Origin: Elsinoe ampelina
Lineage: Eukaryota
Assembly: GCA_010093995.1 (NCBI GenBank)
Contig: ML992503.1
Location: 2,062,919 to 2,126,918, forward strand
Reading direction: 5' to 3'
Length of the DNA: 64,000 bases
Shown: positions 1 to 64,000 of the stretch, piece after piece
How positions within the stretch are numbered: position 1 is the first letter of the stretch
Layout of the letters: each line of letters begins with the position of its first letter
The notes under the pieces: model-generated
What the model saw: only the letters and a program-made list of their open reading frames with translations
Databases searched by the model: none
Told to the model about the DNA's origin: nothing
Program-made: the position numbers and the translations under genes

Positions 1-428
1 TAGGTCTTATTCCTAACCTTATAGATTGCCTTAGTGCCTTTACTAGTATCTAGGGCTAGTTCTTTAGGCTTTATAACTGCTAGTATCTAGTCGATGTTAT
101 AAATTATATATCTAAGTATATCCTTTTTAAGGAGAGCTACCTTAAGAGTTAATCTCTAAGTATTATAGTTACTTCCTCTCTTAAGAATCTAAGTCTCGAG
201 CATTTTTGCTAATCTAGACATAATAATAGTAATTAGCTAAAGGCCTATTGATTTAATTAATGTAATTAGCTTGTTTAAGCCGTTTAAACCGTTTAATTAA
301 AGGGTTAATGCGGGCTACTGCAAGTGTTTGTCTTAATGTAGCTAGTCTAGAATTTAGTATAGGTAGCTTAGTAATCCTTTTAATAATAACACGCTTAATT
401 TGCTATAGCTTTAAGTACTTTTATAGAA

Positions 429-445
429 GCGCCAGGCTCATAACC
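429..445 (-). other. Primer-binding site complementary to the anticodon arm of initiator tRNA-Met
   Basis: GGTTATGAGCCTGGCGC directly follows the LTR on the minus strand. Its complement GCGCCAGGCTCATAACC resembles the tRNA-iMet anticodon arm, the PBS type used by Ty5 and copia. Confidence 0.8.
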
Positions 446-738
446 TGTTATAACTAGCAAATCGGATCGAGAGATGTGTGTTTTATTCAGAGAGTTACAA
501 TAACCGATTTATCTACTGTGCGTGCGCTGACTTATCAGTACCAGTTCTTCAGTACCAGAGAAGCTGTACTAGCCTTCCATTACAACATGACAAAGGTGAG
601 GCTAAGCTTTTGCGTTCGTTGCTTGTTCCCACGTCATCGGTTCTCCTCTTCTTCTTATTACAGTGCCAGGACCAGACAAGATTCATTCTATCTTTACAAG
701 GATTAAGATTGTAATTCTACTTCATCGTTTGTGTGACA
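446..738 (-). repeat. LTR (293 bp)
   Basis: Minus strand starts TGTCACA (738) and ends TATAACA (446), a transition-mutated TGTGACA, giving TG...CA inverted termini. AATAAA lies on the minus strand at ~482-487, about 35 nt before the LTR end. Confidence 0.75.
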
Positions 739-1013
739 GTGTCTATCCGCTGGTAATAGATGGCTCCTTTACGGAAAAAGGTCAGTCCTGGATTCTCTCC
801 TTGATGGGGACCTCTCCCATGGATTAGGATTGGGATACAGTAGTGCTTGGTTGTTTGCAGAAGCCATTCAACAAATCTACAGGCACCTTGGTCTCACAGC
901 ATATGCATCGCTGGCTTGAGGGGGATGCGGAACGTGATCTCATTCAAGTAGCGGTTCGCCCTTAGTGGCACGGAAATGCCTAGTGACCTCGTGCTGATCT
1001 ACAGAGTCCTTGT

Positions 1014-2483
1014 CTACGATTTGGGAGCATACCACTCCCACACCTTCCTGGAAAGACGCTGCGCTACTTGATCCAACCTCTCGAACCAGTCTGCCATCGT
1101 AATCACCGACAGACAAAGAGGCACATAAAAGATGATCCAGCCTCCATAACCGCGCCACCAACTGTCGACGACAGTCGCATTGACCCACGGCTGAATGTTG
1201 TTGTTCCACACCATAAAGATGACAAGAATGTGCATAAGGTATACCCCAAAGCTGATCTGCCCCAGATACAGCATGATGCGTGTCTCGAATGGCCAGCGGA
1301 GATATCGAGAGCGTTGAAGGCAGAAGATCATCAAGACTGAAGCCAGACCAGCGATGATCTGGACAGCATGCTCAATATCCCTTTCCTGTCTCAATTTTGG
1401 GGCTCTGCGTAGCCCGTGGTCCATCACTCCGTATGGCGAGAGGTATGACCAGGGGAAGTAGGCGTCTTGCGGCGCAAGCCTTGGAAAAGTGAGAGGCACG
1501 TGGTACATCCAGGCGGCAGCCAGGAACAGCGGGAAGACGAGCTTGTCTCGGTGTTTGCGGTAGAAACCGATTGTGCTGGTCGTTGACACCATCTTTTCGC
1601 TCGTAGTGACAGGAAGTCCGATCGTCTTGACAGGCTCGGTCATGGCCAGCGCGGCGCCGTACAGGAATTGGAGGACGTAGATGGCGTCCCAATAGACCAA
1701 GAAGGGAGTCGCGACAACAATCAGAAGGATTCGGCGCAAGGTTGAGGAGCGATAAGACATGGCGAGGTACATGAAGAGGATCATCGATCCCCGAAACTCG
1801 ACTGGGATTGTCCACATCTGATAGCCGAACCAGTCGTCATGATCTTTGTGGTACCCAAGAACGGGTGAGAATGGATTGGCGAGCCAGAGGAAGCACTTTG
1901 AGAAGAGGGAGAGTGCTTCTGGAACGCTCCGCAATGGCGGCGATAGACCTGATCCATTCGGTGCCAGTCCCAACAAGATGCAGAGCATTGTAAGGAACAT
2001 GGCGCAGAATACTGGTAGGAACAGCCGTAGGTATCTGCGGAAGATCGAGGACGCGAGTTTGGGCATGAGAATGCTAGCATTAGAAGTCTTTATGAAGCTC
2101 GCCGAGAGGGCGTATCCAGATATGACGAAAAAGAGAGTGACACTCGGCTTGCCCGCCTCCAGAAAGTTGTACTTGGGATGGTCGTCCAGCATGTCGAGAT
2201 GGTGATAGTTGAACACGGTCCATGCCGCCCAGCCACGGAGGGCGTCAAGGTATGCAGTGGCGCCACGCTCTTCGCATGTCGGCAAGTCTCCAGTGAGGAA
2301 CCGAGGTAGGACGAGTCGAGCAATCCAGATAAGCCAGCTCAGGGATGTCGACAGAATCTTCTTCCGTGGCTTCTGAATCACCAGCTCCTCGGCGTGGCAC
2401 TTCTCGTTCCAAATTGCATCGTTGGAGCCTTCAGAGTCGGCGTAAGGGGAGAGTGGAGTTGTTTCTTCTTGAGTTGCTGCCAT
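1014..2483 (-). CDS. Acyltransferase-3 family (OafA-like) integral membrane O-acyltransferase
   Basis: 489-aa intronless ORF with YLDALRGWAA, LFFVISGY, RRYLRL, WTIPVEF and LGQISFGVYLMH motifs and many TM segments. Confidence 0.85.
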   Translation of the reverse strand: MAATQEETTPLSPYADSEGSNDAIWNEKCHAEELVIQKPRKKILSTSLSWLIWIARLVLPRFLTGDLPTCEERGATAYLDALRGWAAWTVFNYHHLDMLDDHPKYNFLEAGKPSVTLFFVISGYALSASFIKTSNASILMPKLASSIFRRYLRLFLPVFCAMFLTMLCILLGLAPNGSGLSPPLRSVPEALSLFSKCFLWLANPFSPVLGYHKDHDDWFGYQMWTIPVEFRGSMILFMYLAMSYRSSTLRRILLIVVATPFLVYWDAIYVLQFLYGAALAMTEPVKTIGLPVTTSEKMVSTTSTIGFYRKHRDKLVFPLFLAAAWMYHVPLTFPRLAPQDAYFPWSYLSPYGVMDHGLRRAPKLRQERDIEHAVQIIAGLASVLMIFCLQRSRYLRWPFETRIMLYLGQISFGVYLMHILVIFMVWNNNIQPWVNATVVDSWWRGYGGWIIFYVPLCLSVITMADWFERLDQVAQRLSRKVWEWYAPKS

Positions 2484-3321
2484 GATGGAGGATTCCGGAG
2501 CGGACTTGTCGCTGTCTAATGAACAATAGAGTCATTGCTAGACATGGCTGGGGTGTTATACGGTACAGCACATCCCCTTGTTGCACGCTGCAGGATTGGA
2601 TAATACATGACCGTTAGGAAATGGAAACGTCTCAGGGCGTGTTTAGATACACATCTGTAGGGGGCCAGCCAGAAGGGCCATGGAGAGGTAACATCGAGTA
2701 GTGAAATCGCAGAGAGTATCTGCTGCGCGAACGACCAGGAGAGTAGGAACGCACCAAATAGCTTACCGTGGACACATTCGTGTGCCAGGGCTTGAAGGAT
2801 TAGTTCTTGAGGTCTGTGTTTCTCTGCACAGTCGAGCCTCTTCTGTTGACACCCTCCTATAGCATAGTCAAGAACGCGAGAGCGTGTAGAACGTTCAGTC
2901 GCGCCGTTGCCAAAACCCAGAGCTTATTTGTATAAACCGTTGAGAGAACACAGGGCTTGGATGGTTCCGCCGTTGAAGACGTTTACGCCCCGCAATTTGG
3001 TCAAGACAAGTCTCCAGAAAATGTATGGCAATTCTCGATTCAGAGGGACTTTACAACTTCCACCCCCTGTCGATCAACACCAGCTACGTCATACCAATAT
3101 CAACAAGCGGGCCGTGGGCCGTGTTACTCACCTTCCGCGGACTTCTGGCCAGGCAGGGCGAGATCACTAATCTGAATGCTGCTTTAGAAGCTCTGCAACA
3201 ATGATCCGGTGTCAAAGTCGCACGACAAATTTAGAGAGATTATTGAGCACTTGAGCTTCCCAATGTCGAAGAATTACATTACGCTGGCCCTGGTTCTCCA
3301 TTTCCTTGGCCGGACATCAAG

Positions 3322-3899
3322 CACACTGTGATCACACCTAGTCTGCGAGGGTAACACCATCCTCGGTCCAAACGAACGTCAACAACTACGAGCTCTCAGA
3401 CTTCGCGTCAGACATGGCTGCCATCCTGGATCACGAGAAGATTTCCAAAGCTAACATCATCGGCCACGATGTTGGTGGCGCGACTAGTCAAGCCTTTGCT
3501 CTCGCATTTCCTCGTCGAGTCAGCTCACTGATTTTGATGAACACCCCCATCTTCGGAACGTTCGTGAGACTCTCCAACTTTAATCCCTGAGGTGCATGAG
3601 TTTGCACGCTACACCATCTACCCATCAACCAGGTCAGCCAAAGAATGTCACCACTGGTACAATGGATTCGGAACGACACATACCGCCAGTCCATCACCGG
3701 ATACCTCGAGGCCTCATCCATCAAAGGCATGCTCCTAAACTACAATCAGAACTACCCCGGACCACCATATGGACGTAACATCAGTACAGAGGGCTTCGTC
3801 CTTCAGGTACCGACCCTCTTCCTTTGGGGTACCGAAGATCCATACTTCTCGCCAAAGTTGACGGACAATTTGCAGCCTTGGTTCGCAAAGGGTGTGCGG
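3322..3899 (+). pseudogene. Decayed alpha/beta hydrolase (epoxide-hydrolase-like)
   Basis: Fragments in shifting frames: HTVITPSLRG* (TAA 3352), DMAAILDHEKISKANIIGHDVGG (nucleophile motif 3462-3479) ending in TGA 3588, and QVPTLFLWGTEDPYF. The C-terminal His region is not recognisable. Confidence 0.75.
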
Positions 3900-4046
3900 G
3901 AAAATCGACGGGCACAAGATCAACAACCAAAAGCTCGACGACAAATTCGCGCCAGCGCGTAGCCTAGGAAAGCTCATGTTAACCTTACAATGCTGCAATC
4001 ACCCCTTCTATCCACAAATTCACACCCACCCCCTCATCGCCACCCA

Positions 4047-5040
4047 TCATGCACCCACCAACCACCTCCTCAAAAACTCCGTCTGCACACCCGCGTTCCC
4101 CTCAAAATTCCCCCCGGAATACCCATCAAAATGCCCCCCCTCCAACAAATTCAACTGCTTCGGCTCCCTCGCCCTCCCGTACGCCTCCAGCGCCAGATCC
4201 GTCGGCGTGAGCACATCCTCCCTCGCCACCGTCATGAGCAGCGGCGTCGGCGCGATATTATGGATATGCGCCGCCGGGTTGTACTCCCGGAAGGCTTCGA
4301 TGGATTTGAGCGTCACTTGGTTTTGCCAGGCGCTTTTCGCGGCCCAGGTGGAGAAGAAGGTGTAGCTGTCTGGGGTGGGGAGGGCAGAGGGTTTGAGGGG
4401 GTCGGCGTCGACGACGGGGAGTGTTGCGGGGGGAGCACCGGAGGCGCGGGCGAGGCGGTCTGGGTGCGGGGTGTGAGTAGGGGTGGAGCGGAGAGTGGGT
4501 CAGGGGGAGATGGGGGGAGATGTGTCATGTACCTTGTTGGAATGTGGCGTTCATGGCGGCGGCAAAGTCGGGTCGGACGAGTCTGTGCCAGTTCGTCCAG
4601 CCATCGACGCAGGGTACTTGGCTCAGCACGGCTTTGACGCTTTTGTCTACTGCGCCGACCCAGAGGACGTGCCCCCCACTGTAGGAGCTGCCCCAGATTC
4701 CGATCTTGCTGGGGTCCACGTCAGGTCGTGATTGGGCGTAGGTGATGGCGTCTTGGATGTCGCTGGTTTGGATGGATGGGATGATCTCGTGACGGTGTTG
4801 TCCTGGTCCGTGATCGGACGAGCCGAATCCCCGGTTGTCGAAGACCAGGCAGTGGAGAGGTAAGTTGGTAGTGAAGTGCAGGGCGAATGTGTTGAGGTCC
4901 ATCTCCTTGAGTGCGGAGAAGCCGTGGCACATGACGAGGCATGGTGCCTTCTGACCCGTCGGGACCTCACTGGAGGGAACGAACCATCCTCGAAGGGTGA
5001 CGCCATCGGACGTCTTGAACTCGATGTCTTGCAGGGTCAT
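4047..5040 (-). CDS. Alpha/beta hydrolase (peptidase S15 / af380-like family), 2 exons
   Basis: HGFSA, FDNRGFG, GIWGSSYSGG nucleophile, AREDVLTP acid and GGHF His motifs. A GT-AG intron at 4460-4532 joins ORFs 4525..5115 and 4047..4316. Confidence 0.85.
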
Positions 5041-5191
5041 CTTGAGAAACTTGTTGGGCGCTGTGGATTCGTCTTCCTGGCGAGTCACTGAAGATATGGT
5101 CTTTTCGACCCTCACAAGTAATGTACCGTCACTGGTAATTCGAAGTCACATTGCCGAAAGCCCGTGGGTTGTCATGTGCTAGGTTGAGAAC

Positions 5192-5204
5192 CCGAAGAAG
5201 CCGA
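5192..5204 (+). promoter_or_regulatory. Shared cluster motif CCGAAGAAGCCGA upstream of the hydrolase
   Basis: Exact reverse complement of 7944-7956, about 150 bp upstream of ATG 5040. Confidence 0.55.
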
Positions 5205-5802
5205 TCGTGCTGGCCTGAACGCACGACCGAGCATAAGCTTTCAGGGGATCTAAGTTTCGCAAGATCGTTGCACTGTCTCGGCTCACTAACCATCTCTCGG
5301 GCACGTGGCTGCGACACAGAGGGCCCTGATGCTTCTGCAGTCGTCCGGCCGGACCATTCGACCGACTAGAGTAGCCAGTGCAATTGTGGCGCACCTTGGA
5401 ATCCGGACGGCCGGTACTTTCTTTGACCCGAAATCTGGTGTCCAACCGTATTACTGGCTCTGTATGTCTTCAGGAACTCGTATGAGGGGGTTCTCCGCAT
5501 ATGCTGTGCCGGTCCCGAGCCTCAGTGAGCCGAACCTGATGATCACGAGGGTCCCTTTTCGTGAAAATCGAAGGCGAGAGTGTGGGACGCATGCTGTAAT
5601 GTATTGTGCCAATCAGTGCAGTCGGCACTTTTCGTCTAGTGGGGTGACTTTGTCTAAGGCATCAATGGTTGTCGATTGTGACTGGTGTGAAATATCTATA
5701 AGCTTGCTATCTCAAGGCCGATTCACTGGACCAAGGGTTTCGTGTACAGCAAAGACTGAGTATCGCGTCCAAGACGTTGCAAATAATTCATGTAGAAAGC
5801 AT

Positions 5803-7675
5803 TCAAATTCGTCCCCGATTCAGAAACTTGACGGGAATCTGGACATGTTTCGCCCTCAAATATTCTGCTAGATTCTTCCCAAGGACATCATATGTCGAGC
5901 TAGCCGCGACGCCCCTGTCCAGATGATCTTTCAGGAGGAAATGAACAGCTGCATCGCATTAGCTCTGCCATGTGGACGGATCATACATATTACTGACCTT
6001 GGATGTTTGGTAATTCGAATCGCTCAATTCTTCCACCATTGTAGTCATTCTGCAGCAGATGTCTTACCATATCAATCGAGAGCAAGCTGCGCAGCCAGTC
6101 GTATTCATCTTCATGGCGGACATAGAATCCCACATTACAGTCAGAGCCCTTGTCGCCAGATCGAGCATGAACGACGAATCCCAGGGGAGCGTTGACAGTA
6201 GGACCGTAAGCTAGGGATGTAAAGGTGACCTGACTTTCTTCGACGTCCTGCTCATATCTGTACGGAGTGGTATCTGCCGGCGATGGTATTGCGATCTTTG
6301 TATCTTTTGACGGTAGATGGGCAAAGTGCTTGATCTCGCTTTGTTCGATGATGGTCACGAAATACTCCAGATATGGCTTGGGGGCTGCTTGACGAGCATC
6401 AACTGCAAAGGTAGCCCCTGGATACGTGGACATGACAATGTTGAAGATCGGCCGAAGGAACTTTGCAGGAGATAGTGCCTCCTCATGCCTTGCTTGTGCG
6501 AATATGCGGAAATCGACGGTGGCAGCATCTTGCGAGCATGGATTGTCCTGACAGACGCCTGTGGTGGTGAATTTCAGTAGTGAAAATTGACCCTTGTCAA
6601 GAATGGTGCGGAGTTGTCGTTCTAGGAGAGACGCCTTCTCGGTGATATCGAGTCCGGTCAAGAAGTAGTGTGCTTCAGCCTGATACCCTCCCCGAGCGGT
6701 GATGCCAACCTTGGTAGTGGGCGGTGGCTTCTCGAAGCCCACATTGTGCACGAATACTACATTCTCAGCTCGCTCTTCAATGACGATCTTATCAACGATG
6801 GCAACCACATCCGAGTTGTAGTATCGCTTCCCCTGGAGCTCATACAACAGCTGACTGCGGCAAGTATCCCGTGAGACCTTACCACTCCGGCCAGGAATCT
6901 CATGTCTTCTGACCTCGAAGGTGCCATTGCCAAACACATGTGCGATGGGCAGATGAAGTAGTGGGCTGATCCCTTGGGGGAGATCCTTGAACCCAGTGAA
7001 GTTGCCCCCAGTGACGTAGTAGGAGCATTCCATCAAATGGCCAGCGATGAGGCTGTGAGCCAGTTCCGAGAATTGATCACGGGTCCATCGATGCCAAAAA
7101 GCAGCGGCCGCCATGGTGGGAGCTGCATCAGCAACACGACCGCACACCACAATGTCCGCACCAGCGTTGAGTGCCTCGACGATGCCCCAGCATCCCAGAT
7201 AGCATTGGGCGTAAATGGGCTCAAATTCCCAATCCGCGAGGAGCTGACCGGTGGTGATGTTTCGAAGAGGCTGACCGGATTTGCGGGATGCGTCGACAAT
7301 GCCCATTGCTTCATCTCCTTCGATCCAGGCGACAGTCAAGTCGAACCCCTTGGCTTTGATCATTGCGACAAGTTTCTGGTGCAGCCTCTCCGTATCTGAC
7401 GCTCCAGCATTGACGGCAAGACGTATTTTTCGATGAGCGAGGTGTTCCAAAGCTGGCTCTAATGACTCGACAAATTGATGCTCATAATTGGCGGTGTCAT
7501 CGTCGCTAGGACTGGTAGAGACCTTTGATGCACCTCGTATCGTCATGTTGTATTCGGACATCCAGTCTCCAACGATAAAATCAATCTCCGCATCTTTGGC
7601 GAGTATGGCGAGATTCTCGGGGAGATCAGTGACAGCCCCAGAGGCTGATGCTATTCTGACTGCGTGAGACGACAT
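5803..7675 (-). CDS. AtuA / DUF1446 family protein (acyclic terpene utilisation-like), 2 exons
   Basis: GDWMSEYNM, GADIVVCGRVADA, GHLMECS and ARSGDKGSDCNVG motifs. The last exon AVHFLLKDHLDRGV...DVLGKNLAEYLR ends at TGA 5803. An alternative in-frame ATG lies at 7741. Confidence 0.88.
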
Positions 7676-7893
7676 GGTGGTAAGCCTGGAGGTGAAGGTG
7701 GATGAGATGGCCGCAGAACCTTGTATGATCTTGTTGAACATTTCCAGCGAGGGGACTTAATCTTTGGCAGTGCCATTTCGAGACACGATGCAGTCTCCGC
7801 CATCCTTCTATAATGAGGGGCGGGCAAGACACCTTCCGGCCATGAGCTGGATGCACACCGGCTAGATGCACAGCTTGAGACAAGCTGGCGACT

Positions 7894-7956
7894 TCGGCTT
7901 CTTGATGCCCTCCAAGGCTCCACCCCGCATCGTTTCTATCGCTTCGGCTTCTTCGG
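7894..7956. promoter_or_regulatory. Two copies of TCGGCTTCTT in the AtuA/MFS divergent promoter
   Basis: Copies at 7894-7903 and 7944-7953. Confidence 0.6.
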
Positions 7957-8229
7957 CGTCTTGAGCAGCCTTCTCTCCTTGCCAAAGTTCGTGGCGTGTC
8001 TCATCGTTCGCACCGGTGGACCTAGCCCCGTGGGGTCGCAGTGTCCCCATGGGGTCTCGCATCACGTATCTCGCGCGGCTGCATTCCGACAGGGCTATAT
8101 AGGATCGTCGCTGAGTCTTCTTTATTCGATCACGATCTCTTGGAGTCTCTTACCACAGCACGCTTCTTATCATCTATCTTATTCCCTTGAACTTCACACC
8201 TCGTCTACCTGTCCCTTCCATCGACGACA

Positions 8230-10018
8230 ATGAAGGGGGATCAGGGTACGCGTTACAACTACGCCGTGATCTTCCTCGTAGCACTTGGGTCGTTCACGTA
8301 TGGCTTCAATGCCTCGATCATGGGTACCGTCTTCGGATTGACGTCGTTCTACTCATACTTTCGATTGGAGACGACGGGAACTGGGGCAGCTTACGCCAAT
8401 TCAATCATCGGAGGTCAGTCTATCTTTCATGCAGCGTTAGGGAGCACTACTGACGTACGTGGCAGCAACCCAAGGTCTTTTCAGCGCGGGCGGCATCGTC
8501 GGCTGCTGCATCGTGGCCTGGCTGGCCAACGCAGTAGGGCGGAAGCTCAGCGTTCAGATCATATGCACCATATGTATCATCTCGGCTGTTATCCAGTGCG
8601 CGTCAGTGCACATCGCTATGCTCTTAATTGGACGTTTCTTGAACGGCGTGGGGTCCGGTATGATCAACTGCATCGTACCCCTATACCAATCTGAGGTTTC
8701 TCCTGCACATCTCAGAGGACGTCTGGTAGGATCTCATGGCTTTCTTCTCGTAGTAGGCTACGCAGTTGCCGGTTGGACAGGCCTAGGATGCTACTTTGAA
8801 AACAACCCAGCCATCCAATGGAGATTGTGTTTGGCACTACAGGGTGAGATTACATCAGCTACAAATCCTTGTTTTCTCGTCATTCTGACAGAATCCAGTT
8901 GTTGGACCTTTGTTCCTTCTCATCGGCACATTACAGCTTCCCGAATCTCCTCGATGGCTTTTGAGCCGCGGCAAAGGAGACGAAGCTCTCACGATCCTCT
9001 CGAGATTACACCATTCCACGATCGACAACGACGATACGCTTGCCAGAAACGAGTTTGCGCAGATTGAAAGACAACTAGCTCTTGACGCCGAAATGCCCCA
9101 GTCTATTCTGCAGGTTATGAAGATCCCGTCATACAGAAAGCGACTGCTGCTTGGGCTTCTCATACAGTGAGTGGATAATCCTGTTGTTGACTACGCGACT
9201 GATCGAAATAGATGTGCAGCACAATCTACAGGCGTACTTGTTATCAATAATTACCAAGTGCTGCTCTACAACGGCCTCGGCTTGACAGGCTGGCTACCAC
9301 TGCTCTTGTACGCCATCTACGCTTCTTGGGCGGCGGTCCTGAATTGGGCTGGCGCTTTGATCGTGGATCGAGCGGGAAGGATCAAAATGCTGTCAATCGG
9401 AATTGTAGGTGTTGATTCATCATATGTCCAGTGGTGTCATGCTAACTATCTTGATAGACTGGCTGCGCTCTAATGGTCGCGTGTGAGACCGCCATGGTCG
9501 CTGTATACGGTGGAACGACCAACCGAATCGGCAATGGGTTCGGCGTCTTTTTCCTGTTCTGCTTCGTCACCTTCTACGGATCTTGCGTCGATGCGATTAG
9601 CTACATCTACTGCGCCGAGATATTCCCGACCTCACTTCGATCTCAAGGTGTAGCTTTGTCAGTCACGGGACTCTTTGCGATGAACCTAGGTATGTTACCA
9701 CTATTTGATTGTGGTTGACCTCATTACTGATCAAGTCCAGTCTACACACAAACCGCGCCAATCACATTCGCCAATGTTGGCTGGAGGTTTTACCTGCTTT
9801 TCATCATTGTACCACTAGTCTGTGTTCCGGTAATCTTGAAAGTCTGCCCGGAGACGAAGGGTTTGACTCTTGAAGAGGTTGGAGCTCTATTCGGGGACAA
9901 GGTCGCACCTGGTCTTAATGAGTCGAAAGTCGATCACGACGAGACGGTGATGGACAACAGGGCTTCGCTTGAGAAGCACAAGGTCAGCACATCTGCTTCG
10001 CGTATCGAGCAATTGTGA
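8230..10018 (+). CDS. MFS sugar-porter family transporter, multi-exon
   Basis: GRFLNGVG, PLYQSEVSP...RGRL, PESPRWL, AEIFPT..R and PETKGLTLEE signatures across successive exons with GT-AG introns. Confidence 0.9.
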
Positions 10019-10451
10019 AAAAGCGCAGTTGGAAAAAAGACTGATCGATCCATAGCTTTGATGATGGGGTCAAGAGAGATGCAGGGATAGAAGCCCGTAG
10101 ACAATGTGGCCATACATATGCAATACAACACACACACATGTTGAGATGCGTGGTTGATCATTTGTCCCCTCTTGAGCCCTTCTCGAAACCAACCGAATCG
10201 GTTGTTGGGCGATTGTATTCACACTTTAGGTACCAAGCGTCCAACCGCGAATGAACTGCAACCCTTGTGTTGCTGTAGTACTACATGCCATGAGAGACAT
10301 GTAGCCTTTGTTTCTCGTGAACAAAGGCAGTTTATGGGTATCTGCTTGAGATCAGCCTGCTATCATGAGACTTTCATCAGTTGTCATAAACATGAACCGT
10401 TGGTAATGCTGTTGCAAATCTTGTGCATGAAACGTCACTGACATTCTCTAC

Positions 10452-11363
10452 TCAATCCGTCACTACAGAACTCATGCCGTTGCTATTCCTAGCAAGACCT
10501 TCAGGATCTAACATTTTGACCAGATCATCCACCGCGTCAGCTTTCCGACTCGTGAAGCTCGCTGGTCCCGATGGACCGGCATCGTTCAGAAGGTCGACCA
10601 CTCTCCATCTTCGCTCAACATCGCAGACTTCAAGGATGGTGCCGCTCTTGTATGTCGTTGCATCCTCGACCAGTGCCAACATGGCATTTGCCACCTCTTC
10701 AGGAGGCAACAGAAAGTCCTTCTTCGTATCGAGATATCGATTTGCCTCGGGATGGTCGTGAAATAGAGGAGTGGCGACTGTCCCAGGAGCTACTGCCAAG
10801 ACACGGATGCCGAAGAGTTGCTCTAAAGGTGCCATGCCTCGAACGAAAGCGTTGATACCGTGCTTAGAAGCTGTGTATAACGGTGTGACAATCGTTGAGC
10901 GCTGACCTGCGATGCTCGATAGATGTATAATTGTACCGGGCTTGCGATCAGCGATGAACGAAGCCATCGCAAGCCGTGAAAGCTTGATCGGATGGACCAG
11001 GTTGATGTCGAGTACTTTATAACGAGATGAAGATTCGTCATCCAGGTCAGCCCAGAATGAATTCGACGAAGGCTCGTATACCCCGGCTCCAGGTACCACC
11101 AGGTCGGCGCTGCGCGAGAAGTGTTCCCGGCATGCATTGAGAGCACTTTTAAGATCTGCCCAGGATGTCACATCAGTTTTGTGAAAGTGGACGAGAGATC
11201 GGTCAGTAGGAGAAAGAGAAGCGAGCCATGCTTCGGCAGTCCTGTGTAGTGACAGATCGGCAATGACTACCCTGCAGTGCCGAGCTACCAGCAATTTGAC
11301 GAAGCTGAGATTAATGCCAGATCCGCCACCCGTGACCAGAGCGACTTTGTCGTTGACGTCCAT
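10452..11363 (-). CDS. Short-chain dehydrogenase/reductase (15-hydroxyprostaglandin DH-like)
   Basis: TGGGSGIN Rossmann motif, catalytic SS...YTASK, 303 aa, intronless. Confidence 0.9.
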   Translation of the reverse strand: MDVNDKVALVTGGGSGINLSFVKLLVARHCRVVIADLSLHRTAEAWLASLSPTDRSLVHFHKTDVTSWADLKSALNACREHFSRSADLVVPGAGVYEPSSNSFWADLDDESSSRYKVLDINLVHPIKLSRLAMASFIADRKPGTIIHLSSIAGQRSTIVTPLYTASKHGINAFVRGMAPLEQLFGIRVLAVAPGTVATPLFHDHPEANRYLDTKKDFLLPPEEVANAMLALVEDATTYKSGTILEVCDVERRWRVVDLLNDAGPSGPASFTSRKADAVDDLVKMLDPEGLARNSNGMSSVVTD

Positions 11364-11469
11364 TATCCTAGTATCCCATCAACAGATGTTGGTGTCCGGA
11401 AAGCTGCTAATTCCAATGCTTTGTACTTCGAGGTTCCAGACGACCGAGGAGGGTGGGGATACTTTTGGG

Positions 11470-11514
11470 AGAAGCCGAAACCAGCTCGGTCTCTTGGGCT
11501 CAAGTCGGCTTCTT
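11470..11514. promoter_or_regulatory. Inverted pair AGAAGCCGA ... TCGGCTTCTT in the SDR/cyclase divergent promoter
   Basis: Copies at 11470-11478 and 11505-11514. Confidence 0.6.
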
Positions 11515-11613
11515 TTGCAACGGTTGTCAACGGGCCGAAAGATACCTTGATGTTTTAGTCTGGGTATATTCCAGCGCATGAAAGACGGTTGGCCATTCGT
11601 AATATCCTCCGAA

Positions 11614-12761
11614 ATGGATTCACTCGCTAAGTGGCCGTCCGAATTTGCCTTCCCAAATTTCGAAGACTTACCCATCGTCCAGGGGCAACCACAAGGATGC
11701 CTTTGGGGCTTCTTTGACAAAGACGGAAAGAAGGACGAACTCGGAACACTGAACCTTTTGACATCATCGGTGGTTCGGGAAGCTGCCGCCGAAATCAGAT
11801 TAGGGAAGAGTCTGCAACTGGATTGGTCGCTGAAAGAGACAAGCTGTCCTGGCTACGGTCGTATCCCCATCGAGCACACCGTCAAGGACTTGCGTAGCGC
11901 GGGATTCGTGGCTTTCGACGAAGAAATCCGGATTAATACGCAGACCAGCTCTCAGTGGGATGGCTTGAGACATGTAATCTGCGGAACTCAAGGACTGAGC
12001 TTGGCCAAGCTGATCATAGGAAGTGGGGTCTACAGGAGAGCGCTCTCTTCTATAACAATGTCAAACATGCCGAAGTGGCTAGTACCGATGTCCTAGGCAT
12101 CCACAGTAAGTCGACCATATTCGTATGAGCGTCGGACAGGTTGCTGACGTTTGATGAGACATATGCGAACGTGGTGGCATAGTTGGCCGCGGGGTCCTTG
12201 TCGATTGGGTCCGATGGTGGCAGCATGCGAAACCAGGCATTCCAGTACCGGCGGCAAATACAACTCATTCAATTCCGATGTCCGAGATCGAGGAGGCTGC
12301 CCGCTTTCAGAACACTACCTTCAAGCAAGGAGATATTTTCATCGTCCGAACTGGTTATCTGGCATGGTACAAGTCTGGCTATCCATCAACGTGGCTTGAC
12401 ATGGCGACTGACTTCGGGCAGTTCGGCGAGTCAAGAAGACCGCAAATCAAACATCCAGGACGAGCATCGCTTCATTGGTATTGAAAGCAGCGAAGCCACA
12501 GTCCGGTGGCTATACTCCAAACACTTCGCTGCGGTCGCAGGAGATGCGATGGGCTTCGAAGCTTGGCCCTATCCAAAGAACTGCTCTTTGCATGAGTGGC
12601 TTCTTGCACTCTGGGGTACTCCGATCGGCGAGCTATGGGATATCGAGAAATTGAGCCAGACGTGTGCTGACTTGGGGCGTTGGGAGTTCTTCCTGACTAG
12701 CGCTCCGCTGAATCTGCCGGGCGGGATAGCGTCTCCGCCGTGTGCCATAGCCATATTCTGA
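11614..12761 (+). CDS. Cyclase family (kynurenine-formamidase-like) metal-dependent hydrolase, 4 exons
   Basis: WG..DELGTLNLLT, NTQTSSQWDGLRH, GGIVGRGVLVDW, GDIFIVRTG, HEWLLALWGTPIGELWD and PGGIASPP motifs. Confidence 0.88.
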
Positions 12762-12787
12762 TATTCTGAATGAACAGGTCCCACGTG

Positions 12788-15160
12788 CTATATACTCATG
12801 TCAAAGTTAGTGGTATTCCACTCCGGTATGTCCAAGTTCTGGAAGAAGTCGCCATGATCTAGAGGGTACCAAAGTAATTCATCGAGGAGGAAGTTGGACT
12901 CTGTTCCGAACATATCAACAGCGTTGTATATAGTTAGAGATGTCGGACCATTCGTCGGTTGTACTTCCACTGCCGAGTGTTGTCCATCGCTTTCAAGACC
13001 TTGCCTGAGCGCGACGTTCTCTGGGTCCCTGGCCGGACTTTGCAGGCGGGTCACCGGTCTGGATCTGTCCGCTGTCCTCTGCTCGAATCTGGATTTCAGT
13101 TGCTGGGTGACGTGAACAAAAAGACGGTAGACCCAGCTGCCCACTGGCCATGAACTCTCCAGGACTTGCAGTCCAAGCATACATGTCCGGACCCTATTCT
13201 CTGCCAATTCTCGCTCGAGACGATGACCGGAGCACATCGTGTACAGATGCATAGCCAGTGCATTGAAAACTGCCGGTATCCTGGTCGCTGTCAGTGTTTG
13301 AGTCTGACGTAGCATAGGGATTACTTGCGTAAAGATCTGGCAGTATTGACCAATACCTGCAGATAGTATGTCTTCCACTACTCTGGTCACTTCGTTGGCT
13401 CCACGGGCAGCCTCTTCGCTATCGCCCCAATCTCGACTTTGGCCATCAGTGCCATTCCTGCGAGACGGGCGGCACAGCAACAACACAGCATAACTGTGTC
13501 AATCAGGATCATGAACTGTAGGAAGAGGGATCACTGCTTACTTGTAAGCAACCACGATCATTGCTTTCCAGAGATCGCTCTTGGTGTCGTCGCAGAAGCC
13601 ACGATAAGTCAGATTGCCTGGAAGATCAGCTCGAAATGTTTGTAGATCAGCTTTGAGTCGTAAAGTCTCTAAAGCACCAGATCTGGACTTTGATCCAGCC
13701 GAATACCTCGATTTTATTATGTCCGTCACTGTCTGGGTTAGTCTTTCTTGAAAAGTGATGCAGATGGTGAGAGTATCGAACTGATCTGGGATAGTCGTGC
13801 CATTCGGCAGGCATAGACGGTGTGCACTTGCTGCAAGGACGTCATCGCTGTCGGGAAGTCCTTCTCGTCCAACAGCTCCAAGTCACAATCACTTTCCGAA
13901 ACATGTTGTGGGCGGCCAATGGATCCCGAGACCAGCGCTTCCCGTATCTGAAGCTTCAGAGATAGCTAACAAGCACGTCTAATGGACTCACTCTGATGGA
14001 CCACCAGATCTTCTTCCAGCGGCTAGCCCTCATAGAGCTCATTCATGTCTGAATGTTTCGTGCTGGCTCGTTAGCTTTTTGACGACGATTGCGGCCAATC
14101 GACCTACGATCGATGCATACCCAAGCTCTGTGCCAGGCTTGCAGAAACGCCCAACCAATGCCATGTGTCCTTTGGATCGTCTGGTTTATCCCACCAGAAA
14201 CTCATCAAGAAGATGCTAGCGACCAGATCGGTTTGGTGCGGTTCAAGATCCTCATCATACAAACTTTTGGCTTGCTTGAAAAATATTTGTCTTGCCTTGT
14301 AACGATCTGCGGTACCAACAGCGGCGGACAGAAGGGTGTTGTCGCACACTGTCACCGCCACAAGCAGTACTGCATGAAGTAACAGCAGTGAAAACGTTTC
14401 GGACGCAACCCCTTGCTTCATCTGATCCGGGTCAATGACAGGGTAAGCCGGATGAAACCAAGTGAGATAGATATCAAGCAGATGCTCGAGATGGATTGAT
14501 TCCGGCATGAAATAATTCCCCAGACTTGTCAAGAATTCCTTTTGCCGGCATACCTTCGAGCGCCCGTCCTGGTCGGTAGTCGGGATTGGATGATGCAAGC
14601 GACTCCGATAGCCGGATGGATTCCCTAAGAATGGAGCAAGGACATCGTTGAGAACGTAGGTGAGACTGAAAGCCTCGCCGAGGAACATCACATTGTCGTT
14701 GGTGGCGATTGCTTTTCGACCTTGACGAACACCATGACGGGCGACAGTGGCATACAGCATGCCTGCATCATCTGCCGTCGGCCCGTCAGCTTCAAGCTCG
14801 ATCAGCCTTGCATGGTCGTGCCCATCTGTTGCAGATGTGGCAAGATCACTTCCTTGCTCGCCACCGATAGTACTCTCAGTCACGTTATCGCCGTTAGTCC
14901 TCCTTCGCTTGGAAGACCGAACACCCGAATTTGAGGTCCTTGAGTATCTAGATCATGTCAAATTTGAATCTCATGCCTTGCAACTTTTGGCCGCCGACAT
15001 ACTTGCCGCGCAGGGATTCGATCAGTACACAATCATGGCCGCCCGCAAGACACGTGCGGCAAGGTCCTGCCCCATCCGAGATGCACCGCGTCTTCCTGGT
15101 GTTGCACCTGACACATGCGATACGTGCACGCGCTTTCGGCGATTCATTCTGTACATTCAT
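12788..15160 (-). CDS. Zn(II)2Cys6 transcription factor with fungal-specific TF domain (CTF1-like), multi-exon
   Basis: ACVRCNTRKTRC...PCRTC...DC cluster near the ATG at 15160. Middle domain reads YLTWFHPAYPVID...LAQSLGMHR. Confidence 0.88.
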
Positions 15161-15206
15161 GGCCTCGAGGTAGCCGGTCTCTGTGTAGAGAGAACGTGGG
15201 AAGCGT

Positions 15207-15247
15207 GAAGCCGAAAACTCCCATAGGTAGCTTCGCGTCGGCTTCTT
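15207..15247. promoter_or_regulatory. Inverted pair GAAGCCGA ... TCGGCTTCTT upstream of the Zn2Cys6 gene
   Basis: Copies at 15207-15214 and 15238-15247. Confidence 0.55.
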
Positions 15248-15346
15248 GCACGCATCACCACTGAACGCGCCCCCACCTGACAATTCTCCAACAAAAACGA
15301 CCAGAAATTCACAAATCATCTGCTACACTACCAACCACGTTGTCGC

Positions 15347-16673
15347 ATGTTCTATCGCGACAATGTTTTTGCAGACGCTGAGACAATTGCAGCGGCAGTA
15401 CTGGAGGCATTCGACCGGCTGCCAGCAAAATACAAACCCAGGTCGGTCAGCGGACCATCTGGGATCTCGGAATGGGTACCACTCGCCGGTGTGGTAGCGG
15501 AAGGTCAGAGTCCGAGATAGTGTCATCGACGGCAAGATGCTGAACAAAACAGATATTCGAGATGACAACCATAAGATCAAGTGCATAGCACTGGCGACTG
15601 GGATGAAGTGTCTTCCCGAGGCCACTCTCGACAGAGCGGGCGGCAAGGTCCTGCATGATAGTCATGCCGAGGTGCTCGTCTTGAGATCATTGAACCGTCT
15701 TTTGCTAGAGCAATGCCTGTCTCTGGTCGAAGGACAAGAGCAACATCTTTCGACAGATGACCTCCTGGTCGAGAAGGTGCTACCTATGGATGATCCACCA
15801 GAGCATATAGCACCTTTTCGAATTCGTGACACCATCAGGCTCCACATGTACTGTTCCGAGTGTCCATGCGGAGATGCCAGCATGGAGCTGGTCATGTCCA
15901 GACAGGTAGACGCAACACCTTGGAGTTCTGCACCACTTCCAACAACAGGCGAGGGAGCTGCACAACTCCTTGGACGAGGTCATTTCGATCAACTCGGCGT
16001 GGTCAGACGGAAGCCATCTCGACCAGATGCACCTATCACAAGCTCAAAGTCCTGCACGGACAAGCTGAGCCTGCGGCAGTACATCTCAATTCTCAGCGGA
16101 CTCTGCAGCCTGTTCATCGAGCCGCAAAACGCATATGTCTGTCACGTGATCATACCAGAATCGGACCACACACAGAGGTCTATCGAACGTGCTTTCGGCC
16201 CATCAGGCAGGATGGCTCAAGTCGCTTCATGGCCAGAACGAAGCGGATACGCCTACCGACCATTCCGCGTCTCGACAACCACGAGGCTCTTTTCATTCTC
16301 TCGCCACAACGAGAGCAAGTCAGGGACAGCTCGCAAGCCTTCCAACATATCGTGCATTCATTTTGGTGGGACCAAAGAAGTTTTGATCAATGGCGCCATA
16401 CAAGGCAGGAAGCAAGGAGATCCAAGAGGCGCCTCAAAAGTCTCTCGTCGATCCATGTGGATCCTCGCAAAGACGGTGGCCGAGCGATTGAGAGCCCCAC
16501 ACATCGAAATCATCCTAGGACAGCAGACGTATGGTTTGGTCAAAGCACATGAGCATCTCCACGCACGGCGCGAGGCTAAAGCGAGGCTCATCGAGCATGT
16601 CTTACCAGTATGGTCAAGAAACTCTGCAGACTCGTCTTGGGGTCTGGCAGCCGAAGGACTGAAAGCGACTTGA
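15347..16673 (+). CDS. TAD1: tRNA-specific adenosine deaminase 1 (ADAT1), 2 exons
   Basis: Exon 1 reads ...AFDRLPAKYKP...EWVPLAGVV. Exon 2 has ALATGMKCLP, HDSHAEVL, PCGDAS and SKSCTDKL deaminase motifs. Confidence 0.9.
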
Positions 16674-16792
16674 TCATGACAAGAATCCTGCAATGCCTAG
16701 AAACGAGAGAGCAAGCAGCCCATTGTGCCACGACATTCAGGGACGACGAGTGGTATTCCAGATATACATGAATTGCGTCCCGTGGGTTGACA

Positions 16793-18352
16793 TCAACCAT
16801 TAATCAACCCCTCAATCTCCTCCCACCCCCTCGGCGCCGTGGTCAAATTCTCCCACCCCTCCTCCTTGATCCAAATATCATCCTCAATCCTCACCCCGCC
16901 CACATCCCAATACCGCTCCAACACCTTCTCATCAATCCACTTGCCCAACTCCGGGTTCTTCAACGCCGGCTCAACAATGAACCTGCAGAAATAAATCCCA
17001 GGCTCGTTCGTCACGACCGCACCGGCCGGGACCGTGCCTCTGATGCGCAAGTAGCGGAACATGGGATCCGGGTCCGCGTAGTCCGCGTCGCCGCCCGTGT
17101 CGTGGGTCAGCATCCCCAGGTAGTGTCCGAGGCCGTGCGGCAGGAACACGGTGCTCACGCGGCTGTCGAAGAGGGCTTTTTTGTCTTCGTCGCTATCGAC
17201 GTCGCCTTTGAGGATACCGAGACGGAGCAGACCGTCGATGGCGACGGTGTGGGCTTTGGTGTGCACGTCTTCCCAACGCACACCGCCGCGGAGCATGGCC
17301 ATGCATTCATTCTGCATGCGGTCGACGAGGTCGTAGATCTCCCTCGACTCCTTCGTGAAGGTGCCATTGAGAGGGTATGTGCGCGTGATGTCGGCGCAGT
17401 AGCAGCTGTATTCGCAGCCGGCGTCGATGAGGAGGTTGAGTTTCTTGCTGGTGGGGAGGTCGTTGTGGACGTAGTGCAGGGTGGCGGCCGAGGTGCCGGA
17501 GGCGCAGATGCAGTGGTAGGCTTGTTCGCGGCCGCCGTTGGAGATGCAGGTCCCGATGAAGGCGCCCATGAGTTCTTCTTCGTTTTGGGCTTTTTTGACG
17601 GTGCGCATGACGTTGCGGTGGGCCGAGGAGGAGATGAGGTTGGCGTGCCGGATGAGGGCGATTTCAAAGGCGTCTTTTACCACCCGGCAGTAGTCGATGG
17701 CTTTCTTCAGGACATTTGTGTCTTTGGCTTGGAAGGACGAGAAGTCCATGTCGGAAGATACCTGCTCTGGTATCGTGTATACTGTAGATTTTGAGCTGGC
17801 GTTCTTCAGATAGGCATTGACCTCGTTGGTGGTCTGGCAAGCATTCACTTCATATCTTGACCTGTCAGTACCCAAGTCGATGCGCTCTAGAGAGCACCTA
17901 CTTGTTCAAAGCATCCTTTGGCGTTTCCGGCAGACCAGACCAGATGACACTGTCCGCATCTATTGGAGGAATGAAAAGAGTGAGATGATCCCGGTCAATG
18001 TCATACGCGAGTGACGAGTCCGCTAGATTGCAACCGCTCAGATAGTAGAAATATCTGCGTTGTATGAAGTGCACCGTTTGATCATCATCCTGTTTGATGT
18101 CAGAACAGTCCAGGTCTCAAAACACGGTGACTAAAGATATACTTCTACCATGTGTGTCTTCTGGCCTTCCAGGTAGATAACCCCGGACGCCTTGGAGGAA
18201 CCATTCGTGTGACTGTTCGTGGCGCCATCCGTGCCTGTCGACGTGGAATGTTCTGCAATCCATTTGGCAACCTTTCGAGCATGTGCTTTCGCCGGGTATT
18301 TGCCCCCGGGTGGCGCGGGGAGGGAGGGATCTTTGAGATGGATCGATGCCAT
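16793..18352 (-). CDS. pepP: Xaa-Pro dipeptidase/aminopeptidase (M24B prolidase), multi-exon
   Basis: KYPAKAHA N-terminus. [37 protein letters not shown] and GGVRIEDD metal-binding motifs. Confidence 0.9.
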
Positions 18353-18799
18353 TTTCCTACGACGCTGACAATGGATCAAATGGGTGCAGCACGTTCTGTA
18401 GTGGACTAACAGTCAATTGCACAAGTCAGGCTCCTTATCGTCGCGAGCATAAAATAAAGTGTCGAATGAACTGATCTTGAGGTGGGGTTGTTTTTTGTTG
18501 GCCGAAGCAAGCCGAACATGATCTGCATGAGGCGCCAGTCCTGCTTCAGTACACTGTCTGCATTTGAAGATGTCACGGTGTCCCGTATTACTGTGCTTTG
18601 TAGCAAGAATGACATTGACCACCCAGTGGCAATATTACATGTTTATGCCTGCCTTGCGTCCTGATCTACAGTGATTACAACCCAGCCCTTCTTCCCTAAC
18701 AATGCATGCGAAATACCTTTACCCACGCCCCTAGCGATGCCCAAGAAGTAAGCTAAAGCGTCATATAAACATGAAAAGTCCATTCCCGTGGTTGATCAT

Positions 18800-19747
18800 C
18801 TAGTCCTTCCACCTGTTCAAGAAGCGGGCTTGAGCATTGTTGCCGCCGACCACTGGTTGCGATGCTGGAGCAAGCTGCGAACGTCAGCACAGTGTCTGCA
18901 AACGAACAATTCGAAACTTACCGTGTTCACCATACTGGAAACACTGAACGTCTGCTTCGCTGTGATAGTCGTGACAATGCTCGGCACGGGAAGATAGGTG
19001 GTAGCGACGGTGAAAGCGCTTGTGGGGAACAATGGCTTCCAGGTCTTCTGGGTGATCTTGGTTGGAGGGACCGGTTGCATTGGGGCGTACCTGGTCAGGC
19101 CGGACTGAAGCGAGTATGGCACTTGGTTGCCAGTGTCACCAGCGTCTGCACCAACGTTGTTCGATAGCTGATCTTCTGTCGCTGGTCCAGCAGTGGAGCC
19201 GGCCACAGCCACGATGCCCGCCTGAACAGCCGCGGGAAAGGTACCAGTCATTCCGGTGAGAGTAAAGCGGCTGGAGTAGTTGATGAGCTGGCCACCTGAA
19301 GTCGAAGTCGAGACCATCTTGAGGAAGCTGCAGGGATTATCAGTTTGCGAGTCCCCATGTCCGTTCGCCATGTCCACGTACTATGCGTTCTTGTCCGTGC
19401 CGCCTACACCTGGCTGCACGACTGCTTGCGCTGCATTACCAGTCGTGTAAAGTCCGTTGGGAACGAGGACGGCCAGCTGGATCTACCATGTATCAGCACA
19501 AGTTCCCTCAACTCCAAGCTTGTCCGGTCGCGCGCACCATGCTTGCTCCGTCGTTTCCGCCCGCCATGAGGAACAGCTGGTATGAGGCAAAGGTCGAGAG
19601 AGCTGGCGCAGTGCCAGATTCCGTCCATTGTACTTGTATTGATCCACCTCCTGCCAATGTAGCGCCCGCAGCCGGAGTTGTGAATCGGACGTCGGCTTGA
19701 ATGAGTGAAACGAGTGACGCTACGAGCAAAGACGACGAGAAACGCAT
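18800..19747 (-). CDS. KRE9: Cell-wall beta-1,6-glucan synthesis protein KRE9/KNH1, multi-exon
   Basis: Signal peptide, DVRFTTP, INYSSRFTLTGMTG, VPYSLQSGLTRYAPMQP and C-terminal ARFLNRWKD*. Confidence 0.88.
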
Positions 19748-20104
19748 GATGGCGGGGGCGCACCGCTCAGTGCTGTGCGAGGAGGACCGAAGCTCGATTT
19801 AAAAGCGACTTATCGGGGCTGGAGAGGTCGACGAAGAGTTGTACGATCAGAATTGGTTGTTGAGGTTAATGTGATGAATACGGGCAGGGCAAATTTGCAG
19901 GTTCTTGATCCAAGAATCCAAGACAGGCACCGGGCCAATCACAGGTCGCCGTTCTGCTTGGCCTTGATTGGCTATATTTCGATCTGCTATTTTTCACGTC
20001 TACAACTCTTCTCGTATGTGATCCAAACACTGCTCAATCATCATATATATTCTCTCGAAACGATGCTGTTAGACTCGCTCCATCTACGAAGCCCCATCTC
20101 CGCC

Positions 20105-21345
20105 TCACTTGGATCCTTTATCCGACATATCATCCGCCACGCTCATCTCAATAGTGGTCTGGGCTCTAATGCCGCCGAGTAGCTTGTGCTCATCACTGTC
20201 TCTTGGACTCTGGCCCGCTTGAATGGTCGGCTCGTCCATTCCCTTCTTGTCCGTCCTCGGATTCGCTTCAATGTCATCGAGCTCACGGACTGGTCCATGA
20301 AGGCCGGATCGCATGTTGGTCGCCGTCTTGCTGAATCCTGTAGGCTTGCTGGTTCTGTAGGTGCTGCCGCCAAAGAAGGACCTGACACCCGGAACGGCTT
20401 CACGAATGAGTGGCCAGATGCATGGTAGATTAGAGACGTAGACTGCGACGCTCGCTTCGCGGATATACCAGTACATGAAGTTGATGTCGTAAACGTCTTT
20501 CCAGAAGGCAACCTTGGTAAGAATGGCCGCGCCAATGACGAAGATTCCCATTGAGAACAGCACTATCAGGATCATCTTCTGCCTGAGTGGTACCTTGACA
20601 CCGATGACCATAGGTAAGGGGACGCACAGCATAGCCAGATCTGAGGAGATGTTGAACGTGCATTGCACTGCTGCGAATGTCCAGTATACCATACAATTCA
20701 TGTCTGGGGAGGGAGCAATTTGCCAATAGCTATTGAAGGGACGGCACTCGAGGAATAGCGTGAGCTGGCAAGCTACCCAGCCAACAGCCGTATAGATCGA
20801 GAGTATCCGGACAAAGAGGTGATTCGTTGCCGCGAAGCTGAGCCAACCGTCAGTAAGTTAGTCTCCATCTCGCGACCTCCGAACTCACGTCAGACGGCTG
20901 TACATGATCAACATGCAAGCCTTCAAAGTCCAGATGACGTTCAGCATGCCCTGCTCGGCCATGAAGGTGATCTTTGCACCATATTGTCTGGCTTCGACCA
21001 CCTCTTCGGATAAGGCGAAGACGTCCTCGCCAGGCACAGCAAGGGCAGTACCCGCGCTCTGTGCCAGTCCGTTCAGGCCGACCACAGTCATGACATACCA
21101 CACCTGGACAAGTCAGCTTCTCCGATCGTATATCGATGAATTCGAAGATTCACAATGGCAGTGAGCATGACATAGTCGTCTGCTTGAAGACCATTCAATC
21201 CCAGCTTCTTGATGCGAGCATAAGTCCTCAGCGCAATCATGGCCAGGCCAACAGACATAAGAGTATACGACTCGGTCTCGAGGTTGCGCCAGAAAGGCTC
21301 CGGGAAGGCTTTGGGCGCCGTAGCGCTAGTCTTCATGTACACCAT
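20105..21345 (-). CDS. PTH11-like (fungal rhodopsin family) integral membrane protein, no CFEM domain
   Basis: ALRTYAR...DDYVML, WTLKACMLIMYSRL, ECRPF, FNISSDLAMLCVPLP and YIREASVAVYVSNLP motifs. Confidence 0.85.
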
Positions 21346-22075
21346 GATTGGCTAAGGGCAGAGAGAAAGAAGTCAAGAACGACTAGAATGAGAGATCCCG
21401 AGCGATCGGTTGCGATTGCGATTGAGCAGATGTGGGAATCACACGTGGATGTGGGTCATCACGTTCGGGACCATGTCTCCATATACAGTGGTGCAGCTTT
21501 CGGCCATGTCTGTAGATTGGAAACGGTCGGCATGAATTCGTCTATGATGAGTAAACTGTTCTGCATGGCCCTGTGTCTCGACAATCGTGAATGATGTCGG
21601 TTGGTAACTACCTTTACGCGGAACTTCGCCGTTGTGTTCGCCGGTAGCGTTGCGAGGCGAAGGAATCTCACCGGTCAAAGGCTGTTTATTGGAATTTCCG
21701 ATAAGCCTCGGACGCCGCCTGCATCACCACGTTCGAATGCCCGCATGACATGGGTGCCGAAAAAGATGCAAAGTCAGGGCTTACATGTCTGGGAAGGATG
21801 AAGGGCTTGCCAATTGTTATATTACCACGATCCTGGAAAAGACGCAGAAGGATCTCATGTGGCGAGAGCTAGGGCACGATGGTATGAACCTTATTCGTAT
21901 TCGTCTCTAACAGCCAAGTCATCGCCACGGCTCTTATCTGGTACAAGAGCACCCGGCTTAACAGCCATTGACCTAGATACAGTACATTGACCCGGAAGAA
22001 CCCCACGAAACGGTCTGCGTGTCCTGGTTGAGATGAGACCTCGGTCTACTATTTGTGCCTGCGAGGTGAGAGACC

Positions 22076-23567
22076 TCAGTGTCCTGGCGGGTTGGGATAG
22101 AAAAAGGCAGCTACCGCGATCAGGATGTAAATGAAGACGCACAGTGCTCCTTCCAGGTAATTGCTCTTTCCATCCCGGAGAAACCCCCCAATGACCAAGA
22201 TGGCCAAGATGAGCATGATAGCATCGAACATTTCGAAATTGAGGGCGAAGTTTATCTTGAGACCCCAGGCAACGAGCACGACCAACGGCGTATTCAGGAA
22301 AGCGGTCTGAATGGACGCCCCCAGAACGTGGGACAAAGCATAGTTCATCTGATTGTCGTATGCTTCGTCCACTGCCGTCAGATGTTCAGCGGCCTTTTCA
22401 ACGAGCGGAACCAGGATGAGACCGAGGAAAGCGTCCGATATGCCCGCTTCCTCGACCATGTACGGGATCTGCTGGACCAGGAAGATCGCTATGAGAGACA
22501 CAAAGGCAACGGCGAAAGTGAGCGCGATTAAGCTCTCGGTCAGGGTAAGTTTTGCCTTTCGTAGGTCCTTGTTACGGTCTTGGTCTCGCATGTCATCGAG
22601 TTCTAGAATGTCGTCGTAGAGGCCGTGATGAGAATTGGTCTGGAAGTAGACGTAGACGCAGAATGCCAGCAAGAGAACAATAGCCGCTGCGCGAGAGATG
22701 CGTCGAACCTCTGGCTCTAGTTCTTCCGATGGCAGGCGAGCTTCCAGGGCGACAAAGTAGGCCGTAGGTATCACCAACGCCACTAGGAAATGTCAGTCTC
22801 TGACGACCAGTCCATGGAGCATCGAACTCACTTCCAGCGACAAGCATGAGATTGCTGCCGACTTCGCTGACTGCATCATGGAACTCTTGCTCTTGACGCT
22901 TGAGTCCTCCAACGAAGAAGCACATGCCCAAGCAGAGCAAAAGATTGGCCAGTATGCTACCAAGAATGGCAGCTCGGATCACAGGCCCTCCATACTCTTT
23001 CTCGGTGACAAGCAGGACCATGAAAAGGATGATCTCGACCAGGGACCCCAAAGTCGTCTCTAGCACTACACCGACAACCTTCGGTAGCTTACGCGCCAGC
23101 TCTTGCCCAGCGAAGCCTAGAAGATTGGCCGACGGTACCATGGCGATATAGGAGAGGACAAAAATCCAGAGATGCTCAGAAGGACGGACAAAGTGCTAGA
23201 TCTGTTAATCGACCTCCATACACACTTTCAAATTGACACGTACGAGGACGATGGCAGCTGGCACAAACGGCCACAATACATTGACCCATTTGCTCGCCGC
23301 GCAAGAGCTCCTCCAGATGATGACGAAGAAGTGCAGCGGATGTAGACCACGCCTGCCACTTTCTCCTTCGGGGCGGATACCAGGTGTGACACGATGGCCA
23401 TTGTGATTGTGCATGATGTGTGGGAGATGAAGCTTCTCTTTCAATCCCGGAGCTCTTTTGGGTTCGGCCATGAAGCGTTCCTCGTAGTAGCCATCTGATC
23501 GAGGAGAGTCGTACCTGGACCGCGGGCGAGATCCAGGACGAGTTGCGGGTTTCGGTCTGGTGGTCAT
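22076..23567 (-). CDS. Vacuolar Ca2+/H+ exchanger (CAX/VCX1-like), 3 exons
   Basis: AAILGSILANLLLCLG, LVPLVEKAAEH, LGASIQTA and DGKSNYLEG motifs. Confidence 0.88.
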
Positions 23568-24412
23568 GTTTGGATTACTGTCGTTCTGTTTTGATGGGTC
23601 GTAACTTCGTTACTGCGTGCCTCGTGCAATCGTCATGCGTGGAACGCCATTGTGGATGTAAAGGTGTGGTAAGTGAGGTTGAAGTGAGGAGAGACTCAGC
23701 TGAGGCTGGTGATATCAGGGCTGAAAAGATAGAGCGCGTCGCCCTGGTTTCCTGAGGCCCAAACAGGGCACAAGACGGATTCCAGCCTCAGTTGTCATTT
23801 CGTGACGTCCAGGAGGTTGATTTGGCGCAATTTACCCCCTAGACGCGTGCCAAGCCCTGTCACATGAATCGCAGGGAGAAGCGGGACCAATTGAGCTTCG
23901 CCAGAGCTTGATTTTCTCGCGATCGGTGTGTTGTCAATCAAATCCGAGATCGTGCATCTCGTCAGAACCTGTTTTCTGCTCCATGACGCTGTAAGTTAGC
24001 AAGCAGCGCCCTAACAGCACAGCAACACCAGCCTTCGCATGCCGTTCCATGCAAAGTCAGCAGGTCTTTTGGAGTCTCTGTGGACCCGACCGGCCCCTGA
24101 ATGGTTTCTCGACAGATGACGGGTCGGAGTTCCATCCGTGAAACAGGCACGCGTGCCTCGATTTGATCCTTCCAAGTCCCAAATAAACGTTCCGTAGGCA
24201 GAGTATTGACAACAACGCAAGTCTAGGTATAGATCGAGGTTGTTCCTGCGGAAAGGGCACAGCGACGAGCACGGCACTTTCATGATCACTCATCGCAGAG
24301 ACATGCTGCTTACGCATCCAAAGTACATTCGGGCGGACTATATCAACGCAGACTCGCCACTTTACAGTTACACAAGTACCGCACGTTCCGTCACTCCGAT
24401 TCACGCCTCGCA

Positions 24413-25534
24413 CTATGCTTCATATCGCTGCTGCTTGGCCTTCATTTTCTCGCTTCCTCCTTTGATCAGTGTCGACAAGTCACCAACTGCGAGCACTTAG
24501 CAAATACCCTGCGGATCTTCCGCAATGAGACTAACCTGGTAGGGAGAATGGAATATCGGTCGATGCCAGCATGATGGCTGTGAAGATATACCATCCAAGC
24601 ATGCAGACGACAAACGTGCATGCACCTCCCGCGATCTGTAGTTGGAGACCGTAAGCCGTATTACCAAGAGCATTCTGCCAGAATGCCGCTGCGAGCAGAC
24701 CGAATGAGGGGATGAGCATGACAAAGATTCCAAAGAAGACAATGTTGGTCCTAATGCTGACCACAGCATAGATGAGGCAGAGCACCCCCATCCACAGCAG
24801 GAAGAAAGCTATACAATGTCAGATCAATCTTTTGTCGGAGCATCGCGACACATACCAAAGCTGGCATTGAAGCCTGCACTGGTCAATCCATCCGCTGCGT
24901 TGCCAGTGGTTGAGTATGCCCCGTAGGCGTTATAGTACGGTGTCAGAGTCGCACCGTAAGTCAACCAGAAGGCGCCGAAGCTCATGAACACGACACAAGG
25001 AAATGTGTTTCCGAGGAAGAACTATCCATGTTAGCAGCCCCTTGTACGAGAATCACGAACGCCGCGTACCTCGCCAGTGGCGCCGACGACCATCAAGAGA
25101 CCACCGAAGAAGAAATATGCTCCCATGTTGGCGGCTCCGGCACCACCCGCTCCTCGCCAGCCCATCAACATACAGCTCAGGGGAGTCAGAGACAGCAGAA
25201 AACCAACAAGGGCACTTTGGCACGTCAGTACAGTTATGCGAACTCATACTAGCCCAGCTCACATCGGTGTGGGATTCGCAAATGTCTTTCTCAAGTCACC
25301 GGCAACCTTGTTCTGCGGCGACAGGTATATCTTCTCGAACAACTCGGGCGAGATCGAGATGCTGCCAGCCGTGCGGATACGATCTAGAGCTGCACCAGAC
25401 TCCAAGGAGTCATCGAGGTGGTTGTGTCCTTACACCTTCGTTAGCTTCTTTGATGTTTCACTCCAGCACCGCAGCTCACCATAGTCCTTCTCCAAGGTGG
25501 CACCATTGCCATTCGTTCCGTTCGCATGAGCCAT
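24413..25534 (-). CDS. GPR1/FUN34/YaaH family acetate transporter, multi-exon
   Basis: ISPELFEKIYL, FANPTP, GNTFPCVVFMSFGAFW and RTNIVFFGIF motifs. Last exon GDLSTLIKG...YEA*. Confidence 0.87.
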
Positions 25535-27793
25535 TCTGGAGATGCAGCTGGTTTACAATGGCGGGAGGCACAAAGCGGCTGCAACGTGTCGAATTCGAAA
25601 GGCGGGAGTCAAAGTACGAGGCAAAGCGGGCAAACGCTCAAGCAAAGCATGGGGACCTGGACATGTCATATACCTGCTCGACAAGTCTGACGGAAGGCGC
25701 GGCTCTGGGCATCGGACGAGGGTCAGAGGACCGCATTGAGCGAACAAAGAGCTCGAACCATCCACCCATGCGGTCCTCCTGAAGCTCATTGTCTCAGAGC
25801 CCATGACATGAACGCGGGGCGGCGCCTTCAAGCTCCCGGACTTGCGGTTGGCGTTGTGGAACTTGTGGGGAAGCATACCTTATGCTCATCCGTGGTGTCT
25901 GGATCATCGCTGGACGTTTTGTCGACAAACTCTCAGTACCTCCCTGCAGTAGATGATACTCACCGCAATCCGCAAGCACCGCCATCGATGCTTTTTGCAT
26001 GAAGGACAATGCCCACATAGATTTTGCAGCTCTCAAGTGCCACATTGCGGGCCATGATGATCGGACGGGGGGAGAGCGCAAAACCGACGGGAATGCACGA
26101 TTGCATAATGGCAGGCCGGAGACAAGGAATCGATATTGGCCCAAGCACGCGCCAGGACGTCCGGAGCAAGCGCACTAGCTCAAACCAGCCGCAACAGTTT
26201 GGGTGGAGAATGCGGGGAAGGAAGACCGCGGCGAATGATACCGATCCAGACATTCTGCTTTGGTTCAGATCGACGACTCGACCTCACTCCATCGCAGCTC
26301 ACAGGACTTGGATGTCATCATCAAATTAACGGACATGGACGGCAATCTGAATGCCCGAACGCAGAAGTTGTGGAAGGCTCACAAACTCAATGTTCGATTA
26401 GCCATCATGCAGGCCCCTACAGGAAATTTGCAGGCGTCCTTGCGCTACCCTGCCGCATTGAACGTCCCGATCCTTTCCTATTTCACACAAATCGGCATGC
26501 AGAGCATTTGAAACAAACAAAAGCACACGTCGGGCCAATGGCGCGTCCCTGCAGTCTTCCTGTCCGCGTATTTTTCTCAACCCTTCAGTCCGGTCATCAT
26601 TGCTGTCCTTCAATACCAACTATATCCAACAGATACCTGAGAATTCTCGGTGGCATGGAAATGGCCTAAGTCGTTAATTGCTTTATACTTGGCTCCTTCG
26701 TTTGCGTCGCAAGTCACTTGGCTCATCGCTGGTGTATTGCTCCAGTCATACTCCCCTGTCAACATGCATACCGGACACTTCCTGCTTCAAGTGAGGTAGC
26801 AACCACTGGTAGTTCCTTTTAGACTTGACTTAGTGTCAATGTCCATCCGCGAGCGTCCGTACCATCCGTCAAAGTAAAAGTCTAAAGCCTGTCAGCTACT
26901 ATCGGCCCCAGTGAGGAAGCCCTCACCAAGATTACCGTAGACAATACCACACGCCGGCGACGAATATGAGTGTCAAATTAGCTGCCGATTGACAAGCGGT
27001 GCTGTCGGCGACATCTTACCATACACCCACTACGGGTTCCACCTCCGCCGGGTCCCTCACATGGTGATTTTCAACGAGGGTACCCAAAAAGCTTGATTGA
27101 CATCTGATGAACGATCACCCCACGCACGCTAGACGAGTCATAGCCACTCTAGGTGGATGAGAAGCAATTCATCATACCTCGATTATGAGACGGTCACTTC
27201 TACCGAAAGTCAGCCTAGCATGGTACAACACAAAAAGACTCACGCCTGCAACGATCCAACCCCCACCACACCAATCTTCTCAACATGCATGAAACAAGCA
27301 AGGCTGCGGCGTTGACTTTTGGGAGTTTGCTGTAAGGGTGGAAGGTAGCTTCGATTATGCGTAGACGAGCATTATGGTGTCGAGACTTGTACGGTGATGT
27401 TCAGTTTAATGGGCAAGTAAGTCACTATCTCAATTCTTCAACTACTCGGAGAGCTGACACAGTGATCCCGGTCTTCCACCCGGACAGACTGCGTCGATAC
27501 AAGGCCCCTCGTTGTGGTGCATCAAGAACCAGGGGCTCAGCTGTGCATCAATGCGGTGCATCAATGCGGAGCTGTCACCCACCATCAAAAGGCCGCGTTC
27601 TCTTGGGCAGCTCTCCACCTCGCTGATGTGCATCCAGACCGAGGGGTGAGCTGTAGAGCTCTGGTATCCCCGCATTCTATGGCCGATCTGTGGGGTCTAG
27701 ATCGACGTCATCCTCGGAACACCTTCCCACCCTTCCAGTCCTCCATACGAGCAGATTTGCACATGTGTCTTTTACATCTCACACTTGACATTA

Positions 27794-28621
27794 TCACAAC
27801 TCCACCACCATCTCTTCATCAAAGGCATGCGGTAGTCTCTTTACACCCTCCCCTTTCGCCTGGACTTCCAGCTCGCGGGCACCCCATGGAAAGACGTAGC
27901 CTCTCTGGTTCGCCACAACTCTAATGCCGTTCTTGATGAAGTCGGCTGAGAAATGTGTATGTCCGAATATCCAGGTGTGTACTCCAGGCCAGTCTTGATC
28001 AAGGAGGTCGGAAGCGAAAGCACAGTTCCAAGGGTTACCCATGTGTTGGGGAGCAGAAGTGCCTTCCATGCATGGCGCATGATGGGTGACTACCAAGTAT
28101 CTTCGTTTCGAAGCATTCCCGGCATCATGGGTGGAGACTTGTTCTTTAATCCAGGCGAGTTCTTCTTGGTGTACCCGATTATGTTCTTCAGCTGTCCAGC
28201 TACCAATCTTGCTGAAGTCGTTGATTCTCGACTCGACAATAGCTTCACGTCCAGCAGGTATATGTGACCACAAGGTGCAGCCGAGGATAGTCACTTCGGA
28301 GTCAGGATCGTCCCAGCGGGTCCGATGCAGAAGGGTGACCTTCCCGTCCAGCGAAGTCTCCTGACACAGCTTTTGCGACTTTTCGATGACCCATTCGTAG
28401 TCCCCTTCGTAGAATTCGTGGTTGCCGAGGACCAGGAAGACCTGCTTGTATCTGGCGGCTTGTTCCTTCAGGAAGTCCAAGTAGTTTTTGTAGTCAATCA
28501 AGCGGCCGATATCACCGGCGAGGATCAGATAGGGTGCTGTCACGGGGAAGCTGTAGGTGTTGTACTGCTGGCCGATCTCGAGGTGCAAGTCTGATTGCAC
28601 TTGAGCGCGGAATGGCGTCAT
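27794..28621 (-). CDS. Calcineurin-like metallophosphoesterase
   Basis: SDLHLE, LAGDIG, LGNHEFY, VTHHAP and FGHTH motifs; intronless. Confidence 0.88.
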   Translation of the reverse strand: MTPFRAQVQSDLHLEIGQQYNTYSFPVTAPYLILAGDIGRLIDYKNYLDFLKEQAARYKQVFLVLGNHEFYEGDYEWVIEKSQKLCQETSLDGKVTLLHRTRWDDPDSEVTILGCTLWSHIPAGREAIVESRINDFSKIGSWTAEEHNRVHQEELAWIKEQVSTHDAGNASKRRYLVVTHHAPCMEGTSAPQHMGNPWNCAFASDLLDQDWPGVHTWIFGHTHFSADFIKNGIRVVANQRGYVFPWGARELEVQAKGEGVKRLPHAFDEEMVVEL

Positions 28622-29120
28622 CGTATTGTTGGGGATCAATGTCGTTCGGCTGACGAGTTGTAGATGTGATGAGTGCAGTATTTACTATGATCGAATGACT
28701 CCTCCAGATGAATATTGAGTTCATGACGAAGGCGGAAATGTAGAACTTTGTCCAGATCTTACATTAACAGACGGCGGCTACGCGGAATACTAACTGCGTC
28801 TCGACACATGCCGTGCAGCTTCGCACTCGACCTCGCCGCCGGAATTCTGTATACATTTAATGGGGAAGAAGATGTGAACCATGCAAAAAGATCTCTATAT
28901 CCGAGATCTGGAACGTAAACGGCCCTGATCTGCACTGATGGTGGGGTGAAGTGCGGGGCTTCAGAGGGATGAGTTTTTGGACGTCATCAGCATCTCTGGT
29001 TGTATCCATATCTTCGTTTTTGTGTTCTTGAGGGACTCTTCTATCATACCTGTGTCAAAGCGTAGAAAGCAGTTGTCGATTTGTACCTACACTGCGTATC
29101 CGAGAGATTGTATATCAGCC

Positions 29121-30830
29121 ATGGCACCTTCGCTGCCCTTCAAGGTCCGTCCTTACCAACCACTCGTGGACATGATGAAGTCGGACTTTTTCCTGATGCT
29201 CATAACAGCTCAACAACCCAGACATCTTCAAGGACAAATCCCTTGTGAATGGCGAATGGATCGACGCAAAGTCTGGCAAGCGATTCAATGTCATTGGTAT
29301 CACACCTCAGCAATGCATGTTTGACTTATCTGATACTTCTTAGATCCCGGTAGCGGCAAGGCCTGGGCGTCAGCTCCAGACAACACCGCCGAAGATGTCG
29401 ACAGCGCTGTGAAGGCCTCTCATGCAGCATTCCAACAGTTCCGCAAGGTCAATCCTCGCGTGCGAGCGCAGTGCCTTCTGAAATGGGATGCCCTCATTCG
29501 CGAAAACCGGGACGACATCGCCAACATTGTGACTTACGAGACGGGTAAGCCGCTGGCCGAGTCACAAGGCGAGCTGGACTATGCGTTAGGTTTCACCTGG
29601 TGGTTCGCGGGGGAGGCGGAGAGGATCCAAGGAACAGTCCAGGTGCCGGCGATGGCGGGACGGAGGGTGTTCACACTTAAGCAGCCAATCGGTGTGGCTG
29701 TGGCGCTGGTGCCGTGGAACTTTCCCATTGCGTATGCATTGCATATGATCGACGCTTGAGTCTAGCTGACAAGAGATAGCATGATCCTCCGCAAAGCAGG
29801 TGCTGCGCTGGCCGCTGGTTGTACCATGATCGTGAAACCTTCACCGGAAACACCACTGTCCGTTCTGACACTGGCATACCTGGCGGAGAAAGCTGGCTTT
29901 CCAAAAGGAGTCTTTAGCGTATTGACAACCAGTCTTGATAACACACCTGCTTTGAGCGAAGCGTTATGCAAGCACCCGTTGGTCAAGAAGGTCACGTTTA
30001 CAGGCAGTACTCGCGTTGGCAAATTAGTGGCCAAGCTCTGCTCCGACGGCCTTAAGAAAGTCACGCTCGAGCTAGGAGGCAACTGTCCTTTCATCGTGTT
30101 CGACGATGCTGATCTTGAACAAGCGGCTACGGGTGAGTTCGGGAAGATTATAGGAAAACTACTATGCTAATCTGGTATAGCTTTGATGGCACTGAAGTGG
30201 CGTCATGCTGGCCAAGCATGCATCACAGCAAACCGAGTCTATGTCCAGTCAGGAGTTTATCAGAAATTCGCCGAGATCCTGACAGAGAAGACTCGTGCGC
30301 TTGTTGTTGGTCATGGTGCGAAAGATGGAACCACTATGGGTCCGGTGACGACCGAACGTTCTCTCGACAAGGCCCTGGGACAGGTTGAGGATGCCGAGAA
30401 GAATGGAGGCAAAGTCGTCACTGGAGGCAAGAAGCTCCATGGCGTGAACGGCGAGACAGGCTACTTCTTCGAGCCGACACTCATTACTGGCGCAAACAAG
30501 GAGATGCTCATTTACCGAGAAGAGACGTTCGCTCCTGTTCTAGCACTGTTCGAGTTCTCCACCGAAGAGGAAGCCGTCAAGCTCGCCAACGACACAGCTA
30601 TGGGTCTGGCAAGCTATTTCTTCACCAAGAATGTAGATCGCACATGGAGGCTGTACGAGAACCTAGAAGCTGGCATGATCGGCATGAACACTGGCAACAT
30701 GTCGGCCGCGGAAGTTCCTTTCGGGGGAATGAAAGAATCGGGGTATGGAAAGGAAAGTGGAAAGGATGTTGCAGTGGCAGAGTATCTGGTGACGAAGACC
30801 GGTACACTGACATTAGATGGGCACTATTGA
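29121..30830 (+). CDS. UGA2: Succinate-semialdehyde dehydrogenase-like aldehyde dehydrogenase, multi-exon
   Basis: PWNFP, VKPSPETP, FTGSTRVG, LELGGN, GQACITANR, EETFAP and PFGGMKESG motifs. Confidence 0.8.
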
Positions 30831-31031
30831 GATTCATGAAAGATGCTGCAAGATAGCGTGGCTTCGGAAAAGAACGAAAGTGAATCTCCTTTTTCCCCAC
30901 ACAATCTGAGGTGCGCGCGATCTTGAATGACGTCACCCTTTTGATGCAGGAACCATTTTTGACTCCATTCGTCGACCACTTTACGCGAATCTTACACCAC
31001 ATTCACACTATGCGCTTGTACATCTGCGCGA

Positions 31032-34000
31032 ATGCCTCCTCACGTGTCGCGGAAGCGCAACGCTTCTCCTGCACCAATTCCGCCTCCGAAGCGCTCAAGA
31101 ACGACAGGTCGTGGCAGATCCTCAGTCTTTGATGCGGTGGATGCTGGCGCGAGCGGGACAGCTACACTGGATCAGACCAAGGAGTATCTCAACAAACTTG
31201 AGGATAGCGACGAGTCAGATTCCGGAAGCGATGATGACAATGACTTCGAGGATGTACCAGGTCTGAACTCACATGGCGGCGGCGCGAAAGATGAAGCGGG
31301 AGAGGAGGAAGACGAGATGGACTGGGAGAATGCCATCGATGCTGCAAATGAAAATGGAGCACCTACCACTTCCGCCGCCGAGGACATTGATGTCGAAGAT
31401 GTCACAGTCACGCTTGACATGGACGGCAAATACGCCACAGTTGCTGATCGAGCAGCCAGCACTCTCAAGAAGGGCCCATCGAAGCGCGAGCGTCAAGTAC
31501 GAAACGGCACTCACTGCATCCACGTCCAGTCACTGATGTGGCACAACGCTATGCGTAACTCCTGGCTGAATGACAAAGAGTTGCAACATGGTCTCGTCAA
31601 AAGCCTGCCAGAAGGTATCCTCCTTGAGGTGGACAAATGGAAAGACGATATGGGTATGCCCAAAGACGAGACCAGAGTCAAGTTACAGAAGCGAGGCAAG
31701 GGTAAAGGCAACAGACAGGCGAACACAGAGAAACGCGCAGGTCGAGATTGGGATGTGGATGCTGAGAGGCAGGAAAAGGGCGTGGTCAACCTCAGTCGTG
31801 GTGACCCCACATTGCGTCTGCTGAAGATCCTCACGGCGTACTGGCGGAAGCGGTTCACAATCACTGCGCCAGGGATCCGAAAGCTGGGCTACATGCCACT
31901 AAAGCGGCTGACACAAGAGATCAACGCGTGGAAAAAGGATAAGACTGATGTTCAGAAGCACGGAGAACGGATCGACTCTGTCAGTGACTTGAAAAGACTC
32001 GCCAAGTCACTCGAAGGTAGTCGCGACGTCGGCGCTCAGCTATTCACAGCTCTTCTTCGCGGTCTTGGTCTGGAAACACGAATGGTCGCCAACCTTCAGC
32101 CTGCCGGTATCGGCTGGGGTAAGAGTGAGGAAGCAAAGCCGCCAAAGACGGCAGCTGCGGCGAAGAAGGATGCAGAAGTTGACTCGGGCGGCGAAATATC
32201 TGCCATGTCTGCGAAGCAACCAAAGAAGGCCCCTCGCCCTACTAAGACCTCCTTGACCCCGAAGCAGTCAGGCAACGTCAGCTCCAAGAAAGATACTAGG
32301 CAGTCCCCCCGAACTAGCTCGGACAAGGTGATCAATCTGGACAGCGACAGTGAAAGCAGCTTGTCGAGTGCGCCTTCTGACATGGCAGATGATGATTCCG
32401 TGGTCGACATTACCGACACCTTCACCAAGCAACGACCGAATGAGAAGTTTGACAGAGACATGCATTATCCAAACTATTGGTCCGAGGTGTTGTCGCCTAT
32501 CTCGAATACTTGGGTGCCGGTGGATCCTGTGGTACTTTCCACGGTCGCAACTAACGGGGAGCTTCTTGCTACCTTTGAGCCTCGTGGCAAGCGAGCGGAT
32601 CAGGCGAAGCAGGTCATTTGCTATACTGTCGCACATGCATCAGACGGTTCTGCCAAAGATGTCACAGTCCGCTATCTCAAGAAGCACCAGCTGCCTGGCC
32701 GTACAAAGGGCTTCCGCCTGCCAGTCGAGAAGATCAAGGTCTACAACCGAAAGGGCAAAGTCCGCAAGTATGAGGAGTATGACTGGTTCAGGACGGTCAT
32801 GTCTGTATTTGAGCGACCGACTCATCTTCGTACCCCGGCAGACGATCTCGAAGAATCAACAGATCTCAAGCCATTCAAGCCAGACACTGAAAAGCCGAAA
32901 GCCGAAGTCGAGTCACTGCAATGGTATAAACAGTCCGCGGACTTTGTGCTCGAGCGACATCTCCGTCGTGAAGAAGCTATCCCTCCCTGGGCTAAACAGG
33001 TCAAGATGTTCAAGGCGGGCAAAGGGGACAACGCACCAGAAGAACCGGTGTACCGCAGATCAGAAGTGTTGCTGTGCAAGACGGCTGAGTCCTGGCACAA
33101 GGAGGGCAGGGAGATCAAATTTGGGGAACAGCCGATGAAGTTGGTACCAATGCGAGCAGTGACAACCATGAGAAAGAGGGAAATGGAGGAAGTGGAGCGG
33201 GAGACTGGCGAGAAGGCGAAGCAGGGTCTTTTCTCAAGGGATCAGACCGACTGGATCATCCCGCCTCCAATAGGACCAGACAGAGAGATACCCAAGAACG
33301 CTTTCGGCAACATCGACGTATATGTGCCCAGCATGGTACCCAAGGGGGCTGTTCACCTGCCTCTCAAAGGAGCCGCTCGGATTTGCAGAGATCTCAAGAT
33401 CAGTCACGCGGAGGCTGTCACTGGCTTCGAGTTCGGGAAGCGAATGGCCATACCTGTAATCACTGGTGTCGTAGTGCCAGAAGAGCATGAGAAGGAGGTC
33501 CGCCGACTCTGGAGAGAGAAGGAGGCCGAGAAGAAACGTAAAGAGGATGAGAAGCGGACTCAGCTGTGCTTGGGCTTGTGGCGCAAGTTCTTCTCCGGCT
33601 TACGCATCGTCGAGAGGATGAAGAAAGAATATGCGGACAGTGGTAGGGAGGAAGACATCAATCCCTTTGTACGCAAGGCGAAAATGTCTGGCCAGGAACC
33701 GAAGAAAGCTACTAAGAAATCTGCGAGTGCAGATGTCGATGTCGATGCTCTTGGCGGTGGCTTCATGCCAGAAGGTGACGGCACAGGATCTATTGGCGGC
33801 CAGAATGGTGTTGAGGAGGACGAGTCTGACGATGACATGAATCATGAACACATTGACATCGAGGGTGGCGGCTTTATCATGGACGAAGCAGAGACACACG
33901 AGCCAAACGGCAACTCCGAGGAACCCACCAGCGCACCCATCACACCAATGTCGATGCAATCGGCACACATCAAAGAGGACGTGGACAATGACGACCTCGC

Positions 34001-34376
34001 AGGGGGTTTTGAGCGTGAAGGTTTACCGCCGTCAGCAATCAACGAAGTCAGCGCTGCCACAAAAGTTAAGAAGCCAGCCAATGCTAAGAGGGTCGTCAAG
34101 AAGCCTGCCACCACGAACGGTACCGTCAAGCGCAGTGGAAGAGCGTCAGCAGCCAAGGCAAAGACCAAGATGTCCGAGACCGCAGACGTGACTTTGAGCG
34201 AAGACGATGAGGACGATTTGAGCAGTGCGGCGGGTGAAGAAGAGTCAGACTCTCCACCGCCGACCAGGAAGACGAAGGCGACACATCGCGCATCCGCATC
34301 CAAGAGGAAGTCGCCGACCAAGAGTCAGTACTTTGCTGAACCAGGACGAAGACGCAGTGCACGGAATGCAAAGTAG
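31032..34376 (+). CDS. Rad4/XPC family DNA-repair protein
   Basis: 1114 aa. Transglutaminase-like GSRDVGAQLFTALLRGLG, YWSEV and AKDVTVRY; BHD motifs FVLERHLRREE, PKNAFGNID and AVTGFEF. Confidence 0.9.
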   Translation: MPPHVSRKRNASPAPIPPPKRSRTTGRGRSSVFDAVDAGASGTATLDQTKEYLNKLEDSDESDSGSDDDNDFEDVPGLNSHGGGAKDEAGEEEDEMDWENAIDAANENGAPTTSAAEDIDVEDVTVTLDMDGKYATVADRAASTLKKGPSKRERQVRNGTHCIHVQSLMWHNAMRNSWLNDKELQHGLVKSLPEGILLEVDKWKDDMGMPKDETRVKLQKRGKGKGNRQANTEKRAGRDWDVDAERQEKGVVNLSRGDPTLRLLKILTAYWRKRFTITAPGIRKLGYMPLKRLTQEINAWKKDKTDVQKHGERIDSVSDLKRLAKSLEGSRDVGAQLFTALLRGLGLETRMVANLQPAGIGWGKSEEAKPPKTAAAAKKDAEVDSGGEISAMSAKQPKKAPRPTKTSLTPKQSGNVSSKKDTRQSPRTSSDKVINLDSDSESSLSSAPSDMADDDSVVDITDTFTKQRPNEKFDRDMHYPNYWSEVLSPISNTWVPVDPVVLSTVATNGELLATFEPRGKRADQAKQVICYTVAHASDGSAKDVTVRYLKKHQLPGRTKGFRLPVEKIKVYNRKGKVRKYEEYDWFRTVMSVFERPTHLRTPADDLEESTDLKPFKPDTEKPKAEVESLQWYKQSADFVLERHLRREEAIPPWAKQVKMFKAGKGDNAPEEPVYRRSEVLLCKTAESWHKEGREIKFGEQPMKLVPMRAVTTMRKREMEEVERETGEKAKQGLFSRDQTDWIIPPPIGPDREIPKNAFGNIDVYVPSMVPKGAVHLPLKGAARICRDLKISHAEAVTGFEFGKRMAIPVITGVVVPEEHEKEVRRLWREKEAEKKRKEDEKRTQLCLGLWRKFFSGLRIVERMKKEYADSGREEDINPFVRKAKMSGQEPKKATKKSASADVDVDALGGGFMPEGDGTGSIGGQNGVEEDESDDDMNHEHIDIEGGGFIMDEAETHEPNGNSEEPTSAPITPMSMQSAHIKEDVDNDDLAGGFEREGLPPSAINEVSAATKVKKPANAKRVVKKPATTNGTVKRSGRASAAKAKTKMSETADVTLSEDDEDDLSSAAGEEESDSPPPTRKTKATHRASASKRKSPTKSQYFAEPGRRRSARNAK

Positions 34377-35048
34377 AGTAGCATCGGACACTCTCATCAT
34401 GGTCGGTGAGACAGGACGACCATGCCTGGAAGCAGCCTGGTGGTCACATTGGAGAATCAACAATACCCTCTTGCCTTCCCTCGCTTTTGCCTGAACATCC
34501 CAGTTACGCACTCATGCACAATGCACAATAATGCATGCGATGATGACAACAAGCCTCCCAAGCTTTTTCCCCCCACCGATGCCCGGCACACCGGCACAAC
34601 CACACACGGACCCTTTTGGGTCGATCCTCCCAACCCACCAAACTCGTTCTGGCAGCTGCTTCAGTCCATCTCCCTCAGGTGGCGGATCAGTGGTTCGCCT
34701 CACAGCTCACGCCTTGTCTCGTACGTCGGGGGAGGGGGCCTAAAGGTGAGAGATCGTGGTCAAGTGAGCTTGTGCGGGATTTTTCTTGGCTGGCAGTCTT
34801 CTATTCCTGCCTGACTTGCTTTCATACCTTTTTTCCCTTACTCACACCTTGTTCCCTCGGGGTGATATACCTCCTGCTCTCGAGTGCGCCTCTCACGACC
34901 TCGCAAGACCATTGACGTCCTCTCAACCCTCCGCAAGGTCCCTCCTTTAACCGGACATATCCAATCCCTCTTCTTGAACCACCTCTCGGGGCATCTCTTC
35001 CGCGCAACCCAACCATTCGACCGCATTCCGCCATTCCGCCATCCCACC

Positions 35049-35306
35049 ATGTCCCCTACGTTGATCCCCCGCGACGGAGCCTCCAGCGGCGCCAAACTCG
35101 CCATCATCCTCTCCCTGTCGCTGGTCCTCTCGATCCTGCTGATCCTGGCCGTCGGACTGGTCCTGTTGGCGCGTTACTACAAGCGGAAGAGGCTGTTGGG
35201 CGACGAAGGGCATGGGAATATAGAGTACGCGGGGCATCCGGACGGGGTGGATCTCGATGTTCATGTCAAGGGGGATAAGAGTGAGAGGAGTTCGGTGAGG
35301 GTTTAG
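35049..35306 (+). CDS. Small single-pass membrane protein (85 aa), hypothetical
   Basis: ATG in CCACCATG context, one long hydrophobic segment followed by RYYKRKR. Confidence 0.5.
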   Translation: MSPTLIPRDGASSGAKLAIILSLSLVLSILLILAVGLVLLARYYKRKRLLGDEGHGNIEYAGHPDGVDLDVHVKGDKSERSSVRV

Positions 35307-35943
35307 ATTCATGTGGGAAGGGGAGAGGGTGGAAGGGGGATGGGGAGGGAATGTTGCGGAGGGAATGAGTAGGGGCAAAGGGAGTATGGAGGAGGTCAAG
35401 TGCGAATGCAAGGGGTTCACGATGGGGATGGAGTAAAGAGGGAAGAGGGAGAGGTAGCACGGGACAGAGGCATGGCAGGGGGACTGTCGGCATTGGTAGC
35501 CGGGGAATGAGCATAGTCGACGATGTCGTACCATGGTCTGGTATGGTGCATGGATCACGAGCAGGCACAACATGTGGAAAGGTATTGTAGATGCACATTG
35601 CGTGGGAATTGTCAAGGTATATATACGAGCATTATTCTGGACAGGGCTCTTCCTTTGGAATCATTATGAAAGCGTACGAACAGCAAACTCTCAAAACAAC
35701 ATATACTTGGCAATCGCGTGTTGGTATTGAGTGTATCAAGACTAGAACAGAAAAGACAAAGACCCCAAACAAGTCTTCTTTTGAGATCCACCAAAACACC
35801 AGTCGCCATGATCGCTGTAAACACCATCGTCAGCAGAAGCGTAAGCAAACCAGCCACCGGTTCCTTCATCCCATCATACCAAGGTCCAAACTTCGTCGAC
35901 AAGTGTAGCGCAAACCAGTGATCTTTGCCACCAAATCTTTCTC

Positions 35944-37921
35944 CTATTGCTGCGCTACCTCCCGTACCACCAGCGTCAACTTTTCATTCGTATCGAGGGC
36001 GGTCGCCAGCTCCTCGTCGTCGGCGAGCTTGTAATACTCTCCGTCCCTCTCGTCGCGGTACTCGATTTCCAGAAGCGGTTCATCGCCGTTGTCCTCCTGC
36101 CCGGAGTCCTTCTTTGGGTTGAATTCGAGCTTCCGCCTCTCGATGATCTTGCGGTAGAGATCCGGGAATTGGAACGCGCCCTTTGGTGGCATGCGTACCA
36201 CGACACAGGTCTCGCGATCGAACCAGACTTTCACTTTGAGCGCAGGACCGGAAGCCGCGGGAGCAGGAGCGTTGTTGGAAGATGTGGTGGATGCGGTCGT
36301 GGTCTGCCGTTGCATCGGTGGCGGCTGCGACGCACTGATTTGGCTGAATTCGGATGGATTGCGGTAGTGTCCTGGAGGTCCTCGAGGGCCAGCTGCGCTA
36401 CTGAGTTGTCTTTGGTGTTGAGCATTCTGGTAGTTCTGCTGGGGAGAGTATTGTTGTTGACCTGATCGTTGGGATGCCTGCGAGAACCGGTGATTCTGTT
36501 GCATCGCAGGCGTACCCTGTGGTTGGATTGGTGTGTGGTTGCCTGCCGAATCTACAGCATTGGGATCTACCTCATAGTCACCGACAGACCGTGGCTGGAA
36601 GAAATTGCATACAAGTGTTGATCTGGTAATGTGAGGCCCGAGTCGTAGAAGGTGTTGGAGATACTCGTCCAGGTTCTCGCGGCGGCCTTCTGAGATCTTG
36701 TCCGTCACAAACTGTACTGGACCGGGCATGTAAGGCAGAGTTCGAGGTTGGCCAGTCTGACCAGCCTCGTCCGGAAATGCCTTGATGAGGTTGATCTGAA
36801 GCTCGTAGAAGTCCTCGTATATTCGCGACAGATCCCAGTGTGAGCCGTTTGACATTGAGCATTCGATGATAAAGTGAAACTTCTCATCGTTGTAGATGAA
36901 GCGGGGGACCGAGGCGCGTAAAGGTGCAATCATGGCTGACTGAGGAGGAGCCATGCTTTGTTGATAGGAGCTGGGGGAACGTGCGTGGCCATTTGACTGG
37001 TTGCCCAAGCTCATCCTGTTCATAGCTTGTTGGGCAGCGCTCATGCCAGGTGTAGGAGCTGGCCCAGTTGGTCCACCAAATGCGCCTAACGGTATGCTTG
37101 TATTCTTGTAGTCGGCCGCCATCTTTTTCCACTCTTCTACTTTGGGGATTCCGGCTTTTGCTATGGCTTCCGAGGGGTCCGTTACCGTCTTGCCTGTAGT
37201 CATGTCCTTGATCTCAATGAACGACACAGGGATCAGACCGGGTCCGCCGAGGCGCGTGATGGGCTTTGCGACAAACCATTCCGGGTTTGATTGAGCAATG
37301 ACAATGATGGCTTCGCCCTCTTTTGCTTCCAGCTCGTCTGCTCGCTCGGCGTGGAAGTCGTAGGCTACTATGCCGTAGACCATTGCGCCGCCCAATTTGC
37401 CGAGAGATTTGCTTATACGGTGACCTTGAGGGCCTATGGGAGTCGCGCTCTTACCTGTGGACTCGGCGTAGCCACTGTCGTGAGGCGCACTGTGGGTTGA
37501 GCCACGGGAATCGCGTGTTGTTTTGCCAACCGTGTCAAAGTATTTCACCGGTACCAGTCCTCTTGTTCCTTGCAGCGGGTTGCAGGCCTCGTACCAATCC
37601 TCGTCATTCTCGCGGGCCACAACATGGAGAAAGTCGCCTTGGGAGAAGGACAGGTAGTGGGGTGGATCGGTGGGCGCATTGTAATCGTAGAGGGCTTTGA
37701 TCACCTGAAGATGAAGTCAACGGGGCGCAAGTGCAGACAAGTTCACACTGACCTTTTTAGGCGGCACTATAGCAACGGCATCCTTTTGAGGGATGTGGAT
37801 GTGGTTCGGCTTGATCGCATCGTTCTTGATGTCGGTACTGTGCTTGTTTTTCCGTGACTGCAGGTGGGGTGGTTAGGCTGCTTGTTTGCGGTCGAGGAGG
37901 GGTAAGACAAACCTTGAACAT
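35944..37921 (-). CDS. BEM1: Polarity scaffold Bem1/Scd2 (SH3-SH3-PX-PB1), 3 exons
   Basis: PPKKVIKALYDY SH3, second SH3 (SNPEWFVAKPI), PX (RIYEDFYELQ...LPYMPGP) and PB1 (IEYRDERDGE). Confidence 0.93.
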
Positions 37922-39402
37922 GTCTGCGGTGTTTGTGTGGTTGTTTGAAAGAGATCGGTCGTACTCAGCGCGCAGAGCGACGGCCGCAGAATGGGCCTGC
38001 GCTGACACGAGGAAATAGAGCGGTGCGCGTGCGAGTCAAAGACGATCAAAGACGTCCCTCAGGTAAAAAGACCAAGGACCAGACGATCGAGACCGGGCTG
38101 CACCGTCGACTGCGATGGCGATGGCGCGGGCGACGAGGCTGAGGGCACGGCAGATGCGCAAATGAGCGTGTGTGAGGATGGTGACGGTATCGCGCAAAGG
38201 TAGCGAGGTTGATTGTACAGCCGGCGACGAGGTTGCGATTGTGGTTTGGAGTGGTCGTGGTGGAAGAAGTCTGTCGATTCCGGCGATTTCCAAGTTAGGC
38301 CTTGGTCCAATTGCGACGTCAAAAAGACAAAAGCCGCCTTGTCTTTGTCTTTGCCTTTGTTCTTCGGCTTCGACTTGATCTCCTCCACCCAACCCAGCTG
38401 GCTTGTATCTTAGCCTTCCTGGTCCGTCGGCCTCTCTTTTCCAGCGGTGCAGGTGAGTGACAGCGGTGAAGCGAACTTGCTGGGTAGGCTCTCGTCTTTG
38501 TCCTCTGTCGTCGTCGAGTACGAACGTGTCGGTTCAGGAATCCGCCTCAATCGTGACTGTCTACGAAGCTTGTTCACACTTTTGATGATGTAAGAATGTT
38601 CGATTGGAGATAGACGATGGATGGCGGCAGCGAGCGCTGTACTCGGCGCAGACAAGTTATGATCAAACACAAAAAAGCCACTCAACGCTGTTCTACCGAG
38701 GGCATTCGACAGCCAAATCGTCTTCTCTGGCAGTCTGGCAGTCTGGCACTAGTCACTCGGCCGCTGTGAAGGCGCTGGAACGTTTATACAACGTCTCGAA
38801 AGCCCGTCATCTCTATACACATGAACCGGCGCATACGGCAGTACAGCAACGTGACAGTGATGGTATGGCATCTATCGAGGAGACGTCGAGATTGCTCTCT
38901 TCTGCGGCCGGATGCCCGAAATCCATTTCGGAAAAGTGTCATGGTTCTTTGCCTATGCGACTCGGAGCAGATCCGGACCTTTCACTTGGAGTCATATGGA
39001 CTGCGATCGCTTTGCGAGACCACGTGCAACCAAAGCCCTACAGTAGTACCTGATGCGTTTGACTCTATTTCTGGATGTCACGACTCAGTGATCTCCGTAA
39101 CAACTGGCCAAGCCCCGTGTGACAGGATTATACCTCGCCATAGGGAATTACTATCCAGTCACCGCGTTTTAGTTATCTAGTGACCGCATCATACCTGTTC
39201 TAGACAAGTCGTGGGCAGCCCCGTATATCTGAACTTTAAAATTCCTCGAATGTCATAAACAAGGTAAGAAAGTTAGTATAGAGCACGTAACTTATAGCCT
39301 ATATCGAGAGACAGATAGAAAGTAGCTAAAGGCCGGAGGAGGCAGCCGAGAAAGTAGCTAGGGAAGGTGGTAGAGGAGGCATCCGGAAGAGAAGTATACC
39401 TA

Positions 39403-39514
39403 ACGTATGAGATGGGGGTTTGCACACCGCCCCCCTTTGCACGCCACGTGACTTCTACACGTTCCGGTGAATTTGTGCAAAGGGGGGCGGTGTGCAAACC
39501 CCCATCTCATACGT
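39403..39514. mobile_element. 112-bp MITE of Fot1/pogo type
   Basis: Perfect 40-bp terminal inverted repeats (39403-39442 and 39475-39514) beginning ACGT, a 32-bp spacer, and TA on both flanks. Confidence 0.88.
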
Positions 39515-40588
39515 TACTGTACGCATACAAAAGTGTCTAAAATTCGTAGTGGGCCTCACTCACAAAATCTAATCCAGAAACAGTTACTGCGGTCACTACT
39601 GGTCCTGGATAACGATTCCCCTCGCCATAGGGCTGCAAGGGAACAATCTTCGCCAGCAGAAACATCCTTCTGAAGTCATTTGGGGCAGACGTCAGCCCGT
39701 TTGAGAATCTTCGTTGATGGGCCGCCATCACGGTATCACCAAATCTGGTCGCAAAAAACTCTCGACGTTCGACATCCGTCGCCGTTGTATTCGATAATGT
39801 ACACTTCCCACCCAGATACCCGCCTGGCAGCCATTTCGGACTACTGTAGCCATGTCATCAGTAACCCCAAAGCATACCGGGCCCGCCAAACCCGCGTCCC
39901 CGTTGCTCATCGTCGAAAGACAAAACCATGGCTGGAGAGCCTTCCTGAAGTCCTGCTTGGCGGTAGGCGATTTTGACTCTTGTGCTCGGCTCAATCCGAG
40001 CCAAACTTGCGTCGCCTCCAGGCCTGTCATCCCCCAGGAAGCGAGCACCCTCACCAAGTCTAGGGTTATACCCTGGAAAACTCCTCGATCTGATTAGTCA
40101 AGAGCACGTCGATCATAAGATATGCTCGGATCTAGGGGGGTGCTCGTATCCCTGTGGAGAACGCCTCCAGCTCCGTGTTTGATGTGGATCCTACGCGCGA
40201 TTTGACAAGGTCAAGCACCTCTCGGTGGCATGGGGTGAGCACTGAGAACCATGCTTTCATGCGTATACGCATTTTCCGATTACTCCCCGAGAATACTTGT
40301 TCCATAAAGCATCTGACAAGCATCTACGGGACTTGTGTCACCTCGGTGAAGGCTGACCAGGACAATGGTGGTTCTTGGTCGAGCATGCCTTCTGGCAAGC
40401 TCGGACACGGCTTTGACTTTGACAGCCCTTGAGATGGATCTTCTACAGATGCAGGGCACTCGTCGAGCGCATACCAAGAGAGATCGTAGGTTTAAAAATG
40501 GCTTATATCCCACAGGGAAGAGCATCATCAGATATCCATTCCTTCCAACACCAAAGTCTTTCCCTTACCCACCCAACCAACAACCACA

Positions 40589-41302
40589 ATGAAGACCTTC
40601 ACCCCCGTGCTCCTCACCGCCCTCCTGCAGGCCTCCTCCGCCTACCACGTCCACGTCAGCTACGACCCACAACTCGTCACCGTCGGCGACGCCAACATCT
40701 TCCACATGACCTGGCAAGCAATCTACGCGGCAGCCGGCAACGAAAACTCGGTCGTGCTCACCACCACCGAAGGCGCCCGTTCCGACCCGTGCAAAGAAGG
40801 CGGCAGCAGCGTCGACACCCTAGTCACCGTAAAGATCGACTCCCTCTGGGGCGTCGCCAGAAACGTCTCCCCTTACGTGATGCGCGACGCCATCATGAAG
40901 GGCTTCCAGAGTTTCATCGAGGATTTCGGCAGGCGCCAGCAGTACAGCATGTTCGACCACTGCGTCTCGCCCAACCCGCGCACCGGCATGACTCCGTGGT
41001 GGCCCAAGAAGTCGGCTTGTTCGGGCAAGGCTTGTACCGGATGCAGAGGTCTGACCGTGCAGTGTGAGAACACCCACCTGGGCTACAAGTATCCGGCTAC
41101 TGTCAAGGTTTATGTCGCGGATAATAACATGCATCCGACTGGCGATTTCTTGAAGGTCGACTTTGCCTCCAACAGGCCGGGAAAGGGTGGTGGTGGTTGT
41201 GGCCTTGCTGGCACGATCACCAAGGCTCTTGCTGAGAAGATTCCAGGTGTTGGGTCGTTGTTCAGCACTGGTATTGATATTGCTTGCGAGCACTTGATCT
41301 AG
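40589..41302 (+). CDS. Secreted protein of unknown function, 237 aa, 8 Cys
   Basis: Signal peptide MKTFTPVLLTALLQASSA, strongly biased codon usage, ATG in CACAATG context, intronless. Confidence 0.8.
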   Translation: MKTFTPVLLTALLQASSAYHVHVSYDPQLVTVGDANIFHMTWQAIYAAAGNENSVVLTTTEGARSDPCKEGGSSVDTLVTVKIDSLWGVARNVSPYVMRDAIMKGFQSFIEDFGRRQQYSMFDHCVSPNPRTGMTPWWPKKSACSGKACTGCRGLTVQCENTHLGYKYPATVKVYVADNNMHPTGDFLKVDFASNRPGKGGGGCGLAGTITKALAEKIPGVGSLFSTGIDIACEHLI

Positions 41303-41627
41303 ATGGGATGGGATTGATACAAAGTGGCTTCGTGGAATGAGTCGAGGTATCCTGCATAGCACTTATGGTTAAAAAATGAAATGGTGGTTGGGATGTGCTT
41401 CTGCTTCCGTATTTGCACTTGTATTCATTTGGTCTTCGCGTCAGGAAGCTACTCTGTGCTATTCCAGGCAGCCACTCCTTTGGTTGTGAATTATGAAATT
41501 GGTCATCTGGCCACACGACTCTCTCCGGGTCCGTGATAGAAGCCAGAGGTGTCATGTCATTGGACAGATAGTCCTCTAGATGCAGAATGGGTGTCATTTC
41601 GAGCGCTCCGATATGGTCTCCACCATT

Positions 41628-43215
41628 TCATATCTGTCCCTTGATATCCACCATGGCGAATGCTTTCTGGCGCGCAGCTTCAAATGCCGGACTCGCTTTA
41701 CTCGACATGAATCGAGGACCGTCGTCCCGATCTTCGAGGAACGACTCGTCGCCATTCTCAACCAAGAATTGGGCGCATTGTTGGTCATCGGCGAATGCCA
41801 GCTCCGATGTGAGAAACGGTACTTTGATATCAGGCTTGTAGCTGGAATATGTTAGCGTTGACCACTGCTGCCTTCGGGATTGTTACGTACGCTCGACATA
41901 TCGCGGCCATGGCGGCGAGGCGTTCTCGGTCGACAAACATGTCCATGAGGTATCCACCCATGTTAGGAGGGTCATCATAAAGTTTGAAGAACTTGTGATA
42001 ATTGCCTCGCGCCAGGGCTGATCTCACTTCGAGAGCATGTTTGATTGCTGGGTTTTGTTTATCTGTCAAGGTTAGATCGGCGAGCAGGTCGTTCATGCCC
42101 GTCCTGTTCGCCGTGTGAATCATGTAGAGTATGCGATAAGCCGTAAACTCTCCAGGTCTACCGCCAAGTTTCTGCTTGTATAGTGTCCGTAATTGTGATT
42201 GGCACTGGTTGTACTCACCGAGATCGCCTTTCTCCAGGGCGATCCTCGCATGTGCCTCGTATACTCGGACGGTGAAGTCGTTCTTGATATGCTGGACGGT
42301 CAGATCTTGCCGCATCGATTTGAATTGATCGCAAATATAGGTGTAGTTGTGATCTTGCTTCCACTTCGTGACCAACAGGTCGATCGTCCTTTTCAAGACT
42401 TCCAGTGGGCGTACAGTTTCCGGCTTTGGAGGGGCGGTCAGTCGGAAATAAGCCTTTTCGAGGTTCTGATTCGTGCCGACGACAGGTCCAGCATTTGCAA
42501 GCAGTAGTGCGTCATCATCACGAAAATTGGAAGCATTAGGTGAAGAAGCAAGAGATGACTCGAAACGTTGTCGTCGCTTTTCAAGGTCGTTGAACTTACT
42601 GACTCCTGCGGTGGAGCGAAATTCTTGTACTTTCTTTTGTTTCTTGTCTTTGCGATCACCTTCCTTGACAAAGTCCATCCGGTCAGCTAGTCCACGTTGT
42701 CTCCAAGGAGGTATCGCAGTGGCAGAAGCAGCAGCAGCAGCAGGTTCGGCGTCGGGCGACTTTCGCTTTCTTGATGGCAGATCATTCAAGCCAGTCGTCG
42801 ATGAGCCTGATTGTGCACGTTGTGGGAGGTTTTGCCTGCGCTCGAGCAATATAATCTCTTGCGGGAGTGGCTGTTTTGTCCAGTCCAAGGAAAGCATGGT
42901 GTTATTCTCGGCTGTAGCGGTTATCACTGATTTCAATTTTGCCGACAGTTCTGCAGGAGAGATGCCAGGCACAGCGTTGCTCGCCATGAACGCTCTTGAG
43001 ACATATTCCTTCACGGGCAGAGGCCATTCAATCTTCTTCGAGGCAGGAGGGGAGGGATTTGGAGGGGCTGGTCGGGCTAGCGTTGTTCGCGCGTGTACGG
43101 TAGTGTATGCCGGGCCATCTAAAGCAGTCAGTGAGAGTCGTCTCGGAGATCTTGGGATGAGCTTACTGTGCATGCCCGGTGCATGAGCGGTTGTGTGTGC
43201 CCACGGGGCGGCCAT
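41628..43215 (-). CDS. SAC3/GANP domain protein (Thp3/LENG8-like), 3 exons
   Basis: LEKAYFRLTAPP, CDQFKSMRQDLTVQ and YEAHARIALEKGDLGEYNQCQ motifs. Last exon ends VDIKGQI*. Confidence 0.9.
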
Positions 43216-43604
43216 GTTAGCGGTCTTGTGGTCGTTCAAGGCAGGGGGTAGCTTTTGTTGAGATTCAAATGCTACAGTGTGAAAGAAAAAAGAAGAGGTG
43301 ATATGAGGCGTTAAGCACAAGTCAAAATGAGACGTCGTGGTGAGTGAGAGCAATCAAGAACGAAGGGACAAGAAGGGGTGAGGTGAGCCCAGAATCGGCA
43401 AAGTGTGATGTCGACGCACGGGCCACATCAGGCTCGAGTCTCCCGAACTTTCACGTGCAAGAGTAGATGCTGAATACCAAACTTGCGTTTGTCATTACAA
43501 AATTTCTATATCGAATTCGAGGGTATCATAGAGAACCTCCATGTATTGGCATAACCTGTCCCGCTCACTGCACGATTCCCTGTCCTCAAAATCATCCTAT
43601 GCTC

Positions 43605-45386
43605 TCACGCATGAATTGCGTTCTGTACGTGAGGGTAGACTGCGACGAGCTTTGCGTAAAGTTCTGGATGCTTCTGAACCATGACAGCCGGATCGAAAGC
43701 TGCAGCCACGAATATGGTGTCGATGCCGCTGGAGATGGGCGTCACGAAGATCTGGCAGATCTGAAGGCCGATCAGGAAGGCAAAGGCGACAACCACAGGA
43801 GTAAAGCCGCCGTCCCTGTTGTACTCTGGGTTGGTGAAGACGAGGTAAAGGTAAGCCAGCAGAGCGCACGCATATCCAACGAAGGTGGCTCCCATGGTCA
43901 GGACTGGCCCAATGAGGCATTCATTGACCAGTGCATCGATACCACGGTCCTTGATGAGTCTATACATGTCAGCATACGCATCTACTTGAGGGATGAATGA
44001 TACTCACGTCCAGGTCTCCTTTGCTGCGGCAATATAGCTCTTGCCATAGAGCGCAATGTAGCTGAAGGCGTAGCGGTTGAGGAACTGTACGGCCCAATCG
44101 AGTATGCCAATCAAGCATTGAAGAATGCAGAAGGCAATGTATGCTCCGATGTTGCCGTCGCTTGCAGCGTTCTGGCGGGCAATAGAGCAAAGCTGGCGCA
44201 AGAAGTTGATGATTGCCACAATCAGACTGCCAAAGCTGATGGATCCAAAGCTGTATGTGAGAGCTCGGCGTGCAGCACCACGAGTGACACCTTTTGGCAT
44301 GTTGTCTGGGCAGAAATACCAGCTACCGTACACTCCAGAAATGATGGTGTGAATGGTGTTCTTCAAGAATTCGGATATCCAATAGGCGGCAAAGGTGATG
44401 AATACCAGCAGTCCAATGACTGTCCCACTAGAACAACTACCCGCACCTTGATTGCAAGCTGGATTGTTGCCCGGCTGATATTTGACATAGACAGCGACCA
44501 AGGTCACAGAATACCAAGCACCAAAGGCGGTTGCGAGGAGACCACCAATGAATGAAACCAACCAAACGTGACCATAGCGCTTGGCAACATCGACACTAGT
44601 GGTCAGCATCAATGCGCTGAAGGGTATCCGAGGGATCCATGTGATGAAGCAGATGACGGTGAAGATGGAGAAGATCAGGAACACGATGCCGCCAGACCAG
44701 TATCTCCTGCTCAGCATGTAAATGGCGGTGACGAAGCCGAAAACGATGTTGAGGATGCCAGTGACCCAGATGAACGTCTTGGGGAAAGCTACAGTGTATT
44801 AGTACTGTGCAAGACAGTAGGAGGAACGTTTCTACTTCTAGCAGCAGCGACATATGCGATACTCAGTACCAGAGCTGATACCAAACAGAAAGCGAAAAGA
44901 ACAATGGTGTTGGTGTCGAGGCTAAAGTCGTTGCCGCCGTCGTAGATACCGCCTCCATTGAATCCTTTGGTCGCAGCTACACCACAAGGTCAGTAATCGC
45001 GATGCCATGAAGTAATCATCTCCTGGCCTACCATAACCCTGAATCGATAACCCGGAGACAGCCACAAAACCAGCACAGACAGCCAGGAACAAAATCCCTG
45101 CCCAGAGATCGTTCCACTTTGGTTTGCTGATCGCAAAAGCTTGGTCAAATGTGGGCTTGTCGCCTCCAAAGTCGGTCGCAGGGCCGTAGTTCTGGCCATA
45201 ATTGGGTGGCTGCTGAGAAAAGTTCTGCTGATTCTGATTGTTGTATCCATAGCCATTGCCATTCTGCTGCTGCTCGTATCCATATTGACCTTGTCCGTAT
45301 TGACCTTGAGGTTGATTGGGATAATTCTTGGGCGCATTCTGGTCTTCCAGGTTATAATACTGTGAGGCTTCCCCGCGACCCGCCAT
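43605..45386 (-). CDS. PNS1: Choline-transporter-like plasma membrane protein Pns1, multi-exon
   Basis: Q/G/Y-rich N-terminus; KPKWNDLWAG, SFGSISFGSLIVA, NRYAFSYIALYGKSY and DRGIDALVNECL motifs. Confidence 0.9.
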
Positions 45387-45774
45387 GTTGGGCAAAGCGT
45401 GCTGCTGGAGATGCGCTTGACTTTGACAGGAAAATAGGAAGGAAGGATGACAGGTCGACAGAAGACGGGATCTGTATCTGGATAAAATCGATCAAATTGA
45501 TCGCGGCAGAGGCGTCAATTTAGAGCATCCAGAGCTGTTGCGGGCGTATTTTTGTGTTTTTGGGGCAGAACTCTGATTTGACAACCAATCTACGTCATGC
45601 CGGGGCAACGTTGCTTGATTGGCTCAGAGAACACGTTCCCCTTGACTCGACCACAACGGGAAAATGCATGTGGGAAATGGCCAAAATGAGATGGCCGTCT
45701 TCCGGATCGTCACCATGTCTTTTCTACTTGACGCTTTGTTTCAACCTCATTGCATTGCTGCGTTATATTGACAT

Positions 45775-47557
45775 CTATGACAGTTCCACAAGACCACGGA
45801 CGAACGACACAAACGGCGGCACGCTCGTCAATGCGACAGTGATCGTCCCAAACAAACCCATGCTGAGACTGGAGAATGCCGCGGCACGCGGGTCGGTCGT
45901 GAGCAAAAGTGCAGTAGCGACGGCAGACGAATTGGCGCCCAGCGTAACGCCGCGCGTAATGTAGTCGTCTTCAGGCACTTTGAGCGTCTTGAGCGCCCAT
46001 GGACCGACGACCACCCCAACAATGCCCGAGAAGATACACAAAGGTGCCACTGTATACAGGTCACCGCCGAGATTCTGGGTCGCAGGAGTCGCTAAAGCAA
46101 GGGTCAAGCTTCTGCTTGCAAATGCCAGACTCCTAGGTCCACTTATACCAATGGCGTGACAGAGTGTCGGATATGCCAATAAGGAACCGACCGAAAGCGA
46201 TACATTGGGTATAATGATAGTGGCAAAGCGACTTTTGAGCTCCTGGCGATACTGGAACATCGGCAGCCCCAGCGCGACAATACTGACGTCTAGCACACTT
46301 CCGAAGACGTCGCCAGCGCCCGGTGGTGGTAGTCCCGGACGAAGCTCCCATAATTGTGTATACCTCGAGCCGGTCGTGTATCTCGTCAATCCGTCGTTGA
46401 GGGTCTTGCGATGTATCAAGGCGAATATCCAGATGGCGACGATGGTAAATGCGGAAGACACCAACACCGGATGCAGGTATGTCTTCCATCTGGCTGGGAT
46501 TCGGAGGGCCAGCAGAAAGCAGACCACGTTGATTCCGAGCTGTGCCGGCATGGCATACCCAATCGTGTAATACACTGGTAATCCAACGAACAGAAACAAA
46601 ATCCAGTAGGTGATAATATCAAGGTTGGTACTCGTCCAGGTTGCCCATTGTTGTGCTCTCGACAATCGCGGGGGGTCATGCCGCAGTCGTGAAGCAGCGG
46701 TGTCCAGCAGTTGGGTGGTGGATGCGATAGGAGGCCCGCCTGTACCGGTCACCTGGCTTGGGTCCTGAGCTCGTGTGGGCATTCTGAGCTCGGCCGGTGT
46801 ATCCGTGGGTGGTGAGTGAGCAGGTGAGTTGATCTGCGATGGAGTCGAGATGCCATTGCTTGGCTGAGATGGCCGTCTTTGCTCCGTCAACGGAATAATA
46901 TCATCTTCTTGACCCATCTCCTCGGCCCGCTCTGTGATTGCGCGTTTGGAGCTGCCCAAGATACTCTGCAGCCCACGCACAAAGTAGGCAGTGAATGAGA
47001 AGAGGACGGCATAGCCGATGACTGAATGCGTGAGAGAGGTGTTTGTCAAAGGGTCCTGATGGCTTACCAAAAACTGCTATGATCTTGCCTACCTCGGCGC
47101 CACTGATATCAGGGCTCAGTGGTAATGTGACGAATGCTGGGCAGAAGAAAAGGTTGATATACCGTAGCGCAAAACCGCACTTGCAATGTCAGACGGGACC
47201 TATCATTTCTACAGACAAGGCCTACCGGTATGTCGATGAGCGAAATGAGCTTCTTTGTGGCCTTGTCGCCTAGCACAACCTCACAGATGATCAGGAAGAA
47301 GAAGAGCAAGATCATGCAGGCTACTGATGCCGGAAAAGACACTTTTGCTAGGCTGATCAAGCGATGGATGCCGAAGCAGAATGCCATGATAGCAAAGATG
47401 CCGATGGGGACTTGCATCCATGCTGATATTGTGCGCCTCCAAGATCCTCGTGCGACCTTGTGAGGTGTCAACACGATGCAGGCGAAACATATGGAGATTT
47501 ACTGACCAGCTGTATGGCTTCTGCCAGGTCCACGACCAAGGCTTTTGATTCTTCCAT
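45775..47557 (-). CDS. LrgA-LrgB fusion-type membrane transporter (PLGG1-like), multi-exon
   Basis: VSFPASVACMILLF (LrgA-like), HPVLVSS, RSLTLALA and RGVTLGANSSAVATA (LrgB-like). Start MEESKAL at 47557 is inferred. Confidence 0.82.
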
Positions 47558-47906
47558 CCTGACTCCGGTATCGCAAATGCCCCTTGCCCCACCACGGTGA
47601 AAAGGACCGGTTTAGGCTGTTCGCATTATCATGGTCGGATTACGACTTGACGCAGTTCGCTGTGAGCTATCTCCACAAGTCGCAGGAGAAGTACATGACC
47701 GTGGCCAGAATCTGTCGACAATGACAGAGGTGGGAATGGTGGGGGTGGTGTTTGTTGGTCAGGGCCAAAGCTGACTGATCAAAACTCCACTCCCAGAACG
47801 GCGGACAGGGACAGGTAACCACACCACAACTTTATTAGATCGCCCCTTGAACTCGCCCTTCTTCATCAATACATCCCGCCAAACTCCGCCATTGTCGCAG
47901 GCTATC

Positions 47907-49587
47907 ATGGCGCTCGCCAGCAAGACGCAGTCGCAGGCCATTTTCGCCAAATTGCGACAGAAGCCAGCCAACAAGGTACGCAATGCCACCTTACCTTTCT
48001 CAGCTATGCTCAACGATTGATCTCGTGGTCAGGTCTGCTTCGACTGTGGCACAAAGAACCCAACATGGAGCTCCGTCCCTTTCGGCATTTACCTCTGTCT
48101 TGACTGCTCAGCCAACCACCGCAATCTCGGCGTCCACATCTCTTTCGTACGGTCAACCAACCTCGATAGTACGGTCACTCTTTAGTATGCTTGGAGCTTT
48201 GTTGACTCAGTCACAGTTTGGCAATGGGATCAATTGCGGATAATGAAGGTAGGAGGGAACGAGTCAGCCACAAAGTACTTCCAGTCGCATGGTGGGTCCG
48301 CCGCTCTGTCGAGTAAGGATTCGAAAACAAAGTACACCTCGAACGCGGCCACAAAATACAAGGAGGAGCTCACAAGACGGGCCGCTGCAGATGCAAAGCA
48401 GTAAGCAAATTCAAACTTGTCGATGGGACTGGACTAACATGAAAGATACCCCGAGGAAGTGGTCATCACAGAGGCGATCGACGACCCTGCTACGAGCGGC
48501 ACCAACACTCCAGCTGGAGAGAACGAGGATGACTTCTTTTCTTCGTGGGACAAGCCGACCATCAAGCGACCCAGCAATCCTCCTTCTCGTTCCGCTACCC
48601 CTGGCATCAACCGCACAGCTTCTCCTTTCCTGAATGCAAATGGCAATGGTTCTGCACCTGCTCGGTCTAAATCTCCACTCTCCGCCTCTGATAGCTCCGC
48701 CGCTCCGCGCGCAATTCCTGCCGCTGCAGTTCGAAAGCCTGCTGCAGGTGGAGCGAAGAAGGCCAATATTCTCGGCGCAAAGAAGAAGCTGGGTGCGAAG
48801 AAGGTGGACGCAAGCGCGCTGGACTTTGATGAGGCAGAGAAGAAAGCAAAGGAAGAACAAGAGCGAATTGAGAAGCTTGGATACGATCCGGATGCCGAAA
48901 CACCCGCGAGCGAGACTGTAGGGACTATCGTACAACCAGAAACCAGCATTGTTAGTCCACAGCCCATCAATCCATCGAGAGGAAGCTTCGGTGCCACGAA
49001 CAAGCCCGCGGAGAAGTCGAGTGGAGACATGGAGAGACTGGGCATGGGAGTCAGGAAGCTTGGATTCGGTCAAGTCATGGGAGGGGGCGCACCTGCGACG
49101 AGCAAGCCAAAGGCCACGGGTGGCTTTGGCTCTACATCGAGAGCAGCCCAAGGTAAGTCGAGCAATCTCGGTATCGATTTCAGACTAACATGTTAATCAG
49201 ACGACTCGGAAAAGTATGCTCGAGACAAGTTCGGTGCGCAAAAGGGAATCTCATCAGACGAATTTTTCGGAAGAGCTTCGTTTGACCCATCAGCACAGGC
49301 AGAGGCGAAGAACCGACTGCAAGGTTTCGAAGGCGCCACGTCAATCTCCTCCAATGCCTACTTTGGTCGACCAGACGAGGAGGTACCCGAGGGCGATTAC
49401 GGCGATTTGGAGACAGCAGCGAAGGACTTTGTCCGCAAGTTTGGTATCACTGCTGGTGATGACTTGGAGAACCTGACGAGTCTGCTCGGTGATGGTGCGA
49501 CCAAGCTTCAGGGTGAGATTGACCGCATCAGGAATGAACGCAAGCTGACAATGGATAGGCGCGATTCGGAATTACCTCAACGGTTGA
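47907..49587 (+). CDS. GLO3: ArfGAP (Glo3-like), multi-exon
   Basis: CFDC...[31 protein letters not shown] zinc finger, KKKLGAKKV and [10 protein letters not shown]. Confidence 0.92.
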
Positions 49588-49738
49588 GTGAGGTGAGCGA
49601 GGGAGGTGAGACTTGATATAGCATAGCAGAAAAGCGAGGGTGAACTCAAAATGATACCATGTGCCATGATATTATCCCAAATCCGTCAGTGCTATGCTCG
49701 CTCGAAACCGCCCACTAATGCAGATGCCACGCTTGCCA

Positions 49739-50723
49739 TCATTCCAGCCTCCCCATCATGCTCTTCCTGACCGACGTATTCACAACCCCACCCACCCCAA
49801 AAGCCGGCACAATCCTACACATCCTCGCAAAGCTACTCGGCAACCAATCCACCCTGACTTTCCTCAACCTCTCCCTAAACGGCGTCCCACCATTTCTGTT
49901 ATACAAATCCAACCCCAACAAATGCAACGGGGTAGACAACAACTGCACGCTCGCCGGCGCCAGAAACTGCGCCACCGACACCCTTGACATGTACTTCTCG
50001 GCCGCGTCCGACAGCGGTATCCTCGGCGCCAAAAGCGGCGGCAGGTTAAAGCTCGCGAAAATCGTCATGCAGTCTCTTGCCGCGAAGAGGGCGTAGGATG
50101 GACCCGGTACCGGGCGAGCGGACACGGCGCCGAACATGCGTGTGAATTGGCTGTCTTTGTACAGGCAGAGGGAGAGGTTGGCGGTGCTTGTGGCTAGGAA
50201 TTTGCTGGGGCCGGTGGTGGTGGAGGAGGCCGGGCGGTTGCGGAGCGTGGCTTGGGTGGTGTCGAGGGTGTTGGCTGTGAGGTAGGTGCCGGTGTAGAGG
50301 GCGAGGATGAGGAGGAAGGGACGGGAGGTGAGGAAGTGGTGCGGGCGGAGGAGGAGGGAGGTGAGGGAGGCTTTGAGGGAGGGGAGGAGAGGGCGTTTGC
50401 CGGAGGCGTTTTCGATGATGGCTCTGGGAAAGGTTAGTGAGGGCTGAGGGAGGACGGAGGGGGGAGAGGGACTTGTCTATCATGGTGATGAGAGGTGCGA
50501 CTAGGAAACCAGCTGATAGTGCTGCTGTGCCATCTGCGAGGAGCCGGAAGCCTAGCTGGCTGGTGTTGTATTTGTGTGGTTGAGCGTCTGGTAGAATAGC
50601 GTGTGCTTTGTCGCTCATGGCTCGTAGGGATTTGAGGTCGCGTGCTTCTATAGCAGATGCTACAGCTCCTTCACCTTCATTCTGACCTGCTGAGCGACGA
50701 GCTCCTCCGGCTTCGGCACCCAT
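49739..50723 (-). CDS. Conserved fungal membrane protein (mitochondrial-carrier-like), 2 exons
   Basis: LVAPLITMIDK|AIIENASG, LYTGTYLTAN, RDCMTIFASF, STPLHLLGLDLYN and RIVPAFGVGGVVN. The start could also be 50618. Confidence 0.75.
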
Positions 50724-51161
50724 AGTCGTTGGAACCGAGTGGTCTTACCTCTGCGCGCATTGGAAACAATTCAATGGGAGGATAGAAGACACTGAGAGGT
50801 CAGCGCGATCTCCAAGATTGCTCTGGTCGCAGATCTGGAATGTAGAGTACGTGTGACGAGTGCACGATAAGGTGGCTGCAAAAGCGCGAAGAGACGGCAC
50901 AAGGTGATGTCGGCTCGGTCGGCAATTGAGTTTTCGCCGAAGCAGCTCTTCTTGCCAAGATTCACACCCTCGATGCGAGGACACACACTGCACTCCCAGT
51001 TCGCGCTCACCATACTTTGCACTGCTATCGATTGCAACAACACGGCCTCGCTGTAACCTCTAATTGGGCCTGAATGTTATTCACTAAATGTTCTACAGGG
51101 TGCTTGGAAGCGAACGTCATTAGGTTATGTCTGGTTGTTCCAGACCATATCTTGCGATCCC

Positions 51162-53451
51162 TCAATCCTCGAACGCCTCCTGCATCTCGTGTAGATCAGC
51201 ACACACCTTCATGAATCCAGAGTAATCGAAGCCTGGATTATGACGCCCGATAGTGGCCATCTTACCACAAGCTGCCACTAGCAAGCTCGTATCATCAGCT
51301 GCATTCGCTTGGCCCTGGCAGGACACAACCTGGTGGAGGATGATACAGAATGATGCGAGCAGTGCACTGAGACTGTGATACCAATCAGTATGAAACAACG
51401 ATGCAATCCAGATATCCTCACCATTCCTCGTCTACATCTCGCACATCCATATCCGCGACATCGAGTAATACTCGCCGTGCAGAGACTGTAGCTGCCGTGG
51501 CATTCCTGGACGAATTAGGGACAGGCATTCTAGAGTCACGCTGAATTGTCATACCACTTCTGCAACACAAATGTACCTTCACCATGCCTGGGAGACGCCC
51601 TCGCCTCTTGGACATCTTGACGCTCACTCGCCGGAATTGAGCTCAACCAATCTCCTAAGCTGTCTTGCAGCGTCGCTCGAATAGCCGCCTGCTGCTTCGG
51701 TGTATTCTTTAAAGCTCTTGGGCTGCATAGCTCTTTCGACACCCGAGAGCAGATCCGAGCAAAGCACAGGTCATGGAATATCTGATCAGATGATGACAGC
51801 GCCTGCCCACTCGCGACATCTTCAAGGTCGAAGGCAATGTAATCGTCATCGATAGCCTACACAGTCAGTTTCAGCACATGGATCACCAGGAGCCTCTCAC
51901 AGATTGGACATTGAATCTCATGGATAGTGGCTTCTCCCACGAATACAGTATCATGAACACCCTCTGCTTATGATTCTGGTCGTCGTTGGACACATCCGAG
52001 CCCTCGAGCAGGTTCATTCGGAGCGCGAATGCCATGCGCACCGCCTCGGAGATGAGATATCTGGAGAAGTTTGTACACAAGGACGATTTTGCGTACGTGA
52101 TCTGGCTTGATTAGCGAAGTTGCGGTCTTTCTCATTGATGGCCTACCATCGGTATCAGTGCTTGCACTTTGGCGAACACTGGGGGCTCTGCAGTTAGCTG
52201 TGGTAGCCAGATAAGTGCTCGCTTGAAGTAGTAATCAGGGTCTTGACAGGTCTGGTGCCGGCGTGACTTCATCTTCCGCAAACGACATCCAATAGCGATG
52301 GCGGAGTAAATGAAGGGGATGTTGTTGTCAATCAGAGGCACCGCGCCAGTGACGATTTGGGACTTCAAGGTCAGAATAGTTGCTTGCGACAACTGCTGGA
52401 TTGTTTGCGATGCGAAGTACTCTGTCGGCCGGTCAATACTGGTTGCAAACCCTACGTTGCGGTGAGATACCTAGCAGGTAATCGTCTGTCTCCGATGCAC
52501 GAAGGTCATCTTGAACGGCCTCTAGACTCAAAGCCGCTAGCGTCGTATCCGGAATCATTGGACGATCAACGAAATCATATGTCTCCTGCAGGAAGATATG
52601 AAGATCTTGCACGATTTGCTCAGTGTTGGGCTGTGAGGCAATGGCTTGCAGGACTTCACTGATCAATGTAGCATCCACTGCAGCCGAAGGAATGGTTAAG
52701 TCGAAGGGTCCGCTGGCACTACTCCCGCAAGAGTAGAGTGATTCTCCCGACAAGGAGTTGACACGGCTCGCTCCCTCGATGGACGGCGTAATCTTTGATA
52801 ATCAGTGAAAGGACTCCGACGTACTGGACTAGACTCCTCACCGAATGTGTAAGTTCAGGCATGTCGCCACCTGCTGGCATGGCGAGCACGTCGGAGAAGA
52901 GGTCTCCGCCGATTGGTAGACCAGTGTTCGACCACAGCAGTGGCTGACAATCCAGGTCTGGAATGACGTCCGGCACTTCTAGACCGAGGAGAGGATCCCA
53001 ACCCGGCTGAGCGGTGTCCAAGGGCTTGCTCAGCGCCTCGGGTTGGCCCAGCCCTGCAAGTGATGGATCAAAGTAGAAATTGTCCGGCAGCAGCGATGGA
53101 CGAAGCGGTGCAAGTTGTTCTGTCACACTAAGTCTTGGCCCTTGGAGCGCGGGATATTTGCATACTGTTCGACTTGTACGACTTCTTGGTCTTTCTCCGG
53201 GTCGGATTCGGTACGTACATGCAAGACTCGTCCGTCTGCAGCAGTCAGCTGGGAACATCGGGCTCATCTTGAGCAGACTTACCTTACACTGATTACAACG
53301 CGGCCTGCCGCCGTTGCCTGTTGTACTGTCAGACTCTGAAAGGAGCAACCCGGTCGTCGAGCCTACATCTTATCTTCTTGTGCTTGCATCGGATACATGC
53401 ACCCCTCCGTCGAGTGAGTCGTTTCTTGTCCGAATTTTCTTTTCCGGCCAT
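51162..53451 (-). CDS. Zn(II)2Cys6 transcription factor, multi-exon
   Basis: ACIRCKHKKIRC|NGGRPRCNQCK|TSLAC cluster split by introns after ATG 53451. Middle-domain segments AVRMAFALRMNL and RVFMILYSWEK. Confidence 0.78.
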
Positions 53452-54874
53452 TTTGGGTCTGGAAATGCTCTGTCCCACTAGCCCGACAACGAGGTGGTAG
53501 ACTCGGATCTATTATAGTTCGACGACATACTGGAATGGTCGTTCATTTCCTTGCCACTTCCCCGAGCTTCGCACTGTGGACATGGCTCGGAAAGAGCACG
53601 ATGATCTACAGACCCTGCTGAGTGATGGGTGGGATGTGCCGCTGAAACGACAAAAGGGTCTTATCGCACATGTTCAGCAAGTGGTGATATCTCGAGCCTA
53701 GTTCACGGTGATATCGAAACGTCCCCAGCTCGGATATATCGCTCTTGGCAAAGGGGTGATGTTCAGTCCATGTGGGGTTCCCAGAATCAAGACCGGAGTC
53801 TATTCCTGTGGCCCACGTTGTGGTAGGTTAAGCAATGCCGTGAGATGGTGATCTCTCCCAAGCTTCAAGAAGCTTGCAACAAGACTCGTTAAGCATCAAT
53901 CACATATGAAACATGCAGTCGGCAAGAGACAACAGATGCCATTTGATAGATGGAGGAAAAAGCCATGCCGTAATGGAAGCAGCCCATTCGTCATACACTA
54001 TCTTCGGAAGCAGGTCTGGGAGTGGAGTACCAAGACATTTGATGCATTCCCGGCCACTCTACCTCTCCTGCGGTACGCATGTGGTGATAGCTCTCGCCAA
54101 CTTTACCATCACAAATCAGGGAAGACCCGACCTTTGACTGAGTGGCGTAGTTGCACCAGTATGTTAATCGCAAAAGGGGAGGTGGTGAGAATCTGCCCTA
54201 AGTAGATCCCTGGCCTGACCCCTGGAATGCCTGGGCTAAGCGCTGAAATAAGCACGCGAAGAGTCCCTGTCAACGACATGCTGCAAGATCTGATTGATGA
54301 TCGTCATGCAGATGCTTTTAATTTCGAACTGTCCCCACGACTGAAATAAATTGCTGGAGCCAAGGGGAAAAGCCGAGGTGGAGGACCCAATGTCGGCACT
54401 TGTGAGCCCTGAAGTTGATCACCGATTGGTGAGCTGCGTTGCCGAAAACCATGTTTCGATTTTCCGCCAGTCAATGAACTTCTGCGCAACAACAATAACA
54501 ATACTTTGTATCAAGTCAGCGGAGTTCTTCCGCATATTCCTCCATATCCCCGAGGCTCTTACTGCAGCACTCAATGAACTTTTCTCCGACACATGAAGGT
54601 ATCGTGCCCGCAAACCTCATAGTCCGACCAAACCCCTGAGACCGAGCTCCGATATTAGTAGACAGGTTCAAGACTAATACCTCTGACTACTCAGCATCTC
54701 ACTCATGACTGTAGCGAGCATTCACTTGAAGCTATAGGTTCATATCAAGCCTGAAGGAGGAGGCAAACCACCCTGATAAGCCAGCCAGGGATCCAGTCGC
54801 GCCTGACATTGATTGAAGATACCGAATAAGCGCATACACACCCACGAAGTCCTTTTCAAGCTTCCTTCCCGGGC

Positions 54875-55310
54875 CTACGATCCCCCTCGACTTTTCCGCC
54901 AAGATCCACTGAAACGTGGTAGCATGATCCGGGTCTTCCTCAGCAGCTTCCCATACCCTGCCTCCAACACCTCGACCCGCAAGATCCGAAACCCTGCATC
55001 GCGAACCATTACCTCATTCTCCTGTGTACCAAAGCTGCCCCAGAACATATCTGTCCCAAGAAAATCACCCCTGATCTCCACCGCATCCGTTGTGGCCATG
55101 TTGAACGCAAACCCCCAACCATCTACCAACCACCCATAGATCCTATCAAGCATACCCTTCTGCTCCTGACGAGGTAAGTGAAATATAGCAGAAAAGCAGA
55201 CCACACCACCGAAGCTGCCCGACGAGAAGTCTGAAGCGAGCATATCTCCCTGCACGAACGCGGCCGCTGGACACCTCTCCTTCCCTAGCTCGAGCTGCTT
55301 TTGCTGCGTC
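54875..55310 (-). pseudogene. Truncated class I SAM-dependent methyltransferase
   Basis: QLELGKERCPAAAFVQGDML...SFGGVVCFSAIFHLPR...MLDRIYGWL. No upstream motif I (xLxxGCG) is visible, and there is an apparent frameshift near 54942. Confidence 0.65.
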
Positions 55311-57120
55311 TCGAAGCTCAGGATAAAGGACTCGTATCAAGTGCAGAGACAACACCGACAACCGCTTCCGCTTTCGTCCTGCACGGCCCGTTCACTGTCA
55401 CGTTATAGAGCTGGAGCCCTCCAGAGACCTCATACTGGCTCGGCTGCTCAAGCATTGAGGTATCTACCTGGAAGTCGAAAGAAAGGCCTGCACTGAATCT
55501 CTGCGATGAGTCGAAGGAAATCTCGATAACGCTGATTGGTGTCTATTATCCCTCCTGTGGTGACGTGCAGGTCCACAATTGTCGCATCCTCCTTATTGCC
55601 AGAGCCCGTGACTTGGGCTTTGCAACATTTTGAGTTGTGCCCTTCTGAGATGGAGAACCATCCGTCGTAAACAACCAAGGTGGACCACCAAGCAGTGGTT
55701 GTAGTAGCTGGCACGTCGAATCTTGTGGAGATGGAAGAGGCGTTTCGGGTCACGTTGTTGAGGTTGAGCACACCAAGTAATAGTATATGAAGCGGATCTT
55801 TGCCATGGGCGAGGTCCTCGCCATGTTCTACAGGGCCGATTATTCTGATCCATGAGTTTAGAACGCGGTCTGTCCGAAACAGAGGTATTCTCGCCGGTAT
55901 CACGAAACAGTGGGTTGAAGATGAGCTGGGTCGGAGACGGCATCGCGGACGTCATGATTCAGGCAGAGGTAGAACTGGTATGCTATGAGGTGGCGGATGT
56001 GCTTGTAGACGTCAGGTACTGTTGGATCGTGAACCAAAGACATCGTGTACTGCTTTGATTGCGCATACTTTCCTCGCCACCCCACGCAAAAGAGCACGGC
56101 AGCCTTGAGATTCGCATTAAGAGCGACAATTTGTTTGTCCTTCGCATTGCAGCCCGATGTCTGACGATCCTGTACCGGCTCGGCGACAATCGCGTTAGAC
56201 CAAAGAGCTGCTGCGAGCGCGCAGGTTCTGCTTAGATGCGTAGTGCAGTCAAGTGCAGAAACAAGTCTGATGTGTGGCTATTACTGCTTCTTTACTTCAC
56301 CTAATAGTACGACATGTTCTGTGACTCTGGGGTATTGCAATGCCATGTCACTTCGATCGAGAAGCTCTGCGTCGTTTCATAGCCTAGAACTACTGGATAG
56401 TGACATCTTATGGGAGCAACAGAAAGTGCCGGCACATTCCAGACACATGATGTGATGTGGAAGACGTAGAAGTCCTGTTCTCCCGGCAAGTGTAGATGGC
56501 CATCTGAACCAAAGGGGCAGGATTCAAGAAAGCGCGATATGTGCGTGGTTGATAAAGGATGTTGGTCTCTACAGCCAAATCTAAGAACAAAGCGGTGCGG
56601 GCAAGGGAGTACTGGTCCGGCTCCTACTCTGAATCAGCGTTGACACATTCTGACCTCGCCCTTTTAGGTAACTTTTCCATCCCGGCCAAGTAGCCGACCG
56701 TGAAACGGCAGCTCGATCTGAATGCCGGATCTACCGAGGCGCTGATGATGTCGAGAGGATGACGTTCTACTCTTTTGTCCATCTCGACCTGGTCATGCTC
56801 GAGACAGGCGATGTAATTGTACGCCACTCGTAGCTACATGCACGCGTCTGTAATAATGTCAGGTCGGCAAATGGCCTTCGCGTCGACAGCGCTCTCATAT
56901 ACTCAGGTAAGGCAGGGTTTTCCCACACAAAGAAGAATTCGAATAACGAGCTTTCGATGCTCAGCGGAGTTCGCCCGCCACAGGTTTTGCACCATAACGT
57001 AAATTTTCCCGGCCGTTTCGCCCCAAGCCTGTCGTCCACCATGAGGATGTAACCCGGAGACTGTTCTTATAGCCATGTGGGCCCTCCGCGGCTGTCTGGC
57101 CTCCACGCACTGGACTTTCA

Positions 57121-58635
57121 ATGTCGACCTCACTTGAGACCCCCGAGGTCACCATCGTCGACTGGGATGGCCCAAACGACCCGGAAAACCCCTTCAACTG
57201 GGCAAAGAGCCGCAAAGTGGTCATCAATGTAATTTGTTTGCTCGCCACCTTGAGCTGCAATGCTAATGCCACGGCTCTTACCGTCGCTTGGAGGGTTACA
57301 AATCCGATATACGGAATCAGCGATGAGACGTTTCCCAATTCCTACTGGTCGGTGACCAGCTGGACTCTAGGAGGGTCGCTCTTCATGGCATGTCTGCTGC
57401 CTTTGACTGAGGACTATAGCCTGAGATGGGGCTACCTGATCTCGTACGCTGGGCTCATCGTCTTCACCATTCCTCAGGCGGTCATACATAACTTCGCTGG
57501 CTTCCTGGTCTTGCGATTCTTGGCAGGTGGATGTGTGTCCATGGTGGCCAACTGCGTGGTGGGCATTATCTGCGATGTATGGGGAGAGGAACGCAGTCGC
57601 CACTTACCTGTCTCCACATTCATCACGACCTATCTCGCTGGCACGGCACTAGGCCCCGTCTTCGGTGCAGCCATCTTGAGGCGATTGGACTGGACCTGGA
57701 TCATCTGGATACAGGTCATTTTCCATGCCACACTGTTCACCCTTATTGCTATCCTGCTAAAGGAGACTAGAGGCTCGGTCATTCTTCGTCGAAGGGCAGA
57801 ACTCATCCAAAAGCGGACAGGCCGGCCGGCGGTAGCTGTGACAGACGTCAACAGTCCACCAGCTGTCGAGATCCTCAAGATCTCTCTTAGAAGGCCGGTC
57901 TGGATGTTCTTGACCGAGTATGTGGTCTTTACCTTCACCATGTGGTCGGCATTTTCGGTTGGGTTGGTGTACCTCTTCACACAGTCAACCGAGATCGTGT
58001 TCACAGATCTTTATGGATGGACGCCCCTCTCAGCAGGATACGTCCAATCCTCAATCGCAATTGGCATGCTCATCGCTTGGGTGGTCAACTTCTATAGCGA
58101 GCGTGTCTACTTTGCATCGGCTAGCCGCAACTCAGAGGAAGTCGGTGTGCCGATTCCAGAAGCACATCTATACGTCTCGATCTTCGGGACCTTCGTCGGT
58201 GTCCTCGGTGGAATGTTCATCTATGGCTGGACCGCATATCCCGCTGTACCCTGGATCGGACCAGCTATTGGGCTCGCGATGGTCGGCTTCGGTATCAATA
58301 CTATCGTCACAGCTGTCGGACACTACTTGACATGCTGCTACGCTCGCTTTGCCATCTCGGCATGTGGCGCTGTCGGTGCAGGCGAGAACCTCTTTGCATC
58401 ATTCCTGCCACTCGCAACGATGGCCATGTATCGTAAACTCGGGCTACACTTCCCAAGCACTATCCTCGGGATACTAGCAATACCACTTGGTCTCGCTCCC
58501 GTCATCATGGTCATCCGAGGTCGCCAGATTCGCGCCAAGAGTCCATTTATCGTCGAGGCCAGGTATGAGAGCAAAGACTTGGGCGTACAGGGACTGGATA
58601 TCACTGAGCAAGAGTTGCGGACCCCGCCTCGTTGA
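57121..58635 (+). CDS. MFS drug:H+ antiporter (DHA1 family)
   Basis: VDWDGPNDPENPFNW, LRFLAG, GPVFGA, ETRGSVIL and PEAHL motifs; 504 aa, intronless. Confidence 0.9.
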   Translation: MSTSLETPEVTIVDWDGPNDPENPFNWAKSRKVVINVICLLATLSCNANATALTVAWRVTNPIYGISDETFPNSYWSVTSWTLGGSLFMACLLPLTEDYSLRWGYLISYAGLIVFTIPQAVIHNFAGFLVLRFLAGGCVSMVANCVVGIICDVWGEERSRHLPVSTFITTYLAGTALGPVFGAAILRRLDWTWIIWIQVIFHATLFTLIAILLKETRGSVILRRRAELIQKRTGRPAVAVTDVNSPPAVEILKISLRRPVWMFLTEYVVFTFTMWSAFSVGLVYLFTQSTEIVFTDLYGWTPLSAGYVQSSIAIGMLIAWVVNFYSERVYFASASRNSEEVGVPIPEAHLYVSIFGTFVGVLGGMFIYGWTAYPAVPWIGPAIGLAMVGFGINTIVTAVGHYLTCCYARFAISACGAVGAGENLFASFLPLATMAMYRKLGLHFPSTILGILAIPLGLAPVIMVIRGRQIRAKSPFIVEARYESKDLGVQGLDITEQELRTPPR

Positions 58636-59581
58636 ACAAACGGATCCCGGTCTTGCTAAGCAACACCTGGATCAGCTCCAGAAAGAATCTCCCTAACTGA
58701 TTGTACGATTCATTCACCAAAGAGTCCAAGCCGGCAATCTTGCGGGGACGAGACCTCCCAGTGCTTTTGAGGAGCTGAAATAGCCTCTTGCTCTGCCTCG
58801 TGATCATGACCTGCGCATATCATGAGAGGTACCGAGCTGTGAGCCCGGAACCATGCCCTGGTGTTCCAGGATACAACCGCATTGCTTCGATACGGGCTGC
58901 GGATATGTCGCAATACTCCTGGTCTCACTACTAACAGCACTTTGGTCTCCTATGTCAGGCAGCCTGCATGTGAGTCGCGGGCTGGACGCAGTGGCTGCAG
59001 CCAGCCGAGTAGCAGGTTCGAGGGAGCACTGCATACGGTGGAAGTCGTATGGGCTGGTGAGCCTGTTCAGCCTAGTCAGACTTGCCCTATCGATGTAGCA
59101 GCATGAAGTGTGATGTTTGTTATGAAGCAAACGTCTGAGAAACCAGGGACGCTTCTACGCGCAGTGGAGGATATCTGTGGTGACGCTTCGAAGATGACTG
59201 CGACATCAGAGCGAAGCTCACTGGAGGATCGCAGGCTAGGTGCATTACATCAATTATTGTTGTAATTTGTTCGCTGGTTGTCCCAGACACCGCAGTGGAA
59301 TGGAGCTTTGTTCTCGCCATTCACACAATTGTCTGAGTTGCTACACCTTAGATATTCCATCGTATCACACCATTTGCTCACATTTGCTCACCTTGTTTTC
59401 CCCCCTTATAATTGAATCTGATGACCAGGATGAGCTGGTGTTGTCACAGCTGAATGGGGGAGTCTCGGCATACCGGTGGAAAGCTAAGCCGAGCCCCGAG
59501 ATGTACATTCATATTGTAGCAAATTTTTCAAACTGTTCTAAAATTCGCTACAGTCGTCCGACGGTGGTGATTTTTCTAAGA

Positions 59582-59724
59582 GGCGCTCTGGCCGAGTGGT
59601 TAAGGCGGCAGGCGAGTTTTCAGCTCGATCCAAGCGATATCCATGGACTAATAAGTATCAGACTCGAATGGCTCGATGTCATCTGCTCTCTTCGGAGGCG
59701 TAGGTTCAAATCCTGCGGGCGTCG
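59582..59724 (+). tRNA. tRNA-Ser(CGA) with two intervening sequences (59612-59661 and 59669-59680)
   Basis: Acceptor GGCGCTC/GGGCGTC with G73, A box TGGCCGAGTGG, B box GGTTCAAATCC, long variable arm CTC-TTCG-GAG. The anticodon arm GCAGA-CT-CGA-AA-TCTGC forms only after both inserts are removed (81-nt mature body). Confidence 0.9.
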
Positions 59725-59729
59725 TTTTT
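59725..59729 (+). terminator. RNA polymerase III terminator (T5)
   Basis: TTTTT immediately after the tRNA discriminator base. Confidence 0.8.
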
Positions 59730-60202
59730 GGACTTGTTTTGCTCTTTCAGAGTGACAGCGGACATTGTGGCGACAACCTGGGTTGTTGCCGCTGTTTTTG
59801 GGCTGGCTTGGAGTGGTTAAAGATTTGGTGAGGTGAGGTGATGAGGTTGTCGCAAATTCTGGTGTGGACCCCTGAAGCCATGCCGAGCCGCAGGGGTCAG
59901 CGAGCATGGTTTGATAGCTGCAACAGGTCTTCTACACTTTCTTGGAATCATAAACCATCCGCTAAAAGTGATGCATGGTGATCAGAATACTGTGTCCAAG
60001 TGGACTCTGTTCAACCTCTGAGCTGGGCAGATAGCAAAAACACTGTGAGCAATTTACCACCGCCGCAATCACGAGCAAACAGGGATCTTCGTGATCATAG
60101 GATAAGTCATGACATTATGTACCCTCCCTTACTATGCAGTCTTCCGTTCCAACCTTCTCACCAGTTTCCCCCTTCCTAATCCATCTCTCACCCGTCCCCT
60201 TA

Positions 60203-61363
60203 TCACCCATTCCCATCCTCCTCCAGCGCCAACCTCAAATCCTCCCCCGTCAACAGCGTACACATGATAACAAAATACACCTCCTCAGTGACCAAATCCT
60301 TCAAAAAGAACCTCACCTTATGACTCCCACCTCCCCCCTTCGCCCCTCCCTCCCCCGCTCCATTCCCCAGGTACTTCAAGACCGGCACGCTGAACCCCGG
60401 TAGTTTCAACGCATAAGCCTTCCAATCGATATACCCATTCGAAAAATCAAAATAATACCTCCTCCCTTGCTGCAGGACAAACTTCTCCCTATTGCGCTCC
60501 GAGTTGAGGTGTTTCCGCCTTTTCCCCGCGTCCGAGGGGAGCGAGTTGGCTTTGCGGTGGGCTTGCGCCTCGGGGGAGACGGAGCCCTCGACTAGAAGAT
60601 GTGGGTCGGGGAAGGAGAGGGCGGAGAGGTCTTGTGCGGAGGAGGAGGAGGAAGGGGGGGAAGGGGATGGGGATGCTGAAGGGGAGGCGGCTGACGAGGG
60701 CCGGGAGGGAGGGGGGGACGGGGCGGCGCCGGGTCCGGGGGAGAGGTGGGGCGAGGATGTGGTTTGCCCTGGCGCATCCGCCGACGCAGGGGGTGGCGAA
60801 GGTGAAGCTGCCCCCGAGCGGTCGCCCACGCAGAGAGTAGTGGTTGCGCCGGCGACGACGGGGCCGCGCACCCAGGGCTCGTCGACGCCGGCGTCGCAGC
60901 TGAGACTGGGGTCGATGAATTCCTTTACGATTTTGAAGGCGGTGTTGATGAGGCTTTTTGGGATGCCGAATTTGCGGACGGGGTTGTGCCCTGTGTCGAT
61001 GCCGAAGTAGAGGTTGGAGGCCGGGATGTCCTTGGGTGGGGTGAAGGCGAAGGCGACGCTGAAGGTGTCTTTGCTGTGTTGGGGGAGGTCGAAGTATTCG
61101 GGCACCGAGGCGGGGGAGGCGGAGGGGAGTCCGGTGTAGTCTCTTATTCGTAGGGAGATGGCTACGTTGTCTGATATAGGGTGAGGGTCTGGAGAATTGA
61201 CCGTCACGATACGCTGCAGTGACTTGTCGTATGTGGGCCCAGCGGTGATGCGCAGGCGGAAATTCTTGGTCTTGTCCTCGCCATTGGCGTCGAGGTTGGC
61301 CTTTTCAGTAGAGGATGTACCTGTGGCCGCAGAGACGACCTTCTCCTTGATCAGGGATGCCAT
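60203..61363 (-). CDS. DUF1769 family protein
   Basis: RLRITAGPTYD, RIRDYTGLP, IDPSL, KRRKH and FDFSNGYIDW...LKLPGF segments with a Ser/Pro-rich insert. Confidence 0.75.
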   Translation of the reverse strand: MASLIKEKVVSAATGTSSTEKANLDANGEDKTKNFRLRITAGPTYDKSLQRIVTVNSPDPHPISDNVAISLRIRDYTGLPSASPASVPEYFDLPQHSKDTFSVAFAFTPPKDIPASNLYFGIDTGHNPVRKFGIPKSLINTAFKIVKEFIDPSLSCDAGVDEPWVRGPVVAGATTTLCVGDRSGAASPSPPPASADAPGQTTSSPHLSPGPGAAPSPPPSRPSSAASPSASPSPSPPSSSSSAQDLSALSFPDPHLLVEGSVSPEAQAHRKANSLPSDAGKRRKHLNSERNREKFVLQQGRRYYFDFSNGYIDWKAYALKLPGFSVPVLKYLGNGAGEGGAKGGGGSHKVRFFLKDLVTEEVYFVIMCTLLTGEDLRLALEEDGNG

Positions 61364-61860
61364 GGCTGTGATCGTTCCGGAGGGGTCCGAGCTGGTGTCG
61401 GCAATGGAGGGGCAAGGGGGCGACGAGGGATATTGCTACTACCTTCTTTTATTGATGTATCATATGATTGATCCAGGAGTCCAGAAGTAATGATGTTCAA
61501 ACGGGAGAAGATATACAAACCACAAAAGGTATTCTGAACAAAACACAGGCGCCGACATTCTAGACCATGTGACGTCGTGTCCCTGATTCAATTGATGCGC
61601 TCAGAATTGCAGAGCCAAAAGCCGCGCGCCTGCTACGCCCCGTTTCACATTGACCCGGATGTGCTCGATCCGTAGAATCATGCTTTTGAGGGGAGAATAT
61701 GGCCGCATCATACGTCCTTTGGTTTTGACAATTGTATCTACACATCGAACAAATCTAATCACCGTCCACAATGCAAAACCCGCAGGTCTGATCTGCCATC
61801 ATGCAGGGTCAATTCCTGGCGCCCATCTATATGCTCCAGCACATGGTACCTTTAACCATA

Positions 61861-64000
61861 TCAATTCGCAACAGCATCGCCATCGTCATCTCGCTCTTCC
61901 TTGGGCGGCTTCTGCAATTGCGTCTTCCATACACCCTCGGCTTCAGCCTTGTCGAGACCGGGGAACATGAGCTCAAACACTTGCTGGTACCATTCGACTG
62001 GCTTGCCCTCAATGCCCTCTTTTATGTTCTGCTGATTGTCAGTCATTCAACCACCAATATCTAAAAATTGAAACATACCTGTGGTAATTCAAGCCAGTCA
62101 CTCGTGTTGTCCTTGGGGAAGACAACCATCTTCGCACCAGCACGCTTGGCTGCCACAGTCTTCTCCCGGAGACCGCCTATCCGAAGCACTTTGCCAGTTA
62201 CTGTGAGCTCGCCCGTCATGGCAATCGTAGGGTCAATGGGCTTGTCCAATGCCAGTGAGAGCAGACTGGTGGCCATGGTGATACCTGCGCTGGGACCGTC
62301 CTTCTGTACCGCACCTTCAGGACAATGCAAATGTATCCGCGCCTTGTCAAAGAATTTATTCTGTGGATAATTCCGTGCAATCAGACTCTTTGCGAATGAG
62401 TATGCGATCTGTGTCGACTCCTTCATGACAGGTCGGAGGTTACCAGTTCGTTCAAAGCCAGGTCTCGAGTTGTATGCAAGAGCGCTCTCCAGTATCGATT
62501 CGACGTACAAAGCAGCACCGCCCATTTGTGTCCATGCGAGCCCCATGGCAACTCCGGGTGGAGTCGTGTCGTACAATCTGTCGGCTGTGAAGATAGGTGG
62601 GCCGACATAGTCCTTCAGGTTATCCTTTCCAATGCTAACATGCACACCTTCAGGCACTTTCAAGGCCACCCGTGGTGTCTCGGTCGTCTCCTTTTCCATC
62701 TCAGACTCCGATGGCGTCTCCTTGACGTCCGTCTCATCCTTCTTGGATTGCTCCTGTGCGGCCTTGCCTTCTTCCGTTAATGCCTTCTCTTCGGACAAGA
62801 CTTCCTCGCCCAGATCTTGGACAATCTTTAGCGCCGACTTTCGATAGACCTTCTCGATCTGCTTCTTCAAATTTCGCACACCGGACTCGCGACAGTATTT
62901 GTTGATGAGCTCGGCAATGGCTTCCTTTTCGAGGTTGACATCAACATCCTTCAGTCCGCTAAGCTCCTTGGCTGCAGGTGCGAGATATCTCTCAGCAATC
63001 GCCATCTTCTCATCGGCCACGTAGCCAGACAGCTCAATCATCTCCATGCGATCCAGTAATGGCCGTGGAATGGTATCTGTCATGTTGGCGGTGCAAACGA
63101 AGAGCACTTTCGAGAGATCGACAGGGACATCCATGTAGTGGTCAAGGAACGAACTGTTCTGTTCCGGATCGAGCAGCTCCAGGAGTGCCGATGAAGGATC
63201 CCCCTGGTGCCCACGTCCAATTTTGTCCACTTCATCGATGAGCACGAGCGGGTTCTCTGTTTGGCATTTCTTCAAGGCTTGGATAATGCGACCTGGCAGT
63301 GCGCCAACGTACGTTCTCCGGTGACCCTTGATCTCAGCTACGTCGGTCAAGCCACCAACGCTGAAGCGATAGTACTGTCGGTTCAGAGCGCGTGCGATCG
63401 ACTTTCCGATACTGGTCTTTCCTACACCAGGCGGACCGACCATGCACAGGATCTTACCCTCGACTGTGCCGCGTAGCTTACCAACGGCGATGAACTCCAG
63501 AATGCGGTCCTTGACGTCCTTTAGGCCGTGGTGATCTTCATCCAAGACCTTCATGGCATTCTGAATCCCAAAGTTCTCAGCGCTCCTTTGACCCCAAGGA
63601 ATCTGCGTCAGCCAGTCCAGATAGTTCCTAGTCACGTTGAATTCGCTAGCGGCTGGCTCAAGATGCGCGAGCTTGTTAAGCTCCTCGTCGAACACCTTGC
63701 GAACAGCGTCAGGCATGGCAAGCTTGCCAGCACGCTCCTTGAACTTCTCCACCATCTTGTCCTTGCCATCGCTCTCGAGTCCAAGCTCGCGCTTGATACC
63801 CTTCATTTGCTCCATGAGCCAGTATTCACGTTGTCGCTTCTGGATCTTGCTCTCCACATCTTTGCTGATCTTTGAGCTGAGTTGCGCGTTCATGTGCTCC
63901 CGCTTGATGACAGTCAAGGCCCTCCGCAGACGCTCCTCGATGTCCAAGCTTGCGAGAACTCCTTGTGCCTCCTCCATCTCGCCGCCAGAAATCGCTGCAG
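61861..64000 (-). CDS. PIM1: Mitochondrial Lon protease (5' part outside the window)
   Basis: Walker [17 protein letters not shown], catalytic KDGPSAG and IGGLREK. Final exon NIKEGIEG...* ends at 61861. Confidence 0.95.

Follow-up and report, generated by a model that had tools for sequence, protein, structure and literature searches.

A putative spliceosomal-type GC–AG intron in the anticodon stem of a fungal tRNA-Ser(CGA) gene

Can a nuclear tRNA depend for its maturation on the machinery that splices mRNA? The question is raised by a tRNA-Ser(CGA) gene on the plus strand (59582-59724) of a 64-kb stretch of fungal DNA, the whole of which was analyzed and is termed the window here. Inspection of the sequence reveals an A box, a B box, G73, a T5 terminator, and two inserts. 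The shorter insert is a canonical 12-nt tRNA intron, and the longer one (50 nt) interrupts the anticodon stem and carries splice signals of the spliceosomal type. We lean toward reading the longer insert, from its sequence, as a genuine U2-type (GC–AG) intron in a nuclear tRNA-Ser(CGA) gene of a Dothideomycete that would be removed by the spliceosome before the tRNA endonuclease acts, with a working tRNA as the result. Some tRNAs, in other words, may need the mRNA splicing machinery to mature.

Anatomy of the interrupted gene

The gene and its flanking terminator are composed of the following features (coordinates are those of the window).

59582..59611, plus strand: exon 1, comprising the 5′ strand of the acceptor stem, the D arm, G26, and positions 27-30 (sequence, ARAGORN, MFE)
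59589..59599, plus strand: A box TGGCCGAGTGG (Pol III internal promoter; sequence)
59612..59661, plus strand: 50-nt putative GC–AG intron of spliceosomal type at tRNA positions 30/31 (sequence, composite scan)
59612..59617, plus strand: donor GCGAGT, preceded by exon CAG and with C at +2 as its sole departure from the window's GTRAGT donors
59647..59652, plus strand: branch box ACTAAT, with presumed branch A at 59651 (sequence, composite scan)
59659..59661, plus strand: acceptor CAG (the insert ends in TCAG), repeating the CAG that closes exon 1
59662..59668, plus strand: exon 2, ACTCGAA, comprising A31, C32, U33, the anticodon CGA (59665-59667), and A37 (sequence, ARAGORN, MFE)
59669..59680, plus strand: canonical 12-nt tRNA intron TGGCTCGATGTC at position 37/38 (ARAGORN, MFE of the intermediate)
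59681..59724, plus strand: exon 3, comprising A38, the 3′ strand of the anticodon stem, a long variable arm, the T arm, the 3′ strand of the acceptor stem, and G73 (sequence, ARAGORN, MFE)
59703..59713, plus strand: B box GGTTCAAATCC (sequence)
59725..59729, plus strand: T5 run, the presumed Pol III terminator (sequence)

Exon 1 combines the acceptor strand GGCGCTC with U8, G9, a Ser-type D arm (GCC-GAGTGGTTAA-GGC), G26, and GCAG, and its 3′ terminus reads GGCGGCAG, i.e., CAG. Exon 3 opens with A38, TCTGC, and a 13-nt variable arm containing a CTC/GAG hairpin, and continues with the T arm (GTAGG-TTCAAAT-CCTGC), the acceptor strand GGGCGTC, and G73 (59724). Both promoter boxes were assigned from their consensus sequences. 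When 59612-59661 is deleted in a script, ARAGORN cleanly recognizes tRNA-Ser(cga) and reports an additional 12-nt intron, which the program draws one base further right than 59669-59680. The 81-nt product lacking both inserts has a cloverleaf as its MFE structure; its variable arm is long, its 7-nt anticodon loop contains CGA, U33, and R37, and it has G73.

A canonical intron is found in eukaryotic tRNA-Ser(CGA) genes, such as the single yeast gene. The 12-nt intron is of this kind, displaying the 37/38 location, an anticodon-intron helix, and a C32-G pair, while the 50-nt insert differs in interrupting the stem at 30/31, away from the canonical position and beyond the ruler mechanism of the endonuclease. 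According to an excerpt of PMC10275265, the eukaryotic enzyme measures the distance from the tRNA body and as a rule cuts at 37/38. In the MFE structure of the intermediate without the 50-nt insert, C32 (59663) pairs with the antepenultimate intron nucleotide G59678, to which we applied the anticodon-intron pair rule as given in the same excerpt (PMC10275265), and U33-A36 (59664..59667) pair with 59676..59673 to form the anticodon-intron helix. As modeled, the intermediate that would remain after removal of the 50-nt insert thus looks like a normal endonuclease substrate. The MFE z-score of the pre-tRNA is 0.01, so the structure of the precursor is not unusual.

The 50-nt insert has the hallmarks of a U2-type intron, namely a GYRAGT donor that follows an exon ending in MAG (here CAG), a CTRAY branch at the distance usual for the host, a YAG acceptor, and a length within the host range. 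Its presumed branch A (59651) lies 10 nt before its last base, and its GC content is 0.44 versus 0.62 for the mature tRNA. Because CAG occurs at both ends of the insert, four cut positions would give an identical product, and only one of them yields GC...AG. Donor positions +2 to +7 can pair with 59622-59627 in a 6-bp hairpin, and the insert alone folds at -7.5 kcal/mol. A T4 run (59617-59620) directly follows the donor. Another T run, of five, was noticed at 59571-59575, 7 nt upstream of the tRNA start; the internal T4 run and the upstream T5 run could affect Pol III initiation or termination.

Short repeats were also observed around the two inserts. The 7-mer GCTCGAT is present in both the 50-nt insert (59622-59628) and the 12-nt intron (59672-59678), a coincidence for which we estimate a chance probability of about 0.02; it could reflect either a regulatory fold or a partial duplication by which the insert originated. 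CTCGA itself occurs three times (59624, 59663, and 59673) and is complementary to GCGAG of the donor, which allows several competing hairpins, one of them covering the donor.

The interrupted gene escapes standard annotation. ARAGORN in its default mode reports no tRNAs in the window, and Rfam gives no matches in the window at the gathering threshold; against the Rfam tRNA model, only the T arm of the native gene scores (13.4 bits versus a gathering score of 29). With introns allowed, ARAGORN proposes a tRNA-Glu(ttc) with a 48-nt intron. This call was rejected, since G26 would have to be followed by a 4-nt spacer and one arm would be aberrant. It arises because the segment 59612-59628 can form a stem with a 7-nt loop (GCGAG-TTTTCAG-CTCGA) that mimics an anticodon arm reading UUC. 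Reading the gene with a single long canonical intron and another anticodon was likewise rejected, since it would place G at position 33.

These results bear on several claims of an earlier note on this DNA. Its coordinates for the insert and its donor, branch, and acceptor motifs all agree with our inspection of the sequence, and its statement that precise removal of the insert restores tRNA-Ser(CGA) is borne out by ARAGORN on the deleted sequence and by the MFE cloverleaf. The note had also described all stems, the boxes, G73, and the T5 run as intact, which they are; it overlooked the canonical 12-nt intron at 37/38. Its expectation that tRNA scanners would miscall the gene was correct, given that ARAGORN returns nothing or Glu(ttc) and Rfam nothing.

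Local introns and a second interrupted gene

The window encodes Fungal_trans, Duc1, MFS, and Lon domains, which identify it as fungal. The nearest proteins to the product of the neighboring Duc1 gene come from Elsinoe species and other Dothideomycetes, with 96% identity over 40% of the query for one match, followed by 86% and 72% over the full length. To compare the insert with introns of the mRNA type, a composite signal of 44-65 nt, opening with GYRAGT, closing with YAG, and containing RCTRAY with the A 8-14 nt before the end, was searched for on both strands of the 64-kb window. The scan retrieved 11 composites, compared with 0.96 +/- 0.93 in 100 Markov-1 shuffles. Nine are of the GT type, with GTGAGT or GTAAGT as donor; they are 44-51 nt long, and their branch A lies 9-12 nt before the end. 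A separate scan with permissive criteria showed that six of these nine also connect two open frames, each of 60 codons or more. The tRNA insert, at 50 nt and with its branch A 10 nt before the end, falls in the middle of this distribution. At fixed boundaries, the joint probability that donor, branch, and acceptor occur by chance is about 4e-7, as estimated from base composition.

Similar signals are documented in another fungal genus. In the excerpt of PMC5677156 that we used, introns of Fusarium core genes have the donor G100 Y(T99/C1) A74 A42 G93 T66, with GC donors at ~1%, a CTRAY branch in 91%, and the acceptor YAG.

Only two composites of the GC type are present in the window, the tRNA insert and a 48-nt segment on the minus strand at 13281-13328 (GCAAGT...ACTGAC...CAG), which lies in frame within the open ORF of a Fungal_trans-type gene. 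The latter is probably a chance match and could alternatively be an optional, retained GC–AG intron. Its position in frame inside an open ORF led us to reject it as a verified GC–AG mRNA intron, and none was found in the window.

A second, unrelated interrupted tRNA-Ser(CGA) gene was found by scanning metagenome contigs with a pattern comprising a Ser D-loop 14-mer, a gap of 45-75 nt, CTCGAA, a gap of 15-45 nt, and the B-box consensus. The pattern contains no splice signal. The collection comprises 241 million records and yielded one locus (L001), which means that the arrangement is either rare or poorly sampled.

360-496 of the metagenome contig, minus strand: tRNA-Ser(CGA) of L001, on an AT-rich contig (pattern scan, ARAGORN)

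The locus has a GC content of 0.39, and no ORF longer than 95 aa occurs in the 1484 nt examined of its 4091-nt contig. Its tRNA possesses an acceptor stem GTCAGTT/AGCTGAC, an anticodon stem ATTGA/TCAAT, a variable arm of its own, a perfect B box, G73, and a T8 terminator, and it lacks an intron at 37/38. The insert, located at 31/32, is 56 nt long, starts with GTACGT, contains CACTAAC with its A 12 nt from the end, and ends in CAG; the probability of these splice signals arising by chance is about 2e-7. When the insert is deleted in a script, ARAGORN calls tRNA-Ser(cga). Without the deletion, the locus reaches 43.2 bits against the Rfam tRNA model, which absorbs the insert into the loop. A single long canonical intron was rejected for L001, as it would give G32/U37 and the anticodon ACG in a Ser-type body. 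Since the pattern demanded the D-loop, anticodon-loop, and B-box motifs, their intactness in L001 is by construction, and what was unforced are the stems, the terminator, and the splice signals.

The two inserts have no sequence in common and are situated one position apart (30/31 versus 31/32). Judged by sequence, they look like independent gains, and as such they are uninformative on conservation within a lineage.

Scans of other collections added no comparable gene. The specific pattern had no match in genome_contigs. A general pattern for Ser-tRNAs with long inserts matched once in viral_contigs, where two adjacent tRNA-like genes gave a false match, and four times in genome_contigs, where two of the four were discarded as chance upstream matches beside bacterial tRNAs. 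The other two (L004 and L006) are contigs of Aenigmarchaeota MAGs and presumably carry archaeal tRNA-Ser genes with bulge-helix-bulge (BHB) introns.

Alternative explanations

The strongest competitor is that the gene is disabled. An intron or introner-like element would have entered one copy, the Pol III transcript would remain unspliced, and the locus would be a young pseudogene while another copy supplies the tRNA. The T4 run inside the insert and the hairpin over the donor are in keeping with such a transcript, and the 3-nt CAG repeat at both insert ends resembles an insertion footprint. The nearest proteins belong to Elsinoe and other Dothideomycetes, a class with introner-like elements; their occurrence in Dothideomycetes was reportedly described by van der Burgt et al. 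in 2012. Introner-like elements are multi-copy, comparatively long, strongly structured, and recently gained, and they bring complete splice signals. The insert resembles them in its complete splice signals and in the fungal class of the nearest protein matches, but differs in having a length of 50 nt, a folding energy of -7.5 kcal/mol, and no second copy in the 64-kb window. In blastn against the window, it returned its self-match and otherwise only matches of 8-14 nt, at chance level; the missing further copy is a weak argument, as it concerns the window only. Also against a disabled gene, the stems are all intact, as are the two promoter boxes, G73, and the terminator. The stems, variable arm, and terminator of L001 are intact as well, although they lay outside the search pattern. 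We regard a disabled gene as unlikely.

A different possibility is that the insert is a non-canonical intron cut by the tRNA splicing endonuclease via a relaxed BHB and that the spliceosome-like motifs are coincidental. Such introns have a precedent, for some eukaryotes possess non-canonical and multiple tRNA introns, and in nucleomorphs and a red alga, BHB motifs decide the non-canonical sites (excerpt of PMC4090602). A BHB has two 3-nt bulges that bear the cut sites, with a 4-bp helix between them and a further helix on each side. The window gene was examined for a BHB in both topologies at the four equivalent cut positions (8 configurations). A 4-bp central helix, CGAG (59613-59616) with CTCG (59663-59666), can form only at the GC...AG boundaries, with the 3-nt bulges AG|G and AG|A on either side, as in the core of a BHB. 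However, the outer and inner helices of the window gene pair at only 2/4 and 1/4, and a 4-bp match among 8 configurations is expected by chance in ~15% of cases by our own estimate. L001 has no BHB, its central helix pairing at 2/4 in both topologies. An endonuclease origin would also leave the joint occurrence of donor, branch, and acceptor (about 4e-7) to coincidence, and no report of non-canonical endonuclease introns in fungi was found in the literature searched. For both inserts, the endonuclease is a weak alternative, and for the window gene we consider it improbable.

It is also conceivable that splicing is spliceosomal but that the substrate is a sense Pol II read-through transcript, with RNase P and RNase Z cutting the tRNA from the spliced RNA. 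The locus does appear to be transcribed, as a contig of run X3 (presumed RNA) spans 59300-59885 with a 56-nt skip. The splice orientation of this contig, however, is antisense to the tRNA, and the 50-nt insert is kept in it. Furthermore, the gene is equipped with A and B boxes and a T5 terminator of its own, and no sense Pol II transcript was seen. We therefore think a Pol II origin of the substrate very improbable.

The X3 contig merits separate description. It skips 59418-59473 (56 nt), a segment with the ends CT..AC that correspond to GT..AG on the minus strand, and shows no other differences. It probably derives from a spliced Pol II transcript that runs antisense over the tRNA gene; alternatively, the skip is a 56-bp deletion in that strain. 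As an antisense transcript or the product of a deletion, the contig is uninformative on splicing of the sense strand. No long minus-strand ORF was found near 59418-59473. Contigs of runs X4, X5, and X6 cover only 59300-59381 or less.

The weakest explanation is a random insertion that carries the motifs by coincidence. In its favor, roughly one composite is expected by chance in each window, and the segment at 13281-13328 is probably such a match. Here, however, the match must fall exactly on the tRNA-restoring boundaries (about 4e-7), and the coincidence recurs in L001 (about 2e-7); we consider this explanation very unlikely indeed.

Proposed maturation, known systems, and implications

Under the reading we prefer, removal by the spliceosome followed by the endonuclease, Pol III, acting through the internal A and B boxes, would produce a precursor of ~143 nt ending at the T5 run. 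Nuclear pairing of U1 with CAG|GCGAGU and of BBP/U2 with ACUAAU would follow. The intron would be released as a lariat, and the joining of G30 to A31 would close the anticodon stem. The product would be an ordinary intron-containing pre-tRNA-Ser(CGA), from which SEN endonuclease and tRNA ligase would then excise the 12-nt intron. What is inferred in this scheme is that the precursor comes from Pol III, that it is a substrate of the spliceosome, and that the endonuclease step comes second. The evidence directly in hand consists of the gene anatomy, the match to local introns, a second gene of like build, and the finding of no convincing endonuclease motif. Several features of the locus weigh against the scheme. 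The internal T4 run could weaken read-through by Pol III, the gene's own terminator being only a T5 run; a GC donor is rare (~1% in Fusarium, per the excerpt of PMC5677156); and the donor can be locked in a 6-bp hairpin. As to how the insert arose, it could have been reverse-spliced into the tRNA with subsequent retro-recombination, or an intron-like element could have been inserted there. Either origin is compatible with the CAG repeat of 3 nt at the two ends.

The more general proposition, that spliceosomal introns can colonize tRNA genes and that at least two distant eukaryotes make tRNA-Ser(CGA) via the spliceosome, with the window gene then passing to the endonuclease, strikes us as evenly poised. 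The earlier note had likened the insert in size and layout to the mRNA introns of the window, a likeness that the figures uphold (50 nt and a branch at 10 nt, against 44-51 nt and 9-12 nt). The sequence-level parts of its spliceosomal reading find support in the donor, branch, and acceptor, the size and spacing, L001, and the weak BHB. It had also named no established case in a tRNA. Likewise, the literature that we searched, which lacks most subscription journals, contained no description of a tRNA gene with a spliceosomal intron, so that an older report could exist.

The closest known systems are small non-coding RNA genes. In S. pombe, the spliceosome excises an intron from the Pol III transcript of the sole U6 gene, according to an excerpt of PMC5855946, which also lists U1, U2, U5, and rRNA genes, but not tRNA, as hosts of spliceosomal introns. 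Like the introns of S. pombe U6 and of other fungal U6, U1, U2, and U5 genes, the insert described here places canonical signals inside the gene of a small structured non-coding RNA. In contrast to U6, the tRNA host is no component of the spliceosome, the gene additionally contains an intron of the endonuclease type, and splicing of the insert is proposed from its sequence. With such a host, the usual explanation, by reverse splicing into an RNA of the active site, is not obviously applicable.

Another parallel is offered by ribosomal genes, spliceosomal introns having reportedly been found in the rDNA of ascomycetes by Bhattacharya et al. in 2000. They too interrupt the gene of a structured RNA in filamentous ascomycetes without Pol II transcription, but their host is a Pol I rRNA gene, in contrast to the Pol III tRNA gene here. 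The BHB introns of archaea, Cyanidioschyzon merolae, and nucleomorphs share with the insert a location outside 37/38, including 30/31, and the occurrence of more than one intron per gene (excerpt of PMC4090602). They differ in being defined by a BHB and cut by the endonuclease, whereas in the genes described here a BHB is half-formed or absent and the spliceosomal signals are complete.

If the preferred reading is true, tRNA would be the third non-coding host class for spliceosomal introns after snRNAs and rRNA, and an abundant Pol III RNA without a role in the spliceosome would be able to gain and keep such an intron. This would bear on the origin of new introns, by reverse splicing versus element insertion. 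Two unrelated splicing systems would act in turn on one 143-nt RNA.

Such genes would also be ones to which standard tRNA finders are systematically blind. For tRNAscan-SE 2.0, the excerpt of PMC8450103 describes a search for non-canonical introns for the archaeal model. Because tRNA finders in eukaryote mode ignore introns of this type, fungal isoacceptors that seem to be "missing" may hide more cases.

A final consequence concerns decoding. UCG accounts for 29 of the 116 Ser codons (25%) in three long ORFs of the window, so tRNA-Ser(CGA) should matter to this fungus. Under the preferred reading, decoding of UCG may depend on the spliceosome, in which case translation of one codon, the common Ser codon UCG, would be coupled to splicing capacity.

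Follow-up and report, generated by a model that had tools for sequence, protein, structure and literature searches.

The 64,000-nt stretch of Elsinoe ampelina DNA analysed here (the window) contains a nuclear class II tRNA-Ser(CGA) gene that occupies 59582-59724 on the plus strand and is interrupted by two inserts. One of them, at the usual place next to the anticodon, has the features of a canonical tRNA intron, and the other, within the anticodon stem, carries a full set of spliceosomal signals. We consider it somewhat probable that this is a Pol III-type tRNA-Ser(CGA) gene whose transcript needs two unrelated splicing systems. As far as we found in the open literature, the combination of a spliceosomal-type insert and a canonical tRNA intron in one tRNA gene has not been described previously.

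Organization of the tRNA-Ser(CGA) gene

The gene and its signals were delimited as follows.

59582..59611, plus strand: exon 1, tRNA positions 1-30, comprising the 5' strand of the acceptor stem, the D arm, G26 and anticodon stem G27-G30 (ARAGORN cloverleaf after insert removal)
59589-59599, plus strand: A-box-like TGGCCGAGTGG in the D arm (read from the sequence)
59612..59661, plus strand: insert 1, 50 nt at 30/31 in the anticodon stem, candidate spliceosomal-type GC-AG intron, with GCGAGT at 59612-59617, CTAAT at 59648-59652 (branch A at 59651) and 3' CAG at 59659-59661
59617-59620, plus strand: T4 run within insert 1
59662..59668, plus strand: micro-exon ACTCGAA, positions 31-37, with anticodon CGA at 59665-59667 (sequence and ARAGORN)
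59669..59680, plus strand: intron 2, TGGCTCGATGTC, 12-nt insert of the canonical tRNA intron type at 37/38 (ARAGORN without insert 1)
59681..59724, plus strand: exon 3, positions 38-73, comprising A38, the 3' strand of the anticodon stem, the long variable arm, the T arm, the 3' strand of the acceptor stem and discriminator G59724 (ARAGORN)
59703-59713, plus strand: B box GGTTCAAATCC in the T arm, the single B-box match of the window
59725..59729, plus strand: T5 run, a Pol III terminator-like site directly 3' of G59724

Four forms of the gene were assembled from the window sequence, and each was run through ARAGORN. With both inserts removed, the program returned an 81-nt tRNA-Ser(cga) that is clean, all stems being intact and the class II variable arm and G73 present; with insert 1 alone removed, it returned tRNA-Ser(cga) with a 12-nt intron in the anticodon loop. 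The boundary of insert 1 can slide by up to 3 nt to the left, CAG ending both exon 1 and the insert, and among the four possible boundaries only the one given above provides GC..AG ends. The two inserts stretch the spacing between the A box and the B box by 62 nt. No decay is seen in the tRNA body, in either box, in the terminator or in the C32:G(-3) pair of intron 2, and the boxes and terminator point to Pol III as the polymerase that would transcribe the gene.

An assembly artefact is excluded for this locus. Its sequence is present in contigs of three sequencing runs from two studies, in which all sampled words matched, and a contig of run X3 agrees with the window over 59474-59885 with 0 differences. 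At position 59184, the window has C and one low-depth contig of run X6 has T, which could be either a strain difference or an error.

The gene was not reported by standard searches: default ARAGORN found 0 tRNA genes in the 64-kb window, and Rfam at gathering thresholds gave 0 matches there. When introns were allowed, ARAGORN misread the raw gene as tRNA-Glu(ttc) with a 48-nt intron. We rejected the tRNA-Glu(ttc) reading because its anticodon stem would be mismatched and because it disregards the serine-type body. Fungal annotations will lack or mislabel genes of this kind.

The intron at position 37/38

Fungal tRNA-Ser(CGA) genes have a canonical intron at 37/38, and the sequence-only reading had assigned the second interruption of this gene to that type. 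The details it gave hold in the sequence: TGGCTCGATGTC lies at 59669-59680, exactly between A37 (59668) and A38 (59681); the TCGA it holds at 59673-59676 is the complement of T33-A36, the sequence of which is likewise TCGA, a palindrome; G59678, the third base from the end of the intron, can pair with C32 (59663); and the exon left between the two inserts is ACTCGAA (59662-59668). The same is true of the T4 run inside insert 1 (59617-59620), which had been noted as shorter than the T5 terminator after the gene (59725-59729). ARAGORN sets intron 2 one base to the right, at 38/39, and the sequence allows both placements; the placement at 37/38 gives the usual A38 together with the C32:G(-3) pair. 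In position, short length, pairing with the anticodon and the predicted 32:(-3) pair, intron 2 resembles the canonical intron of fungal tRNA-Ser(CGA) genes, and nothing about it is unusual except the neighbouring insert 7 nt upstream. Judged from these sequence features, the reading of intron 2 as a typical eukaryotic 37/38 tRNA intron is supported.

Spliceosomal signals in insert 1

Insert 1 begins with GCGAGT directly after exonic CAG, has a CTAAT whose branch A lies 10 nt from the end, and finishes with CAG. Among the 127,900 segments of 50 nt in the window, both strands included, only one combines a GYRAGT start, CTRAY at 8-30 nt from the segment end and a YAG end, and this segment is insert 1. 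Taken singly, the three signals occur in 96, 8597 and 3468 segments, respectively, and the product of their frequencies is 1.4e-6. Because the limits of insert 1 are set by the tRNA structure and not by the signals, the match is far beyond chance. The 5' splice site conforms to the consensus G[TC]RAGT as its GC variant, which is the weaker form. The length of 50 nt is comparable to that of a 56-nt intron, verified by an RNA contig, which lies 140 nt upstream on the other strand.

A bulge-helix-bulge fold around insert 1 had been suggested by the sequence-only reading as something to look for, and no such motif was found: one or two of the four central pairs could form at each of the four boundary placements. 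Together with the full spliceosomal signals, this supports the view that insert 1 probably differs in kind from intron 2.

Two resemblances between the insert and the anticodon region were also assessed. The complementarity of CGAGT (59613-59617), at the 5' end of insert 1, to ACTCG (59662-59666) of the micro-exon, to which the sequence-only reading had drawn attention, is present; however, it is no greater than chance would give, being expected in about one quarter of cases in which a GYRAGT 5' splice site lies next to a CGA anticodon loop. The motif GCTCGAT, common to insert 1 and intron 2, was equalled or exceeded in 305 of 2000 shuffles, and the idea that insert 1 is a duplicate of the intron 2 region was rejected on this basis. 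No further copy of insert 1 was found within the 64-kb window, where the best other match is 14 nt long.

Predicted folding of the precursor

When the anticodon arm with both interruptions is folded in silico, the stem pairs 27-30/40-43 form and insert 1 makes a hairpin of its own. The C32:G59678 pair is present in all predicted folds, and the hairpin between the anticodon and intron 2 is predicted too. The prediction with insert 1 in place puts the first G of the insert, and not A31, opposite T39; the two final bases of intron 2, paired with A31 and with the last G of the insert, are not bulged in it. Because these two bases pair, the bulge at the 3' splice site of intron 2 would be lost in the unspliced precursor. 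A predicted 6-bp hairpin, CGAGUU/AGCUCG, covers the 5' splice site of insert 1. Unusual stability of the pre-tRNA or of insert 1 was considered and rejected, the z values against shuffled sequences being -0.24, -0.09, -0.50 and -0.57.

Transcripts across the locus

Of six sequencing runs that matched the locus, none is labelled as an RNA run; contigs of four of them, X3, X4, X5 and X6, were compared with the window. X4 and X6 contributed 4 contig pieces each, none of them over 59404-60105, and X5 contributed 0. One X3 contig, 3169 nt long, spans 58000-59417 and 59474-59885. It leaves out the 56 nt in between, which begin with CT and end with AC on the plus strand, and so defines the following feature.

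59418..59473, minus strand: 56-nt GT..AG intron of a Pol II transcript (X3 contig joins 59417 to 59474)

Since the contig skips a GT..AG intron on the minus strand, and since its depth is also uneven, X3 must contain RNA. The minus-strand exon that runs from 59474 to at least 59885 lies antisense across the whole tRNA gene, and both inserts are kept in this antisense contig. No joint at 59611/59662 or 59668/59681 was present in the contigs of the runs, among which the single one covering the gene is antisense, and contigs lose rare forms.

The antisense transcript gives a mild indication that Pol II is able to traverse the tRNA gene, and the gene may perhaps not be strongly occupied by Pol III factors. 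The transcript extends from 59885 or beyond to 58000, reaching the 3' part of a convergent MFS gene. It has no convincing reading frame, the longest open frames being 103-116 aa; either a long non-coding RNA or an extended 3' UTR of the Duc1 gene could account for it. The neighbours in the window are genes for an MFS transporter, a Duc1-domain protein and a Lon protease. The Duc1 protein best matches proteins of Elsinoe batatas (86%), of E. ampelina (96%, over a protein that is partial) and of E. fawcettii (72%), and further Dothideomycetes come next.

Analogous tRNA genes in metagenomes

Metagenome contigs were scanned for a class II D-arm motif followed by GYRAGT within 8 nt, a pattern that tRNA genes without an interruption are expected to show only seldom, T33 being an obstacle to it. 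Of the 23 loci recovered, six become tRNA genes after removal of G[TC]NNGT..CTRAY..AG segments of 45-71 nt:

L001, reverse strand: Leu(taa), 57-nt GCAAGT insert at 31/32 and a 20-nt canonical intron
L010, reverse strand: Leu(tag), 59-nt insert at 28/29 and a 27-nt canonical intron
L020, reverse strand: Leu(tag), 50-nt insert at 26/27 and a 16-nt canonical intron
L016, plus strand: Ser(tga), 71-nt insert at 31/32
L015, 288-467, plus strand: Ser(aga), two inserts, at 33/34 and in the T stem (soil metagenome)
L017, reverse strand, at the same offsets as L015 once oriented: Ser(cga), two inserts, at 33/34 and in the T stem (soil metagenome)

L001, L010 and L020 thus repeat the architecture of the window gene: the anticodon arm holds an insert of spliceosomal type, a canonical intron follows at 37/38, and the exon between the two is 6-11 nt long. 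L001 lies on a 688-kb contig and, like the window gene, has a GC 5' splice site. All eight analogous introns in the six genes carry spliceosomal signals, with branch distances of 9-22 nt. A run of T4-T9 follows each of the six genes at 0-10 nt. In the eight introns (427 nt in total) there is no run of T5 or longer, where the frequency in the flanks would predict 3.9, a control that is biased by the terminators which the flanks include.

L015 and L017 are orthologues from two related organisms. Exon by exon, they agree at 33/33, 37/39 and 9/9 positions (79/81 in total), and one of the two changes is in the first base of the anticodon (AGA vs CGA). In the introns, by contrast, only 27/48 and 23/50 positions agree, and identity in the flanks is 46% and 37%; the intron positions and the signals GTGAGTA, TAATCC and terminal AG are kept. 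The 9-nt last exon serves as the 3' strand of the acceptor stem, but only if the T-stem intron is removed precisely. This pattern of conservation is good evidence that introns of the L015/L017 type are spliced and that their tRNAs are used.

Fifteen of the 23 loci gave no tRNA with or without segment removal. They include five near-identical loci (L003, L004, L012, L013 and L022) in which the 5' part of a tRNA, with acceptor strand and D arm, runs directly into GTAAGT; removal of any segment of 35-130 nt gave no tRNA from these five, which could be copies of a repeat derived from a tRNA or of a gene whose interruption is longer. In L007, the tRNA-like gene is uninterrupted. L002, on the reverse strand, has a serine-type body with a GTGAGT insert after position 33, and after removal of 72 nt ARAGORN reads an anticodon aat and a 2-nt 'intron' in it, so the loop is not clean.

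Relation to known introns

In the open literature searched, outside which subscription-only papers lie, no description of spliceosomal introns in nuclear tRNA genes was found. Reviews on tRNA biology treat tRNA introns and spliceosomal introns separately (PMC10275265, PMC12530127, PMC13149111), and tRNA splicing is presented as independent of the spliceosome in reviews of 2014, 2023, 2025 and 2026. The word stem 'spliceosom' is absent from two reviews of tRNA intron diversity.

Introns of mRNA type in fungal RNA genes that are not transcribed by Pol II are a known kind; what would be new here is the tRNA gene as host and the accompanying canonical intron. One close precedent is U6 snRNA. Introns of mRNA type interrupt U6 in Schizosaccharomyces pombe and in Rhodotorula hasegawae (Tani and Ohshima 1989, 1991; PMC5855946), and S. 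pombe U6 shows that a fungal Pol III transcript can be a substrate of the spliceosome (PMC5855946). The U6 introns and insert 1 are alike in their length of about 50 nt, in their spliceosomal signals and in residing in a gene for a small structured fungal RNA, which in the case of U6 is transcribed by Pol III. However, a tRNA is not a component of the spliceosome, and the rationale offered for U6, that proximity to the catalytic centre permits reverse splicing, is inapplicable to the window gene. Unlike U6, the window gene also has a second intron, of the endonuclease type.

Spliceosomal introns are also reported from rRNA genes of ascomycetes and from U1, U2 and U5 snRNA genes (Bhattacharya 2000; Takahashi 1993, 1996; PMC5855946). 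These resemble insert 1 in being spliceosomal-type introns of fungal non-coding genes, some of them not transcribed by Pol II, and differ from it in gene class and polymerase. The 2018 review of U6, in enumerating RNA genes with such introns, names U6, U2, U5, U1 and rRNA, and tRNA is absent from that enumeration (PMC5855946). Multi-intron tRNA genes of Thermoproteales and of Cyanidioschyzon merolae are like the window gene in having two or more interruptions, some in stems, and very short exons (PMC4033280, PMC9602550); however, their introns are cut by the endonuclease at bulge-helix-bulge motifs, whereas insert 1 is without the motif and has spliceosomal signals instead.

A further point of comparison is the introner-like elements, which are said to have been reported in Dothideomycetes by van der Burgt et al. 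in 2012. Insert 1 comes from the same fungal class and has complete splice signals, as these recently gained introns do. However, introner-like elements are defined by many similar copies in a genome, and insert 1 is without a second copy in 64 kb. Insertion of an introner-like element into a tRNA gene was not found in the literature searched.

Processing of the transcript and alternative explanations

In the pathway that we propose, Pol III would transcribe about 143 nt by way of the A and B boxes and stop at the T5 terminator. The nuclear spliceosome would remove the 50-nt GC-AG intron between G30 and A31, which would make the anticodon stem continuous, and the tRNA splicing endonuclease and a ligase would then excise the 12-nt intron at 37/38. 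The tRNA endonuclease of budding yeast acts on the surface of mitochondria after nuclear export (PMC4090602, PMC10275265). Because the predicted fold loses the bulge at the 3' splice site of intron 2 while insert 1 is in place, and because the yeast endonuclease is cytoplasmic and bound to mitochondria, the analysis favours an order in which the spliceosome would act before the endonuclease, an order that the sequence-only reading had taken to be compulsory. Splicing by two machines had been put forward by the sequence-only reading; the two types of intron and the analogous genes elsewhere make it credible, and no spliced RNA was seen.

The most serious alternative is a young, disabled pseudogene, in which an intron or an introner-like derivative has been inserted at ..CAG/A.. 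and stays unspliced while other genes supply the UCG tRNA-Ser. We regard it as a possible explanation of the locus, though a rather doubtful one. Insertion could have occurred by reverse splicing or by transposition, and a recent one would leave the tRNA body intact. The undecayed state of that body, of the boxes, of the terminator and of the C32:G(-3) pair speaks against a pseudogene. The RNA contigs contain no spliced form, and an antisense Pol II transcript crosses the gene; the T4 run in insert 1 could end some Pol III transcripts early, and the 5' splice site is of the GC form and lies, by prediction, within a hairpin. Dothideomycetes, moreover, are reportedly the class in which introner-like elements have been described, but an origin from such an element sits poorly with the lack of another copy of the insert in 64 kb. 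Against a disabled gene stands also the completeness of all three splice signals. Finally, inserts of this type recur elsewhere, and the conservation of the exons of L015 and L017 is sensible only if their introns are removed.

Two other explanations are improbable. Spliceosomes are normally recruited to Pol II transcripts, and insert 1 might be spliced from a longer Pol II precursor that is then cut by RNase P and RNase Z, in the manner of the tRNA-like elements of lncRNAs. Since the region is transcribed by Pol II, recruitment of the spliceosome would then be ordinary. However, the sole oriented evidence, the intron at 59418-59473, indicates that Pol II transcribes the other strand; the gene has both of its boxes, A and B, intact and T5 right after the discriminator, and all six analogues likewise have a T run after the gene. 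Least probable of all, in our judgement, is that the tRNA endonuclease removes both inserts, insert 1 being a non-canonical tRNA intron such as those of Cyanidioschyzon merolae, some green algae and archaea. Multi-intron tRNA genes with introns at non-canonical positions are indeed known (PMC4033280, PMC9602550), and the 5' end of insert 1 can pair with the micro-exon; but the bulge-helix-bulge motif fails at four of four placements, with at most 2 of 4 central pairs, and a substrate of the endonuclease has no reason to carry full spliceosomal signals, which the eight analogue introns carry too.

With somewhat less conviction than we attach to the two-system reading of this single gene, we suggest that fungal nuclear tRNA genes include an unrecognised class with true spliceosomal introns, processed by the spliceosome and then, in genes that have a 37/38 intron as well, by the endonuclease, of which the window gene would be a working member, and which standard finders miss.

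Implications

If the proposed pathway is true, two splicing systems that are held to be unrelated act successively on one RNA of 143 nt, and the precedent of S. pombe U6 extends to the largest class of Pol III genes. Such a gene would provide a natural substrate for studying how the spliceosome is recruited to Pol III transcripts, as well as a built-in test of the order and the compartment of processing. Fungal tRNA gene counts would also be too low, default finders missing genes of this kind. The finding bears, furthermore, on the gain of new spliceosomal introns.
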